Positions 1 through 64,000 of a stretch of DNA of 64,000 bases are shown piece after piece. The position numbers were made by a program, and so were the translations under genes. Under the pieces are notes generated by a model. That model was not told where the DNA came from. It saw only the letters and a program-made list of their open reading frames with translations, and did no database searches. Origin of the DNA: Malacoraja senta (Eukaryota); assembly GCA_038087875.1 (NCBI GenBank), contig CM075991.1, positions 8,992,001-9,056,000 on the forward strand. The letters run 5' to 3'. The first letter of the stretch is position 1. Every line of letters begins with the position of its first letter.

Positions 1-175
1 TCTTCAGCACTCCAAAGGCGTACAGGTTTGTAGGTTAATTGGCTTCAGTATAACTAAATTGTCCCTAGTGTGTGTATGATAGTGTTCTTGTGCAGGGATC
101 GCTGGTCAGCATGGACTCGGAGGGCCGAAGGGCCTGTCTCCATGCACTATTTCTAAACTAAACTAGCTGTGTATG

Positions 176-468
176 TTTAGTTTAGTTTAGAGATACAATG
201 CGAAAACTGGCCCTTCGGCCCACCGAGTCTGCACCGATTAGCGTTCCCCGCACATTAACACTATCCGACACACTAGGGGACAATCTACATTCATTCCAAG
301 CCAATTAACCTACAAACCTGCGCGTCTTTGGAATGTGGGTGGAAATCGAAGATCTCGGAGAAAACCCACGCACGAATTCCGTTGAGACAAGCACCCGTAG
401 TCAGGATCGAACCCGGGTCTCCTGGCGCTGTAAGGCAGCAACTCTACCGCTGCGCCACTATGCCACCC
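176..468 (-). mobile_element. HE1/V-SINE
   Basis: tRNA-like head (TGGCGCAGCGG A box, GGTTCGATCC B box), V-domain GGTTTCCTCCCACA.TCCAAAGAC, CR1-like tail and (TAAAC)n. A partial plus-strand copy lies at 1-165. Confidence 0.88.
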
Positions 469-1804
469 CAGTTCTTGCTTTCTAAACTCCATCTTCTCCG
501 AGTGCATTGTGTGGGAAGCATTGCTGCTGATCTCTTCACCCCCCCGATTCAGAATGCCCTGGGTGATTATAGCCTGTGCTTAGAGGGAAAAATATTGTAT
601 AACTTCCCTGTGATAACACTATCTGCTCATCTTCAAACTGCGCCACGAGATCCTTTATCTCTAATAAATAGTGCAGCTGGGATACGTTTAATAACTAAAT
701 TGCTTGGAGAACTCGTAAATTCTTATTGTGCTGCTATCTTCTCTGCAAGCAGTTTTTAGTGATTAATGGTTCCTTGTTCTGAATTACACTGTAATGTTAT
801 GACCTTTCAATTAATTACAGATCATATTTATTTACCCTGCCCTTCTGTGTGCTGGCTTTAGATGGCTGCATACAAGCCCAGCACTAGTGATTACATCCCA
901 TGACTGAACTCAGAACAGAGAATCTCTTTCTGGTGTTGAACATGTGAAAGGAGTTGACAGAGAATAATAAAAAAGCAAAAACTCAGTGGGTCAGGCAGCA
1001 TCCCTGGAGAAAAGGAATAGGTGATGTTTCAGATCGGGACAAGGTCTGAAGAAGGGTCTCGACCCGAAACGTCACCTATTCATCAGACAACTGAACCATC
1101 CTACCAATAACTAGAGAGCAGTCCTGAGCTACCATCTACCTCATTGGAGACCTTTGGACTATCTTTGATCAGACATCTTGCACTAAACATTATTCACTTT
1201 ATTCCCTTTATCATGTAACTGTACACTGTGGATGGCTCGAATGTAATCATGTATTGTCTTTCCGCTGACTGGTTGGCACGCAACAAAAGCTTTTCACTGT
1301 CCCTGTGACAATAAACGAAACTCAAACTCGTTCCTTTTCTCCAGAGATGCTGCCTGTCCCATTGAGTTGCTCCAGCTTTTTGTGTCTATCCTCAGTGTAA
1401 ACCGGCATCTGCAGTTCCTTCCTACACAAGAGAAGAAAAAAAAACTGCTGGAGGAATGTCGCGAGTCAGGCAATATCTAGGAGGTAAATGGGCCGATGAT
1501 GATTTGGGTTGGGACCCTTCATCTATTTCCCTGCAACCCCCACTAGTGGAGCTGCTGCCTCACAGTCCCATCGAGCCAGGTTCAATCCTGCCCAAGCGGC
1601 ACTGTCTGCGTGGAGTTTGCACGTTCTCGCTATGACAGTATAGATTTCCTCTGGATGCTCTGCCTCCCTCCCACATCTCAAAGGCGTACAGGTTAACAGG
1701 CTAGTTGACCACTGTGCATTCACCGATGTGTAGGCAATTGGTTGAATCCGATGCTGGTAGGAATGTGGGGAAATAACATAGGATTAGTCCAGTTTTGATG
1801 CAAA

Positions 1805-2708
1805 ATGGATAGAAACAAAGAAAAATAGGTGCAGGAGGCCGCCATCCGGCCCTTCGAGCCAGCACCGCCATCCAATATGATCATGGCTGAACAATACCCC
1901 GTTCCTGCCTTTTTCCCATATCCCTTAATTCCTTTTAGCCCTAAGAGCAAAATATAACTCTCTCTTGAAAACATCCAATGAATTGGCCTCCAATGCCTTC
2001 TGTGGCAGAGAATTCCACAGATTCACAGCTCTCTGGGTCAAGAAGCTTTTCTTCATCTCAGTCCTAAATGGCCTACCCCTTATTTTTAAACTGTGACCCC
2101 TGGTTCTGGACTCCCCAACTTCGGGAACATTTTTCCTGCATGTAGCCTGTCCAATCCTTTAAGAATTTTATATGTTTCTATAAGATATCCTCTCATCCTT
2201 CTAAATTCCAGTGAATGCAAGCCCAGTCGACCCATTCTTTCATCATATGTCAGTCCCGTCATCCCGGGAATTAACCTGGTGAACCTACGCTGCACCCCCT
2301 CAACAGCAATAATGTCCTTCCCCAAATTAGGAGACCAAAATTGCATGCAATACTCCACGTGCGGTCTCACCAGGGCCCTGTACAACTGCAGTAGGACCTC
2401 CTTGCTCCTAAACTCAAATCCTCTCGCAATGAAGGCCAACATGTCATAAGCTTTCTACACTGCCTGTCTCACCTGCATGCTTACTTTCAGCGACTGATGT
2501 ACAAGCAAACCCAGGTCCTGTTGCACCTCCCATTTTCCTAATCTGACACCATTAAGATAATAAACTGCCTTCCTGTTCTTGCCACCAAAGTGGATAGCCT
2601 CACATTTATCCACATTGTACTGCAACTGCCATGCATCTGCCCACTCACCCAACTTATCCAAGTCACCCTGCAGCCTCATAGCATCCTCATCACAGCTAAC
2701 TCTGCCAC
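1805..2708 (-). mobile_element. CR1 (HER1-like) LINE 3' fragment
   Basis: ORF pieces LQGDLDKLGEWA..W and LYRALVRPHVEYC.QFWSP, RRMRG.LIETYK, plus the 3'UTR with GAAGGGCCG.ATGG. Confidence 0.92.
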
Positions 2709-4098
2709 TGTGTGATAGTCAACCTGGATCATTGGGCTAATGGGCCCGTTTCATGCTAATTCTTCAAGCTAGAAATATGAGGAGTGCAGCCAATACATCA
2801 TAGTACAGCTAATCTAAAAACATAAGTTCAAATCCCGCCACAGCGCGTTGGAGTTCAAACTAAGTCTATAATCAAGCATTTAAATCAAAATACTCTGGCC
2901 ATGAGTAATGATGACCTTAAAACAACTGGATTATTGTAAAATCACATGTGGTTCACTAATATAGTTCAGGAGAGGATATCTGGCATTCTTGATCTGCTCT
3001 GGTGACTACAGATGCAATCTAACTTAGTTCAGAGAGGCAGCTTGGACAAGGTGAGGTAGAGGTGCAGTGAACATTCTTGCTTGAAAGGATGATGTGGATT
3101 TGTATCTCTCAGCGCAAGCTGGCCCTCATTCAATACAACTGACATCAACCTGGGCGTAGAGGATACATCAGCTGCTGGTGATGAAAGCACACGAGATAGC
3201 ATGAGGAACAATGCGTATGGAATGTGTAGCAAGGAACTGCAGATGCTGGTTTAAACCGAAGATAGACACAAAAAGCTGGAGTAACTCAGCAGGACAGGCA
3301 GCATCTCTGGAGAGAAGGAATGGGTGACGTTTCGGGTCGAGACCCTTCTTCCGACTGGTTAGGGATAAGGGAAACGAGGGATATAGACGATGATGTGGAA
3401 CAATGAGTAAAAGATATGCAAAAAAAGTAATGATGATAAAGGAAACAAGTGATTGTTAGCTGTTTGTAGGGAGAAAATGAGATGGAGACCTTCATTTGCA
3501 AGGGGTTGCATTGTAATATGTGGGAGCCTGCAATCAAGGAGCCACGAACTCAAAAGGAAGTATTGGCATGAACTGGTTTGCAGGGGAAAGGACTTATAAT
3601 GAGCAAGGGAGTCTGTCAAATTGCTGCACTCTGCAGGAAATGCATCAAGCTGATGGGCAATGTCTCATTAAGGCTGCACCAGTGCTGCTGCGTCCCATGC
3701 ACGTCTGGCACAGGTGAAGGGGCATCCGCGCAGCCAAATTGCTGCACAAAATGAGGCAGCGGTGCATGTTCCCTTCTCAGCCAGCGACCGAGTTATCAAA
3801 GGATATTGTTAAGGCAGAGACAGATAGATTCTTGATTAGTACGTGTGTCAAGGATTATGGGGAGAAGGCAGGAGAATAGGGTTAGGAGAGAGAGAGATAG
3901 ATCAGCCATGATTGAATGGTGGAGTAGACTTGATGGGCCGAAAGTTACTCCTATCACTTATGACCTTATAACACAATCAAACTGGGCTGAAGGGCCTGTT
4001 TCTGTGCTGTACTGTTCTATGTTGTATGTAGTAAAATCAATACCACCGTTCCAGGTATGCACCCTCATAGCTTTGACTCCCACATCTGTTATCTTTTA

Positions 4099-4431
4099 AA
4101 GCCCTGTCCCACTGTACGAGTCCATTCATGAGTTCTCCCCGAGCTTGCCCTGATTCGAACTCGGAGATTTACGGTAATGGCCGCTCGTAGGTACTCGGGG
4201 CTCTCGTGGACTTTTTTCAACATGTTGAAAAATCTTCCCGAGTCTTCCCGAGCTTACCTGCCGTTAGCGAGTCTTCCCGAGTACCTGCTGTTAGCGTTAC
4301 GAGCCGCTAAGAGACGTCCCCGAGCTCCGACGTACCCGCTACGTTCATTCTCCGTGCTTACCACAAGTTTGAATTATTTTTTTAAAACTCAGGAGAGCTC
4401 TTGAATGAACTCGTACCGTGGGACAGGGCTA
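4099..4431. mobile_element. PIF/Harbinger-like MITE
   Basis: TIR AGCCCTGTCCCAC..GTACGAGT, TTA TSD. Inverted copy at 28459-28788. Confidence 0.8.
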
Positions 4432-5659
4432 TTATTAGATCTTATGATTTGCCAAAGACGTCCACACACATTTTCCCCTGAAATGAGAACTCCTCTGAGT
4501 GTGGTTTATATTAGAACAGAGAGACGGAATCATGGCTGCTCCCTTTAGGCTCCGACAATTTCCACCGTAGGTTTTTGATCCCAGCCTCCACCTCCTTCCA
4601 CCACTAACGTATTGATTCAGTCCACTTCAAGACTGCAAGCTCCTCTCTTATATTGATGTTTTAATTCAGGTTCAGGAAGCCAGCAGCTGTCTCATCGGCT
4701 GATAAATCTCTCCGCAGAGCTAAAACAGCCCTCATGATTCAGCCTGACCTGGATCCACAACAGAAGGTGTATTTAACACTGCCGAAATGCCAGCATCCCA
4801 AATCCAAATTGACAGGCTGAAGTAAGAGACAGTTAAGTTCTCTCCCCAGCGTTCCATATAAAGAAATCAAACAGCCTACACTGCCTTCTTGTCAATGACT
4901 AATCAAGCACTCTTTTACACCTTACTATAAATCATTGAACATTGTAATACAAAATCATTGTATTAATCCACGTACGGCGCAGCACGGTGGCGCAGTGGTA
5001 GAGTTGCTGCCTCACAGCGCCAGAGACCCAGGATCGATCCTGGTTACGCCCATGCCTTGCAGAGTGGACCCAAACAGGTCACACACGTGACCAGTCCTAT
5101 TTGACCTCTTACCCTAAACAAACATTGTCAGCATAACACATATAAAATTTCACTTGATAAACCTTCACTTTAAAAAAAAATACGAATCACATATGCAGTA
5201 CAGAACAATATACCTGTAATGCTTTCAGAATTAGAAGAGATGTATTCCACAATTTTATATCATTTTGGGTCACACACGTGACTAAGAATGGGCCATTTTG
5301 AGTGCTGGCCATACAGAGTTTGTACATTTTTCCCCATGACCACGTGGGTTTTCTCCAGGTGCTCCTGTTTCCTCCCGCACTCCAAAGATGTACAGGCTTG
5401 TAGGTTAATTGGGTTTGGTTAAAAAAAAATTAATTGTAAATTGTCCCTATTGGGACTCGATGGGCCAAAAGTCCCATTTCCACGCTGTATCTTTAAAGTC
5501 TATAGTCTAAAGTTTCTGAAGCTAATAAGCTGAGGAGGTGGTAATGAAATAAGGCAATGTTGCAGGCGAAAAAATGGACAGCTTTAACCATGACATGGCA
5601 ACCAGACTTGAATCACATGTCAGGGTCAAGTAGTAAAAACAAAGAATGGCAGATGCTGG

Positions 5660-5960
5660 TTAGGTTTAGTTTCGTGATACAGCGCTGAAACAGGCACTAT
5701 GGTCTGTACCGAGCAGCAATCCCCCACACATTAACACGATCCTGCACACACTAGGAACAATTTACATTCACACCAAGCCAATTAACCTACAAACCTGTAT
5801 GTCTTGAGTGTGGGAGGAAAGCGAAGATCTCGGAGAAAACCCCACAGGGTGAACGTACAAACTCCGTACAGACAGCACCCGTAGTCGTGATCGAACCCGG
5901 GTCTCTGCCGCTGCGAGCGCTGTAAGGCAGCAACTCTACCGCTGCGCCACCATGGCTGCC
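5660..5960 (-). mobile_element. HE1/V-SINE
   Basis: Same consensus; an interrupted plus-strand copy lies at 4975-5510. Confidence 0.85.
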
Positions 5961-6387
5961 GATTCACACAAAAGGACACAAACAACACCTGTCATGTTCT
6001 CCAAAGATGCTGCCTGACCTGCTGAGTTACTCCAGCACTTTGTGTCCTCGTGGTCAAGTATGGAGTTTGCAGGCTCTCCCTGGAACCTTCTGCATTTCCT
6101 CACTCATCCCAAGGATGTGTGGTCATTTGTGTGGCTGCTGTAAGGTGTCCCTGTAAATAGTACAAGCGGTTGGCAGGGGAATCAGTGAAGGAATAAATGG
6201 TCATGTGAGAGAGGAGAGAATACAGGGAGATTGGTATTAGTGTTGGTTTATCATTGTCATGTCGGTAGATGCAGTGAGTAATATTGTTTTGCGTGCTCTC
6301 CAGATAAATCATAACATTCGCGAGTACAATCATGCCATGCATAAGTACAACTTGTAGTGCTAAAGGAGAAAGTACAGAATATACTTC

Positions 6388-6622
6388 ATGTGTAGGAAAG
6401 AACTGCAGATGCTGGTTTAAATCGAAGGTGGTCACAGAATGCAGGAGTAACTCAGCGGGACAGGCAGCATCCCTGGAGAGAAGGAATGGGCGACGTTTCG
6501 GGTCGAGACCCTTCTTCAGATCCTTCTTCTTCTGAAGGGTCTCGACCCAAAATGTCACCCATTCCTTCTCTCCGGGGATGCTGCCGGTCCCGCTGAGTTA
6601 CTCCAGCATTTTGTGTCTACCG
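6388..6622. mobile_element. Penelope-like palindromic insertion (second subfamily)
   Basis: Opposed arms of GGAGTAACTCAGCGGGACAGGCAGCATC. The same family occurs near 980, 1330, 3222, 16688, 16866, 19365, 20640, 35452, 40075, 41538, 44860, 46972 and 58183. Confidence 0.68.
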
Positions 6623-6714
6623 ACAGTATATACTTCAACAAAGTGCAAGTTTTAAAAAAGTGCAAAAGCCACAACGAGGTAGCTTGGGAGATCAGGAAAA
6701 CATCCTTAGCTTAT

Positions 6715-7243
6715 TTTTTTATTTATTTTTTATTTTTATTTATTAGAAGTACATTACAACCAATTACATTAGTACTCGTCACTTATATCTTAGTACAATT
6801 AATGTACTCCGTTTATTCTTTACACTAATAAAGGGAAAGGATGAGATTGAGAGAAAGGAGAAAGTGAAGGAAAAAAGTGAAAGTGTAAAAAACGTGACAA
6901 CAAAAAAGAACAAAGATCTTATAAGAAAGATTTTTTTTTTAAAAAGAGTTAAGAAATAGACCCTAAAAAAGAAGAAAAAAGAGAAAGAGGAAAAAAGAGA
7001 AATACAAATACTTTATTATAAGCATCACGCAAATGGGACATACCAACTCTCCAGCTTTCATCCCCCTATACCTGACCTCAGTTTTTTTTTTAAAGTACTT
7101 TTGCACCCTATACTTGTAATAATTCTATAAATGCAGACCCCGTCAAGTGGAAGTGATCTGGTTTACCTGCCAGGAGGAGTCTTATCTCTTCTAGGTGTAA
7201 TGTTTCGAACATATTTGAAAACCACATGTTTATAGTTGGTATT
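6715..7243 (-). mobile_element. L1-clade LINE 3' end
   Basis: Reverse complement similar to 49930-50450. TSD ACATCCTTAGCTTAT (6700-6714 and 7244-7258). Confidence 0.82.
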
Positions 7244-9055
7244 ACATCCTTAGCTTATAAGAGGTCTATTCAAGAGTCTCATAATATCAAGAAAACGTTG
7301 TTCCTGAATCTGCTGGTACGTGATTTCAAGCATTTGTATCTTCTGCCAGACGGGAGAGGGGAGAAGAGGGAATGATCGGGGTGTGAGCAGTCCTGTATTA
7401 AATGGAGGAATTGAACTAATGGATGCGTTCTGAGGGTCAGAATGCACCTGATGCACTCTGACATAAGGAAATACGGCACCAAATATGTACACAACTTGTT
7501 CAGTTTTCTGTTAGTTACAAGAGAGCGTGAGGGGTCTGGTAACCTTGAAGAAGATTTGGATGGGGATTAAATGGTTTTGGATTAATCAACATCTAATTAA
7601 TGCAGAAAAACACTTTACAGAAGCTTCGTAGAGAAATATTAAGACAATTGTCCAGAGAGTCGGTCAAAGAGGAAGCTTTGTGTAGTGTATCAATGGATGG
7701 AAATGAAGTAGAAATGAGAAATAAAAAGTTCAGGATGGTAGGTCCAGGACTTCGTCAGCTGAAGGCACAGCCCTGAATAAAATTCATAAGTTCATAAATT
7801 CACAAGTGACAGAAGCAGAATAAGGCTATGCAGCCCATCAATTCTACTCTGCCATTCAATCATGGCCGATCTATCTTTCCCTCTCAACCCCATTCTCCTG
7901 CCTTCTCCCCATAATCCCCGACAGCCTTAATAATCATGAATCTATCAATACCTGCCTTAAAAAATATCCATTGCCTTGGCCTCCACAGCTTTCTGTGGCA
8001 ATGAATTCCACAGATTCACCACCCTCTGACTAAAGAAATTCCTCCTCATCTCATTCCTAAAGGCATGTCCTTTTATTCTGAGGTTGTGGAAACATTCTGG
8101 GAATTGGGAATGTGTAAATAGCCCTGGATAGAGTGGATGTGGAGAGGATGTTTCCACTAGTCTGAGAGTCCAGGACCAGATGTCATAGCCTCAGAATTAA
8201 AGGATGTTCCTTTAGGAAGGAGATGAGGGGGAATTTCTTAAGTCAGAGGGGTGGAATCTCACAAGGTCATAAGTGGTAGGAGCAGAATTAGGCCATTCGG
8301 CCCATCAAGTCTACTCCGCCATTCAATCATGGCTGATTTATGTCTCTCTCCTAACCCCATTCTCCTGCCTTCTCCCTGTAACACCTGACACCCGTACCTA
8401 TCTCTGCCTGAGAAATATCCATTGACTTGGCCTCCACAGCCCTCTGTGGCAAAGAATATGTGGAATTCATTGCCACAGAAGGCTGTGGAGGCGGTCAATG
8501 GATGATGAAAGATTTGATGGCCGAATGCCTAATTCTCCTCCTTTCACTTATGAACATGAAATAAATCAGAGTTGCAAGGTTGGAGATTACAGAAACACAC
8601 AGGGGAGAAATGATTTAAAAACAAGAGCAGGAACTTTACAATAGTTATCAGATGTAAACCCTTGCAAAAGATAAATGATGGAGCAGCAAGCAGTTATTCA
8701 CTTTTTCCCTGGTTTTCTCCTTATTTATACACCCATTCTTTTGGAATATATTTTTACACAATTTAAATGATGGCAGGGGAAATCGAATGCAGACATTGAA
8801 AGGTCTGTTCTCAGGCCATTATATTGATCACAGACATTAAAGGGGAGATTTTGTCTGATCACGTTACTGAAAAATGCTTCAAAATGCTTCATGTTGAATG
8901 GATTAGTTTGAAGTCATGCATCTGTTGTTACGCCAGGAAACGATTAGCAGAATAAATAACGATAGCTGGAGAGGAATGTGGCACGGATTTTTCTCGTACC
9001 GCATGAAAAAAGGCCATTCTCTCCATCAAGTCCCTGCTAAAGATCAACAGTCCAT

Positions 9056-9348
9056 TTTTAGTTTAATTTAGGAATACAGCGCGGAAACAGGCCCTTCGGC
9101 CCACCGAGCAGCGATTCCCCACACTATCTACACACACTAGGGACAATTGACATTTATGCCAAGCCAACTAACCTGCAAGCCTGTACGTCTTTGGAGTGTG
9201 GGAGGAAACCGAAGATCTCGGAGAAAAGCCACGCAAGTCGCGGGAAGAACGCACAAACTCCGTATGGACAGCACCCATAGTGGGGGTCGAACCCAGGACC
9301 CGGGGGCTCTGGCGCCGTAGGGCAGCAACTCCAACGCTGCGCCACTGT
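9056..9348 (-). mobile_element. HE1/V-SINE
   Basis: Same consensus; another minus copy at 11540-11785. Confidence 0.85.
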
Positions 9349-10239
9349 GCGTGGGAAGAATCTATTTATTCGTCCCACATTCATTTCATCTCCATGCAGA
9401 TTCTGTTACTTAACTACACACTACAGGCCGTTTACAGCAGCCAGTTAACCCACAGACCTCGGGATGTGGGAAGAAACATAGTCATCTGGTGGATGACTTA
9501 CAGGCAAACTCCACACAGACAGCATCGGAGATTGGAATTGAACCCAAGTTACTTGGGCTGTGAAGCAAAAATTCGACCGGTTCCACAAATGTGCTCTTCT
9601 ATTCCTCTTTATGATAATCAAATAGAGTCATTGAGTGATACAGTGCGGAAACAGGCCCAACTTGCCCACACTGGCCAACATGTCCCAGCTACACTAGTCC
9701 CACCAGCCTGCGCTTGGTCCTTATCCCTCCAAACCTGTCCGATTCATGTACCTGTCTAACTGTTTCTTTAATGTTGGGATAGTCCCAGCCTCACTTACCT
9801 CCTCCGGCAGCTTGTTCCATACACCCACCACCCTCTGTGTGCAAAAGTTACCCCTCAAATTCCTATTAAATCTTTTCCCCTTCATCTTGAACCTATAGCC
9901 TCTAGTCCTTGATTCCCCTACTCTGGGCAAGAGATTCTGTGCATCTACCAACGCGTTGATTCTTGTGACAGATTGGAGAGGTGTAACGGAGACATGTTAA
10001 TGGCAAGGCCAGTATTTACTTTCCACCCTGGCTGCCTTGAGTAGATGAGTCAAGAGAGTTTAATTGTAATATGTACCGACAGTGGAACAATTATATTAAT
10101 ACTTGCTACAGCTTAACCAGCCGTAAATGTAACGACACAGATAATATATAATAATAAAAAATTCAATAAATTAATAACTATAATACCAGGTACCTATAAT
10201 AGTACAGTGGTAACCTATAATAGAGAACCTTGTAACCTG

Positions 10240-11210
10240 GTGTCAAGTCAACAATCTTTCTCTCAATGTCAGCAAGACCCTGTGTGGTTCCTTACTTCCT
10301 AAAATTGGTCACTATCTCCTCTGAGATAGTGACCAATTTCAGGAAGTAAGGAACCACACATGTCCCAGTCTACATTGATCGCACTGAACTAGAGATGGTT
10401 GAAAGATTCAAGTTCCTAGTAGTAAATATCACCAACAACAGGCTTATATTCACTGGAGTTTAGAAGGATGAGGGGGGGATCTTATAGAAACATATAAAAT
10501 TATAAAAGGACTGAACAAGCTAGATGCAGGAAAAATGTCCCCAATGTTGGGCGAGTCCAGAACCAGGGGTCACAGTCTTAGAATAAAGGGGAGGCCATTT
10601 AAGACTGAGGTGAGAAAAAATGTTTTCACCCAGAGAGTTGTGAATTTATGGAATTCCCTGCCACAGAGGGCAGTGGAGGCCAAGTCACTGGAAGGATTTA
10701 AGAGAGAGTTAGATAGAGCTCGAGGGGCTAGTGGAGTCAAGGGATATGGGGAGAAGGCAGGCACGGGTTATTGATAGGGGCCGATCAGCCTTGATCACAA
10801 TGAATGGCGGTGCTGGCTCGAAGGGCCGAATGGCCTCCTCCTGCACCTATTTTCTATGTTTCTATCTTGTACTGGACTAGCCGCATCGAAGCAATGGTCA
10901 AGAAAGCACACCAATACTTCTACTTCCTTCAAAGAACTAGTAAGTTTGGCATGTCCCCAACAACTCTCACCAACTTCTACAGACGCGCCGTAGAGAGCAT
11001 TTTATCGGGATGGATGGTTTGGGAACATGACCACAAGAAATTGCTGACTATTTTGTAAGCAGCCATCACACAAACCAACCTCCTTTCCATTTACTCCATC
11101 TACACGTCACACTGCCTCGGCAAGGCCAGCAGCATAATCAAGGACCAGTCTCACCCTTGTCACTCCATTTTCTCCCCTCTCCCATGAGGCAAGAGGTACA
11201 GAAGCGTACC
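10240..11210 (+). mobile_element. Rex1/Babar LINE ORF2 C-terminal fragment
   Basis: VKKAHQYFYFLQR..FGMSPTTLTNFYR.AVESILSG. Related pieces at 48660-49110, 52975-53290 and 1085-1325. Confidence 0.75.
10440..10865 (+). mobile_element. CR1 3' fragment nested in Rex-Babar
   Basis: SRTRGHSLRI..FTQRVVNLWNSLP plus 3'UTR. Confidence 0.88.
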
Positions 11211-11860
11211 CAGTCTTTTACCCAGAGTAGGGGAATCGAGCACCAGAGGACATAGGTTTAAGACGAGATGGGAAAGATTTAATAGGAACCCGAGGGGCAT
11301 TTTTTTTTACCACACAGAGGGTGGTGTGTGTATGGAACGAGCTGCCAGAGAAGGTAGTTGAGGCAAGCACTAAAACATTTAAAAGACATTTGGACAGGTA
11401 CATCAACAGGAAAGGTTAAGGGATATGGGCCAAATGCAGGCAGGTGGGGCTTGCGTAGATGGGGCATCTTTGTCAGCATGGGCAAGATGGGCCGATGGGC
11501 CGAAGGACAGTTAACCCTTCCCCCCACTGAGTATGCAATCCGTGCACCTTAACACAAACCTACACACACACACTAGGGACAATTTACATTTATACTAATC
11601 CAATTAACCTACAAACCTGTACATCTTTGGAGTGTGGAAGGAAACCGAAGATCTCGGAGAAAACCCACACAGGTCACAGGGAGAAGGTACAAACTCCGTA
11701 CAGACAAGCACCCGTAGTCAGGATCGAACCCGGGTCTCCAACGCTGTAAGGCAGTAGCTCTACCGCTGCGCCACCATGCTGCCCTTTCTTGACATTCAAT
11801 TGCTTCTGGTCTCTGTATTTACACACCTTCTTATTAGTTTTCCACAGCACCAACTTGAGG

Positions 11861-12906
11861 TAGCAATGTTACAAAATTTGGAGATTTTAAAAATCAAGTC
11901 TGCAATTTATCCCATCAGATAAAGCATAAAAAGACGTTTAATTTGACACCTAATTCACTTTCATATCTTCAGTATTAAAAAAGTTATGGCCATTTTCATA
12001 CTCGGAAATTAGCATCTTGTTCCCTATTGCTTTTCCATTGACGTAACACAAAAGCTGTGATCGAGGACAGTCAAAAGCCCATAACTTTCTTAAAAATTAA
12101 GAGAACTGAAAGAAATTTTCAGTTATTATAGATTGAAGCATTCTGAAACAAATATGAAACAATCTTACTTAGATGACATGAAATTAAAGCATATAATTAG
12201 TTAGTTACCTAATTGTAGCTAATTACAAAATTCAATTACTAGATCTAAACATCTATCAATTTCTTAAGAATAGATTAACATTTTTAAATAGCCTAAGTGT
12301 CCAAATAACATTCACACAAGAATTCACAATATAACATAATTTGTAAATCTCATTGTCATGGATTTATAGGCCAAATGGAAGGAATTTAATGTTTAACACC
12401 TCTAAATTAATGGCCATTTAAATCATCTTGCGAGTGGGTTTTTCTGGAACGTGATCAATTGGAAAGTTGATTTGCGGTGAATTTAAACCCGTATCGGCAT
12501 GAAAAATACTGCCGGTTCGTTCGGGGAATAAAATAACCGTTTCGCAATTTAAAATGTGAATTAAAGGCCTCTTAAGAAGCACTTTTATACATAAAATAAA
12601 CAGCTTTCGTTTACCTGTCCCGTGCGTGAAATCCGTCCCCGTTGTCAGCGTTGACGGCTTTCGAAGCTGATTTTAAAATAACTCCAGCGCTGAAATTGTC
12701 GGGCGAATAAAAATAAAAAATACACAAAACGCCCATCGGAACGATTCTTCAGCAAAAGCTTGCACTCCAACGAAATATAATTCAGGACAAGGTAGGAGAA
12801 ACCCGCGTTTTAACCCCGCCCCCCCCCCCTTAAAGGCGCCAAAATCGCGCACACGGCCTGTGGCAGAATTGCAGCGCTGCTGAAGGTAAGTATTGTAACA
12901 TACCTA
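11861..12906 (+). mobile_element. Non-autonomous DNA transposon (TAG...CTA termini), copy 1
   Basis: Imperfect TIRs TAGCAATGTTACAA / TTGTAACATACCTA, TSD CTTGAGG (11854-11860 and 12907-12913), no ORF. Confidence 0.85.
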
Positions 12907-13010
12907 CTTGAGGTTGAGCAGGCTGGAACTCTATTCCTTGGAGCACAGGAGGAGGAGGGGTGATCTTATCGAGGTGCACAAAATCATGAGAGGAATAGAT
13001 CAGATAAAGG

Positions 13011-14052
13011 TAGGTATGTTACAATACTTGCCTTCAGCGGCGCTGTAATTCTGTCACTGGCCGTGTGCGCAATTTTGGCGCCTTTAAGGGGGGGCGGGGC
13101 TAAAGCGTGGGTTTCTCCTCCCTTGTCCTGAATTATACTTTGTTGGAGTACAAGCTTCTCTGGAAGAAGCGTTCCGAGTGCCGTTTTGCGTAGTTTGTTT
13201 TAAAAATCTCCCAACAAGTTCAGCGTTGGAATCATTTTAAAATCATCTTCTGAAGCGTCAACGCCAACAACGGGGACGGATTTCACACACGGGAAAGGTA
13301 AACGAAAGTGCTTTATTTTAATGTATAAACGTTCTCCTTAAGAGGCCTTTAATTCACATTTTTACATGCGACACGGTGATTTTATTCCCCGAATTAACGG
13401 CAGTATTTTTCATGCCAATACGGGGTTAAATTCACTGCAAATCAACGTTCCAAAAGATCGCGTTCCAGAAATCCTCACTCGCAAGATGAATTAAATCCCC
13501 ATTAATTTACAGGTATTAAACATTCAATTCCTTCCATTTGGCCTGTAAATTCATGAAAATTAGATTTAAAAATTATGTTATATTGTGAATTATTGTGTGA
13601 ATGTTATTTGGACACTTAGGCTATTTAAAAATGTTAATCTATTCTTAAGTAATTGATAGATGTTTAGATCTAGTAATTGAATTTTGTAATTAGCTACAAT
13701 TAGGTAACTAACTAATTATATGCTTTACTTTCATGTCTTCGAAGTAAGATTGTTTCATATTTGTTTCAGAATGCTTCAGTCTATAATAACTGAAAATTTC
13801 TTTCAGTTATCATAATTTTTAAGAAAGTTATGGGCTTTTAACTGTCCTCGATCACAACTTTTGTGTTAAGTCAATGGAAAAGCAATAGGGAACTAGATGC
13901 TAATTTCTGAGTATGATAATGGCCATAACTTTTTTTAATACTGAAGATATGAAAGTGAATTAAGTGTCAAATTAAACTTCTTTTTATGCTTTATCTGATG
14001 GGATAAATTGCAGACTTTATTTTTAAAATCTCAAAATTTTGTAACATTGCTA
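13011..14052 (-). mobile_element. Same DNA transposon family, copy 2, inverted
   Basis: Reverse-complement homology to 11861-12906 along its whole length. TSD ATAAAGG (13004-13010 and 14053-14059). Interrupts a CR1 fragment. Confidence 0.85.
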
Positions 14053-14734
14053 ATAAAGGTACAGAGTCTCTTGCCCAGAGTTGGGACATTCCAAAGACAT
14101 GCAGGTTTGTAGGTTTTGGCATCTGTAAATTGTCCCTAGTGTATAGGATAGATCAAGTGCATGGGTGATTGTTGGTCAGCATGGACTCGGTGAGCCAAAG
14201 GGGCCGTTTCCATGCTGTATCTCTAAACTAAACTGAATAGTTTTCCTTCAAACAGCCACCAACCTTATATTGTTCAAAAGGCTTCCTTCTTCTGTTACCA
14301 CAGCAAATTCTCTGCCTCTTTATCACCAACAGATGAAGGTTTAAGCCATCTCTTCCTCCCTCCAATATCTCTCTGCTTCAGTCTCCAACAGTCTGAAAGA
14401 CAGGTGTTCCACACTAATACAATCAGGTGTGTCCCATCAACTAATCACCTGTGAGTACTTTGTTGACGAAGCCTTTAAAATGTGCAATTATATTACCCCA
14501 GCGAATTACCCTGCGTTTATTTTAATGAAAATAATTCTTAATATATACTTGCTGTTTGACTCATAGAGCAAGGAAAATGGCTTCTAAATGCTGATACAGT
14601 TCCTGCCTCAACTACCTCCTGTGGCTGAATGGCCTAATTCTGCTCCTAAAACTTCTGACCTTCTGACTATATATCTTCCTCCCTCGAGCTTTTCTTACAG
14701 TCACCAAGTACGTGGCATCCCTTTTAGCCATTTT

Positions 14735-15175
14735 TTTCCATAACTGATAGGAGCGGAATTAGGCCTTACGGCTCATCAAGCCTACTTCGTCATTCAATCA
14801 TGGCTGATCGATCTCTCCCTCCCAACCCCATTCTCCTGCCTTCTCCCATAACCCCTGACATCCTTACTAATCAAGAACTCCTGTCAATCTCCACCTTAAA
14901 AATATCTACGGACTTGGCCTCCAAATCCCTCTGTGGCAATGAATTCCACAAATTCACCACCCTCTGACTAAAGAAATTCCTCCTCACCTCCTTCCTAAAA
15001 GTACGTCCTTTTATTCTGAGGCTGTGGCCTCTGGGTCCCGGACTCTCCCACTAGTGGAAACATCCTCTTTCCACGTCCACTCTATCCAGGCCTTTCACTA
15101 TTCCGTAAGTTTCAACGAGGTACCCCCTCATCCTTCTAAACTCCAGTGAGTACAGGACCAGTGCCTTTCCCGCAT
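14735..15175 (-). mobile_element. CR1 3' fragment
   Basis: Same subfamily as 46250-46590, 7785-8560, 17985-18230, 22350-22560 and 36880-37130. Confidence 0.82.
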
Positions 15176-17254
15176 CCTTTTGATGAGAAAGAATGAATTT
15201 GGAAATAATGCAATGAGCTTTGATGTTGGCTCAGTGGAGACATTCCTGTGATCTCTCCAGCCTTGTGCAGTGCGACCTTTAATCCTAAATTGATGCACTT
15301 GCATTCCAATCACTACATCTGTCCCCCACCATCAGTGACTCGTGCTGCTGTACAATGTACCTTGCTGATGCAGGTCAAAATTTCAAGAGCTAAAATCAAT
15401 AACCCTTTAAGATAAAGTGTACAACAGACTTGCAAGCCATTCCAAGCAATTCAGAGCGAGTTCCTCCACATGCTAACAACTGCCATAGGGGATTAATAAG
15501 TAAAGTAACAAGTGCGGGTGTTCTTGGAGATCTTTCAAGCCGGGATACTGATGTGTATTTCCCTAATTAAACAGCTATTAGGGTGTTAGACAAACGATGA
15601 TGGAGTTATTTTTTCGGCCACAGCGATCCGAACTTTGGCTCAGGCCTGTTGTCCCAATGCTGGATGAAGCAGGAGATGGCTTCATGGGTTAAACGTCTGT
15701 CCTCTCCTGACGGGGACAGCGTCGGCTGTGACAAGATGCACACAGGTAGTGCTCAGGTTTGCTACTGCATCTGTACAGAGAGCCTGACTGTCTGAGCGAG
15801 ATAACTGGTAATCAGTCTGCAATATGTATAGAGGATTAGTACCATGGATGAATTGCCACTGCCTTCCTGCTGTGCAAAGCATAAGGATACCCCATAATCA
15901 CTCGGATTCCACGTATTAGCTGATAAAACATAATGGGCACAAAACCTATCTTCATATCGGAGCACAGAAAACGGATGCTTCTGCAAAGCTCAAACTATAT
16001 CGTATCATGGAATCAATTATAAATTCCGGACAAGAAACATGTTCATCTGATTATCTGTCTTCCAGGCCGATTTTTCTGGTTATTAAAGTGGTTTTGGACT
16101 TTGGAATTTTGCAGTGCACTACGAGTTAGAAAATCGCACAATTCATAGGTCTGGCTGGGAATTTTTTTCCTTCCTTTCTCATTGCTATTGACAGCCTTCC
16201 TGTGTAGTTTTCATTTGGCTGATCCACAGGGAGCTCTCTGGGTTTTGGCTTCTTGCACTTCTATACATCTGGCAACTTCAAGGTCTTGAATTCCATCATC
16301 CGGAAGAGCAAGGGGAAGAACTTGAACTATATTTCGCCTTCCACCACAGTGAGGAGTGTGTAGGAGTCACTGTGGTGGATGTGCAATGTTAAAAGGTGTT
16401 ATGATTGTTTTGTCTCCAAAATGGCTGCCGGAAGGGAGAGTGAACGCTGGTGCGTTAAGCTGCTGCTGCTCGCTCTTTGAATTGTGTGTTGTTGATGTCC
16501 CTACCATTTTTTTTGTTTTGTTGTTTGTTTTATTCTGTTACATGTTTTGTAATCTGTTTATTAAATTTTGTAAGGCATCCTTGAGAGTCTTTGAAAAGCG
16601 CCCATAAGTATAAGGTTAATAATAATAATAATTACATTTTTGATGACCATAGCTTCAGCTGCCTAAGCCCTAATCCCTCAAACCAACTCTGAAGAAGGGT
16701 CTCGACCCAAAACATCACCATTTCCTTCTCTCCAGAGATGCTGCCTGTCCCGCTGAGTTACTCCAGCATTTGGTGTCCACCTTAGTTAACAATCATAGAG
16801 CATAAAACAGACCCTTCGGCTCACAAGTCCATGCTGAACATTAAGAACCCAATTATACTAACCCCAAAGATAGACACAAAAATTCTGAGACAGGCAGCAT
16901 CTCTGGAGAGATCGAGTCGAGTCGGCCGATGTTTCGGGTCGAGACCCATCTTCAGACTGAGGCGTCAGAGACTGTCATAGCGAGCCATAGATTCACAGAG
17001 TGATACAGTGTGGGAACAGGCCCTTCGGCCCAACTTGCCCACACCGGCCAACATGTCCCAGCTACACTAGTCCAACCTGCCCGCGTTTGGTCCATGTCCC
17101 TCCAAACCTGTCCTATCCATATACCTGTCTAAACTGTTTCTTAAACATTGGGATAGTCCCTGCCTCCACTACCTCCTCTGGCAGCTCGTTCCATACACCC
17201 ACTGCCCTTTGTGTGGAAAAGTTACCCCTCAGATTCCGATCAAATCTTTTTAAC

Positions 17255-17407
17255 AGTGGGTTTGATGCCAATGAGCGTAGCTTGACTTCTCCTGACGTAG
17301 GTTGTCGCCAGGATAACGTAGGCTGTCGCCAGTTTTTCGGCGACCTGCTACGACTATGTCAGTCGCCCGCAGTTGCCTAAAAAAATCGCCAAGTGGGACA
17401 GGCCCAT
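17255..17407. mobile_element. One-ended Harbinger-like MITE fragment
   Basis: Right TIR AAGTGGGACAGGCCC and CGAC motifs are present; the left end is missing. Confidence 0.55.
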
Positions 17408-18339
17408 AAGAGAGGCTATTGGCATCATATTTGGCACAGACATCGTGGGCTGAAGGGCTTGTACCTTTGCTCTACTGTTCTGCAGTGTTCTGCAAATTCA
17501 AGCTGCTCTTGTTACGATACCTTGGGCATTGTTTTAATTCAGGGTTTAACTAGCTTACTTTAACAAGCTAGAGTGGGTTTTAATGCTTCCATTTCAAGCA
17601 TTCCAATCTGTTATATATTCATGGTTCCTTGCAGACAAGCCCTGGCCACAAAGTTTGATTAAAAGCATCCAGATTGCTTTCCACCGCCGCTGGTCAGGAT
17701 CAGCGCAGATTTCTGCGGTGTCTGGTCATCAGGTGAGAGCAAGATGGGGCTCCGTTATAATCTCTATGACAGTCGTAACACCCGCCAACATGGTTGCCCG
17801 CATGAGATGGCACAAGGGTAGAAGTGGGTCTCGAGACAGCTAGAGTCAGCTTTAGGCATAGTCTGAGCTGGAAAGTAACATTTCATTAATCAAGTCAACA
17901 AATGATGCGAATACCCAGTAGGACAGGCAGCATCAGCGGTGATAGAACACTAGTTAACTTTATGAGTTAACAATAGTTATTGGAATTTCTATAGCCAGTG
18001 GGTGGTGAATCTGTGGAATTCATTGCCACAGATGGCTGTGGAGGCCAAGTCAATGGATATTTTAAAGGCGGAGATTGATAATTCTTGATTAGTAAGGGTG
18101 TCAGGCGTTAAGGGGAGAAGGCAGGAGAATGGGGTTGGGAGGGAATGGTAGATAAGCCATGATTGAATGGTGGAGTAGACTTGATGGGCCGAATGGCCTA
18201 ATAATGCTCCTATAAATGATGAACTTATGGACGTTTCAGGTGATCACAACCAGTCAATGTGAAGCAGCAATTCTGTCTCTTCCTCCAGAGATGCTGTAAG
18301 ATCTACTATTTCCAACATTTGTTTTGTTTTTTCTATTTC

Positions 18340-18905
18340 ACTTCAATCTCTGTTCAATCTCTTCCCTTCCTTGATCTCCCGCGGTTGGGGGGCCTCAAGC
18401 CTTCCGTTGATGGGACGATCCTGGCTCCCGTGGCCGGCGGTCGGGCCCTCCGCGTCAGGGCGATCAAACTCCTGCATCGGGGAGACCAAGCGATCAGACC
18501 CCGGGTCGGGGCTGGTTGAACCTTCTGCGTCGTTGGAGCTCCCGACATCTACGGTGTCTACTCGGTGAGACTGCCAGCTCCTTGATGTTAAAGTCCGCAG
18601 GACCCGATTGGAGCATCGATTCCAGGCAAGGGATCGGCTCCAATGGTAAGTCCACGTCCCCGCGGTGGGGCTCAAAGTCAGTCCCGAGCAAGGCCTCCAG
18701 CTCCACGATGTTAGGCCGCAGAGCGTCCGGAGATACGACCCGGAAAACAATCGCATCTCCGACAAGGTAAGAGATTGAAAAAAAAGTTTCCCCCGACCCC
18801 CTCTCCCACCCACCACATAAAACAAACCAGAGAACATTAAAACAAACTTTTACTAAAAATAAAAAATAAAAGATGAAAAGACAGCCATCGTCCGCGCCCC
18901 CCTGG
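18340..18905 (-). mobile_element. Unclassified GC-rich retroposon 5' region
   Basis: 18760-18905 is similar to 49110-49280 (GGTAAGAGATTG.AAAAAGTTTCCCCC..CATAAAACAA). CpG-rich, with no recognisable protein. Confidence 0.45.
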
Positions 18906-18909
18906 TTTT

Positions 18910-19035
18910 CTTAAATAACTATTTCACCGTCCTTGAGGATGTATTCCACCCCCCGCGGTCCCGGAAATCTCCCAGGGTGCCCGTGCAACCCGGGCGCGAA
19001 CATAACCCCGGAATAGGGGCAGGCCTCTTCCGCCT
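18910..19035 (-). mobile_element. Possible Tx1-like LINE C-terminal remnant
   Basis: The minus-strand translation includes LPLFRGYVRARV, which resembles Tx1-clade ORF2 C-termini (from recall only). Confidence 0.4.
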
Positions 19036-19771
19036 GGCGTTGGTACATGCAGGATGTGGGCATCCTTAGAAGGAGAGTGAAATTAAAGATGAAATCCTAG
19101 CAGTTCACCTGGCAGATGGAATAACATTTCAGCTCCAATTATGTAACTGTATTGAGTTGGCTCAATATTCTTCAACTCCCATCGCAGTGATCACAGTCGA
19201 CAACAAAATAAAACTGTACTGACATAAAACAGAACCCTTAACAGTCCCGTTTCATCTGGTGGATCAGTCCCATATGTTTACCTTCACTCTCAATCTGTTC
19301 GTTCCCTTAAAACTCATCCAGCGAGAAGTAGTTGGCAGAAGTCTCACTGCTTGGTAAGAGCTCGTGTGTAGGAAGGAACTGCAGATGCTGGTTTAAACCG
19401 AAGATAGACACAGAAAGCTGGAATAACTCAGCGGGTCAGGCAGCATCTGCGGAGAAAAGGAGCAGGTGACGTGTCTTCAGACTGAGAGTCAGGGGAGAGG
19501 GAATTGAGAGATATGGACGGTGATGGAGAGAATAAATGAATGAATGCTAAAGAGGTTAGCGTGAGGAGGTGCCTGGTGGACTGACTGTGGTGGATGTTAA
19601 ATCTGTGTTTATTGTGTGTTTTGTTATTTTAATTCTATGTTATGACTACAAGGCACGAAATTCCGTTCAGACTGAAAATTCTGAATGACAATAAAGGATA
19701 CTTGGTACTTGATACTTGACTTGACTTGGTGTTTGATGAAGTAAGGTGGATGAGGCATGGGGAAGTTATTA

Positions 19772-20470
19772 AGGCTCTGTCCCATGGGTTTGCGGTCATT
19801 GGCGGTGAAGCGCGGCGTCGCCGGAAGAGGGGACCGCACGGCAACCACGAGAGCGCCGCACGAATGCTGCGCGGGGGCCGAGTACGGCCGGTTCCACGAG
19901 CTTGCGGCGTCGGGTGATGACGTCATCGCGCAACGCGACGCGCTACGCGATGACGTCTTTCAGATCGCGGGGCTGTGGCGGCGGCCGTGCCGCTCACGTG
20001 CCTCACTAGCGGCGGGTGTGGCGGCGGCCGTACCGCTCACGTGCCTCACTGGCGGAGGCTGTGGCGGTGCAAGTTCGACGCACGGCGCTCGTGCCGCACT
20101 GGCGGCGGCTGTGGCGGTGACCGTGCCGCACTCGTGCCTCACTGGCGGCAGCTGTGGCGGTGACCGTGCCGCACTCGTGCCGCACTGGCGGCGGCTGTGG
20201 CGGTGACCGTGCCGCACTCGTGCCTCACTGGCGGAGGCTGTGGCGGTGCAAGTTCGACGCACGGCACTCGTGCCTCACTGGCGGCGGCTGTGCGGTAAGA
20301 ACATATTTTTGGACAGTGTTGGGGTTTTTTTAGCACCGTGCGGTGTTGGGAACAACGGCACACGGCCCCGGAATTGTGCGTTTGACCGAGTCCGCGGTCT
20401 CTGGCGGCCCAGGAGCGGTACATTCTTCCTGTTTCGCCGCCAATGACCGCAGACTCGTGAGACAGGCCTT
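19772..20470. mobile_element. PIF/Harbinger-like MITE with internal GC-rich minisatellite
   Basis: Imperfect TIR of about 34 bp (AGGCTCTGTCCCATGGGTTTGCGGTCATTGGCGG), TTA TSD, tandem units at about 19970-20295. Confidence 0.75.
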
Positions 20471-21721
20471 TTAGGAGTTTTGATTACCACATTAAATCAC
20501 AGATTACATTCTACAGATAAGCAAAGTCAACGCCCCATCCACTAAGGCTGAGGTAACAGGTATGGAAGTCAAACCTCTGAGGGTGAATACCGGGAATGGT
20601 GGTATTGACTGGACAACAGAGAAGATGGTACAGCACAGGATGTGTAGGAAAGAACTGTAGATGCTGGTTTAAATCCAAGATAGACACAAAATGCTGGAGT
20701 AACTCAGCGGGACACGCAGCATCTCTGGAGAGAAGGAATGGGTGACGTTTTGGGTCGAGACCCTTCTTCAGACGTATTTAACGATGATAAAGGAAACATT
20801 AAGTTAGTTTAGTCTACTGTCACATGTACCGAGGTACAGTAAAAATATTTTGTTGCTTGCTATCCAGTCAGTAGAAAGACAATACATGATTACAATCGAG
20901 CCATTTGCTGTGCATAGATACATGATAAGGATATAACGTTTGGTGCAAGGTAAAACCAGCAAAGTCCGATCAAGGATAGTCCGAGAGTCACCAAAATGGT
21001 AGATAGTAGTTCAGCACTGCTCTCTGGATGTGGTTCATTGTTAGCTGTGGGCTCAGTGAAAATAAGTTACAGACACTGAAACACTCCAGTGAAACTGTTA
21101 CAACGACCAGGGTGGAGATCTTATGTTTTCTTACTATATAGAAAGCCAATTGGCCCATCTAGTCTATGCTGGTGCTCAGAGCATTTCCATCAATCGCACT
21201 ATCCCATTTATTTCCATGTAACCTCTTCTCTTTCCTGTCTCTCCACAGATTCACCACCACCTCACTAAAGAAATTCTTCCGCATCGTGTTGACATGATGC
21301 CTAATTAAATTGATCTCATTTGCTTGTACATGATCCATATCCCTCCATTCCCTGCACTTTCATGTGCCTATCTAAATGCCGCTACTGACTCTGCCTCCAC
21401 CACTAACCTTGGCAATGCATTCCAGGTCCCCAGTACTCTCTGTGTAAAAGATTACAGTTCCCCTGGGAGCTAGCATGGACCAGACAGGCCGAATAGCCTC
21501 CCTTTAAGTCTTAATACAACAGGCAATGAGTGTTCCACATATTGTAACTGTGTGCAAAACCCTCTGTCACAGTTTGCAGAATAACAGGCAGTGCCAGTGT
21601 ATGTGAAACTGTTTGAAGTTTAGTCTGAAGAAGGGTTTCGGCCCGAAACGTTGCCTATTTCCTTCGCTCCATAGATGCTGCTGCACCCGCTGAGTTTCTC
21701 CAGCATTTTTGTGTACCTTTG

Positions 21722-22034
21722 AAGTTTAGTCTGGTTTAGCTTAGAGATACAACGCAGAAACAAGCCCTCCGGCCCAACGAGTCTACTCCGACCAGCGATC
21801 CCTGCTCATCAACACTACCCTACACACACGAGGGACAATTTCACATTTACACCAGGCCAATTAACCTACAAACCTGTACGTCTTTGGAGTGTGGATGGAA
21901 ACCGAAGATCTGGGAGGAAAACCCACACAGGTCACGGGGAGAACGTACAAACTCCGTACAGACAGCACCCATAGTCGGGATCGGTGTCTGGCGCTGTAAG
22001 GCAGTAACTCTACCGCTGCACCACCGTGCCGCCC
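21722..22034 (-). mobile_element. HE1/V-SINE
   Basis: Same consensus. Confidence 0.85.
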
Positions 22035-23222
22035 TTCTAAGTAGAGTTCTATGTAGATTACTGTATATCCAAATGTCTCTGCTTGTTGGCATAGGTACAT
22101 TTCAGCAGTGTGGAAAATATGCTTGGATCAATTTTGTTGATCCATTCATACTCTTGAATACATCAATTAGCTCTCCTTGGCATCACCTTCCTTCCAGAGA
22201 AGATAAATTTAAATGGCTCAGTCACTCCTGGAGTTAATTCTGGATAAAGAGAAAGAATGCATCTGTGTAGCTTTTTTCCCCCACTGCCGCAGGATATCCA
22301 AAAGAGTTTTGCATCTGATGAAGTACATTCACCACCCTCCAGGTTCCAGCAGTGAGAGAGTCTAGGACCAGAGGGCACAGCCTCAGAATAAAAGGATGTA
22401 CATTTACAAAGGAGATGAGGAGGAATTTCTTTAGCCAGAGGGTGGTGAATCTGTGGAATTCATTGCCACAGACGGCCGTGGAGGCCACAAGTCAATGGAT
22501 ATTTTTTAAAGCATGGCGGATTAGACTGGCCTAGTTCTGCTCCTAGAATTTATGAACTTGTCAACTTTTCTCTGTATCTCGGTACATGTGATAATAATAA
22601 AACTTAATCTCACCCCAAACTAAATTCCAATCAAAATACATTTTTAAAAATTCTTCCCATTTTCACTTTCTGATTTATTCATTCTTTAGTGATCATTGCG
22701 AGACCCATGTTATCCTTGAGAAGGCGGTGATGAACAATTTTGTTCAAACTCTGCAGTCTAGTTTAGTTTAGTTTAGAGAGACAGCGTGGAAACAGGCCCT
22801 TTGTGGAAACATGTGGGGAGCTGATTGTTGCCTATGGAGTTAGTTGTTGTCCTTAGCGTAAGTTTGTATAATCAGTTTAGATACTGCTTTGGGCTTGGTT
22901 GAGCGCTTATTCTGGTGTTATAGCAGAAGTACATTTAATTGTAATTGTATTTCTCCCTGTGAATGCGTGGGTTTCCTCCGGGTGCTCCGGTTTCCTCCCA
23001 CACTCCAAAGGCGTACAGGTTTGTAGATTAAATGGTTTTGGTAAAAATTGTAAATTGTCCCTAGTGTGTGTACGGGGTGATCGTTGGTTGGCGTGGACTC
23101 GGTGGGCTGAAGGGCCTGTTTCTGCGCTGTATCTCTAAAGTCTAAAAACTCCATGCTGTGATTTCTCGCCATTGGCACCGCAGAGTCACCCAGTGATATG
23201 TGCTCAGAGCCTAACCCACACT

Positions 23223-23660
23223 ATCTTCTTCTTCTTAGGCCCCCTTCGGTCATGGCTGACCATGGGTGTCTCCAGGGTGCTATTCTTTATATGGAGGACG
23301 CCTGTGCGTGACTTTGTTTAACGTGGGGAGACTGGTGCACTGACAGCCACCACACGGTCCTTGACAGATCTGGGTCAGGATCCAGTGGCGTGGAGTCCAA
23401 GACAACCGGAGACCCTTTTCTGTTGCAGCCTTCATCCGCCTTCCCAGCCGTTGTGACGCGACACTAAGGTCAGCCATCGTCCTCCTCCGCCTGTTCCACC
23501 GTTGAGGTCTTGGTTGGATTGCTCTTTGTCAGAGACCTCCCCCTCGACCTTACCGCCATGGGTGGCCCTACCAGGAGCATAGCTCCAGACGGCATCGCTC
23601 TCAGGATCTCAGGACCACACAAGCTTCTCCACCACGACAAGGTGACAATCCATGGAGAAG
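23223..23660 (-). mobile_element. Non-autonomous RTE-like retroposon (438 bp)
   Basis: TSD ACCCACACT (23214-23222 and 23661-23669) and (GAA)n tail. The 5' sequence CACCTTGTCGTGGTGGAG resembles RTE (Rex3/Expander-type) 5' ends. No convincing ORF. Confidence 0.75.
23516..23660 (-). ncRNA. Predicted HDV-like ribozyme with extended P4
   Basis: P1 CUUCUCC/GGAGAAG, P2 GGAUUGUC/G(A)GCAAUCC, P3 ACC/GGU, L3 UUGUCGU, J4/2 CAAA (C at 23528). Confidence 0.7.
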
Positions 23661-24104
23661 ACCCACACTGTAGGGCTCCAAGAAAAGGTTCAATCGACTT
23701 TATGGTGCAGCACAGTGTAATCTGCCACTGCATGTGCCAGCCTTTGCCAAGGTATAAATATTTGGAAGAGAATCAGAACCTCACACAGTGCCAAGCCAAC
23801 TCAGGTTAATATGATTCTAAGCCTTAGAGGGATTGTCAAGGACAGACACAACGTTCCAATAAACACTCAAATATGACCTGGTTCACAACAGTCTCCAGGT
23901 GAATCAGTCTCCTTTCAGGCTGAAAGGAATAACATCCTAGAAGCTGTGGAATCATGCAGGCTTATCCGATGGGTATCAAACTGATTTCTTTTTCCAAGCA
24001 CAGAATATATGGGTAGGAAAGGTTTAGAGGGATCTGGGTCAAATACAGACATAAGGGAGAATGTAGAAGCAAAGAACTGCAGAAGTTGGTTATTACACAA
24101 AGTC

Positions 24105-24658
24105 ACTGCACAGTAGCGCAGTGGTAGAGTTGCTGCCTTACAGCACCAGAGTCACGGGTTCGATCCAGACTACGGGTGCTGACTGTACAAAGGTTGTACG
24201 TTCTCCCCGTGACCTCGTGGTTTGTCCCCAGGTCTCCTCCCACACCCCAAAGACGTACAGGTTTGTAGGTTAATTGGCTTCGGTAAAAATTGTAAATAGT
24301 CCCTCGTGCGAAGTGTGTGTTGTGTAACAGGGATCGCTGTTCTGCGCGGAATCAGTGGGTCGAAGGGCCTGTTTCCACGCTGTGTCTCGAAACTAAACTA
24401 TACTAAACACTATGGGTGCTGTCTGTACAGAGTTGGTTCGATCTCCCCTGACCTACGTGGGTTTACTCCGAGAGCTCCAATTTCCTCCCACACTCCAAAG
24501 ACGTGCAGGTTTGTAGGTTAATTGGCTTTGGTATAAATGTAAATTGTCCCTAGTGTGTGTAGGATCGTGTTAGTGTGCGGGGATCGCTGGTCGGCGTGGA
24601 TTCAGTGGGCCAAAGGGCCTGTTTCCACGCTGCATCTCTAAACTAAACTAAACTAAAC
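24105..24658 (+). mobile_element. Two tandem HE1/V-SINE copies
   Basis: 24105-24408 and a headless copy at 24409-24658; a third, interrupted copy starts near 24797. Confidence 0.82.
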
Positions 24659-25656
24659 ATCGATCCTACCCTAACTGATTTTATTCTCCCAGCATTCCCA
24701 TCAACTCTTCCCAAGATCCATCGCAGACTACACATTAGGGGCAGGTTATAGTGACTAGAATGGCACAGTAATAGTGGCATTACTTTGACTAATTTGGTGG
24801 CACATTGATGACACAGTAGAGTTTCTGCCTTACAGTGCAAGAGACCCGGGTTTGATCTTGACTATGGGTGCTGTCTATATAGTTAGTGCATTCTCTCTGC
24901 GACCGCATGGATTCTCTCTCTCTGGGTACTCTGGTTTCCTCCCACATTCCAAAGACAGACAGGTTTATAGGTTTAAGAAGGAACTGCAGATGCTGGAAAA
25001 TCGAAGGTAGACAAAAGTGCGGGAGAAACTCAGCGGGTGAGGCAGCATCTATGGAGCGAAGGAAATAGGCAACGTTTTCGGGTCGAAACCCTTCTTCAGG
25101 CAGCATCTATGGAGCGAAGGAAATAGGCAACGTTTCGGGTCGAAACCCTTCTTCAGGCAGCATCTATGGAGCGAAGGAAATAGGCAACGTTTCGGGTTGG
25201 CATAAATGTAAATTGTCCCTAGTGTGTAGGATAGTGTTAGTGTGCAGGGATCGCTGGTCGGCATGGAAACGTTGCCTATTTCCTTCGCTCCATAGATGCT
25301 GCCTCACCCGCTGAGTTTCTCCAGCATTTTTGTCTACCTCGGCTTTATAGGTTTTTTGCCTTGGTAAAATTATAAAATTGTAAATTGGCCCTGACCTGCT
25401 GAGTTACTCCAGCACTTTGTGTCCTTATAGGCAAATTGGACTAGTTTAGATGGGGCATCTTGGTCAGCGTGGAAGAGTTGGTCTGAAGAGTCTGTTTCCA
25501 TGCTGTATGACTCTATACCTCTGAGTCTGTAGACTTCTTGGAAAGCGAACATTGAATGGAAGCTTTGCATTTCACATTTCAGAGATTCAAGTCATCCCAA
25601 AGTATTTTATAGATTAAGTATATACTTTTTGAAGTGCAGTCACAGACACCAAATTG

Positions 25657-25970
25657 ATTTAGTTTAGTTTAGAGATACAGCACGGAAACAGATCCCTCGG
25701 CCCACTGAGTCCACACTAACCAGTGATCCCCGTACACTAATGCTATCCTACACACACTAGGAACAGTTTTTTACATTTATACCAAGCCAATTAACCTACA
25801 AACCTGTACGACTTTGGAGTGTGGGAGGAAACCGGAGATCCTGGAGAAAACCCACACAGTTCACAGGGAGAACGAACAAACTGCATACAGACAGCACCCG
25901 TAGTCAGAATCGAACCTGGGTCTCTGGCACTGTAAGGCAGCAACTCTACCGCTGCACCACTGTGCCGCCC
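25657..25970 (-). mobile_element. HE1/V-SINE
   Basis: Full-length consensus match. Confidence 0.88.
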
Positions 25971-26707
25971 ACAGTGCGATCACACTGTCAAAGATCCAGT
26001 TAATCTTAGAGATGATTGACATATAAATATTGACCAGGAACTCTGAGATTACTTCACCTAGGTTATGATATATTTTAGAGGTAATCAGTGTAAATCTTGT
26101 TCTGAGCACTGATTATTGTACACCATTCCCCTTGGACTGTGCTGGAATAGCAGGCGAGATCTTTAAGTTAAAGTTCACGCTGAATCAACATACAGGTTTC
26201 AGCATTAACAATACAATGTTCGGGTTGTTACACCGTAGTCATCAATTATTTAATTGTCAGTAAGATTCCCGAGAGCAAAAGTTTATTTCGGCAATTTTCA
26301 AATTAAAATCCACTCATGCTGGAAATGTGAACTAAAATCAGGGATAGCAGATTGGTCATGCAGGAGGGAGCAAAATAAATTAATGTTTCAGGCGATGGAG
26401 AAAGTTGAAGATAAAAAGTGTTTTGAGCAGCTGCAGGGAAGAACGAACACGAGAGCAAATCTGTGACCGGGAACAAGGGAGGAAGGAACAAATAACCAAA
26501 GTGACGGTGACTGAGGCCAGGAAATGGGACTAGACACAAAAATGAGTCCAGAGGAGGTGTGAAAAGCAATTGCAAAATCATTCACAAAATCCAGGGAGAA
26601 AGATTTAATAGGAACCTGAGGGGTAACTTTTTCACACAAAGGGCAGTGGGTGTATGGAATGAGCTGCCAGAAGAGGTAGATGAGGCAAGGACTATCCCAA
26701 CGTCTAA

Positions 26708-27236
26708 AGGGGCTGTCCCACTTAGGCGACCTAATTGGTGAGTTTAGAAGAGCTTAGGAGAGTTTGAAAAAATGTCATGTTGAAGACCTCCTTCGACTAT
26801 GTTGAAGACCAGCTTCGACTAGCTACGGGAAAATTGGACACCGAATAGTGGAGAGTGAAGACGACCTCCTTCGATCTCCTTCAACCTCCCATCGACTATG
26901 ATGAAGACTATCTACGACTACCTTCGTCTACCTTCGACTACCTTCGACTACCCTCGATTACTTACGACTAACATGCCGACCTACTACGACTAAATCTATG
27001 AGTAAAAAAAGTATCGATTTTTTTCCATGGCGACCTTTTTTTACTCGCGGGCATTTTTCAACGTTGAAAAATACGCCGCGACCTAGCTGAGGCCTCGAGT
27101 ACGCGGAGACCACTCTCGAGCATGAAGGAGAGTTACGAAGAACTCCTACGACCTCGTGTCGACCATGCTGCGAGCATGAATCGAGGGCAAACTCGCCAGA
27201 ACCCGCGGATTAGGTCGCCCAAGTGGGACAGTCCCT
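26708..27236. mobile_element. PIF/Harbinger-like MITE (CGAC-rich family) inserted in CR1
   Basis: AGGGGCTGTCCCACTT..AAGTGGGACAGTCCCT, TAA TSD. Confidence 0.85.
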
Positions 27237-27599
27237 TAAGAAACATTTATTTCGACAGGTACATGGATAGGACAGGTTTGGAGGGATTTGGACCAAACGC
27301 AGGCAAGTGGGACTAGTATAGATGGGACATGTTGGCCGGTGTGGGCAGGTTGGGTCGACACTGTATCACTCTATGACTCTATAACTGATTTTAGAAAAAG
27401 AGGGGGGTTTATGATTTGTTATATTAGGCTTTGGAGACCCAAGGTTAACGGACTGGCCTAGATAATTCAGGGAACTTTCTTCTGATCATTTTTTAGTGCT
27501 GTCCATGAATCAACGATTCAACTATGCTTGCACTGTAAGGTACAGTGAAGTTCTTTGTTTTTTTTGTTCATGTACTTGTTCAAATGTCTTTTAGACAAC

Positions 27600-27900
27600 G
27601 GGCGGCATGGTGGCATAGTGGTAGAACTACTGCCTTACAGCGCCAGAGACCCGGGTTCAATCCTGACTACGGGTGCTTGTCTGCACAGAGTTTGTACCTT
27701 CTCCCTGTGACCTACGTGCGTTTTCTCCAAAGATCTTCGGTTTCCTCCCACACTCCAATAACGGTGCAGGTTTGTAGGTTAATTGGGCTTGGTATAAAAT
27801 GTAACCTGTCTCGAGAGTGTGTAGGATAGTGTTAGTGAGCGGGGATCGCTGACTCGGTGGACCGAAGGGTCTGTTTCTGTGCTGTATTTCTAAACTAAAA
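27600..27900 (+). mobile_element. HE1/V-SINE
   Basis: Full-length consensus match. Confidence 0.85.
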
Positions 27901-28458
27901 TGGACTAAAAACGAAACAATGAAATTTTACCTCATTTTACTGCTTGAACTGGCAACAGTTAACAACTTCAATATATAAAAATATGTGGTTGGTGTAGGGA
28001 GAGGGATTGTAAATTGCCTGACTAGATTTCTGTTTATTTTTCCATCTGTCGATATATTTATCTAATTTTCTATCTTCCTCTCTGTCCATCTGTCTGTTCA
28101 TCAATTTATCCATTTCACCATCTGTATGTTTGTTTATTTTATGTTTATTTATCTCCCATTCTCTTTATTGATCCTTCCATCTTTTTATTTATTTTCTAGC
28201 CAAGTCCCATCGAGTTCATTGCTACAGGTATATGTACAGCCAGGTACGATTGCAGTGAGAACCTTGCTTGCATCTGCAGCGCATGCACTCAGACGTAGAG
28301 AACATCCGAACCATAATCTACACATAAACTACGCATAAATTCCACAAGACAGTGGAAAGAGAAACAAAACTGCATCAAACAACAAGACGTCGGTGCAAAT
28401 CACAGTGGGGCTGCATGGTGGCGGAGCAGTAGAGTTGCGGTAAGCGGTACCTGCCTTA

Positions 28459-28788
28459 TAGCCCTGTCCCACGGTGCGAGTTCATTCCAAGAGCTCTCCC
28501 GAGTTTAAAAAAAATCAAACTCGTGGTAAGCACGGAGAATGAACGTAGCGGGTACGTCGGAGCTCGGGGACGTCTCTTAGCGGCTCGTAACGCTAACGGC
28601 AGGTACTCGGGAAGACTCGCTAACGGCAGGTAAGCTCGGGAAGACTCGTGAAGATGTTTCAACATGTTGAAAAATGTCGACGAGAGCCCCGAGTACTGAC
28701 GAGCGGCCATTACCATAAATCTCCGAGTTCGAATCGGGGCAAACTCGGGAGAGCTCTTCAAATGAACTCGTACCGTGAGACAGGGCTA
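28459..28788. mobile_element. PIF/Harbinger-like MITE inserted in an HE1 SINE
   Basis: TAGCCCTGTCCC...GAGACAGGGCTA with TTA TSD, splitting the SINE motif CTGCCTTACAGC. Confidence 0.85.
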
Positions 28789-29029
28789 TTACAGCACTTG
28801 ACACCCGGGTTCGATCCTGACTGCGGGTGCTGTCTGTATGGAGTTTGTACATTCTCCCCGTGACCACGTGGGTTTTCTCCGAGTTCACTGGATTCCTCCT
28901 ACAATTTGAAAACATGCAGGTTTGTAGGTTAATTGGCTGCTGTAAATTGGCTGGGAATTTGAAGCTGCTATTTCTCACTACCCCTGATGAATTTTCTATC
29001 GAGCTCTCTTGTCTATTTATCTATTTCTC

Positions 29030-29083
29030 GGATTGGGAGATTGCAACCTTCACGTGGTCCACCCTGTTTCGACTAATGCAATC
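29030..29083 (+). ncRNA. Predicted minimal HDV-like ribozyme, P1 damaged
   Basis: Same fold, but the P1 5' strand reads GGAUUGG, giving two mismatches to CCACCCU. Confidence 0.6.
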
Positions 29084-29163
29084 AACCCAACGTGCACAAA
29101 CAAATAGATCAAATAGAACAAGTTGACCTACTTTAGGCTGTGCACGTCATACGCAAGAAGAAG
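29030..29163 (+). mobile_element. Short ribozyme-headed retroposon, copy A
   Basis: 11-bp TSD ATCTATTTCTC (29019-29029 and 29164-29174), (GAA)n tail, two substitutions in the P1 5' strand. Confidence 0.88.
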
Positions 29164-29185
29164 ATCTATTTCTCCATCAGTTAGT

Positions 29186-29186
<1 letters not shown>

Positions 29187-29279
<93 letters not shown>

Positions 29280-29390
29280 GTCTATCTGTCTATCTATCTA
29301 TCTATCCAACTATCCATCTATCCATCTATCCATCTATCCATCTATCCAACTATCCATCTATCCATCTATCGTGTTTAAGAAGGAACTGCA
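29187..29390 (+). repeat. (TCTA)n/(TCCA)n microsatellite
   Basis: Read directly from the sequence. Confidence 0.97.
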
Positions 29391-29585
29391 GATGCTGGAA
29401 TAATCGAAGGTAGACAAAAGTGCTGGAGAAACTCAGCGGGTGCAGCAGCATCTATGGAGCGAAGGAAATAGGCAACGTTTCAGGCCGAAACCCTTCTTCA
29501 GACTGAACAAGGGTTTTGGCCCGAAACATTGCCTATTTCCTTCGCTCCATTGATGCTGCTGTACCCGCTGAGTTTCTCCAGCACT

Positions 29586-29587
<2 letters not shown>

Positions 29588-29659
<72 letters not shown>

Positions 29660-29697
29660 GGTCGGTCGGTCGGTCTGTCTGTCTGTCTGTCTGTCTA
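29588..29697 (+). repeat. (TCTG)n microsatellite
   Basis: Read directly from the sequence. Confidence 0.97.
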
Positions 29698-30499
29698 TCA
29701 TCTCTCTGTGTAAACATCTCTCCATCCTTCTATTAACCCATCTCACCATTCATCCATCATCTACCTCTCCCTGTGTCTCCATCAGCCTGCTGCCTGCCTC
29801 CCACTCCATCTATCCGTCGAGGAAAGTTCATACAAAGCTAATTGCAGATGGTCAAAGGATAAATCCGCGGAAAGATTAAGACTCACGGGTGGTAATAAAT
29901 CTCCCTCCCGCACCAATTTTATTAAGCTCCTAATTATAATTGGAAAGAGGAAGCCTCATTTTAAACCATTTATGGCGTGCACAGTGGCTGGGATGCGAAA
30001 TGTAATTTCCCCAGACGGGCTGTCAGTGATGATACTTGAAGCCCTGGCTGTTCACAGGATGAGCCCTGTCAGACTCGTCCTGTGATGCAAGATCATGCTC
30101 TGTCTTTGCAGTGTTCCATCCAAGTCAGGTGGAATAAAAATATCATTTATTTTTCCGCCTTGCCAATTTCTGTTCCTCGCGCTGGGCTAATTAGGCTGTG
30201 GTTCGCTGCGAGAGATTTATCCTTCCAATAACACAGATGGTTATAATTAACCGGACAACCACTAGGCTGCACGTTTGAGCATGAGACCATAAAGTTCGAG
30301 GAACACAATTGGGCCCATTCGGCCCATCACGTCTACTCCGCCATTCAATCGCGGCTGAGCTATCTTCCCCTCTCAACCCCATTCTCCTGCCTTCTCCCCA
30401 TAACCCCTGACACCCGTACTAATCAAAAATTTGATAATCTCCACCTGAACAATAGACTCTCAGTCTGAAGAAAAGTCTCAACTTGAAACAACACCTTTA

Positions 30500-30795
30500 A
30501 TTTAAAGATACAGCGCGGAAACAGGCCCTTCTAGTCCGCACCGACCAGCGATCCCCGCACATTGACACTATCCAACACCAGCAACAGTTTTTACATTTGT
30601 ACCAAGCCAATTAACCTACGAACCTGTACGTCTTTGGAGTGTGGGAGGAAACCGAAGATCTCGGAGAAAACCCCCACGGTCACGGGGAGAACGTTCAAAC
30701 TCCTTACAGATAGCAGCTGTAGTCGGGATCGAACTCGGGTCTCTGCCGTTTAGCGCTGTAAGGAGCAACTCTACCGCTGCGACACCGTGCCGCCC
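30500..30795 (-). mobile_element. HE1/V-SINE
   Basis: Consensus match. Confidence 0.85.
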
Positions 30796-32202
30796 TTTTG
30801 CAAATCATTCACTGGGTCACCCCGAACCCTCTGCATCTCAGAGGTCAGCAAATTTTCACCATTCAGATAATAACTCCTTTATATTTTTCCTGCCACAGTG
30901 ACCGATTTCACATTTTCCCACACTATAATCCATTTCCCATTCACTTAATGTATCCATGTCCCTCCATAGCCTCATTGTGTCCTCCGACCCTTCCTTATGT
31001 CATCTTTCTCGAGAGAGAGTCATTGAGTGGGCAATAATTCTCTCACTGTACACTGTGGCCCAGCCCAGTCACTGTAGGTAGCGTTGACCAGAAAGCCAAT
31101 ACTACACTGCCATGTTGCCTTTTAGTCATAGAATCATACAGTGTGGAAACAGGCCTGTCGGCCCAACTTGCCAACATTGACCAACATGTCCCATCTACAC
31201 CAGTCTCACCTGCCTGCGTTTGGCCCACATCCCAACCATGTACCTGTCTCAATGTTTCTTAAAATTTACGATGGTACCAGCCTTAACTACCTCCTATGGC
31301 AGCTTGTTCCATACACCCACCACCCTTTGTGTGCAAAATGTACCCATATTAAATATTCAATATTTAATAATATGAATACAGATTCATATTAAAACTTCCC
31401 CCCCCTCACCTTAAGCCTACAGAATGTCCTCTGGTTTCAGATTCCCTTACTCTGGCCAAGAGACTCTGTGCATCCCTCCGATCTATTTGCTCTCATGATT
31501 TTGTACACCTCTATAAGATCACCCCTCTTCCTCCTGCGCTCCATGGAATATAGTCGCAGCCTGCTCAACCTCTCCCTATAGCTCAGGCCCCTCGAGAACT
31601 AGCAACATCCCCACACAACTTCCCTTCACGCCCCTGCCTGTGCCATCGGTAAACTTAGTAATTACACTTATGATGCCTTCTTTCAAGCATACTACTTGTA
31701 ATACCTTGCCAACCAGAAAAAGCCCTGCGCACTCCATATCCTGTTAGCCCGCCAATTGTCTACCCACACCATAACGCTGCCTCCCACACCGTGATCTCTT
31801 TGCATTTACGCTCCAGAAATGCCGGTTAAAAATAAAGTTCCTCCTTCAGCACTGCTGTCAGACGGGTTGATAAGCATTTACTTTGTAACTGAACCATGCC
31901 AAGAGGCCATTTACTGTCAGGCAGCGCGGAATTTAATTGTGCATAAGGAAACCTTCCTGGTGCTGTAGATTGGTCTTTGGAGCAACAGGAAAGGGGATGA
32001 CATTCACCCCTCATCCCCTGACAAGAAGCTACCAGACTGGCATTGTAAAAATCTGCATTAACACATCACATCATTTCATGGCTCAAGTAAAAATCCAACG
32101 TGACTCTGTAAAAGGAATTAGTCTTCACTGACTGACAATTTAACTTCCTTGAATCCTTCGGGATGGTGAGGGCTTCCAAGGATGATTTGTCCCACTATCC
32201 GT

Positions 32203-32505
32203 TGGCGCAGCGGTAGAGTTGCTGCCTTTGCAGCACTTCCATCGCCAGAGACCCGGGTTCGATCCTGGCAAAGGGTGCATGGCTAGACGGAGTTTGTACG
32301 TTCTTCCCGTGATCTGCGTGGGTTTTCTCCGAGGATTTCAGCCTCCTCCCGCACTTCAAAGACGTACAGGTTCGTAGGTTAATTGGCTTGGTATATCTGT
32401 AAAAATGATCCCTAGTGCAGGATGGTGTTAATGTGCGGGGATCGCTGGTCAGTACGGACTCAGTGGGCCACAGGGCCTGTTACCACGTTGTGTATCTCTA
32501 AACGA
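32203..32505 (+). mobile_element. HE1/V-SINE
   Basis: Consensus match. Confidence 0.85.
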
Positions 32506-33341
32506 AAAAAAACCCGAACAAACAGAGCGATCAAAGAAGAACTAAATCACCGCCCGTTTATACTCCAAAAGAAGAGTAAATTATCAGCTCAGCGTGCGAT
32601 CTCGAAGCGTGCAGTGGGAAATCACACAGGATTTGAAGGTTTTGCGCTGGCAGAGTAAGTTGGTAGAGGAATTAAGAAGGACATGTCTGAAATGTGTAAA
32701 GCAGACAGATTGAAGCATGTTTCTTTATCCGAATAGCCTTGAAATGAGAGGAACATTTAAGGATACAGAAAAATATTGTGCTTTAAAAAACCTACTCTTT
32801 TCACAAGCTCAATCTTTTCATTTACTAATAACTCGATACAATAATTCAGTGATTTATCCCTTGAATCGTTTACCTTGAGTTTTTTTCTGTTCAGAAAAGA
32901 TTTATGAGAGCGTTGCCCAAGACACATGGGGCTGGTCTGGTTCGGACTTTATTTCTTGGCGCTCAGGAGCGTGAGAGCTGACTTTACAGAGACGTATAAA
33001 ATCATGAGGGGTATTGACAGGATGAGCACATCCCATGTTTGAGGGATCACAACTAGTAGGAGGAAGAAAAAAGATTTAATCCGGTGCTAATGGATGTTTT
33101 TTTCATCCTTTAGAGGATAATGTGAATATGGAACAAGCTGTCAGAGGAAATGGTTGAGATATACAATAAGATATCAAATATCAAAAGACATTTGGACATG
33201 GATAGGAAAGGTTCAGAGGGAAATGGGTTAAACCGGGCAAATGGGACTAGGTTAGAAGGGCAACTTGGTTGGCATGGACGGGTTGGGCTAAAGGGCCTGT
33301 TGTCGTGCAGTGTGTGTATGTATAAGTGCGTGTGTGTGTGT

Positions 33342-33344
<3 letters not shown>

Positions 33345-33375
<31 letters not shown>

Positions 33376-33575
33376 TCTCCAGCATTTTTGTCTACCATAT
33401 AAATATATATAGATCATATATATATATATATGTATGTGTATATATATATGATCTATATATATATATATATATATGATCTATATATATATATATATATATA
33501 TATGATCTATATATATATATATATATCATATATATATTCACATACATATATATGTGATCTATATATATTTATATA
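33345..33575. repeat. Compound (TA)n microsatellite with GATC interruptions
   Basis: Read directly from the sequence. Confidence 0.95.
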
Positions 33576-34374
33576 AGGTAGACAAAAATGCTGGAGAAAC
33601 TCAGTGTGTGAGGCAGCATCTATGGTGAGAAGGAATAGGTGACGTTTCGGGTCGAGACCCTTCTTCAGACTGATCAGATTTTTGTCTACCTTCGATTTTT
33701 CCAGCATCTGCAGTTCTTTCTTATATATATACATATATATGTATTTGTGAGGATGTGTATACATACACACACTGAACGTTTTTTCTCTCTCGTTTATTAT
33801 GTAGTTTACAGTGTACGATGTTTACATATTCTGTGCTGCTGTTGCAAGTAAGAATGTAATTGTTCTATCTGGGACACATGACAATAAGACACTTTTGACT
33901 TGTTTGATGATCTTGTTTGATTGTAATCATGCGTGTGCTGGAAACTTTACGGCAAATTGCTGGATTTAGAGACGCTAGCTCCTGATGTGTCCAGCCGATC
34001 TTATCCCATACAGATGGCAAGTACAATTCCTGATGTTTCGCCAGACACACTCTTGCTCCGCAAGTCAGTTAAACATCCATCGTCCATGTTCTTAGTCCCT
34101 GTCAGATACTACACAGAGCAGCTGCCAGCCAGGCTCGCTGTTTCTATCAGTCACTCGTTCCTACTGCCCGAGTCTATCATATATCCAAGAGGTTTACCAC
34201 CATCAATCTCCGTCATCTGGAGACAAGCCTTTATGGTCCTAATCTAGCTCTCAAGTCAAGTCCTTGCATCTCCCTCAGTTCAATTCCATTGCGGTCGAAT
34301 TATTTATTAAATATTTTCCCCGGACATAGCAGCCTAAGGTAGCTATTAGTCGATGCATAGGAACAACATTTAAC

Positions 34375-34850
34375 GTCATAGAGTCATAGAATGATACAGT
34401 GTGGAAATGGACCCTTCGGCCCATCTTGCCCACACCGGCCAACATAGCCCACCGGCTACACTAGTCCCACCTGCTTGCGCTTGGTCCGTATCCCCCCAAA
34501 CTTGTCTTATCCATGTACCTGTCTAACTGTTTCTTAAACATTGGGATCATCCCAGCCTCAACTACCTCCTCCGGCAGCTTGTTCCATACCCCCACCACCC
34601 TTTGTGTGAAAAAGCTACCCCTCAGATTCCTTTTAAATATTTCCCCCTTCACCTTGAACCTCTGGTCCTCGATTCCCCTACTCTGCGCAAGAGATTCTGT
34701 GCATCTACCCGATCTATTCCTCTCATGATTTTATACACCTATATAAGGTCACCCCTCATCCACCTGCGCTCCAAGGAATAGAGACTCAGCCTGCTCAACC
34801 TCTCCCGATAGCTCACATCCTCTAGTCCTGGCAACATCCTTGTAAATATC
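34375..34850 (-). mobile_element. CR1 3' fragment (second subfamily)
   Basis: RNLRGSFFTQRVVGVWNKLPEEVV. Same family at 9625-9950, 11215-11510, 16990-17250, 26590-27380 and 31125-31610. Confidence 0.85.
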
Positions 34851-35606
34851 TTCACAGAGACTGGTGAATATCTGAAATACTCTACCGTAGAATGCAGGAT
34901 CAATCGGTCCCTTTAAAGAGGCAGTCGATTAATTATTGGGAGGAGTTTTGTGGGAACTCAAAAGAGGAGATGAGGTTTCAGGCAGATAAGCCATGATCAT
35001 ATTGAATGAGAGGCCAGGCTTGAGGGACTGAGTGGCCCCATTACTGCTCCTGTTGGCTTATTCTTATGTCATAATACAACAGGTTCAAGTGGTACAGTGG
35101 TGCAACGATAGAGTTGTGTGCTTGCATTGAGAAATATCCATTGACTTGGCCTCCACAGCCTTCCGTGGCAAAGAATTTGACAGATTCAAAACCTTTGACA
35201 TGGCATTCATTCACTATTTAGGAATAGCAATCACTCCAAAATCTCGCACTGTTGCCAAGAACTGGGACTGCGTTAAAGATCGCAAGTAATTCTGAAGATG
35301 AACAGTTTTAGGAAATGCAGGAGCCCCTCCTTTGGACCAAGCGTTGGCCCTTGCCCTGGGTCAAGTTAACCAACCTCAGCTTGAGGAGTAATTGGGAAGC
35401 TGTAATTGACCCTTGACACCCCTTGGCTAAAGAACACGAAAACACGAAAAAAGTCTGAAGAAGGGTCTCAACCCGAAACGTCACCCATTCCTTCCATCCA
35501 GAGAAGCTGCCTGTCCCCGCTGAGTTACTCCAGCATTTTGCGTCTATCTTCGGTGTAAACCGGCATCTGCAGTTCCTTCCGACACAAACATTAACTTCGA
35601 TTTCTT

Positions 35607-35848
35607 TTTTTTCACTTAAATTTGTATTGATTTTTCAGAGATATTTACAAAACAGTGCAACACCATCACCATAAATAAAACAAAATAAGAAAAACAACAA
35701 TCAAAATAAAAAAATTAATAGATAGGGGAAAAAAAGGAATAAGACCATGTGGTTCACTTACCAAATTAAAAAAAAGTTATCTGGAGATATTTCAATATTC
35801 ACACAAACATACCATCTAGTTCTATATAACACAATCTTCCCTTATCTA
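35607..35848 (-). mobile_element. Short LINE 3' tail insertion
   Basis: T-run at the left end, flanked by the direct repeat AACTTCGATTTCTT. Confidence 0.5.
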
Positions 35849-36184
35849 AACTTCGATTTCTTCACTTAATTTATATCTGGATGCCTCTGTGTTGAGTTGC
35901 GGAGGTGGGTGCAGGGGCCGACTCAGGGTAGGATCTTATCTTCTGCTTGTTCATTCTGAAAATGCGCCCGGCATTTACTATTCAGCTCTAACTGCCTTTG
36001 AGAACCAGAGGAAACTATCGGGTGATGGAGTGGGAATGAGTTCTAACATTTAGACCCAGCAATGATGAAGGAACTGTGAAGGATTTCTCAGTGGTATATT
36101 TGGTGTATCAGTGGCAATATTTTCAAAGATAGTCCAAGGGTCACCAGTGAGGTAGATGGTAGCTCAAGAGTGCTCTCCAGTTGA

Positions 36185-36490
36185 TCCAGAACCAGGGGCC
36201 ACAGTTTAAGAATAAGGGGTAAGCCATTTAGAACGGAGACGAGGAAACACTTTTTCTCACAGAGAGTTGTGAGTCTGTGGAATTCTCTGCCTCAGAGGGC
36301 GGTGGAGGCCGGTTCTCTGGATACTTTCAAGAGAGAGGGCTTTTAAAGATAGTGGAGTCAGTGGATATGGGGAGAAGGCAGGAACGGGGTACTGATTGGG
36401 GAGGATCAGCCATGATCACATTGAACGGCGGTGCTGGCTCGAAGGGCCGAATGGCCTACTCCTGCACCTATTTTCTATTGTCTATTGTAA
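36185..36490 (+). mobile_element. CR1 3' fragment
   Basis: 3' end with (CTATTGT)n tail; sister copy at 52075-52320. Confidence 0.82.
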
Positions 36491-38062
36491 TAGGATGGTT
36501 CAGTTACCAGACAACAGCTGGGAAGAAACTGTTCCTGGATCTGGAGGTGTTGTAAGTACTTCAGTCCAACAACTATACATCACCAACAATTGACCTTCAA
36601 AGTACTATCTTTAATCGGACATTACTGGACTTTAATGTGCACTAAATGTTATCCCCTTTCTACTGTATCTGTATACTGTGGGTGCCTTGATTGTAAATCA
36701 TGTGTAGTCTTTTCTCTTTCATGTCTGCATGCAACAGAAAAGCTGTCTACGGTACACATGACAATAATAAACTAAATTAAAACTAAAATTGGTTTGTTGG
36801 CTGATTTCAGCATGCAGACGAGATGTTGTTGGCTTTGGAGTCACACGTAAACTAGACCAGGCAATCTGTGGTGATCGTACCTTTAGAAAGGAGACGAGGA
36901 GGAATTTCTTTGGTCAAAGGGTGGTGAATCTGTGGAATTTATTGATGCAGGCAGCTGTGGAGGCCAAGTCAATGGATATTTCTGAGGTGGAGATTGATAG
37001 ATTCTTGATTAGTACGGGTGCCATGGGTTACAGGGAAAAGGGGTTGAGATAGATCGGACATGATTGAATGGCGGAGTAGATTTGATGGGCCGAATGGCCT
37101 AATTCTGCTGCTATCACTTATGAACTTACGATGCCCACAAAACTATGAGATGGCTGGTTCTGTAATGTTCTTTATAGAACAGTGAACCAGATGAGATATA
37201 CAACCACTGCCTAGTTTACTGGCCACCATCTCTTATTTAATAATTCCAAGTATGAATTTATTGAATTAAACTAAAATAAAGATATATGCACTCATATTTT
37301 TTTATGACTTAGAAGGGCACAGAGTCCTTGCCGGCTTTCAGGGCAATCCAATCTGTCATGTTCGCCCACTTATATCCCTGTAACTTATTCCCTTTCAACT
37401 CTTCTCTGATTCTCTTACCAAGCACACACACACACCACGTGTAATTTACAGTAGCCAATTAACCCACCAACCTCACCTCTCTGGGATGTGGGAGGAAACC
37501 GGAGCACACCGAGGTAAAGCATACAAACGCCTCAAAATGACAACGCCCAAGATCAGGATTGAACCCATGTCTCTTGAGCTGTGAGGCAGCAACTCTGCTG
37601 GCTGAGTTAATTACTATTATCGGTTGCTGACATACGGTTGCTGTCATATTTAAGCTTTCCTGTTGTAAAAAAGGCAATTGCTATTGCATTGTGGGATACT
37701 TGGCCAAATATCATGGCAAGGTTTTTTTAAAGAAAGTTGAATAGTTTAATCTGTTGAGAAGGGGCCAGGGGAGGATTACTAGTGCTATTGGAATGCCTGG
37801 CTTTTGGCAAAGAGTGAAAAACAACTCCATATTTGGAGGTGGCTGATGTTTCCTGTGACATTACCTCATGCAATTGATATTGAGTCTGGGGGGTATATTA
37901 ACCCCGGTTTTCTGGTATTGCTGTGTGTGTTGCCTTTGGGTCTCTAGAACCGCACACGTCAGACGTTAAAATTAAAGCTTTGAATGGTCTTAACTGGTGT
38001 CTTTGTCTGTTTCTAAGTGAACTTTTTCAGCTGCACCACATTGCCACCTTGTTCTTTTTTTA

Positions 38063-38376
38063 AAGTTTAGACATACAGCACGGAAACATGCATTTCGGCC
38101 CCCCGAGTCCGCGTCGACCGGCGATCCCCGCACACTAGCACTATCCCACACTAGGGACAATTGTTACATTCATACCAAGCCAATTAACCTAACAACCTGC
38201 ACGTCTTTGGAGTGTGGGAGGAAACCAAAGATCTCGGAGAAAACCCACGCAGGTCAGAACGGGCAGAACGTACAAACTCCGCACAGACAAGCAGCCATAG
38301 CCAGGATCGAACCTGGGTCTCTGGCGCTGTAAGTGCTGTAAGACAGCAACTCTACCGCTGCACCACCGTGCCACCC
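38063..38376 (-). mobile_element. HE1/V-SINE
   Basis: Consensus match. Confidence 0.85.
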
Positions 38377-38489
38377 AATTTTTAAATTATTTTATTATTT
38401 CTTGCATGTCCACATTTCTTCCCAGCCCAGATTTGGCTTATTCATGGTTATCTGTTTTCCCCGGATTTGATTCAAGTTTGTTGATTACT

Positions 38490-38900
38490 CCCAGCTAATC
38501 ACCATTCTATATATAAACCATTCAAGCCCTCAATTAGATTCTAGCCTGTAACTCATTCCAATGAGGCCACCTATAAATCACCGGAACCCCTCAATTAAAT
38601 CACAGGCTGCAATCCATTATTCTGCATATCAACTAACTGATCCCTTGGATTAGATTCCAGTCTATAACTCATTCCCAGGTATCCATTACACTGCACATAA
38701 ACTATCTGATCCTCCTGATTAGATTCTAGCCTGTAACTCACACCTACGTATCAGTTATGCAATATCCAAACTCCCTCAATTCAATTCCAGATTGTAATTC
38801 ATTCCCAGGTCTCCATTATCCTGTAAGTAAAACCCTTTGAATCCTTTGTGGATTCCAGTCTGTAACTCATTCCATGCCGCCTGTGACTCTGAATATAATC
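38490..38900 (+). repeat. Degenerate tandem repeat, about 55-70 bp period, about 6 units
   Basis: Recurrent CCCTCAATTAGATTCYAGYCTGTAACTCATTCCCAGGTATCCATTA. Confidence 0.75.
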
Positions 38901-39070
38901 CTGCATGTTTTGCTGCCTCGAGTTTCATTTTTCGCATCCTGTCTCATGCAATGTTGTCCAAAACGTTTGCATGGTTCAGACTCTGTTTCTGACAATCGCA
39001 GTCACGGCGCGCACTCGGTGGGCCGAAGGGCCTGTTTCCACACTGTATCTCTAAACTAAAAACAAGAACA

Positions 39071-39385
39071 AGGCGGTCACGATGGCGCAGCGGTAGAGAT
39101 GCTGCCTTACAGCGAATGCAGTGCCGGAGAGCCGGATTCGATCCAGACTACAGGTGCCGTCAGTACGAAGTTGGTACGTTCTCCCCGTGGGTTTTCTCTG
39201 CGATCTTCGGTTTCCTCCCACATTCCAAAGACGTACAGGTATGTGGGTTAATTGGCTAGGTAAATGTAAAAATTGTCCCTAGTGTGTGTAGGGTAGTGTT
39301 AATGTGCGGGGATCGCTGGTCAGCGTAGACTCGGTGGGTCGAAGGGCCTGTTTCCACGCTGTATCTCTAAACTAAACTAAGACTA
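39071..39385 (+). mobile_element. HE1/V-SINE
   Basis: Consensus match. Confidence 0.85.
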
Positions 39386-39492
39386 AATCTCTCCTCAGCA
39401 TTTGCACAACACGCTCCTGTCGTCTGTGCATCACCTACAACAATTAAATTTACTAAACTAAACAATTTAGTGTGGCCAATTAACATCAGTGA

Positions 39493-40055
39493 TAAAGATA
39501 CTGTCACAGTGACAGAGTCATACGGCATGGAGACAGGACCTTTGTCCCAACTTGGCTATGCCAACCAAGAATCCCCAATTCAGTCCCATTTGCCCGCATT
39601 TGATCCATATCTCGCTAAACCTTTCCTATCCATGTACATGTCCAAGTGTCCTTTAAATGTTGTTAGCTTACCTGCCCCAACTACCGCTTGGTTCTTGATT
39701 TCTTGGTCCTCCAAAATATTCCAAATGGAATTTAAACTGGAGGTGGTGGAGGGAGGACTTAAGCCAGAAGGGGTTTTTAGGAAGGTAGCACTTTCTTCCC
39801 AAAAACCCCAGTTTAAATTCCATTTGGAATATTTTGGAGGACCAAGAAACCAAGAACCAAGCGGTAGTTGGGGCAGGTAAGCTAACAACATTTAAAGGAC
39901 ACTTGGACATGTACATGGATAGGAAAGATTTAGCGGGATATGGATCAAATGCGGGCAAATGGGACTGAATTGGGGATTCTTGGTTGGCATAGCCAAGTTG
40001 GGACAAAGGTCCTGTCTCCATGCTGTATGACTCTGTCACTGTGACAGTATCTTTA
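39493..40055. repeat. Long inverted repeat, 248-bp arms, 67-bp spacer
   Basis: 39493-39740 is the reverse complement of 39808-40055 with only a handful of mismatches. Confidence 0.93.
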
Positions 40056-40732
40056 AGCCAGACCTCCTCTATCAAGACAGGACAGGCAGCATCTCTGGAG
40101 AGAAGGAATGGGTGACGTTTCGGCTCGCCACCCTTCCTCAGACCACTTCAGATTCTGAAGAAGGGTCTCGACCCGAAACGTCGCCCATTCCTTCTCTCCA
40201 GATGTGCTGCCTGTCCAGCAGTTTGTGTCTATTTTCGAGTTAAACCAGCATCTGCAGTTCTTTCCTACGCTACCTCCTCCGGCAGCTGGTTCCATACACC
40301 CACCACCCTTTGAGCGCAAGAATCGAAGAGTGGAGAACCAAACAATGCAAATGATTTATCCTGAACACGATCAGGTTTATTCAGTGTTTAAGGTCACTTA
40401 AAGCAGAACGAGACAAGCCTTGTCGGAGCTGAGTGCATTGAATTTCCATTTGTGGCGTTGGGTTCTGGTGATTCACACGGTCAAAACTCAATCTGTTTTC
40501 AAGGACTTTTTAAATCCAAACTTTTGCCTGAGGCCATTACTATCGAAAACCATCACAAAACCTGTGTCCATCCTGTCAGCCACAAATGTTTCCATGGATT
40601 GATGACAAGGGGGAAAAATTACTTCCACAAGTGTAAAGTTGGAAAGTTGCCACAAAATATATATATTTTTCATTTTGCTAAAGGAAAATGGTGGCTCTCT
40701 AAGGTGAAGGCAATATGGCAAAATTGGATGAG

Positions 40733-41040
40733 TCAGTGGTAGCAGCGGTGGAGTTGCTGCCTCACAGCGCCAGAGACCCAGGTTTGATTCTGACTGCTGC
40801 AGGTGCTGTCTGTATGGAGTTTGTATGTTCTCCCCGTGACCGCGTGGGTTTTCTCCGGGTGCTCCAGTTTCCTCTCACAATCCAAAGATTGTACAGTGTA
40901 TGTTTGGAGGTTAATTGGCTTCGGTCAAAATCGTAAATTGTCCCTCATGTGTAGGATGGTGCTAGTGTGCGGGGATTGCTGGTCAGCATGGAGTCGATGG
41001 GCAGAAGGGCCTGTTTACACACTGTATCTCTAAAGTAAAC
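40733..41040 (+). mobile_element. HE1/V-SINE
   Basis: Consensus match; a deleted minus copy follows at 41165-41418. Confidence 0.82.
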
Positions 41041-42740
41041 TACAGCGGCACCGTTATCTCTGGATCAGAAGTTTTGTGGGTTGTGGGTGGGGTCTTCAGT
41101 GTGACTCCCACAGTGTTACACTCAAGAGTCCAACACTAACCCAGAAATCTAGATTAGAGATTAGATAAGAGAGATACAGCGTGGAAACAGGCCATTTGGC
41201 CCACCAAGTCCGCGCCAACCATCGATCCCTGTTCCACTAGCACACCCTGGTGACAATTTACTACTTTTACTGAAGCTAACTAACTTACAAACCTAAGATC
41301 TCGGAGAAAACTCACGTAGGTCACAGGGAGAACATACAAACTCCCTGGAGACAGTCGGGGGTTGAACCCGGGTGTCTGGGGCTGAAAGCGCTGTAAGGCA
41401 GCGCCACCATGCCGCCCCTATACTGGGCCTTTTAATGAGCAGTTTTCTTCTCCTGTCCGATCTCCCCCCAGTGCGATGTCGCCAACTCTCAGATGAGATC
41501 TTCCTCAGATAACAAGGCAACATCAACTTGGACCTAAAATAGACACAAATTACTGGAGTAACTCAGCGGGACAGGCAGCATCTCTGGAGAGAAGGAATGG
41601 GTGACGTTTCAGGTCGAGACCCTTCTTCGACCCGAAACGTCACCCATTCCTTCTCTCCAGAGACGCTGCCCGTCCTGCTGAGTTACTCCAGCATTTCGTG
41701 TCTGTCTTCGGTTTAAACCAGCATCTGCAGTTCCTTCCCACACATGAACTTGGACCTATTGCTGATGGCTACAAAGAGGTCCCTATTGCAAGGCTTGTGT
41801 GCAATAGGTGACAAGATGAAACAAAGATTTGACTTTCTGTCAGCCTTCTACACATCTTGGTTTAGAATGCCTCACTGCACCTCAAAGGCAATGAAATCCC
41901 TTCAAAGTGCAGCCAGCGTAGAATGAGGATCGTCAATAACTCACAAACACTGCGTAATCAGACAAGGATAACAACATCAATTCGTCATCATCAAGGGTAA
42001 TGGACGGGATAATGCAAAAGCACAGATAATGCAAAACACATTAATGCACATAAAAAGGCAACACACTCTTCATTATATTATTGTGACTCGAGCAGATATC
42101 TCCACTGACATTGAGCCACATGAATACAATGATTAACACTGTTACTGCTGTGGGCGAGGTTTACCCACCCCAGGGTTCAAAACCAAATATCTGGTGGGGG
42201 GGGGGGGGAGGGTGTGGGGGTGATGCGGAAAGGTCAGCCAACCCTGGGGCTCCAGCCTGTTCTCCTCAGGCTCCAGCAATGAGCGGTTGCCCCACTCCTG
42301 AGATATGCAGGTCACCTTCAGAGAATGTTAGGGCAATGAAGGTTAATGTTCATAAGTTCTAGGAGCAGAATTAGACTTCCATCAGGCCTACACCGCCATT
42401 CAATCATGGCTGATCAATCTCTCCCTCTCAACCCCAATCTCTTGCCTTATCCCCATAGCCCCTGACACCCGTACTAATCAAGAATCTATCAATCTCAACC
42501 TTAAAAATATCCATTGATTTGACGTAAATGGGAGTTGATTAGTAAGGGCATCAAAGGTTATGGGGAGAAGGCAGGAGAATGGGGTTGAGAGGGAAAGATA
42601 GATCAGCCATGATTGAATGTCTGTGTAGACCTGATGGAAGTCTAAAGTCTGATTGAATGGCTGGGCAGACCCAATGGGCCAAATAGCTTAATTCTGCTCA
42701 TATGTGCTATTTTCTTATGATCTAGAGGTGACGAAAACCT

Positions 42741-43527
42741 CATATATGTGATAAATGTCAACATTTAGAAGCTACCTTATCTCATATGTTTGCAAACTGT
42801 ATAAAAATTAAAAAATTCTGGGTAAATATTTTTAGTATAATATCTAAAGTGACCAGCACACAATTGGACCCGGATCCAAAATTAATAATACTCGGAACAT
42901 TAGAATTAAATCAAACATTTACAACAACACAAAGAAACTTTATTGATTATAGTATAATAACAGGAAAAAAATTAATTCTAAAATTTTGGAAAGGCCCTAT
43001 AACCCCCACAATCAAAATGTGGATTATAGAAATGATGGAGACCTTAAACGTGGAAAGAATCAGATTTTCCCTGTTGGACAAACAGGAATTATTCGTTGGA
43101 ACATGGTCTCCCTTTATTGATTATTTAAAGGGCCAGAATGGTTCAGCACAGGAACCTGACTAACACTCGGGCTAAAGAATGGATGAAATGCTATACTCTG
43201 AAATGTACGAATATATCTCGAATGAAGTTTTTTATTTTAATAAATTTTTCCATTCTTCTTTAACTATCTTTCTCTTTTGTTTTTTTGTTTTTGTTTTTTT
43301 GTTTTTGTTTTTTTTGTTTTTTTTTCTTCTCTCTCTTTTCTTTCGTTACTTCATCTATCTTTTTAGTTCTATCTAGTTTAAAAAAAAAAAGGCAAAAGGT
43401 ATTGGAGACAATGTAATAATAATTGACAATATTATCAATTAAAAAATGTAAGACTGTAATGATGTTAATAGGTTGTGTACTTATCTCCAATAAAAAATAT
43501 TTTCAAAAAAAAAAAAAAAAAAGAAAA
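42741..43527 (+). mobile_element. 5'-truncated L1-clade LINE
   Basis: CDKC..HMFANC..FW and GKKLILKFWK are shared with the ORF at 49344. Poly-A tail and GAAAACCT direct repeat. Confidence 0.85.
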
Positions 43528-44571
43528 GAAAACCTTGGCTTGCATACAGAGAAGCCTCCGTATACTGAGATACCTGTTGGAGAAGGGGATCAAATTCTGC
43601 TCCTGTGAACTTCCAAATTAGTTCCAAAAAGTCGGAGCAAGACAAACAGCGCGGAATGCAAGTCTCTGACACGAAATGCTTCTTTATATTAAGGCAGATA
43701 GAAGTTGCCATGAATACTAACGGGTTTGAGATCCTTTTATTCCCACCAACGAGGCTGCCTCCGATAAATTATTCAAACGGACCACAAGGCCTTGAGGTAA
43801 ACATATCCCTCTGGCACCAAATGTTTAGCAACTTGTCAAAGGTAAAGTGATTCACGACGAGCGAAACACAACTCAAAAGAACGACGCAGCTGACAAATCT
43901 CGTCTCCTCTCACTGTGCAACACCACTTTCCAAATCTTGGCAGCACGCGCGCGCATTGATCACGTTGTGTTTTTCTTGCCGTCGGTAACCATTTCATCCT
44001 CACTCATCAATACTTTCTGGATCACTCAATTACGACGCAGTGCTTCGGAACTTTCTTTCCCCCCAATCTGACCCGACTTCACCTAAGTTTTATGTGAAAT
44101 TCTATTGGGAACATTTGCAGCAGATTATCCACAAAACAGAGATGGTAAAAGTATTACCAAATATTTAAAAGGTCATTTACATTGCAACTGGAGTGCCGAA
44201 AGAGCTACCGAATAGTTTAAAAGTAATTATGAGAAAGGATATGTAATTGGCAATTAAAATTACTGCGTATGTTTCATTTATAGGTCTAATTTTTCCCCTC
44301 AAAATGTCTCAGAGGGCTCAAATATAAAGGGATTATTCTAAAGTAATCTCCTTCTTAGACAGCCCGTTTGGATTGAGAATGACTTGCTTCTAGTCCAAAT
44401 GGCTGATAAGGGCAGTGCAGGGACTGGAGACCACGGATTGAGGACTCTGCCACAGATGGGGCAAGGAGTGACTGGCTCAAGAGGCTGGTGTGTGGTTTGT
44501 GAGATGGGGTAGCACTGGCGTATACAATAGGGCTTCCTTGTGCTCCTGGTGTACTGTCTCAAGGACACTAA

Positions 44572-44855
44572 AGGGCCTGACCCACGGGCGTCATTAGTGC
44601 GTCATTTACGCTACATCATTTACGCGCCACGACGCACAACGCACGCATTGTGACGCTCACGTGGTGGCGTGCATTACGCGCGCCACCACATTGTAATGGC
44701 ATGCATTATAATGCCGTGCATTACGCGTGCATGGTGCGTGGTGACGTGGGCAGTGACGCGCGGTCGCGCCTGGCGCCCCAGGATTTTGGGATTCACAAAA
44801 TCTTCGCGCACCCCCTTGCGTGACGCGCAAATGATGCACAAGTGGAACAGGCCCT
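44572..44855. mobile_element. PIF/Harbinger-like MITE (ACGCG-rich family)
   Basis: AGGGCCTGACCCAC..GTGGAACAGGCCCT, flanked by TAA and TTA. Confidence 0.7.
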
Positions 44856-45374
44856 TTAGGATAGACACAAAGTGCTGGAGTAACTGAGCGGGACGGGCAG
44901 CATCTCTGGAGAGAAGGAATGGATGACGTTTCGGGTCGTGGAGTTGGTCGAGGCTGCCCCCTCCCCCCCCTACCCTTACCTGTGTTCACCTCTTACCTGC
45001 CACACTTTGTCCTGCCCATTCTCTCTTCCAGCTTTCTTCCTCCCCACCCCCCACCCCCCCCCCCCCCCCCCACAATTAGTCTTAAGGATAAGGGTCCTGA
45101 CCCAAAACGTCGCCCATCCATGTTCTCCGAGATGAGGGCGGGCTCATTGAGTTACTCCAGCACGTTGTGTATTTTGTTCTCCATAACATAAGTTGCCTTG
45201 AACATTTAACATTCCCAGCACAGATTGCAGGTTCTATTTTGGGAGCCAGGTTGCATAGGTTGGTCTGACTTCATGTCAGTTGGTAGACTTTGTCTAAAGC
45301 AGCAAACAGCGATGTTTATGAACAGAGAGAGGGGAGACTTTGCAAATACTGCCAGAGGGCAGCCCGACAATTAC

Positions 45375-45940
45375 TTTAGTTTAGTTTAGTTTAGTTTAGT
45401 TTAGAGATACAGCCCGGAAACAGGCTCTTCCGCCCTCGGAGTCTGCACTGACCAGCGATCCCCGCACACTAACACTATCCTACACACACTAGGGATAATT
45501 GTACATTTATACTAAGCCAATTAATCTACAAACCTGTAGGTCTTTGGAAACTGAAGATCTTGGAGAAAACCCACGTGGTCACGGGGAGCAGGAATGTCAT
45601 TGTCCTATCAGGGACACATGACAATAAGGTACACAAAAATGCTGGAGAAACTCAGCGGGTGCAGCAGCATCTATGGAGCGAAGGAAATAGGAAACACCTA
45701 TTTCCTTCGCTCCATAGATGCTGCTGCACCCGCTGAGTTTCTCCAGCATTTTTGTGTACCTTCGATTTTCCAGCATCTGCAGTTCCTTCTTTAACACACA
45801 TGACAATAAGCTCACTTGAACTTGAACTTGAACTTGAGAACGTACAAACTCTGTACAGGCAAGCACCCATTGTCCGGATCTAACCCGGGTCTTTGGCGCT
45901 GTAAGGCAGTAACTCTACCGCTGCGCCACCGTACCGCCCA
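45375..45940 (-). mobile_element. HE1/V-SINE with nested inserts
   Basis: SINE split by a LINE tail that itself contains a Penelope-like palindrome. Confidence 0.8.
45629..45795. mobile_element. Penelope-like palindromic insertion
   Basis: Flanking duplication ACACATGACAATAAG (45614-45628 and 45796-45810). Confidence 0.7.
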
Positions 45941-47317
45941 CTTATCACAGCAAAGTGTGTACCGGTTTAAGGTCAATATGGGTGTCAGTGGTTATGGGGT
46001 GAAGGCAGGAGAATGTGGCTGTGAGGGAGAGATAGATCAGTCGTGATTAAATCACGGAGTAGACTTGATGGGCCGAATGGCCTAATTCTGCTCCTATGAC
46101 TTGTGAACTTATGAACACAGTCACAATGGCACGAATGGTCTTCACCAGCACCAGGTTTTTACCCAGATGCGCCAAATGGGAGGTCCACTCAGTCACAGGA
46201 AGAGCCAGCACTTCAAATAACCTCCTGCCCATAAGAACTGCCAGTCAATTTCTCCCCATAACCCCTGACACCCATACTAATTAAGAATCTATCTATCTCT
46301 GCCTTAAAAATATCCATTGACTTGGCCTCCGCAGCCTATTGTGGCTATGGATTCCACAGTTTCACCACCCTCTGACTAAAGAAATTCCTCCTCATCTCCT
46401 TCCTCAAGGAACATCCTTTAATTCTGAGGCTGCGACCTCTAGTCCTAGACTCACCCACTAGTGGAAACATCCTCTCCACATCCAGTCTATCCAAGCCTTT
46501 CACTATTTGGCAAGTTTCAATGAGGTCCCCCCATCATTCTTCTAAACTCCAGCGAGTACAGGCCCAGTGCCGTCAAACACTCATCATGCCAGCCTGAGTG
46601 TAACTCCAGCCTACTTAACTCTCCGCTTTCCAGGACCTGCTATTCAATGCACAAACACAGACTGGCACCATCTTCAGATAGGACACCGATTACACTTCAG
46701 CAAGTTGAGTGAACGTCTAACCAACAAAGAATCAACCTCTGCGCGATCGCCCCTCACAAGAACATGTCAGTTGACTTGCCTATTATTACATTGGCAGTGT
46801 GCCATGCATGGTAATGGAAGTGCCCACTTGAATCAGTCACACTACACACAGAGCAACTCCAAGATGCCAGGCATCTCCTCATCAACCTTCTAGGAAAGTT
46901 CATCCAACATTCTGCTCAAAGCTGCTCATCCACACTCTGAATCATTGGGGTACGGAAAATAATGAGACTGCAGTCTGAAGAAGGGCCTCAACCCAAAACG
47001 TCACCCATTCCTTCTCTCCAGAGATGCTGCCTGTCCCGCTGAGTTACTCCAGCATTTTGTGTCTATCTTTGGCAAATAGTGAGATGTCTAATGGGAGCAA
47101 GCAGAAAATAAATACCTCCCTTGCTCACAAAACATAAACATAGAGCATAGTCATAAAGTGATAGGAGGGAGTATAAGGGAAGGATCTTCCATTGAGAGAG
47201 TGATGAGGATCTAGGATTCTCTGCTTGAAAAGTTGGAGCAGAAGCACTCATTGCATTGAAATAGCGTCTGGAAATAGCAATAAGTTTGGTAGTCCTTATT
47301 GACTAAGGACTACCAAA

Positions 47318-48262
47318 GGGGAGATGCAGCGAGACCTGGGTGTCATGGTACACCAGTCATTGAAAGTAGGCATGCAGGTGCAGCAGGCAGTGAAGAAAGC
47401 GAATGGTATGTTAGCTTTCATAGCAAAAGGATTTGAGTATAGGAGCAGGGAGGTTCTACTGCAGTTGTACAGGGTCTTGGTGAGACCACACCTGGTGTAT
47501 TGCGTGTTAAAGAAGGAACTGCAGATGCTGGAAAATCGAAGGTACACAAAAATGCTGGAGAAACTCAGCGGGTGCAGCAGCATCTATGGAGCGAAGGAAA
47601 TAGGTAACGTCTGAAGAAGGGTTTCGGCCCGAAACGTTACCTATTTCCTTCGCTCCATAGATGCTGCTGCACCCGCTGAGTTTCTCCAGCATTTTTGTGT
47701 ACCTGGTGTATTGCGTGCAGTTTTGGTCTCCAAATCTGAGGAAAGACATTATAGCCATAGAGGGAGTGCAGAGAAGGTTCACCAGACTGATTCCTGGGAT
47801 GTCAGGACTTTCATATGAAGAAAGACTGGATAGACTTGGCTTATACTCGCTAGAATTTAGGAGATTGAGAGGGGATCTTATAGAAACGTACAAAATTCTT
47901 ATGGGGTTGGACAGGCTAGATGCAGGAAGATTGTTCCCAATGTTGGGGAAGTCCAGGACAAGGGGTCACAGCTTAAGGATAAGGGGGAAATCCTTTAAGA
48001 CCGAGATGAGAAAAAAAAAATTCACACAGAGAGTGGTGAATCTCTGGAACTCTCTGCCACAGAGGGTAGTTGAGGCCAGTTCATTGGCTATATTTAAGAG
48101 GGAGTTAGATGTGGCCCTTGTGGCTAAAGGGATCAGGGGGTATGGAGAGAAGGCAGGTACGGGATACTGAGTTGGATGATCAGCCATGATCATATTGAAT
48201 GGCGGTGCGGGCTCGAAGGGCCGAATGGCCTACTCCTGCACCTATTTTCTATGTATCTATGT
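47318..48262 (+). mobile_element. CR1 LINE 3' fragment interrupted by a Penelope-like insert
   Basis: QRDLGVMVH..KKANGML..LYRVLVRPHL / YCVQFWSP..RGDLIETYK..FTQRVVNLWN, with the 3' (CTATGT)n tail. Confidence 0.92.
47507..47700. mobile_element. Penelope-like element end, inverted (palindromic) insertion
   Basis: Two opposed arms of GCTGGAGAAACTCAGCGGGTGCAGCAGCATC. Flanking duplication ACCTGGTGTATTGCGTG (47490-47506 and 47701-47717). Confidence 0.7.
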
Positions 48263-48500
48263 AAGTGCTACCAGCACTCAATCCATGCAGGTCACAACTC
48301 TTCTTCCAAATGATGCCTGGGTTGCAGCTAAAGTATGGGTGTGTGGTGCGAATACGATGGGATTAGCGCAGGATCAGTATAAATGAATGCTTAATGATCA
48401 GCACAGACCCGATCGACCAAAAGACTTGTTTAGTGCTGTACAGCTCTATGACTAAAGTTTCAATACTGCAGGATTTCGCCAGCAATTTGTCCTGGAGCAG

Positions 48501-48646
48501 TCTTCTTCTTCTTCTTCTTCCGTGTGGCGTGCACAGCCTAAAGTTGTAGGACAACTTGTTCTATTTGATCTTCCGTTTGTGCACGTCGAGTTGATTGCAT
48601 TAGTCGAAACAGGGCGGACCACGTGAAGGTTGCAATCTTCCACCCC
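48501..48646 (-). mobile_element. Short ribozyme-headed retroposon, copy C
   Basis: 11-bp TSD TCCTGGAGCAG (48490-48500 and 48647-48657), with (TTC)n on the plus strand. Confidence 0.9.
48593..48646 (-). ncRNA. Predicted minimal HDV-like (CPEB3-like) self-cleaving ribozyme
   Basis: GGGGUGG-AA-GAUUGCA-ACC-UUCACGU-GGU-CCGCCCU-GUUUCGA-CUAA-UGCAAUC. P1, P2, P3, P1.1 and the J4/2 catalytic C can all be assigned by eye. Confidence 0.8.
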
Positions 48647-49345
48647 TCCTGGAGCAGCCAGACCAAAACAATGACCAAGAAAGCACACCGATGGCTCTAC
48701 TTCCTCAGAAAGCATAGGAAATTTGGAGTGGCTCCAAAAACCCTCACCAACATCTACAGATAATAATAATAATAAATACTTTATTAATCCCCTTATTCAG
48801 GGGAAATTCAGATGTCCTTGCAGCACACTAATAAAAATACAACATAGCATTAAAGAAGAAGTTTAACATTAAAACATAAAACATAAAAAAGATGTGCCGT
48901 TTTTCGCGTTTTTTATCGGGATGCTTCACAGCTTGGTTAGGGAACAGCTCCATCCAAGACCGCGAAATTGCAGAATTGTGGACGTAACCCAGATCATCAC
49001 GCTAACTAACCTCCCTACCGTTGATTCCATCCATACTTCACGCTGCCTCGGCAAGGCCATCAGCGTATTCAAGGACCACTCTCACCCCAGCCACTCCCTC
49101 CTCTTCTCTCCGTCGAGGTAAGAGATTGGAAAAAGTTTCCCCCAAGTCCCCTCTCCCCCACATAAAACAAGCTAAAGAACACAAAAAAAACATTCATTTA
49201 ACACATACAAAACAGACACAATGAAGGAAAGGATAGACAGACTGTTGGCGAGGCAGCCATTGCTGACGCCACCTGGTGGTTCTCAAATGACACAACCCGG
49301 TGACTCTCAAATGGATGCGGGCTCTTGTTAACTTAGTTGGTCCTT

Positions 49346-50457
49346 GAAAAAATATACAAAAGATCATTATAATAACCCAGTAGATGTATTGGATGAGGCA
49401 ATGCAGATAAAAGCTGAATCAGCAAACTTAATATCATATTTGTATAATATTATCTTAAATGTACAAATACCATCTACGGAGGGTATCAGAAGAGACTGGG
49501 AACAAGAGTTAGCTATTAAAATTTCAAAGGAAAGTTGGAATGAACACTTATTAAACGTGCATAAATGTTCGATTAATGTAAGACACACTTTAATACAATT
49601 AAAAATTTTACATAGATTATATTATTCGAAAACTAAAATTCATAAAATTTTCACAAATGTATCATCTATTTGTGATAAATGTCAATCTCAAGAAGCTACC
49701 ATAGCGCACTCATTCGTTTTCTGTACAAAAATTCAAAAATTTTGGAATGAAATTTTTGAAATCTTTACAAAGTTATTTAAAATAAGACTGATACCCAAAG
49801 CAGAATGGATTATCTTCGGAATAACGGAAGATGGCCCAGAACTAAATGTGTTTCAAAAGAAACTAATGGACTATGGGTTAATAACTGGAAAAAAGCTAAT
49901 TCTAAAATTTTGGAAGAAGGCTCCAATACCAACTATAAATATGTGGACTTCAAATATGTTCGAAACATTACACCTAGAAGAGATAAGACTCCTCCTAGCA
50001 GGTAAACCAGATCACTTCCACCTGACGTGGTCTGCATTTATAGAATTATTACAAATATAGGGTGCAAAAGTACTTTAAAAAAATTAAAAAAATTGAGGTC
50101 AGGTAAGGGGGGATGCTAGTTGAAGAGTTGGTATGTCCCATTTACGTAATGCTCATAAAAATATTTGTTTCTCTTTTTCCTCTTTCTCTTTCTCTTTCTT
50201 TTCTAGGGTCTATTTCTTAACTCTTTTTCTTTTGTTTTTTAATTTTGCTCTTATAGGGTCTTCGTCCTTTTTTTGTTGTCACATTTTCTACACTTTCACT
50301 TTTTCCTTCACTTTCTTCTTTCTTTCAATCTTTTCTTTTTCTAGTGTAAAAAATAAATGGAGTAGATTAATTGTAAGAAGACATAAGTGACGAGTACTAA
50401 TGTATGTGGTTGTAATGTAATGTACTTCTAATAAATACAAATAAAAAAATAAAAAAA
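49346..50457 (+). mobile_element. 5'-truncated L1-clade LINE (ORF2 C-terminus, 3'UTR, poly-A)
   Basis: ORF to 50060 with KILHRLYYS..CDKC..AHSFVFC zinc knuckle. TSD AACTTAGTTGGTCCTT (49330-49345 and 50458-50473). Confidence 0.9.
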
Positions 50458-50718
50458 AACTTAGTTGGTCCTTCAAAATGCCTTGGCATATTCAGGGCAC
50501 TGTTACTGTGCTAATCATTGCTACCATCTCCAATGCATCCCTCAACTGATCTCAATGCAGCTACCTGTTGAGTTAACCCTTCCCTTTGCATGGGAACCTG
50601 ATCTTTGTGTGTCCCATGCCATAGGAAGACCAACAATCAAAGTTGAAGCTCTGAGATAGGTGGAGACATTTGTATGATTTCTTGTTGTCACATTGAAATG
50701 TGACAAAGATTAATCTAA

Positions 50719-50955
50719 AGGGCCTGTCCCACTTTCACGACCTAATTCACGACCTTTTTTACTCGTGGACATTTTTCATCAGGCTAGAAAAACGCCCCGA
50801 CCTACTTGATGCCACGAGTACCAACAACTAGCATCACGGCCTGCTACGACCTACCTACGGCCTCCTACGACCCCGTGACGACCATGCTGCGAGTATGAGT
50901 CAAGGGCAAACTCGGCAGAGGTCATGAATTAGGTCGTGAAAGTGGGACAGGCCCT
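50719..50955. mobile_element. PIF/Harbinger-like MITE
   Basis: Long perfect TIR AGGGCCTGTCCCACTTTCACGACCTAATTCA, flanked by TAA and TGA. Confidence 0.85.
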
Positions 50956-53050
50956 TGACATTGCAACCTGTGTTCTTCAATTAAACTGAAACTCCCCGAC
51001 GACATCTATCAGGGAAGTTGGATTCCAATCAAAAAGGATTCAAGCCGTCCATCGCTAAATCCTTGCTTGTCTATAATTTAGTACAGAAGAGACTTCCTCC
51101 TTAGCACCTGTGAATATCCAGCTGGACAAGTCGCCAGTACCATGAGGAATGATATATCACAGAGGACAGAGATATCACTTTGATTTAGTTGGTTATTTTC
51201 TTCATCACAGCACCCACTTCATGGACTGCTGATTGCAATTCATTACTTTTATTTATCTCCTGGGGACCTTGGGTTTCCGAATTAACTGATACCAGTTTGT
51301 CAGCTCCACGTTTGTCAGCTCATCACTCTCTTCCTAAAGCTAAGTAACGGCATCAAAATTAATCTTCTTCAACGAAGACAATCGCACAACACGCAATCTG
51401 CACCCATCTGGCGAGGGCTCGTACATTGTCAGCCCAGCTGGCAATTGTAACAGGACCGAACGGGTACTTACCAGAGCTATAATACGCCCAAACCCTACAT
51501 AAGGCCAAGTGAAGATCTCACCAATCCCACCCCAGACCAAATGACTAATTTATGGTTAAATAAAAAGACTGATAATTAGGCTAAAGATCTCCCATGCTAA
51601 AAGACTAACTAGAAGCATCACTTCATAGGATGAAGGCACTTGTCTGCTCTGAACATTTCCAAAAGTTCCAATATTGGGTCATCTGGCCCTTTGTGCCTGT
51701 TCGGTCATATTGCTTCTACCTCAGGTTCCTATTAGAGTCATAGAGTCATAGTGTGGAAACAGGCCCTTCGGCCTAACTTGCCCACACCAGCCAATATGTC
51801 CCATCTACACGTCCCACCTGCCTGCGTTTGGCCCATATCCCTCTAAACGTCTTATTTCACATAGTGCAATCAGCTGATGACTCCAGTTTCCTGCCACACT
51901 CCAAAGACTTAGAGGTTTGTAGGCACATGTCTGGCACTAAAGATAAATATATTTTAGTGTAACGTGCAGTAAGGTACAGCGAAAAGCTTTGGTTGCGTGC
52001 TAACCAGCCAGCGGCAAGACAATTCATGATTTGTTGCTTTATTTTTAGTATGGTTGTATGGTAATTTTTATGGCACTTTTTCTCACCGAGAGTGGTGAGT
52101 GTGGAATTCTCTGCCTCAAGAGGGCGGTGGAGGCAGGTTCTCTGGATGCTTTCAAGAGAGAGCTAGATAGGGCTCTTAAAAATAGCGGAGTCAGGGGATA
52201 TGGGGAAAAGGCAGGAACGGGGTACTGATTGGGGATGATCAGCCATGATCACATTGAATGGTGGTGCTGGCTCAAAGGGCCAAATGGCCTACTCCTGCAC
52301 CTATTGTCTATTGTCTATTGTAATTAGAATTTCACTGCACCTGAATTGGTACAGGTGAGAATAAACAGGCCTTTGAACCTTTGATTACAATCGAGCTGTC
52401 CACAGTGTACAGATCCATGATAAAGGGAATAATGTGAATAATATTTAGACATAAACGTATCTTAATATCTTAACATATCATATTTTAACATATCATGCAC
52501 TCTGATGTGCAAGATATTTGTAATGTCCCTTGTGATAAAAAATAGAATATAAAGTATATTATATATATAATATATGTATATTATGATATAAATGTAAAAA
52601 GTAATGTCCCTTGTGCAAGATATTTGGACAGAGCAGGTTACCTTCACACAAACTGACGGCAGGAAAAGTTGTTTTGCCTTTAGTTCGAAATTTCGCCCCC
52701 GGCTCTCCTGTAGAAATGAAATTCAAATTTCCAGTTTAGGTGAAAATTTAAATCTGATGGTAAATTGCACTCAATATTGCACTCGGTTGCAATTATCCCC
52801 TCAAACTTTTGCCCCGTCAGAAAAATAAATCATTCCAGTCGGGTAATTGCATTTTTTAAAAAAAGTGTGCGCGATTAAAGCAAAAATGAGGAATGGGCCG
52901 TTCAGCCCCACTAGCGTGTTCTGCCATTTGACAAGATAATTACAGATCTAGGAATTTTCTTTCATACCCCTTGATAACGCAGAGAGTTGTGGACTCAGTG
53001 CAGATCATCAAGCAAACTACTCTACCTACCCTTCATGTTACCTCAGGGAA

Positions 53051-53104
53051 GGGGTGGGAGATTGCAACCTTCATGTGGTCCACCTTGTTTCGACTAATGC
53101 AATC
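53051..53104 (+). ncRNA. Predicted minimal HDV-like ribozyme
   Basis: Same fold. L3 variant UUCAUGU, P1' CCACCUU, catalytic C at 53094. Confidence 0.75.
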
Positions 53105-53189
53105 AACTCGACGTGCACAAACAGAAGATCAAATAGAACAAGTTGACCTACAACTTTAGGCTGTGCACGCCGTACGCAAGACGAAGAAG
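53051..53189 (+). mobile_element. Short ribozyme-headed retroposon (SINE-like), copy B
   Basis: 11-bp TSD ACCTCAGGGAA (53040-53050 and 53190-53200), (GAA)n tail, near-identical to 29030-29163 and 48501-48646. Confidence 0.9.
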
Positions 53190-54192
53190 ACCTCAGGGAA
53201 TCACCCAACACAATGTAGGTGTTCTCACACCCAGTCTTTCTCTCTCTTCTCCCCTGGGCAGCAGATACAAAAGCACGTACAACCAGATTCCAAACCCTTC
53301 TACCCTACCCTACTCTGCCCTACTCTAGGACCTCTCATATACTAAAGATGAATACTTGCTCTCCTGATCTGCCTCTTTGTGGCCCTTGCACTTCTTTTGT
53401 AAGTAAGTAAGTTTATTGGCCAAGTATTCACATACAAGGAATTTGCCTTGGTGCTCCGCCCACAAGTAACAACATGACATACAGTGACAGTTACGAATGA
53501 CTCAGAAAACACTAAACATTAATAATAATAAAACATTAATGATAAAACACCATTGATCAAGCATGTGAACCAACAAAATACCAGATCAAAGGGAGGCTAC
53601 AGATTTTTGGCTGTTGAGTAGAGCAACTACTCGTGGATAAAAACTGTGGGGTTTTTTAATCACATTTTCCCTGTAGCTGTAACAACATATGAATATTGGT
53701 TTCTCTAACTTCAAGTAACCCCTGCATCCCCTCTCTCGCTGTCCCTCCTCCACCCTCGTTGTTGCCTTCGTTTTACTGTCAACCTGTTTGTGTCACTCGT
53801 TACCACCTTCACCACAGGTGATGGATGGTCAGCATAAACCTGGTGGGTCGAAGGGCCTATTTCCATGTTGCTTGATTGTATAACAGTTAAATAGTCATTG
53901 TAAATTGTACAGCTAGAAGAGTCGCAGCCTCAGAGCTCCAACGCATCTGCTTCAATCCTGACATTAGGTGCTGTCTGTGTGGAGTTTGCAGGTTCACCCT
54001 GTGACTGCACGGGTTTCCTCTGGGTGCTCAAAGTCGTGCAGGTCAATAAGGTAATTGCAACCACTATAAATGTTTCCTTCGTTTAGGTGAGTGGTAAAGT
54101 CCAGGGATAACTGAGCGGAATGTGCGGAGAGTAAATTGGGATGAGTTAAGTAGATGCTTGTTGCTGGCACAGAGTCAATGATTCAATTCATT

Positions 54193-54476
54193 GGGGCGGC
54201 ACGGTGTTGCAGCGGTAGAGTTGCTGTCTTGCAGTATTAGAGACCAGGGTTCGATCCTGACCATGGGTGTTGTCTGTACGGAATTTGTACATTCTCCCCG
54301 TGACCTGCGTGGGTTTCCTTCCATGTTCCAAAGACGTGCAGGTTTGTAGGTTAATTGGCTCGGTAAAATTGTAAATTGTCCCTCGCGTGTAGGATAGTGT
54401 GAGTGAACAGGGATCGCTGGTTGGCGCAAACTCAAGGGACTGTTTCCATGCTGTCTCGCTAAACTAAGCTAAACTA
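54193..54476 (+). mobile_element. HE1/V-SINE
   Basis: Consensus match. Confidence 0.85.
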
Positions 54477-54614
54477 GATTCAATGATATTTTTCTGTCAA
54501 ATGTACCAAGGAACAGGGAAATGCTTTGTTTTTCATTCAACCCAGTAAAATCATACAGCAGACCTCACCCAGGCAGTCACAAGTGTCACCACATGTCTGG
54601 CACTGACAAAGGTA

Positions 54615-55029
54615 AGGGGCTGTCCCACTTGAGACCTAATCCGCGAGTTCTGGCGAGTTTGCCCTCGACTCATACTCGCAGCATGGTCGACACGAGGTCG
54701 TAGGAGGTCTTCGTAACTCTCCTTCATGCTCGAGAGTGGTCTCCGCGTACTCGAGGTCTCAGCTAGGTCGCGGCGTTTTTTGCAATATGATAAAAAAAAT
54801 GCCCGCGAGTAAAAAAAGTTCGCCATGGAAATAATCGATACTTTTTTTACTCGTAGGTTTAGTTGTAGTAGGTCGTAGTAGGTCGGCATATTAGTCGTAG
54901 GTAATCGAGGGTAGTCGAAGGTAGTCGTAGCTAGTCTTCATCATAGTCGAAGGAAGGTCGAAGGGAGGTCGAAGGAGATCTTCAACATGACATTTTTTCA
55001 AATTAGGTCGCCCAAGTGGGACAGGCCCT
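54615..55029. mobile_element. PIF/Harbinger-like MITE, inverted relative of 26708-27236
   Basis: Same TIR and reverse-complement internal sequence. Confidence 0.82.
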
Positions 55030-55073
55030 TTACAAAAGTTACAAAAATATTGCATCCTGAACAAGTGTATGTG

Positions 55074-55393
55074 TAGTTTAGTTTAGAGATACAGCGCGGA
55101 AACAGGCCCTTCGGCCCACCGAGTTCGCGCCGACCAGCGATCCCCGCACATTAATACTATCCTACACACACACTAGGGAGAATTTACACTTATACCCAGC
55201 CAATGAACCTATAAACCTGTATGTCTTTGGAGCGTGGGAGGAAACCGAAGGTCTCGGAGAAAACCCATGCAGGTCACGGGGAGAATGTCCAAACTCCACA
55301 CAAACAGCACCCGAGGTCTGGTTCGAACCTGGGTCTCCAGCGTTGCAAGCGCTGTAAGGCAGCGACTTTTCCGCTGCTCCACCGTGCCGCCCA
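55074..55393 (-). mobile_element. HE1/V-SINE
   Basis: Full-length consensus match. Confidence 0.88.
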
Positions 55394-55465
55394 TATGACT
55401 TTAGGTCCTTATCCCATAGGCTCTGGAGACCCAAGCACGGTGCATACACAAGTTCCCCTTCATTA

Positions 55466-55917
55466 CCGATGAAAGAATGGGTCGACTGGGCTTGTATTCA
55501 CTGGAATTTAGAAGGGTGAGAGGATATCTTATAGAAACATGTAAAATTCTAAAAGGATTGGACAGGCTAGATGCAGGAAAAATGTTCCTGATGTTGGGGG
55601 AGTCCAGAACCAGGGGTCACAGTTTATGAATAAGGGGTAGGCCATTTAAGACTGAGATGAGGAAAAACTTCTTCACCTAGAGAGTTGTGAATCTGTGGAA
55701 TTTTCTTCCACAGAAGGCAGTGGAGACCAATTCACTGGGTGTTTTCAGGAGAGAGTTAGATTTAGCCCTTAGGGCTAAAGGAATCAAGGGATATCAGGAG
55801 AAAGCAGGAACGGGGTACTGATTTTAGATGATCAGCCATGACCATATTGAATGGCGGTGCTGGCTCGAAGGGCCGAATGGCCTACTCCTGCACCTATTTT
55901 TCTGTGTTTCTATGTTT
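55466..55917 (+). mobile_element. CR1 3' fragment
   Basis: Close match to the reverse complement of 1805-2245. Confidence 0.88.
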
Positions 55918-56697
55918 CCATCCACTGGAGTCTCTGTCGCTGCAAGGAATTCCATCAGTGGGTCCATTGTGACTCACCGCTCGTCACCATAGCTCTCAGT
56001 ATTAAAATATAACCTGGCCTCTCACTTTGGTTTTCAGGTGACATTTATTGGTTTCAATAAAATGCATTCGCCTCCCTCGCTGAAGCACACTTGCCTGTGA
56101 CAAATGTTGCTTCCACCCAGTTTCACCCCCGAGAATCAAACACGTCTTTCATCAAAAATATTGCCAACCAATTCACAGCACAATAACTCTAGTAATGGCT
56201 CTCTGTATTGCCCACAGCTTGAGCTCAACATAATTAAACCAAAGCTACAAATTTGATTTTTAAATAGGCAGCCTTATTTCAAACCAAAGATCTTAACATA
56301 ATGCTTTTATTCAGCCGCTGAATGAAACAATCTTTTATACGCTCTCATATCTTTGCAATTAGAATTGTTCTTGCATTTAGCATACCTTTCCGATGCATTT
56401 GTTTCACAGAATGTGTCACTTGATCGTTTACAGCCAGATACATTATAATGAAATAAATTTGAACTTTGGTCTCTCAAAGCGCACGACAAATCACAAGTCA
56501 ATTGTACCACTCAGTTAGTAAGTTGGAATTTGCCTCAAGACCCAGCTTGATCATTAGTTTTCCTCTTATAAATTAAATTATTAATTGAGGGGATAATACT
56601 TATAGCAGGAAACCGCACGCTCCTCTAAACGAGCCATCAGGGACCCAGCAGTCATTTAAAATTGTAAATTGTCCCTTGTGTGTGCAGGGTGGTGTTA

Positions 56698-57272
56698 AGG
56701 ACCTGTCCCACTTGGACGACCTAATCCAAGAGTTTAGAAGACCCTAGAGGAGTTGAAAAAAATGTCACGGTCGTGTTGACTCGCAGAAGTTAAAGACCTC
56801 CTAAGGCCTCCTACAACTATGTCTACGACCTCTTACGACTATGTCTACGACCTCCTACGACCCCCTGGACCTCAGTCTTCCACACCTAAGACCAACTACG
56901 ACTAGCTACGAGTGGAAAATGATCACGATAAAATGATGTCATGTTTGCATTTTATTTCCCGGGCCAGTTACCGATCTACGACTACCATCACGACCTACTA
57001 CGACCTACTACGACCTACCTACGAGTAAAAATGATCAATTTTTCCATGCCGACCTTTTTTTTACTCGTGGACTTTTTTTTATCAGGCTGGAAAAAAAACG
57101 CCGCGACCTACTTGAGGCCACGAGTACCCGGAGACCGCTCACGAGCATGAGGAAGGGTTTACGAAGACCTCCTACGACCTCCAACGACCTCGTGGCGACC
57201 ATGCTGCGAGTATGAGTCAAGGGCAAACTCGGCAGAGGTCGCCAATTAGGTCGTGAAAGTGGGACAGGGATT
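56698..57272. mobile_element. PIF/Harbinger-like MITE inserted in an HE1 SINE
   Basis: TIR core CTGTCCCACTT. TTA TSD splits the SINE motif GTGTTAGTGTGCGGGG. Confidence 0.82.
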
Positions 57273-57828
57273 TTAGTGTGCGGGGATCGCTGGTCGGTGC
57301 AGACTCGGTGGGCCGAAGGGATAGTTTCCGCGCTGTATCTCTAAACTAAACATTTAGCTTCCATCTGTCACGCTCAACATATGTCTTAAAAGAAAGGGTG
57401 AATATCGTTTTTAGACATTAAGGGAATTGAGTCCTATGTTTTTGTTTGTGCACATTTTAAATAATGCAATGAGGACAATAACTGCATTTTGGCCAGCATT
57501 GGGTTATACGTCTGCATTTTGCTCACTATAGTGTTACTAATGGGATGATAATGAGATGATCAAACTATTTATTTTGGTCGTGTGCCGATTGCAGAGGCTA
57601 CATTTTTGAGAGGATTTACAATGATTACTGATTATTCTTCCGGCGTGGGCGGACTGCCACGAAGGTGGGGGGAGAGAATAAAGGAGGACTTGGCGCGGGA
57701 TCCTTTGTAACTTTGTCGTTGCGCTTTATGTAGCAACTATTTACACACCTCGGGTAAGAATTGGGTAGGACTCAGTATTAAGAAGGGTCATCCTACTCTC
57801 CAGAGATGCTGCAAGTCTCGCTGAGTTA

Positions 57829-58587
57829 AGGGCCTGTCCCACTTGGCTGTCATACGCGCGCCATTTACGCCACCTGCTAGCGTGTGGGTAGCGCGTGGGT
57901 AGTGTGTGGGTAGCGCGGGACGGGCGCATGGAGTGGTGTGAATGTGTGGAGTGGCGTGGAGGAGTGTGGACTTCGTCCTGCACTAAATCTTCGCGCGCCA
58001 CCGTCTGTCACGTAACTGACGGCCAAAGTGGGACAGGCCCAAGACCCTGGCGCGGCGCAACGTCTCACCTCCAACAGCAGCAGAAGCAGGCAAACGATCG
58101 GCGAGCTCGGCCTGGGGCTCACGGCCGTTGCGGATCCGGATCCGCCCCCACTCCTACTCCCAGAGCGGGGCCAAGTCGATTGGAGATAGACACAAAACGC
58201 AGGAGTAACTCAGCGGGACCGGCAGCATCTCTGGAGAGAAGGATGATGTTTCGGGTCTCGACCCTTCTTCAGTCTGAAGAAGGGTCTCGACCCGAAACGT
58301 CACCCATTGCTTCCTCCAGAGATGCTGCAGCATCTCTGGAGAGAAGGATGATGTTTCGGGTCTCGACCCTTCTTCAGTCTGAAGAAGGATCTCGACCCGA
58401 AACGTCATCCATTGCTTCCTCCAGAGATGCTGCCGGTCCCGCTGAGTTACTCCTGCATTTTGTGTCTATCTTCAAATGACGTCACGCGCCCCAGACGGCT
58501 GTGCGGACGCATGATGAGGCGCGCGACCGTCGCGCGTCAGTCGCCACCGGCCTGTCGCGTAAATGACGGCCAAGTGGGACAGGCCCT
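57829..58587. mobile_element. PIF/Harbinger-like element with a nested Penelope-like palindrome
   Basis: AGGGCCTGTCCCACTTGG..CCAAGTGGGACAGGCCCT. TTA TSD splits CTGAGTTACTCCAGC. Extra internal TIR copy near 58021-58040. Confidence 0.82.
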
Positions 58588-58936
58588 TTACTCCAGCATT
58601 TTGTGTCTATCTTCGGTTTAAACCAGCATCTGCAGTTCCTTCCCACACATTGTTCATATCCCTCCATCCGCTCAGCAGAGGAAGTTGGAATGTTGGGGGG
58701 ATACTGTAAAATAGTAAGATTAAACGAGAACTTACCAGTTTGAAGTTTGATCTGTATTTTATGAGGAGTTACGATGAGGGATTACGTGAAGAACCCGCTC
58801 AGTGCGCAGGCGCGGCATACTTCCAAGCAGCGGTGTGGAATCACAGATAGACACAGGTATTTGAAGTAAACATAGTAAAGAAAAGGAGACATCAATTTAT
58901 TAGTTTGATCCATATAATGAGGGTGGGAGCGGAGGG

Positions 58937-59049
58937 CACGTAATCCCTCATCGTAACTCCTCATAAAATACAGATCAAACTTCAAACTGGTAAGTTCTCG
59001 TTTAATCTTACTATTTTACTTCGGAGTCACGTGAGTGACTTCGTGAAGA
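58937..59049 (-). repeat. DIRS internal complementary region (ICR)
   Basis: 58937-59019 is the exact reverse complement of 58706-58788 (83 bp), and 59013-59049 is the reverse complement of 63528-63564. Confidence 0.93.
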
Positions 59050-59217
59050 TTTCAAAGCTCTGTGATTTCAAACCGTGTAACAGTTTTATTTCACTCACTG
59101 CCGAAAGTTCTTGAGGGAGGAAGTGTTATCGTAATCAACCAATGAATTCGTTTCTCAAGAAACAAAAAAGGTATTTATTAACAATAACAAAATTAAATAG
59201 CTCCCCCGGGCTTTAAA

Positions 59218-60200
59218 TTATATATTTGCAGCTTCTAATATTTTCTCTGCAAATAAATCTGGTTTCATCAACGGCTTATTATAAAAAGTTCTGAATGTCG
59301 TTTCCCTCGACCATCCTGCTGTATTCAGAATATGGTCAACCGGTACGTCCATTCTTTCCGCCGTTGATGTAGATGCTGCCCTAGTGGAATGAGATTTAAA
59401 TGTATTAGTATCTATTCCGGCAGCCTTCAGCACCTGATTGAGCCATCTTGCAATGGTTTGGCTCGTTACCTGGCCATGAGGTTTCTTGTGGCTGACCCAT
59501 AAGGCTTTTTCACTCCCTCTGATATTGTGGGTTGTGTCTATATAATGTTGTAGATGGGTCACGACACACAACCGTGGCTCTTGTGGGTAGGCCCGGAATA
59601 CCACCAGTGGATTAGCTGTTCCTGGCCTGCTTTGCTTCATCAGACCCTGTATGATGAATGTGATCTGATCTGGGGTGGTCACCATGTTGCCCAGCCTTAA
59701 CTTGTGTAGTGACTGAACCCTCTGAGCGGATACGAGTGCCATCAACATGAGCGTCTTTAGTGTAGATTGCTCGAGGCTGAGGGATCTGGCTGGTGGCCAT
59801 TCCCTGAGGTATGTCAGGACCACACTGATATCCCAAATATGGGTATACCTGGGTTTAGGGGCTTGATATTATAAATACCCTTCATCAGTTTTACCACCAG
59901 TGGATGTGATCCCATTGCCTGTTGTCCTGCTGGTTTGAGATACGCAGAAAGAGCACTCCGCGCTGTGTTGATGGCACTGTAACTAATCCCTTCATCATGG
60001 TGTAGATGGGCCAGGAACTCCAGTACGTTGGTGGCTGTGGCTGTTGCATACGTTGTTCCTGTTTCCTGGCAGTACTTCTCCCATTTTCTTATGCTGCTTA
60101 AGTACTGCCTCTTGGTGGATGTTCGAAGGGATGCCGACATGGTGGTGATGGTACGTTCGGACAATCCCAGTTCCAGATAAGGTCTATTCAAAACCTGCAA
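59218..60200 (-). pseudogene. DIRS tyrosine recombinase, frameshift near 59860
   Basis: N-terminal SAM-like part (STKRQY..W..YC, SYSAINTARSAL). Catalytic part with SAQRV, K, HSTRAAS, AGWS and TFRTFY (R-K-H-R-W-Y pattern). Confidence 0.9.
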
Positions 60201-60599
60201 CCCAGGAGTTTAATTTTCTCATGACATGGGTGGCTTATGCCTGTTACTGGGTGAGTTAATAATCCTGGATCACTGGGAAAGACCATTGGTGACTCAACCA
60301 CCATGTCATGTAGAACCGGGAACCATGGCTGTGTAGGCCAGTCGGGCACCATCAAAATTCCAGAAGCAGAGTCCATCTGTATTTTGCGAAGTACCCGACT
60401 GATGAGGCAGAAGGGAGGGAAAGCATAGAAGAAGAACTTTCCCAATCAGCGTGAAGGCATCTAGCGCTGCTGCCTCTGGGTCTGGTTCCCAAGCGACATA
60501 CATAGGTAACTGGTGATTTAGTCGTGATGCAAATAAATCAATATCTGGCATTCCATACTGCTTAATAACTTTAGCAAATACTTTAGGTTTAACATCCAT
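60188..60599 (-). pseudogene. DIRS DAM-like (N6-adenine) methyltransferase domain, split by a frameshift
   Basis: PDIDLFASRLN...DAF in one frame and YAFPPF...VPDWPTQPWFP in the next are the characteristic DIRS1 MT motifs. Confidence 0.85.
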
Positions 60600-60975
60600 T
60601 CTATGTTATCATTGAATTTGCGTGACCTGGTGTCTGCCACTTTGTTTTGCTTACCTGGTAGATAAGTAGCTGATAGCCAAATATGTCTTTCGACACACCA
60701 TTGCCAAATCACATTGACCAATTTGTCGCATGATAGTGATTTTATGCCGCCCATATGGTTAATATAAGCCACCACCGTAGTATTATCTATTTGTAACCGA
60801 ACATGCAAGTGCTGCATAGTAGATACATATGCTTTTAAACCATAAAAGGCTCCCAACATCTCTAGATAGTTAATGCCCAGTGTCAGTAGTAACGATGACT
60901 CTAGGTTAGTCCATCTACCACCTGTGCTGGATATGGAGTTAGTTGCTCCCCAGCCTTGAGCACTGGCATCTGTTG
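60518..60975 (-). pseudogene. DIRS RNase H domain
   Basis: INYLEML, IDNTTVVAYINHMGG and YLPGKQNKVADTRSR are typical DIRS RNase H motifs. Confidence 0.88.
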
Positions 60976-62208
60976 AAGAACTAAAGTAGGGTTAGTGATA
61001 ATGATAGAGCTGACACTATGCCAAACATTTTCTGCCCACCACTGTAGCTCTGATATTGCTTCAGTGGGTAATTTCATGACACGATCATAGTGACCTGTAT
61101 GTCGTTTTAGTGCCTGTACCTTTGCTCTTTGTAAATTTTGATAGTGCAAAGGTCCGAATTGTGTAGCCGGAAATGCTGCTACCATTTTCCCAATCACTCT
61201 TGCTACTTGTCGAATAGTTGGTCGTTTGTTGACCATTAAATTGTTGCATGATTGTGCTAATGCAACCATTTTTTCCTTTGGCAAGGTAACAGTCATATGG
61301 ACTGAGTTAATTGTGAAGCCCAGGTAGTCCATGATAGTGGATGGCTTCAACTTAGATTTATCTGGATGTATGATGAACCCCAGAGTTTCGAGGAGCTGTT
61401 TTGTAGCTGATACTGCTGCCACAGCCAATTCCTTCATTTTCCCTACTATCAGAATATCATCCAAATATGCCATGACAATAAGTTTTTGTTTTCTTAGTAT
61501 TGCCATGGCTATTTTCAATATTTTGGTAAATAATCTTGGGGCCGAAGTTAGCCCATTGGGCAATGCTTTGTACTGCCACAGCTGCCCCAACCAGATAAAT
61601 TTTAGGTATCTGCAATGATCTTTGTGTATGGGGACTGAATAGTACGCATCTTTAAGATCAATGCTTGCCATGAAGTATCCTTTGGAAATCAGTTGTTTGG
61701 CAGTAACAAATGTTTCCATTTTGAAATGTATATACTGAACAAACTTATTTAGTGATCTTAAGTCGATGAGGATGCGACATCCCCCATCTTTTTTGGTTTT
61801 AGTGAATATATTTGATACAAATTCCAAAGGTTCATGTTTGGTCTTTTCGATGACCCCCTTTGTGATAAGTCTCACCAGTTCAGCTTGTCCCTCATGTTTC
61901 TCTTTGACGGAGGGAGAAAATACCCTTTGGGGCCAATGTTGAACTGGCGGCGATTGTTCTGACATGAACTGAATTTTATATCCACTAATGCTGTTGAGTA
62001 TATACTTGTCACTCGTGACAGTAACCCATGCTTCTTTAAACAAGTGTAATCTCCCCCCTGTTAGTAAAGCACCCTTATTCTCTATATGCTGGCAGGAACC
62101 AGACCCACCTACCTCCATGGTTATTGGTGTTTCTTTTGTTTCCTGAGGTTTTTGTACGGTTTGTTTGTCTGACGTGCTGGCGATGTTGGGGGGTGGCGCA
62201 TTTTCCAT
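60901..62208 (-). pseudogene. DIRS reverse transcriptase domain (frameshift at the RT/RNase H junction)
   Basis: Motifs GGRL, KKDGGCR..IDLRSLN, FKMET, IDLKDAY, ALPNGL..APRLFTK, YLDD, YLGF. The frame is lost near 60970, where the expected DAS..GWG continues in another frame. Confidence 0.93.
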
Positions 62209-63422
62209 GGGGTCCGCTGTGGGCCCTGATCTAAAAAAGATCTTTGGGGATAAAATGCGGTCCCCGAGCTTTCACCAGTCCCATATTGAGGATGTCGACT
62301 GGTGGATGCCATGGGGTGCTGCCGCTTGGGTATTGCAGCTCTTGGTTTGCTCGTCCCGGGGCCTGCCCTCATGAGGCCGAATGTTTTCGCTGCTTCCTCC
62401 ATGTCCCTCAGTTTTTTATTGAGGTCTTTCCCAAATAACAGAGCATCCGTCTCTGCAGCTGGGGCTCTGCACAACCCAGCAAATTTGGGATTGAGGGCAG
62501 GTCTTATGTTTTCGCGCCGGAGATTGTTGATTTCAAATTGTGTGTTGCACATCAGTGCCAGCACATCCTGCTGGCACGTATCCATCTCCGTACTATCCAC
62601 AGAACGAGCAAAGGCTGTTATGGCTGACGTCAGGAGCCTCAGGATCCGCTGTAGCTTGACTTCATGGTTACGCATGTTTGACCCCACGTGCCCCCAGATC
62701 TGGCTGTTCACAGTCTTCACTCTGAGGGCCTCACAGTTCTCTGGTGCTGTGTACAGTTCAAGCGCCTCTAGCAGTACCTTCTCCTGCAAGGGCTTATTTG
62801 ATAGATGATTTATGCTGGCCGCCATTTTTGGTTCCAGCGGTCTTCCAGCACGTGGGGTTGCTACATAGCGGTCCACGACACCCAGCAGCTCTTCCTGCTC
62901 CTGCACCCCTTGCATACCGCCGAATTCGTCCGCCAGCCCCTGTTCCAGACCAGCCCAACCCTGGTCACCAATGCTAGCCTCCAGTAATGAGGGAGCAGAG
63001 GGCAGTGCACAAGACACTGTGGAGGAGGTGCCTGACCTACCTCCGCGGGAACGCTCCTTCTGCGCATCCCGCTGGAGCATCTGCTCCAAGAGCTGTTGTA
63101 AGCTCTGGCAGCTGTCTCTCCTCCGTTTCGGTGGAGACATGTCCCACTCCGACGAATCAGAAATGACCGGCCGGATACTTTTTCTCATGGCTTTCCTCCC
63201 TGTCCGCTGTGCAGGCATTAGCGGGACTGGGCTCGGCTCGGTCTCGGGGATAGCGGAGCGCTCTATGTGCGTTCCTGCCGCCTGTTGCTGTCCCCCTGCG
63301 ATTGAACGCTCCTCTGGTGGAGATGAGCTGGGGGCAGTTCTCTTCGAGAGTCTTTTCTTTTGTGAACTCATTTCGTAAGTACACGTCTTTAACTCTCCTT
63401 CTCCGTTAGATAACTTCAGCAT
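62121..63422 (-). CDS. DIRS ORF1 (gag-like), 433 aa, uninterrupted
   Basis: Long open ORF directly upstream of and overlapping the RT ORF. It contains LLFGKDL and RRENIRPALN-type motifs resembling DIRS gag C-termini. The true start may be the internal Met (MSSQKK). Confidence 0.8.
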   Translation of the reverse strand: MLKLSNGEGELKTCTYEMSSQKKRLSKRTAPSSSPPEERSIAGGQQQAAGTHIERSAIPETEPSPVPLMPAQRTGRKAMRKSIRPVISDSSEWDMSPPKRRRDSCQSLQQLLEQMLQRDAQKERSRGGRSGTSSTVSCALPSAPSLLEASIGDQGWAGLEQGLADEFGGMQGVQEQEELLGVVDRYVATPRAGRPLEPKMAASINHLSNKPLQEKVLLEALELYTAPENCEALRVKTVNSQIWGHVGSNMRNHEVKLQRILRLLTSAITAFARSVDSTEMDTCQQDVLALMCNTQFEINNLRRENIRPALNPKFAGLCRAPAAETDALLFGKDLNKKLRDMEEAAKTFGLMRAGPGTSKPRAAIPKRQHPMASTSRHPQYGTGESSGTAFYPQRSFLDQGPQRTPWKMRHPPTSPARQTNKPYKNLRKQKKHQ

Positions 63423-63707
63423 ACTTACCCAACGGTCCGTCTTTTAAACTGCAGCCGGAGCGCCTTCCTCCAGCTGCCGCCGCTGTTGCACTGCTGGCGT
63501 AATGCCGCGCCTGCGCACTGAGCGGGTTCTTCACGAAGTCACTCACGTGACTCCGAAGTAAAATCTGTAGGCTCCTTTGGTGCAGCTGCAAGTACTAACA
63601 CTCAGACTGAAGTCAAACTTGCAATGGGAAACTTGTTACCGAGGGCATTCTGGAATTGACAAGGTTTATCTGCTACAAACAAAGCCTCAAACACCTACCA
63701 ACAGTGA

Positions 63708-64000
63708 GCGGCACGGTGGCGCAGCGGTGGAGTTACTGCCTTACAGCGCCAGGGACCCCGGTTCGAACCTGACTTTGTGTGCTGCCTGTATGGAATTTGT
63801 ACGTTCCCCCCGTGACCTGCGTGGGTTTTCTCCAGGTGCTCCAGTATCCTCCCACACTCCAAAGACGTACAGGTTACTTGGCTTGATATAAAATGCAAAT
63901 CATCCCTAGTGTGTGTAGGATAGCGTTAGTGTGCGGGGACCGCTGGTAGGCGAAGGGCCTGTTTCCGCGCTGTATCTCTAAACTAAAATAAAACTAAACA
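63708..64000 (+). mobile_element. HE1/V-SINE
   Basis: Consensus match ending in (TAAAC)n. Confidence 0.88.

Follow-up and report, generated by a model that had tools for sequence, protein, structure and literature searches.

The locus at 23223..23660 of the window (the whole 64,000-nt stretch of DNA that was analysed) raises the question of where a short retroposon with a ribozyme-like start obtained its parts and which enzyme copied it. The element is a non-coding retroposon of ~430 letters on the minus strand, with nt 1 at 23660 (C). It contains no ORF, is bracketed by a 9-bp target-site duplication (TSD; AGTGTGGGT, at 23669-23661 and 23222-23214), and carries a ribozyme head and a 3' end from two non-LTR elements, so we refer to it as the hybrid. 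Our analysis indicates that it is probably a 5' UTR of LINE family D, with a predicted ribozyme, joined to the 3' stem-loop of the distantly related LINE family C, the family C reverse transcriptase (RT) likely being the enzyme that copies it. The parts of the element are listed in Table 1.

Table 1. Parts of the hybrid element in the window, and ribozyme heads of related LINE families used for comparison.
Feature	Position	Strand	Remark
Target-site duplication, 5' copy, 9 bp	23661..23669	minus	adjoins nt 1, no gap
HDV-like nested double-pseudoknot fold, 145 nt	23516..23660	minus	predicted cleavage between 23661 and 23660
P1 5' strand	23654..23660	minus	first pair C-G; partner 23630-23624
P2 5' strand, P3 and L3	23631..23651	minus	L3 position 3 G (23638) with C 23623 = P1.1
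Large P4 domain, 94 nt	23529..23622	minus	covariation clearly backs distal 5-bp hairpin only
J4/2 with predicted catalytic C (23528), and P2 3' strand	23516..23528	minus	
Head: first ~390 nt of LINE family D 5' UTR	23271..23660	minus	7-nt deletion near head's end; 85-92% identity to 10 D loci; majority sequences near-identical
Junction 14-mer = SWRHP-coding stretch of family C endonuclease	23263..23276	minus	exact in 6/8 C copies
Tail: LINE family C 3' terminal stem-loop	23236..23268	minus	31/33 identical; predicted RT recognition signal
(AAG)n microsatellite tail + 2 nt	23223..23235	minus	
Target-site duplication, 3' copy	23214..23222	minus	
Heads compared, by family	A, L284-L303; B, L059/L062/L067; E, L173/L178/L179; G, L163:252-397		

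HDV-like ribozymes share a consensus in which L3 reads U..CG.Y and J4/2 carries a catalytic C and an A. The window element can be folded into the nested double pseudoknot of P1, P2, P3, P1.1 and P4 by which such ribozymes are recognized, and its L3 (UUGUCGU) and J4/2 (CAAA) agree with this consensus. The first-pass annotation had proposed this fold, and we recovered P1 (CUUCUCC 23660-23654 with GGAGAAG 23630-23624, 7 bp), P2 (GGAUUGUC 23651-23644 with GAGCAAUCC 23524-23516), the 3-bp P3 (ACC/GGU), L3 and J4/2 as it had drawn them, with the C of J4/2 at the catalytic position, 23528. J1/2 is AU. P2 has six Watson-Crick pairs followed by two pairs with one bulge, and all pairs become Watson-Crick when the G is bulged instead of the A. 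The proposed (GAA)n tail was present, and the base at the predicted cleavage site, 23660, is directly abutted by the 9-bp TSD. Position 3 of L3 is G with C at 23623, and it is C with G in the short family (48646), as had been pointed out. The ~90-nt P4 described as structured held up in its length (94 nt from P1.1 to J4/2); its structure was not evident from the window copy alone, where P4 is no more stable than its shuffles (z +1.09), but the distal hairpin is backed across families.

A strict descriptor of the HDV fold overlooked the hybrid, and a bulge in P2 was then permitted. In this looser form it finds two loci in the window, namely the hybrid and the short element, and also a weaker alternative for the P1 strand at 23687; the same descriptor gave 18 matches in 1346 dinucleotide shuffles of the 64-kb window. 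A search of Rfam returned no HDV-family match to the window element at E<=1, probably because the HDV models are family-specific and the long P4 lies outside them. The minimum free energy structure of the 145-nt head is a non-pseudoknot alternative in which the P1 5' strand is paired elsewhere, and imposing P1 raises the energy by 2.7 kcal/mol. When a 30-nt leader was added, the pair probability of P1 averaged 0.68-0.77 for each of six transcript lengths. The hybrid head is best described as a predicted HDV-like self-cleaving ribozyme that starts exactly at the 5' end of the element. In the flank, 23687-23681 (minus strand) is a possible weaker alternative P1 5' strand, which may slow cleavage of the window copy.

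Relatives of this head were compared among the RTE-like LINEs of the same genome. A genome-wide search with RTE-like coding pieces yielded at least six LINE families (A, B, C, D, E, G), A and B having been found via PF20049. Homologous HDV-like heads with a large P4 are carried by families A, B, E and G. Majority P1 letters differ yet are fully paired in D, A (20 copies), E (3 copies) and the short family (window copy), and the majority P1 of family B (3 copies) is paired at 6/7 positions. In a 10-row alignment, the outer P2, P3 and the P4 hairpin were 93% paired, compared with at most 48% in slid controls, a count from which P1 was left out because it is out of register in the alignment; double-sided changes occur at 3/14 pairs. 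The alignment fold of P4 showed double-sided changes at 9/24 pairs with a small covariation term, and the structure was derived from the same, related sequences, so that shuffle counts should not be read as probabilities. The first-pass annotation had recommended a check for covariation; across families, P1 covaries in the comparison of majority sequences, and P2 and the P4 hairpin covary in the alignment. P3 is invariant, except for an A.A mismatch at its first pair in family A; J4/2 is CGAA in families A and B and CUAA in E and the short family, and family E has almost no J1/2. Several copies of family A are internally deleted to 650-1,150 nt.

Two earlier statements on the fold need qualification in the light of this comparison. 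The P1.1 "swap" is real, as a true pair predicts, but it represents a single difference that sets the short family, alone in having C-G, apart from the rest. All 5/5 large families, namely A, B, D, E and (in one old copy) G, have a G-C P1.1, and this is the inherited state. Likewise, the first pair of P1 is indeed C-G, and this too is the inherited state, being common to A, B, D and E, that is, all four large families with readable P1. A C1 start has also been reported for the active L1Tc ribozyme (PMC3185411).

The head of the hybrid was traced to family D, an autonomous ~4-kb RTE-like LINE that starts at the same C. Hybrid nt 1-~387 were found at 85-92% identity in 10/20 loci fetched by endonuclease similarity, four of the ten being segmental duplicates of one insertion. 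The D loci run on from the shared head into a longer 5' UTR and then an APE-RT frame, and two full-length D copies (~2-4 kb) are bracketed by TSDs. The hybrid retains ~245 nt of the D UTR after the ribozyme. Families A and B were considered as head donors and set aside, since their ribozymes are related (71-82%) but not the source of the hybrid head. The family D RT (L176:1165-2283, minus strand) shares 72% identity with a goldfish protein and 73-76% with two unnamed contig proteins, and a search of the PDB gave no relative of this RT piece. We presume the host to be a cartilaginous fish; for any host other than a bony fish, horizontal transfer is a possibility.

The parent LINEs have a single ORF with APE followed by RT (Pfam PF03372/PF14529 and PF00078), a short 3' UTR and a microsatellite tail. 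They also contain SWRHP, a C-terminal zinc knuckle and DUF6451, which we take to be RTE motifs, and the RTE clade label of the parents rests on this architecture and these motifs; no named RTE reference was among the 120 matches listed for the D RT. Their full-length relatives are mostly ~1,000-1,100 aa with the same domains, and a single-protein layout is described for RTE elements in PMC13708176.

The 3' end of the hybrid has a different origin. Family D ends in a different hairpin and (GAT)n in 8/8 copies read to the end, and hybrid nt 393-425 are identical at 31/33 positions to the 3' end of family C, whose RT is 36-39% identical to that of D. A single-parent label therefore fails for the hybrid. 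Family C as sole parent was our first choice and was ruled out by its unrelated 5' UTR; those C LINE copies that are complete at the 5' end have non-HDV heads. The element had been annotated as an internally deleted RTE derivative, and it is indeed a non-autonomous derivative of RTE-like LINEs, but one with two parents, the deletion form of D (D-D) being a separate family. This D-D family (L239-L258), first noticed as loose ends in public contigs, consists of the D head (nt 1-370), the D tail and (GAT)n, and 11/20 copies start within nt 1-9. Since ~20 nt more of the D UTR are kept in the hybrid, it was not derived from D-D. The corresponding C-C family (L259-L283) is internally deleted, with a sharp 5' start and GC-rich stems in its head, in which the HDV descriptor found no HDV fold.

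Two positions in the tail of the hybrid, and the repeat that follows, are not as in C. AAG follows in 38/57 hybrid ends and TAC/GAC in 2, whereas C-type ends have TAC/GAC in 51/55 and AAG in none. One tail allele fixed in the hybrid (28/30) is seen in 8/25 C-C copies and 1/30 C LINE ends, a hint that a subfamily related to C-C supplied the tail. TSDs are similar in all families, each of which is dispersed. The (AAG)n end resembles that of A and not that of C. This end invites a reading in which the anatomy of the hybrid is the same but the helper was family A, or several RTE proteins that are less strict in recognizing the 3' end, and (AAG)n came from A. The 3' end of family A consists of a 6-bp hairpin, GGG, pyrimidines and (AAG)n, so that 18 of the last 19 nt of the hybrid match it, and its age is similar (median 3.0%). 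However, that 19-nt match is mostly repeat, and the hairpin itself is C sequence (31/33), unlike that of A. In RTE elements, the end of the RNA itself probably serves as template for the repeat tail, and if so, one founder change would suffice to explain the repeat. We regard a helper from family A as unlikely and retain family C as the probable helper.

The junction between head and tail is marked by a 14-mer (hybrid nt 385-398), the first 6 nt of which are common to the D 5' UTR and the last 6 nt to the C 3' end. Its last 12 nt are shared with the D endonuclease in 5/10 copies. By simple arithmetic, the chance of finding a fixed 12-14-mer in a 4-kb LINE is ~1 in 4,000 to 70,000. Two microhomology joins would account for every letter at the junction, including two that are explained by neither end. 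An exact-pattern search of the genome for the junction intermediate, in which the head runs into the endonuclease, found none; its three matches are all point mutants of the hybrid. Long-range pairing of the LINE 5' and 3' ends at the junction was also considered and was unsupported: whole-UTR duplex tests were erratic, and in a sliding pairing test the D junction window was outside the top 4 in 4/4 copies, while the C window was top in 1/3. Short hairpins flank the D-D and C-C junctions.

The same 14-mer bears on an alternative in which a D head and a C-like tail were first combined in a LINE subfamily that we have not seen, by recombination at the LINE level, and the hybrid is a simple internal deletion of that subfamily. 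A LINE with a D head and a C body would place the 14-mer in endonuclease-coding DNA, where it is found, and the hybrid tail departs from C at two fixed positions and in the repeat; moreover, the genome searches scored the best candidates only. Nevertheless, 8/8 D LINE ends are D-type, the C LINE heads are non-HDV as described above, and neither the search for a C-type end with the hybrid alleles nor that for the head into endonuclease (three matches each) returned a LINE. In the former search, which was genome-wide and aimed at a C-type LINE with an AAG tail, the three matches with both alleles were all CTA-tailed. A preformed D-C LINE is therefore quite improbable in our assessment, and we continue with direct joining of D and C parts.

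Exact junctions in the genome numbered 392 for the hybrid, 214 for D-D and 204 for C-C, with 0 for each reversed control; the junction patterns differ in length and CpG content (31 nt for the hybrid), so that the counts rank the families only roughly. Allowing for ~3% decay, we estimate ~1,000 hybrid copies. The window element, itself included, has at least 40 matches at 94-100%, these being the best 40 of 3081 candidates, which include related forms. Pieces of public contigs cross the hybrid junction in 4/4 runs with four organism codes; all 24 listed runs are contig sets, and such contigs show neither starts nor strand. Non-CpG divergence had medians of 2.9% for the hybrid (n=25), 3.8% for D-D (n=17) and 2.8% for C-C (n=24), with p=0.03 for hybrid versus D-D and p=0.14 for hybrid versus C-C. 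Under a laxer filter, the medians were 3.3 (hybrid), 3.8 (D-D), 2.6 (C-C), 3.8 (D LINE), 3.1 (C LINE) and 3.0% (A). These ages agree with a late origin of the hybrid, the differences being small and drawn from 17-25 copies each.

The 5' ends of hybrid copies are sharply placed. Thirty copies were taken as the first junction matches by position, without regard to similarity at the 5' end. Of these, 16 begin no further in than nt 3 and 20 no further in than nt 9, and the others are 5'-truncated; many copies have target duplications of 8-16 bp. The ribozyme core is intact in 2/30 sampled hybrid copies and in the window copy. Such ends could also arise if the fold were a passenger, with cleavage slow or unused, and the 5' end were set by a Pol II promoter inside the 5' UTR of D. 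The C-C copies start equally sharply without an HDV fold, so sharp ends of this kind are also within reach of an internal promoter, and in HDV, pyrimidine-first P1 pairs are slower. Against this reading, P1, P2, P1.1 and the J4/2 C have been kept, with compensating changes, in families that share 25-42% RT identity with D. In addition, G stands at -1 in only 3/40 full-length D-type copies compared with 17% in flanks; the depletion does not reach significance (p=0.06), and nothing points to an extra G derived from a cap. A passenger fold seems unlikely to us, and the predicted ribozyme is kept as the source of the 5' end in what follows.

From this anatomy, and from precedent in R2, L1Tc and RTE elements (PMC3414825, PMC3185411 and PMC6765202), we infer the following mechanism. 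A hybrid copy would be transcribed by read-through from a host promoter, and the ribozyme would cut just before nt 1, with C23528 as the catalytic base, to leave an uncapped RNA with a fixed 5' end. The C protein would then bind the tail hairpin in trans, nick the target and reverse-transcribe from the (AAG)n end. The founder may have arisen by two microhomology-guided template switches or recombinations via the endonuclease-coding stretch, and this tail swap would have let the D head go on spreading on C machinery after D's own burst.

The closest precedent is found in the R2/R1 hybrid SIDEs of Drosophila (Eickbush & Eickbush 2012, PMC3414825). According to that paper, these elements are also non-coding, join the HDV-like ribozyme head of one element to the 3' end of another and are inferred to use the machinery of the tail donor, and a template jump or recombination was proposed as their origin. 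They are described there as rare, confined to 28S rDNA and joining two clades, whereas the hybrid is dispersed, has at least 392 copies and joins two lineages of one RTE-like group. Unlike them, it also resides in a vertebrate-sized genome, retains the ~245 nt of UTR downstream of the ribozyme and occurs alongside D-D and C-C. By analogy, we consider the hybrid, each ingredient of which has a precedent, the dispersed, abundant counterpart of the R2/R1 hybrid SIDEs.

A second comparison concerns the bipartite ORF-less RTE LINEs (RTESINE1/2, WALLSI3, Bov-A; Kojima 2018, PMC5786205), which consist like the hybrid of an extreme 5' end and an extreme 3' end, with a microsatellite tail and without a Pol III head. 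They are defined in that paper as internal-deletion products of one LINE parent, a description that fits D-D and C-C, whereas the window hybrid has two parents. The same paper links 5'-end retention to ribozymes and describes SINE tail exchange. The L1Tc/NARTc ribozyme of Trypanosoma cruzi (PMC3185411, PMC4035085) likewise places an HDV-like fold at the start of a LINE and its short derivative, with cleavage mapped to C1 and a single-pair P1.1; the hybrid also has C first and a single-pair P1.1. L1Tc belongs to the Ingi clade, and its ribozyme is 77 nt with a short P4 and demonstrated activity, whereas that of the hybrid has a 94-nt P4 and is predicted. RTE elements with 5'-terminal HDV-like ribozymes, proposed to free them from co-transcripts, have been reported (Ruminski et al. 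2011, as cited in PMC7936874, PMC5786205 and PMC6765202). Our literature search, which covered the papers themselves, found no RTE-RTE hybrid with a ribozyme head and no report of the hybrid family, which may already be catalogued in Repbase/Dfam or the supplement to Kojima 2018.

The occurrence of D-D, C-C and D-C in one genome amounts to a natural head-by-tail swap experiment. It extends the hybrid-SIDE principle from a rare rDNA case to an abundant dispersed family in a 1.9-Gb genome, in which parents and derivatives can be read. Whether RTE proteins need their own 5' UTR or the 3' hairpin alone becomes testable with natural sequences, as does the question whether an HDV-like ribozyme is active when its first pair is C-G, its P1.1 is G-C and its P4 has 94 nt. 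More tentatively, the ribozyme head might be a portable, promoter-free expression module that permits a change of helper LINE: the D head would have crossed to a ~38%-identical lineage by template-switching through the conserved SWRHP-coding motif, a ready microhomology common to RTE lineages, and would then have out-amplified both single-parent derivatives. If this were true, RTE RTs would need just a 33-nt tail and not the cognate 5' UTR. The question bears on RTE-based gene-writing templates, which use cognate 5' and 3' UTRs (PMC13708176).

The short family (window 48646-48500, minus strand) is ~134 nt long without its (GAA)n tail and has an HDV-like core of minimal size. The first-pass annotation had suggested kinship between the hybrid and this family, and the comparison does not bear this out: homology does not extend beyond the letters of the ribozyme core, and blastn gives only 7-8-nt matches. 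Its core is closer to family B (19/21), and no partner LINE was found for it among 306 loci compared. The best 40 of its 1128 candidates are at 99-100%, and the short family is therefore much younger than the hybrid. Elsewhere in the window, 59218-63443 (minus strand) holds a DIRS-like element with largely open RT (PF00078) and tyrosine recombinase (PF00589) frames. Long near-perfect inverted repeats lie in 11977-13935 and 39493-40055 (538 nt at 93% and 257 nt at 97% with a 49-nt spacer, respectively), and short fold-back SINE pairs are found near 45650 and 47560.

What the first reader, a model, noticed from the sequence alone, without database searches (positions are those of the whole stretch)
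48501..48646. SINE-like family headed by a 54-nt minimal CPEB3-like HDV ribozyme (3 copies: 29030+, 48646-, 53051+)
Seen: three 134-146 bp copies, each with an 11-bp TSD and a (GAA)n tail, and with no tRNA A/B boxes. The first 54 nt fold as a nested double pseudoknot: P1 GGGGUGG/CCRCCYU with a G1-U wobble, P2 GAUUGCA/UGCAAUC, P3 ACC/GGU, L3 UUCACGU, a one-pair P1.1, P4 reduced to U-UUCG-A, and J4/2 CUAA. In all three copies the TSD-defined 5' end is exactly G1, the predicted cleavage site. Known: HDV-like ribozymes process the 5' ends of R2, RTE and L1Tc retrotransposons. From recall, the mammalian CPEB3 ribozyme has the same L3 (UUCACGU) and GU after P1'. Inference: this is a promoter-less retroposon that cuts itself out of host read-through transcripts and is mobilised by an RTE-clade LINE. 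It could be a mobile relative or analogue of the CPEB3 ribozyme. I do not know of this family being described, but I cannot search.
Basis: partly seen in the sequence, partly recalled or inferred. Interest (0 to 1): 0.92.

Follow-up and report, generated by a model that had tools for sequence, protein, structure and literature searches.

The report
Ribozyme-headed short retroposon, thousands of copies
A 125-base mobile element present in thousands of near-identical copies begins with a very small HDV-type self-cutting RNA fold that most likely trims the element's own 5' end, a known strategy of retrotransposons seen here in an unusually minimal form.

Summary
All three copies exist with 11-bp target-site duplications (TSDs) and (GAA)n tails. 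The family is large and young: the 22-nt core occurs 4,645 times in the 1.94-Gb genome, with hundreds of identical 54-nt heads. Of 30 copies picked by their 3' part alone, 29 begin at G1, 1 is truncated and none extends upstream.

The first 54 nt satisfy a full HDV-like descriptor. That descriptor hits nothing else in the window and 3 sites in 100 shuffles. Only two of 4,227 Rfam families align, both HDV ribozymes and both far below threshold.

The strongest evidence is new. Two other retroposon families (one at window 23660-23224, minus strand) carry a homologous ~146-150-nt head with a long P4. All 7 P1 pairs and the P1.1 pair change on both sides yet stay paired.

A candidate partner LINE with RTE-like layout was found, but its 5' end could not be read. 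Specific kinship to the CPEB3 ribozyme is not supported. Ribozyme-headed non-autonomous elements are already described, so this is a new member of a known kind. Cleavage itself is untested.

The parts
48501..48646 (-). Copy B, a full-length element of the young subfamily (126 nt plus a 20-nt tail)
48593..48646 (-). 54-nt HDV-like head. P1 is nt 1-7/30-36, P2 10-16/48-54, P3 17-19/27-29, L3 20-26, P1.1 C22-G37. P4 is reduced to U38-UUCG-A43. J4/2 is C44-U-A-A. Predicted cleavage is 5' of G1 (48646).
48521..48592 (-). Body / 3' module. It has a long-range stem CGUGCAC/GUGCACG enclosing the hairpin AAGUUG-UCCUA-CAACUU, and ends in ACACGGAA before the tail (most young copies read ACACGAAA).
   Evidence: MFE -16.4 kcal/mol, z -1.8
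48501..48520 (-). (GAA)n tail
48647..48657 (-). 5' target-site duplication CTGCTCCAGGA of copy B
48490..48500 (-). 3' target-site duplication of copy B
29030..29163 (+). Copy A, older subfamily, decayed (two P1 mismatches). TSD at 29019-29029 and 29164-29174.
53051..53189 (+). Copy C, older subfamily (G8, A32, L3 UUCAUGU). TSD at 53040-53050 and 53190-53200.
23224..23660 (-). Element 'E', a second non-autonomous (GAA)n-tailed retroposon of 437 nt. TSD AGTGTGGGT at 23669-23661 and 23222-23214. Its head is homologous to the head of the short element.
23515..23660 (-). 146-nt full-size HDV-like head of element E. P1 is CUUCUCC/GGAGAAG, P3 ACC/GGU, L3 UUGUCGU, P1.1 G-C. The P4 domain is 94 nt, J4/2 is CAAA(GAG), and P2 is UGGAUUG/CAAUCCA.
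   Evidence: no Rfam match

Best explanation
The element is a ~125-nt non-autonomous non-LTR retroposon. It is not a classical Pol III SINE.

Shown by sequence and covariation: its first 54 nt form a minimal (P4-less) HDV-like self-cleaving ribozyme fold.

Inferred working: copies are transcribed as parts of longer host or neighbouring transcripts. The head folds and cleaves the chain just 5' of G1. The ribozyme stays on the downstream product, so every new copy inherits it and starts at G1.

Inferred from TSDs, tails and 5'-truncated copies: the 3' module plus the (GAA)n tail is taken in trans by the reverse transcriptase of a (GAA)n-tailed LINE, and is copied into the genome by target-primed reverse transcription.

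The best partner candidate is a low-copy LINE with an RTE-like layout. The head is one of a set of homologous ribozyme heads shared by at least three retroposon families in this genome. The short element carries the version whose ~92-nt P4 domain has been deleted.
For: (1) Anatomy. Every canonical part of the fold is present in copy B. A descriptor of my own, written from recalled class features, finds only this site in both strands of the window. It finds 3 sites in 100 dinucleotide shuffles, about 2e-7 per position and strand.

(2) Rfam. On the 60 nt around the head, only 2 of 4,227 Rfam families align at E<=10. Both are HDV ribozymes, both are full-length, and both put G1 on the model's cleavage-site G: RF02682 at 16 bits (E 0.22) and RF00094 at 13.3 bits (E 3.4).

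(3) 5' ends. 30 of 30 and 29 of 30 copies start at G1 with unrelated upstream DNA. None carries upstream sequence.

(4) Covariation. Element E (window) and element F (L043) have a homologous core (GAUUG..ACCUU..CGUGGU), conserved GAC-N-AA, and TSD-defined 5' ends at nt 1 of P1. Their P1 strands differ from the short element's yet stay complementary. On the 5-row alignment, 92.7% of cells pair, against 34-55% when partners are slid. 8 of 11 pairs change on both sides (P1 7 of 7, P1.1 1 of 1), and 0 of 500 shuffles reach the score. A genome-wide pattern gives 1,415 E/F-type heads. Among the 100 listed rows, by my eye count, the two consensus P1 helices, (C)UUCUCC/GGAGAA(G) and UCCCCG/CGGGGA, differ by three double changes.

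(5) Shared variants. The only variants carried by many copies are nt 8 (unpaired), nt 32 (U-G to U-A) and nt 45 (second base of J4/2), all tolerated by the fold.

(6) No Pol III head. ARAGORN gave 0 genes and Rfam has no tRNA, 5S or 7SL match. The weak B-box-like GTTTCGAC lies inside the ribozyme and is absent from E and F.

(7) LINE-type mobility. An exact TSD of 6-15 bp (>=7 bp in 25) was found in 26 of 30 copies. There are 5'-truncated copies with TSDs. 4,645 exact cores and hundreds of identical heads show recent activity.

(8) Partner candidate. L095 ends an ORF 25 nt before ...GACACGAAAA(GAA)n. Relatives carry RVT_1. Intact frames of 1,008 and 1,014 aa exist in the genome. The young subfamily's 3' end reads ACACGAAA, as in this LINE, while the older reads ATACGCAA.
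Against: No cleavage or RNA 5'-end data exist.

Both Rfam matches are far below gathering scores (16 against 44, and 13.3 against 50). Copy C and element E give no Rfam match at all.

Nested-only folding of the head is no better than shuffles (z 0.03).

P4 is a single U-A pair around UUCG and P1.1 is a single pair, so activity could be weak.

Elements E and F begin with C1, not the usual G1. The L043 copy of F has two unpaired P1 positions.

The covariation rests on only three lineages and five rows.

In the one laid library that is on record as RNA (X18), both contigs laid run on into unlike sequence. One spans G1 with 85 nt upstream. So uncleaved molecules, or DNA, exist there.

The partner LINE shares only 8 nt plus the tail with the element. 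Its 5' end was not seen. No longer element carrying the same ribozyme 3' half was found (4 hits, all variants of the short element).
Confidence: 0.85

Rival explanations
1. The head is a real, conserved double-pseudoknot structure but does not cleave. It would serve as a binding site for the LINE protein or as a translation or stability element, copied from a LINE 5' UTR. The uniform 5' end would come from a transcription start at G1.
For: Covariation proves a structure, not catalysis. The review PMC6765202 (passages read) says that R2 protein binds its ribozyme region and that HDV-like folds can act like an IRES. P4 and P1.1 are minimal in the short element, and E and F start with C1. An RNA-library contig spans G1.
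Against: The bases conserved across the three families are those needed for catalysis rather than for helices: U20, C24 and G25 of L3, and the C of J4/2 followed by N-A-A. Their role is recalled from the HDV ribozyme literature. The element has no ORF to translate. No promoter motif was found. The 5' end coincides to the base with the class's cleavage site in all three families.
Confidence: 0.09
2. The HDV-like fold is a coincidence. The head is an unrecognised Pol III (or other) promoter-bearing small-RNA derivative, making this an ordinary SINE of unknown head type.
For: The Rfam scores are sub-threshold. The descriptor was written after seeing the candidate. GTTTCGAC resembles a B box in 6 of 9 specified positions (my reading against a recalled consensus). 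Uniform 5' ends are also what a Pol III start gives.
Against: The chance of the descriptor matching at one given position is about 2e-7. The only two Rfam alignments are both HDV ribozymes in the same register. Compensatory changes occur in 8 of 11 pairs across homologous heads. There is no A box and no tRNA, 5S or 7SL likeness. The B-box-like stretch is not conserved in E or F.
Confidence: 0.03
3. On origin (compatible with the ribozyme reading): the element is a 'bipartite' internally deleted derivative of one autonomous LINE. It would keep that LINE's own 5' ribozyme and 3' end, rather than being a chimera that captured a head from another family.
For: Kojima 2018 (PMC5786205, passages read) describes ORF-less bipartite elements of the RTE, Ingi, Vingi and R2 clades that keep the LINE's 5' end, and links this to 5' ribozymes. 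R2 SIDEs do the same (PMC3414825, abstract seen). Element E looks like such a deletion product.
Against: No longer element carries the ribozyme's 3' 18 nt followed by other sequence (4 hits, all short-element variants). None carries the 3' 18- or 23-nt blocks behind other sequence (only truncated copies; 0 hits). Homologous heads sit on different tails, (GAA)n in E and (GTAA)n in F, which suggests that heads are exchanged. The candidate LINE shares only 8 nt plus the tail.
Confidence: 0.35

Closest known systems
HDV-like ribozymes at the 5' ends of non-LTR retrotransposons (R2, RTE, Baggins, L1Tc; Eickbush 2010, Ruminski 2011, Sanchez-Luque 2011, as cited in PMC6765202 and PMC5786205)
   Same: Same fold. 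Cleavage is at the element's first base. The presumed role is the same: release of a promoter-less element from a longer transcript, with the ribozyme staying on the product.
   Different: Those are autonomous LINEs with larger ribozymes. Here the carrier is a 125-nt ORF-less element and the ribozyme is 54 nt with P4 reduced to one pair.
Ribozyme-headed non-autonomous elements: R2 SIDEs (PMC3414825), NARTc and SIDER of trypanosomatids (PMC3383444, PMC4035085), and bipartite non-autonomous RTE elements (PMC5786205)
   Same: All are ORF-less elements made of a LINE-type 5' ribozyme plus a 3' module used in trans. This is the same kind of element.
   Different: Insertion is dispersed rather than rDNA-specific. 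The host differs and the size is much smaller. No parent LINE with the same head was found here. The head is shared among families with different tails.
Minimal HDV-like ribozymes without a P4 hairpin (Riccitelli 2014, as cited in PMC10879173; theta ribozymes of gut phages, PMC10879173)
   Same: Same size class. P4 is dispensable and the core is kept.
   Different: Those come from microbial and phage sequences, next to tRNAs or genes. This one heads a eukaryotic retroposon, and full-size relatives of it exist in the same genome.
Mammalian CPEB3 intronic ribozyme (Rfam RF00622)
   Same: It belongs to the HDV-like class. The L3 heptamer UUCACGU is shared (TTCACGT stands in a CPEB3-ribozyme primer in PMC10274809). 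P1.1 is weak in both (recalled).
   Different: CPEB3 is single-copy, intronic and has a real P4. The Rfam CPEB3 model does not match the element at E<=10, while HDV models do. No evidence of common descent was obtained.
Hammerhead-bearing SINE-like elements of Schistosoma and animal retrozymes (PMC6765202, PMC7229834)
   Same: Short non-autonomous retroposons that carry a self-cleaving ribozyme.
   Different: The ribozyme class differs. Those cut multimeric or tandem transcripts, and retrozymes make circular RNA. Here copies are dispersed singly and cleavage is at the 5' end only.

Membership tests
HDV-like self-cleaving ribozyme class | P1 helix of about 7 bp that starts at the cleavage site, with a G1-U wobble | tested here: met
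   GGGGUGG/CCGCCCU with G1-U36. All 7 pairs change on both sides in homologous heads. E and F have C1-G instead of G1-U.
HDV-like self-cleaving ribozyme class | P2 pseudoknot helix closing the fold at the 3' end | tested here: met
   GAUUGCA/UGCAAUC, duplex -7.6 kcal/mol. E has UGGAUUG/CAAUCCA and F has UGGAUUG/UGAUCCA.
HDV-like self-cleaving ribozyme class | 3-bp P3 closed by a 7-nt L3 with conserved U at the start and CG near the end | tested here: met
   ACC-UUCACGU-GGU, aligned to L3 of RF02682 and RF00094. P3 is invariant in 5 of 5 rows.
HDV-like self-cleaving ribozyme class | P1.1 between L3 and J1/4 (the nested second pseudoknot) | tested here: met
   Only one pair, C22-G37, but it is swapped to G-C in E and F.
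HDV-like self-cleaving ribozyme class | P4 helix | tested here: inconclusive
   In the short element it is one U-A pair around UUCG. E and F have 94-97-nt P4 domains that fold at -31 and -37 kcal/mol. P4-less natural members are in print (PMC10879173, passages).
HDV-like self-cleaving ribozyme class | Catalytic C as the first base of J4/2, followed by N-A-A | tested here: met
   The short element has CUAA (a CGAA variant holds about 7-19% of the depth). E has CAAA and F has CGAA.
HDV-like self-cleaving ribozyme class | Score at or above an Rfam family's gathering threshold | tested here: not met
   RF02682 scores 16 against 44 bits and RF00094 13.3 against 50 bits. Copy C and element E have no match.
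HDV-like self-cleaving ribozyme class | Site-specific self-cleavage giving 5'-OH and 2',3'-cyclic phosphate | not testable with these tools
   Only contigs were available for laying.
CPEB3 ribozyme (RF00622) | Match to the family model | tested here: not met
   No match at E<=10 on the 60-nt stretch.
CPEB3 ribozyme (RF00622) | Single conserved copy in an intron of CPEB3 | tested here: not met
   4,645 dispersed copies with TSDs.
SINE in the strict sense | Head derived from tRNA, 7SL, 5S or snRNA with an internal Pol III promoter | tested here: not met
   ARAGORN gave 0 genes and Rfam has no such match.
SINE in the strict sense | LINE-dependent insertion marks: TSD, simple-repeat tail, 5' truncation | tested here: met
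Bipartite non-autonomous LINE / SIDE | 5' part identical to the 5' end of an autonomous LINE | tested here: inconclusive
   No longer element has the same ribozyme 3' 18 nt. The 5' end of the candidate LINE could not be fetched.
Bipartite non-autonomous LINE / SIDE | 3' part identical to the 3' end of that LINE | tested here: inconclusive
   Only ACACGAAA plus (GAA)n is shared with the candidate LINE. The 18- and 23-nt 3' blocks are never found behind other sequence.
RTE-clade LINE as partner | Single ORF of about 1,000 aa, very short 3' UTR, simple-repeat tail | tested here: met
   Open frames of 1,008 and 1,014 aa. The stop codon is 25 nt before (GAA)n. RVT_1 is present in relatives. The endonuclease part was not seen.
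RTE-clade LINE as partner | Phylogenetic placement of the reverse transcriptase within RTE | not tested
   No reference RTE sequences were on hand. The Atlas look-up was uninformative.

The most novel reading that the evidence does not exclude
The ribozyme head is a modular cassette that moves between retroposon families of this (probably vertebrate) genome. It has re-paired P1 helices and can be stripped to 54 nt. Heads of this lineage, which share the L3 heptamer and weak P1.1 of the CPEB3 ribozyme, would then be the kind of source from which the single-copy mammalian CPEB3 ribozyme was once exapted.
Probability: 0.1. Interest if true: 0.8.

Novelty: new member of a known kind. Interest (0 to 1): 0.5.

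Why it matters
If the head cleaves, this is among the smallest natural HDV-like ribozymes in a eukaryote. It sits on a retroposon that was active very recently, with hundreds of identical heads.

The genome holds full-size and P4-deleted versions of one ribozyme lineage side by side, with naturally re-paired P1 helices. That is a ready-made series for asking what P4 and P1.1 contribute to folding and rate.

It also shows that a 54-nt ribozyme plus a ~70-nt 3' module is enough for large-scale amplification without any promoter of its own.

It adds a case of ribozyme heads being shared among families with different tails. The link to the origin of the CPEB3 ribozyme is only a lead.

Tried and rejected
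Plain MFE folding gave no signal: head z 0.03 and full element z -0.17. Nested-only energies cannot see the pseudoknots.

Hunt for the partner LINE:
- Negative-set patterns found no longer element carrying the head's 3' half.
- The hairpin block turned up only 5'-truncated copies.
- The last 18 nt gave 0 hits.
- The best RVT_1 hits are L1-like elements with poly-A tails (L086-L089).
- An RT fragment upstream of a recurrent GAAGAAGAAGA site (L090) led to a CR1-like LINE with an ACCAAGAA-type end (L093).
- Another such site (L091) lies 2.2 kb from an unrelated CR1-like LINE ending in TTCTATG repeats (L094).
- A third recurrent site is inside an L1-like ORF (L092).

My recalled idea that Rex3 ends in (GAA)n was wrong. 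The review PMC6274825 gives GCG(GAA)2(GATG)n.

Sequencing runs: all runs served were contigs. Three of the four laid are only guessed to be RNA, so nothing can be said on expression, RNA starts or cleavage.

Rfam on element E gave nothing. The protein Atlas gave no clade for the LINE. Earlier notes of this scan held nothing.

Ruminski 2011 and Webb 2009 are not held. I know them only through citing papers and recall.

One literature search on cartilaginous fishes was badly designed and uninformative.

Full report
OBSERVATION.
- Copy B: 48646..48501, minus strand.
- Copy A: 29030-29163, plus strand.
- Copy C: 53051-53189, plus strand.
Each is flanked by an exact 11-bp target-site duplication (TSD) and ends in a (GAA)n run. 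A 22-nt core pattern with up to 3 mismatches finds these three sites and nothing else in the window, against 0 in 100 shuffles. Copy B is intact. Copy C has lost the CG of the L3 loop (UUCAUGU), and copy A has two mismatches in P1.

THE FAMILY.
- The window lies in a 1.94-Gb assembly.
- The whole element has more than 1,100 first-look candidates. All 40 that were scored are 97-100% identical.
- The exact 22-nt core occurs 4,645 times (2,310 + 2,335), and the reversed control 0 times.
- The 54-nt head of copy B occurs 4,259 times within 3 mismatches. All 100 rows listed are exact matches.
- So the family is large and was active very recently.
- Two subfamilies are visible. The young one has A8, G32 and a 3' end reading ACACGAAA. 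The older one has G8, A32 and ATACGCAA; copies A and C belong to it.
- Runs of six coded organisms hold the element's words at a share of 0.85-1.00.

ENDS AND MODE OF INSERTION.
- In 30 of 30 best full-length loci, homology stops at G1 and the upstream DNA is unrelated.
- Exact TSDs of 6-15 bp (>=7 bp in 25) were found in 26 of these 30. The other 4 have very long tails or an imperfect duplication.
- To avoid choosing for full length, I searched with the 3' 70 nt alone. Of the 30 loci returned, 9 were already in the first set. 29 reach G1, some with small indels; 1 is truncated near nt 19; none continues upstream.
- Copies truncated further 3', each with its own TSD, also exist.
- TSDs, a simple-repeat tail and occasional 5' truncation are the marks of target-primed reverse transcription by a LINE enzyme.

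IS THE HEAD AN HDV-LIKE RIBOZYME?
Copy B has all the parts in the canonical order:
- P1, nt 1-7 with 30-36 (G1-U36 wobble, U5-G32)
- P2, nt 10-16 with 48-54
- P3, nt 17-19 with 27-29
- L3, UUCACGU
- G37 opposite C22 (P1.1)
- a vestigial P4 (U38, UUCG, A43)
- J4/2, C44-U-A-A

I wrote a descriptor from the class's recalled features:
- G1
- a 7-bp P1 with at most 1 mismatch
- a 3-bp Watson-Crick P3
- a 7-8-nt L3 starting with U and carrying CG
- G after P1' with a C in L3
- C-N-A-A followed by a P2 of at least 5 bp

It hits only copy B in both strands of the window. It hits 3 sites in 100 dinucleotide shuffles, about 0.03 per window or 2e-7 per position and strand. The descriptor was written after seeing the candidate, so it measures how demanding the class features are; it is not a blind test.

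Rfam gives no match at gathering thresholds. With permissive settings on the 60 nt around the head, only two of 4,227 families align. Both are HDV ribozymes, both are end to end, and both place G1 on the model's cleavage-site G: RF02682 at 16 bits (E 0.22) and RF00094 at 13.3 bits (E 3.4). These scores are far below threshold, and copy C gives nothing. The CPEB3 model does not appear at all.

COVARIATION FROM RELATIVES IN THE SAME GENOME. This is the new and strongest evidence.
- While listing other (GAA)n-tailed repeats, I found one in the window itself. Element E is 23660..23224 on the minus strand, 437 nt, with TSD AGTGTGGGT.
- Its first 146 nt share the core GAUUG..ACCUU..CGUGGU with the short element.
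- A third element, F in locus L043, has the same core, a (GTAA)n tail and TSD TATCC(A/C)TTT.
- E and F are 74% identical over 117 aligned bases of their heads.
- In both, the TSD puts the 5' end at the first base of P1.
- Their P1 strands are entirely different from the short element's, yet complementary: E has CUUCUCC/GGAGAAG and F has CUCCCCG/CGGGG...
- The P1.1 pair is swapped, from C-G in the short element to G-C in E and F.
- J4/2 keeps C-N-A-A (CAAA in E, CGAA in F).
- P2 forms in both, and a 94-97-nt P4 domain folds into a long stem.

On a 5-row alignment of the collinear 40 columns:
- 92.7% of cells are standard pairs, against 34-55% when the partners are slid by 1-3 columns.
- 8 of 11 pairs change on both sides (P1 7 of 7, P1.1 1 of 1; P3 never varies).
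- 0 of 500 shuffles reach the covariation score.

A genome-wide pattern finds 1,415 E/F-type heads. By my eye count, the 100 rows listed are about three quarters E-type and one quarter F-type. Their consensus P1 helices, (C)UUCUCC/GGAGAA(G) and UCCCCG/CGGGGA, differ by three double changes. The two unpaired cells in the L043 copy are therefore private decay.

Caveats: there are only three lineages. E and F start with C, not the usual G. E has no Rfam match.

The short element's head reads as the same ribozyme with the P4 domain deleted.

OTHER POINTS FOR AND AGAINST.
- Within the short family, only three variants are carried by many copies: nt 8 (unpaired), nt 32 (U-G to U-A) and nt 45 (second base of J4/2; 7-19% of depth in the three runs that show it). 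All three are tolerated by the fold. I estimate that about 28% of all single changes would be tolerated, so 3 of 3 is only suggestive.
- There is no tRNA-like head. The weak B-box-like GTTTCGAC lies inside the ribozyme and is not kept in E or F.
- No RNA evidence could be had. All runs served were contigs, and three of the four laid are only guessed to be RNA.
- In the one laid library that is on record as RNA (X18), both contigs run on into unlike sequence. One spans G1 with 85 nt upstream. So uncleaved molecules, or DNA, exist there.

PARTNER.
- The head's 3' half, the hairpin block and the last 18 nt were never found joined to other sequence. No parent LINE with identical ends exists in this assembly.
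- Among recurrent sequences in front of (GAA)n runs, one is the end of a LINE. In L095 an ORF stops 25 nt before ...GACACGAAAA(GAA)n.
- Relatives of this C-terminal piece carry RVT_1.
- The genome holds a few dozen copies at 78-90% identity, among them open frames of 1,008 and 1,014 aa.
- A single ORF of about 1,000 aa, a tiny 3' UTR and a simple-repeat tail is the RTE-like layout. The clade was not tested.
- This LINE, the young short-element subfamily and one further family (...GAUGGACACGAAA(GAA)n) share ACACGAAA directly before the tail. The older short-element subfamily reads ATACGCAA. This fits tuning of the 3' end to this enzyme, but the match is only 8 nt.

COMPARISON WITH WHAT IS KNOWN.
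- HDV-like ribozymes that cut at the first base of R2, RTE, Baggins and L1Tc elements are well described.
- So are ORF-less elements that keep such a head: R2 SIDEs (PMC3414825, abstract), NARTc and SIDER (PMC3383444 and PMC4035085, abstracts and passages), and bipartite non-autonomous RTE elements (PMC5786205, passages).
- The review PMC6765202 states that some non-autonomous SINEs use HDV-like ribozymes (passages).
- P4-less minimal HDV-like ribozymes are known from microbial and phage sequence (PMC10879173, passages).
- The element is therefore a new member of a known kind. Its particular features are the 54-nt head on a 125-nt element, the recent burst, and the coexistence of full-size and minimal versions of one head lineage on different tails.
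- My six literature searches found no description of this family. Dfam and Repbase could not be searched, and Ruminski 2011 and Webb 2009 were not readable.
- The CPEB3 link rests on one shared heptamer. It is not supported as kinship.

VERDICT. The HDV-like structure is well supported by anatomy, end position and covariation. Catalysis and the read-through life cycle are inferred. The partner is a candidate only. CPEB3 kinship and novelty of kind are not supported.

Noticed in passing
window 23224-23660 (-): Element E is a 437-nt (GAA)n-tailed ORF-less retroposon with a full-size (146-nt) HDV-like head homologous to the short element's head. The genome holds 1,415 E/F-type heads.
   Followed up: yes
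L043 646-990 (-): Element F has the same head lineage but a (GTAA)n tail and TSD TATCC(A/C)TTT. This suggests that ribozyme heads are shared among families served by different LINEs.
   Followed up: partly
Genome-wide table: By my eye count, roughly one in seven of the 100 listed E-type heads has unrelated sequence in place of the P1 5' strand. Several start exactly at GUGGAUUG (nt 8). This is a recurrent 5' end just behind P1 that I cannot explain.
   Followed up: no
window 48579-48646, seen in runs X16, X17, X18: A variant in which nt 1-68 of the short element are followed directly by a second complete element starting at G1 (head dimer). It has depth of a few hundred in the two guessed-RNA runs against tens of thousands for the monomer, and depth 4 in X18.
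   Followed up: no
L095 149-665, and places listed: A low-copy LINE with intact ~1,010-aa frames, a stop codon 25 nt before a (GAA)n tail, and the 3' end GACACGAAAA. A second LINE group at about 51% protein identity also exists.
   Followed up: partly
Genome-wide tables; L020 near 1440: Further recurrent families end in (GAA)n...GAGGAGCAAAGGGCUUAA...GAUGGACACGAAA and ...UACUCCUUUGAAACUAACAUCAAG. Their nature is unknown.
   Followed up: no
window 49332-50460 (+): The 3' part of an L1-like LINE (zf-RVT match) with an A-rich tail, about 700 bp from copy B.
   Followed up: partly
window 59218-63443 (-): A DIRS-like retroelement with reverse transcriptase, an RNase H-like part and a tyrosine recombinase (Phage_integrase) in successive frames.
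   Followed up: partly
window 29176-29250 (+): A long (ATCT)n microsatellite directly downstream of copy A. Its TSD (ATCTATTTCTC) lies in related sequence.
   Followed up: no
L093, L094: Two abundant CR1-like LINE families, with open frames of 1,249 and 989 aa. One ends in TTCTATG repeats and one in ACCAAGAA-like repeats.
   Followed up: partly
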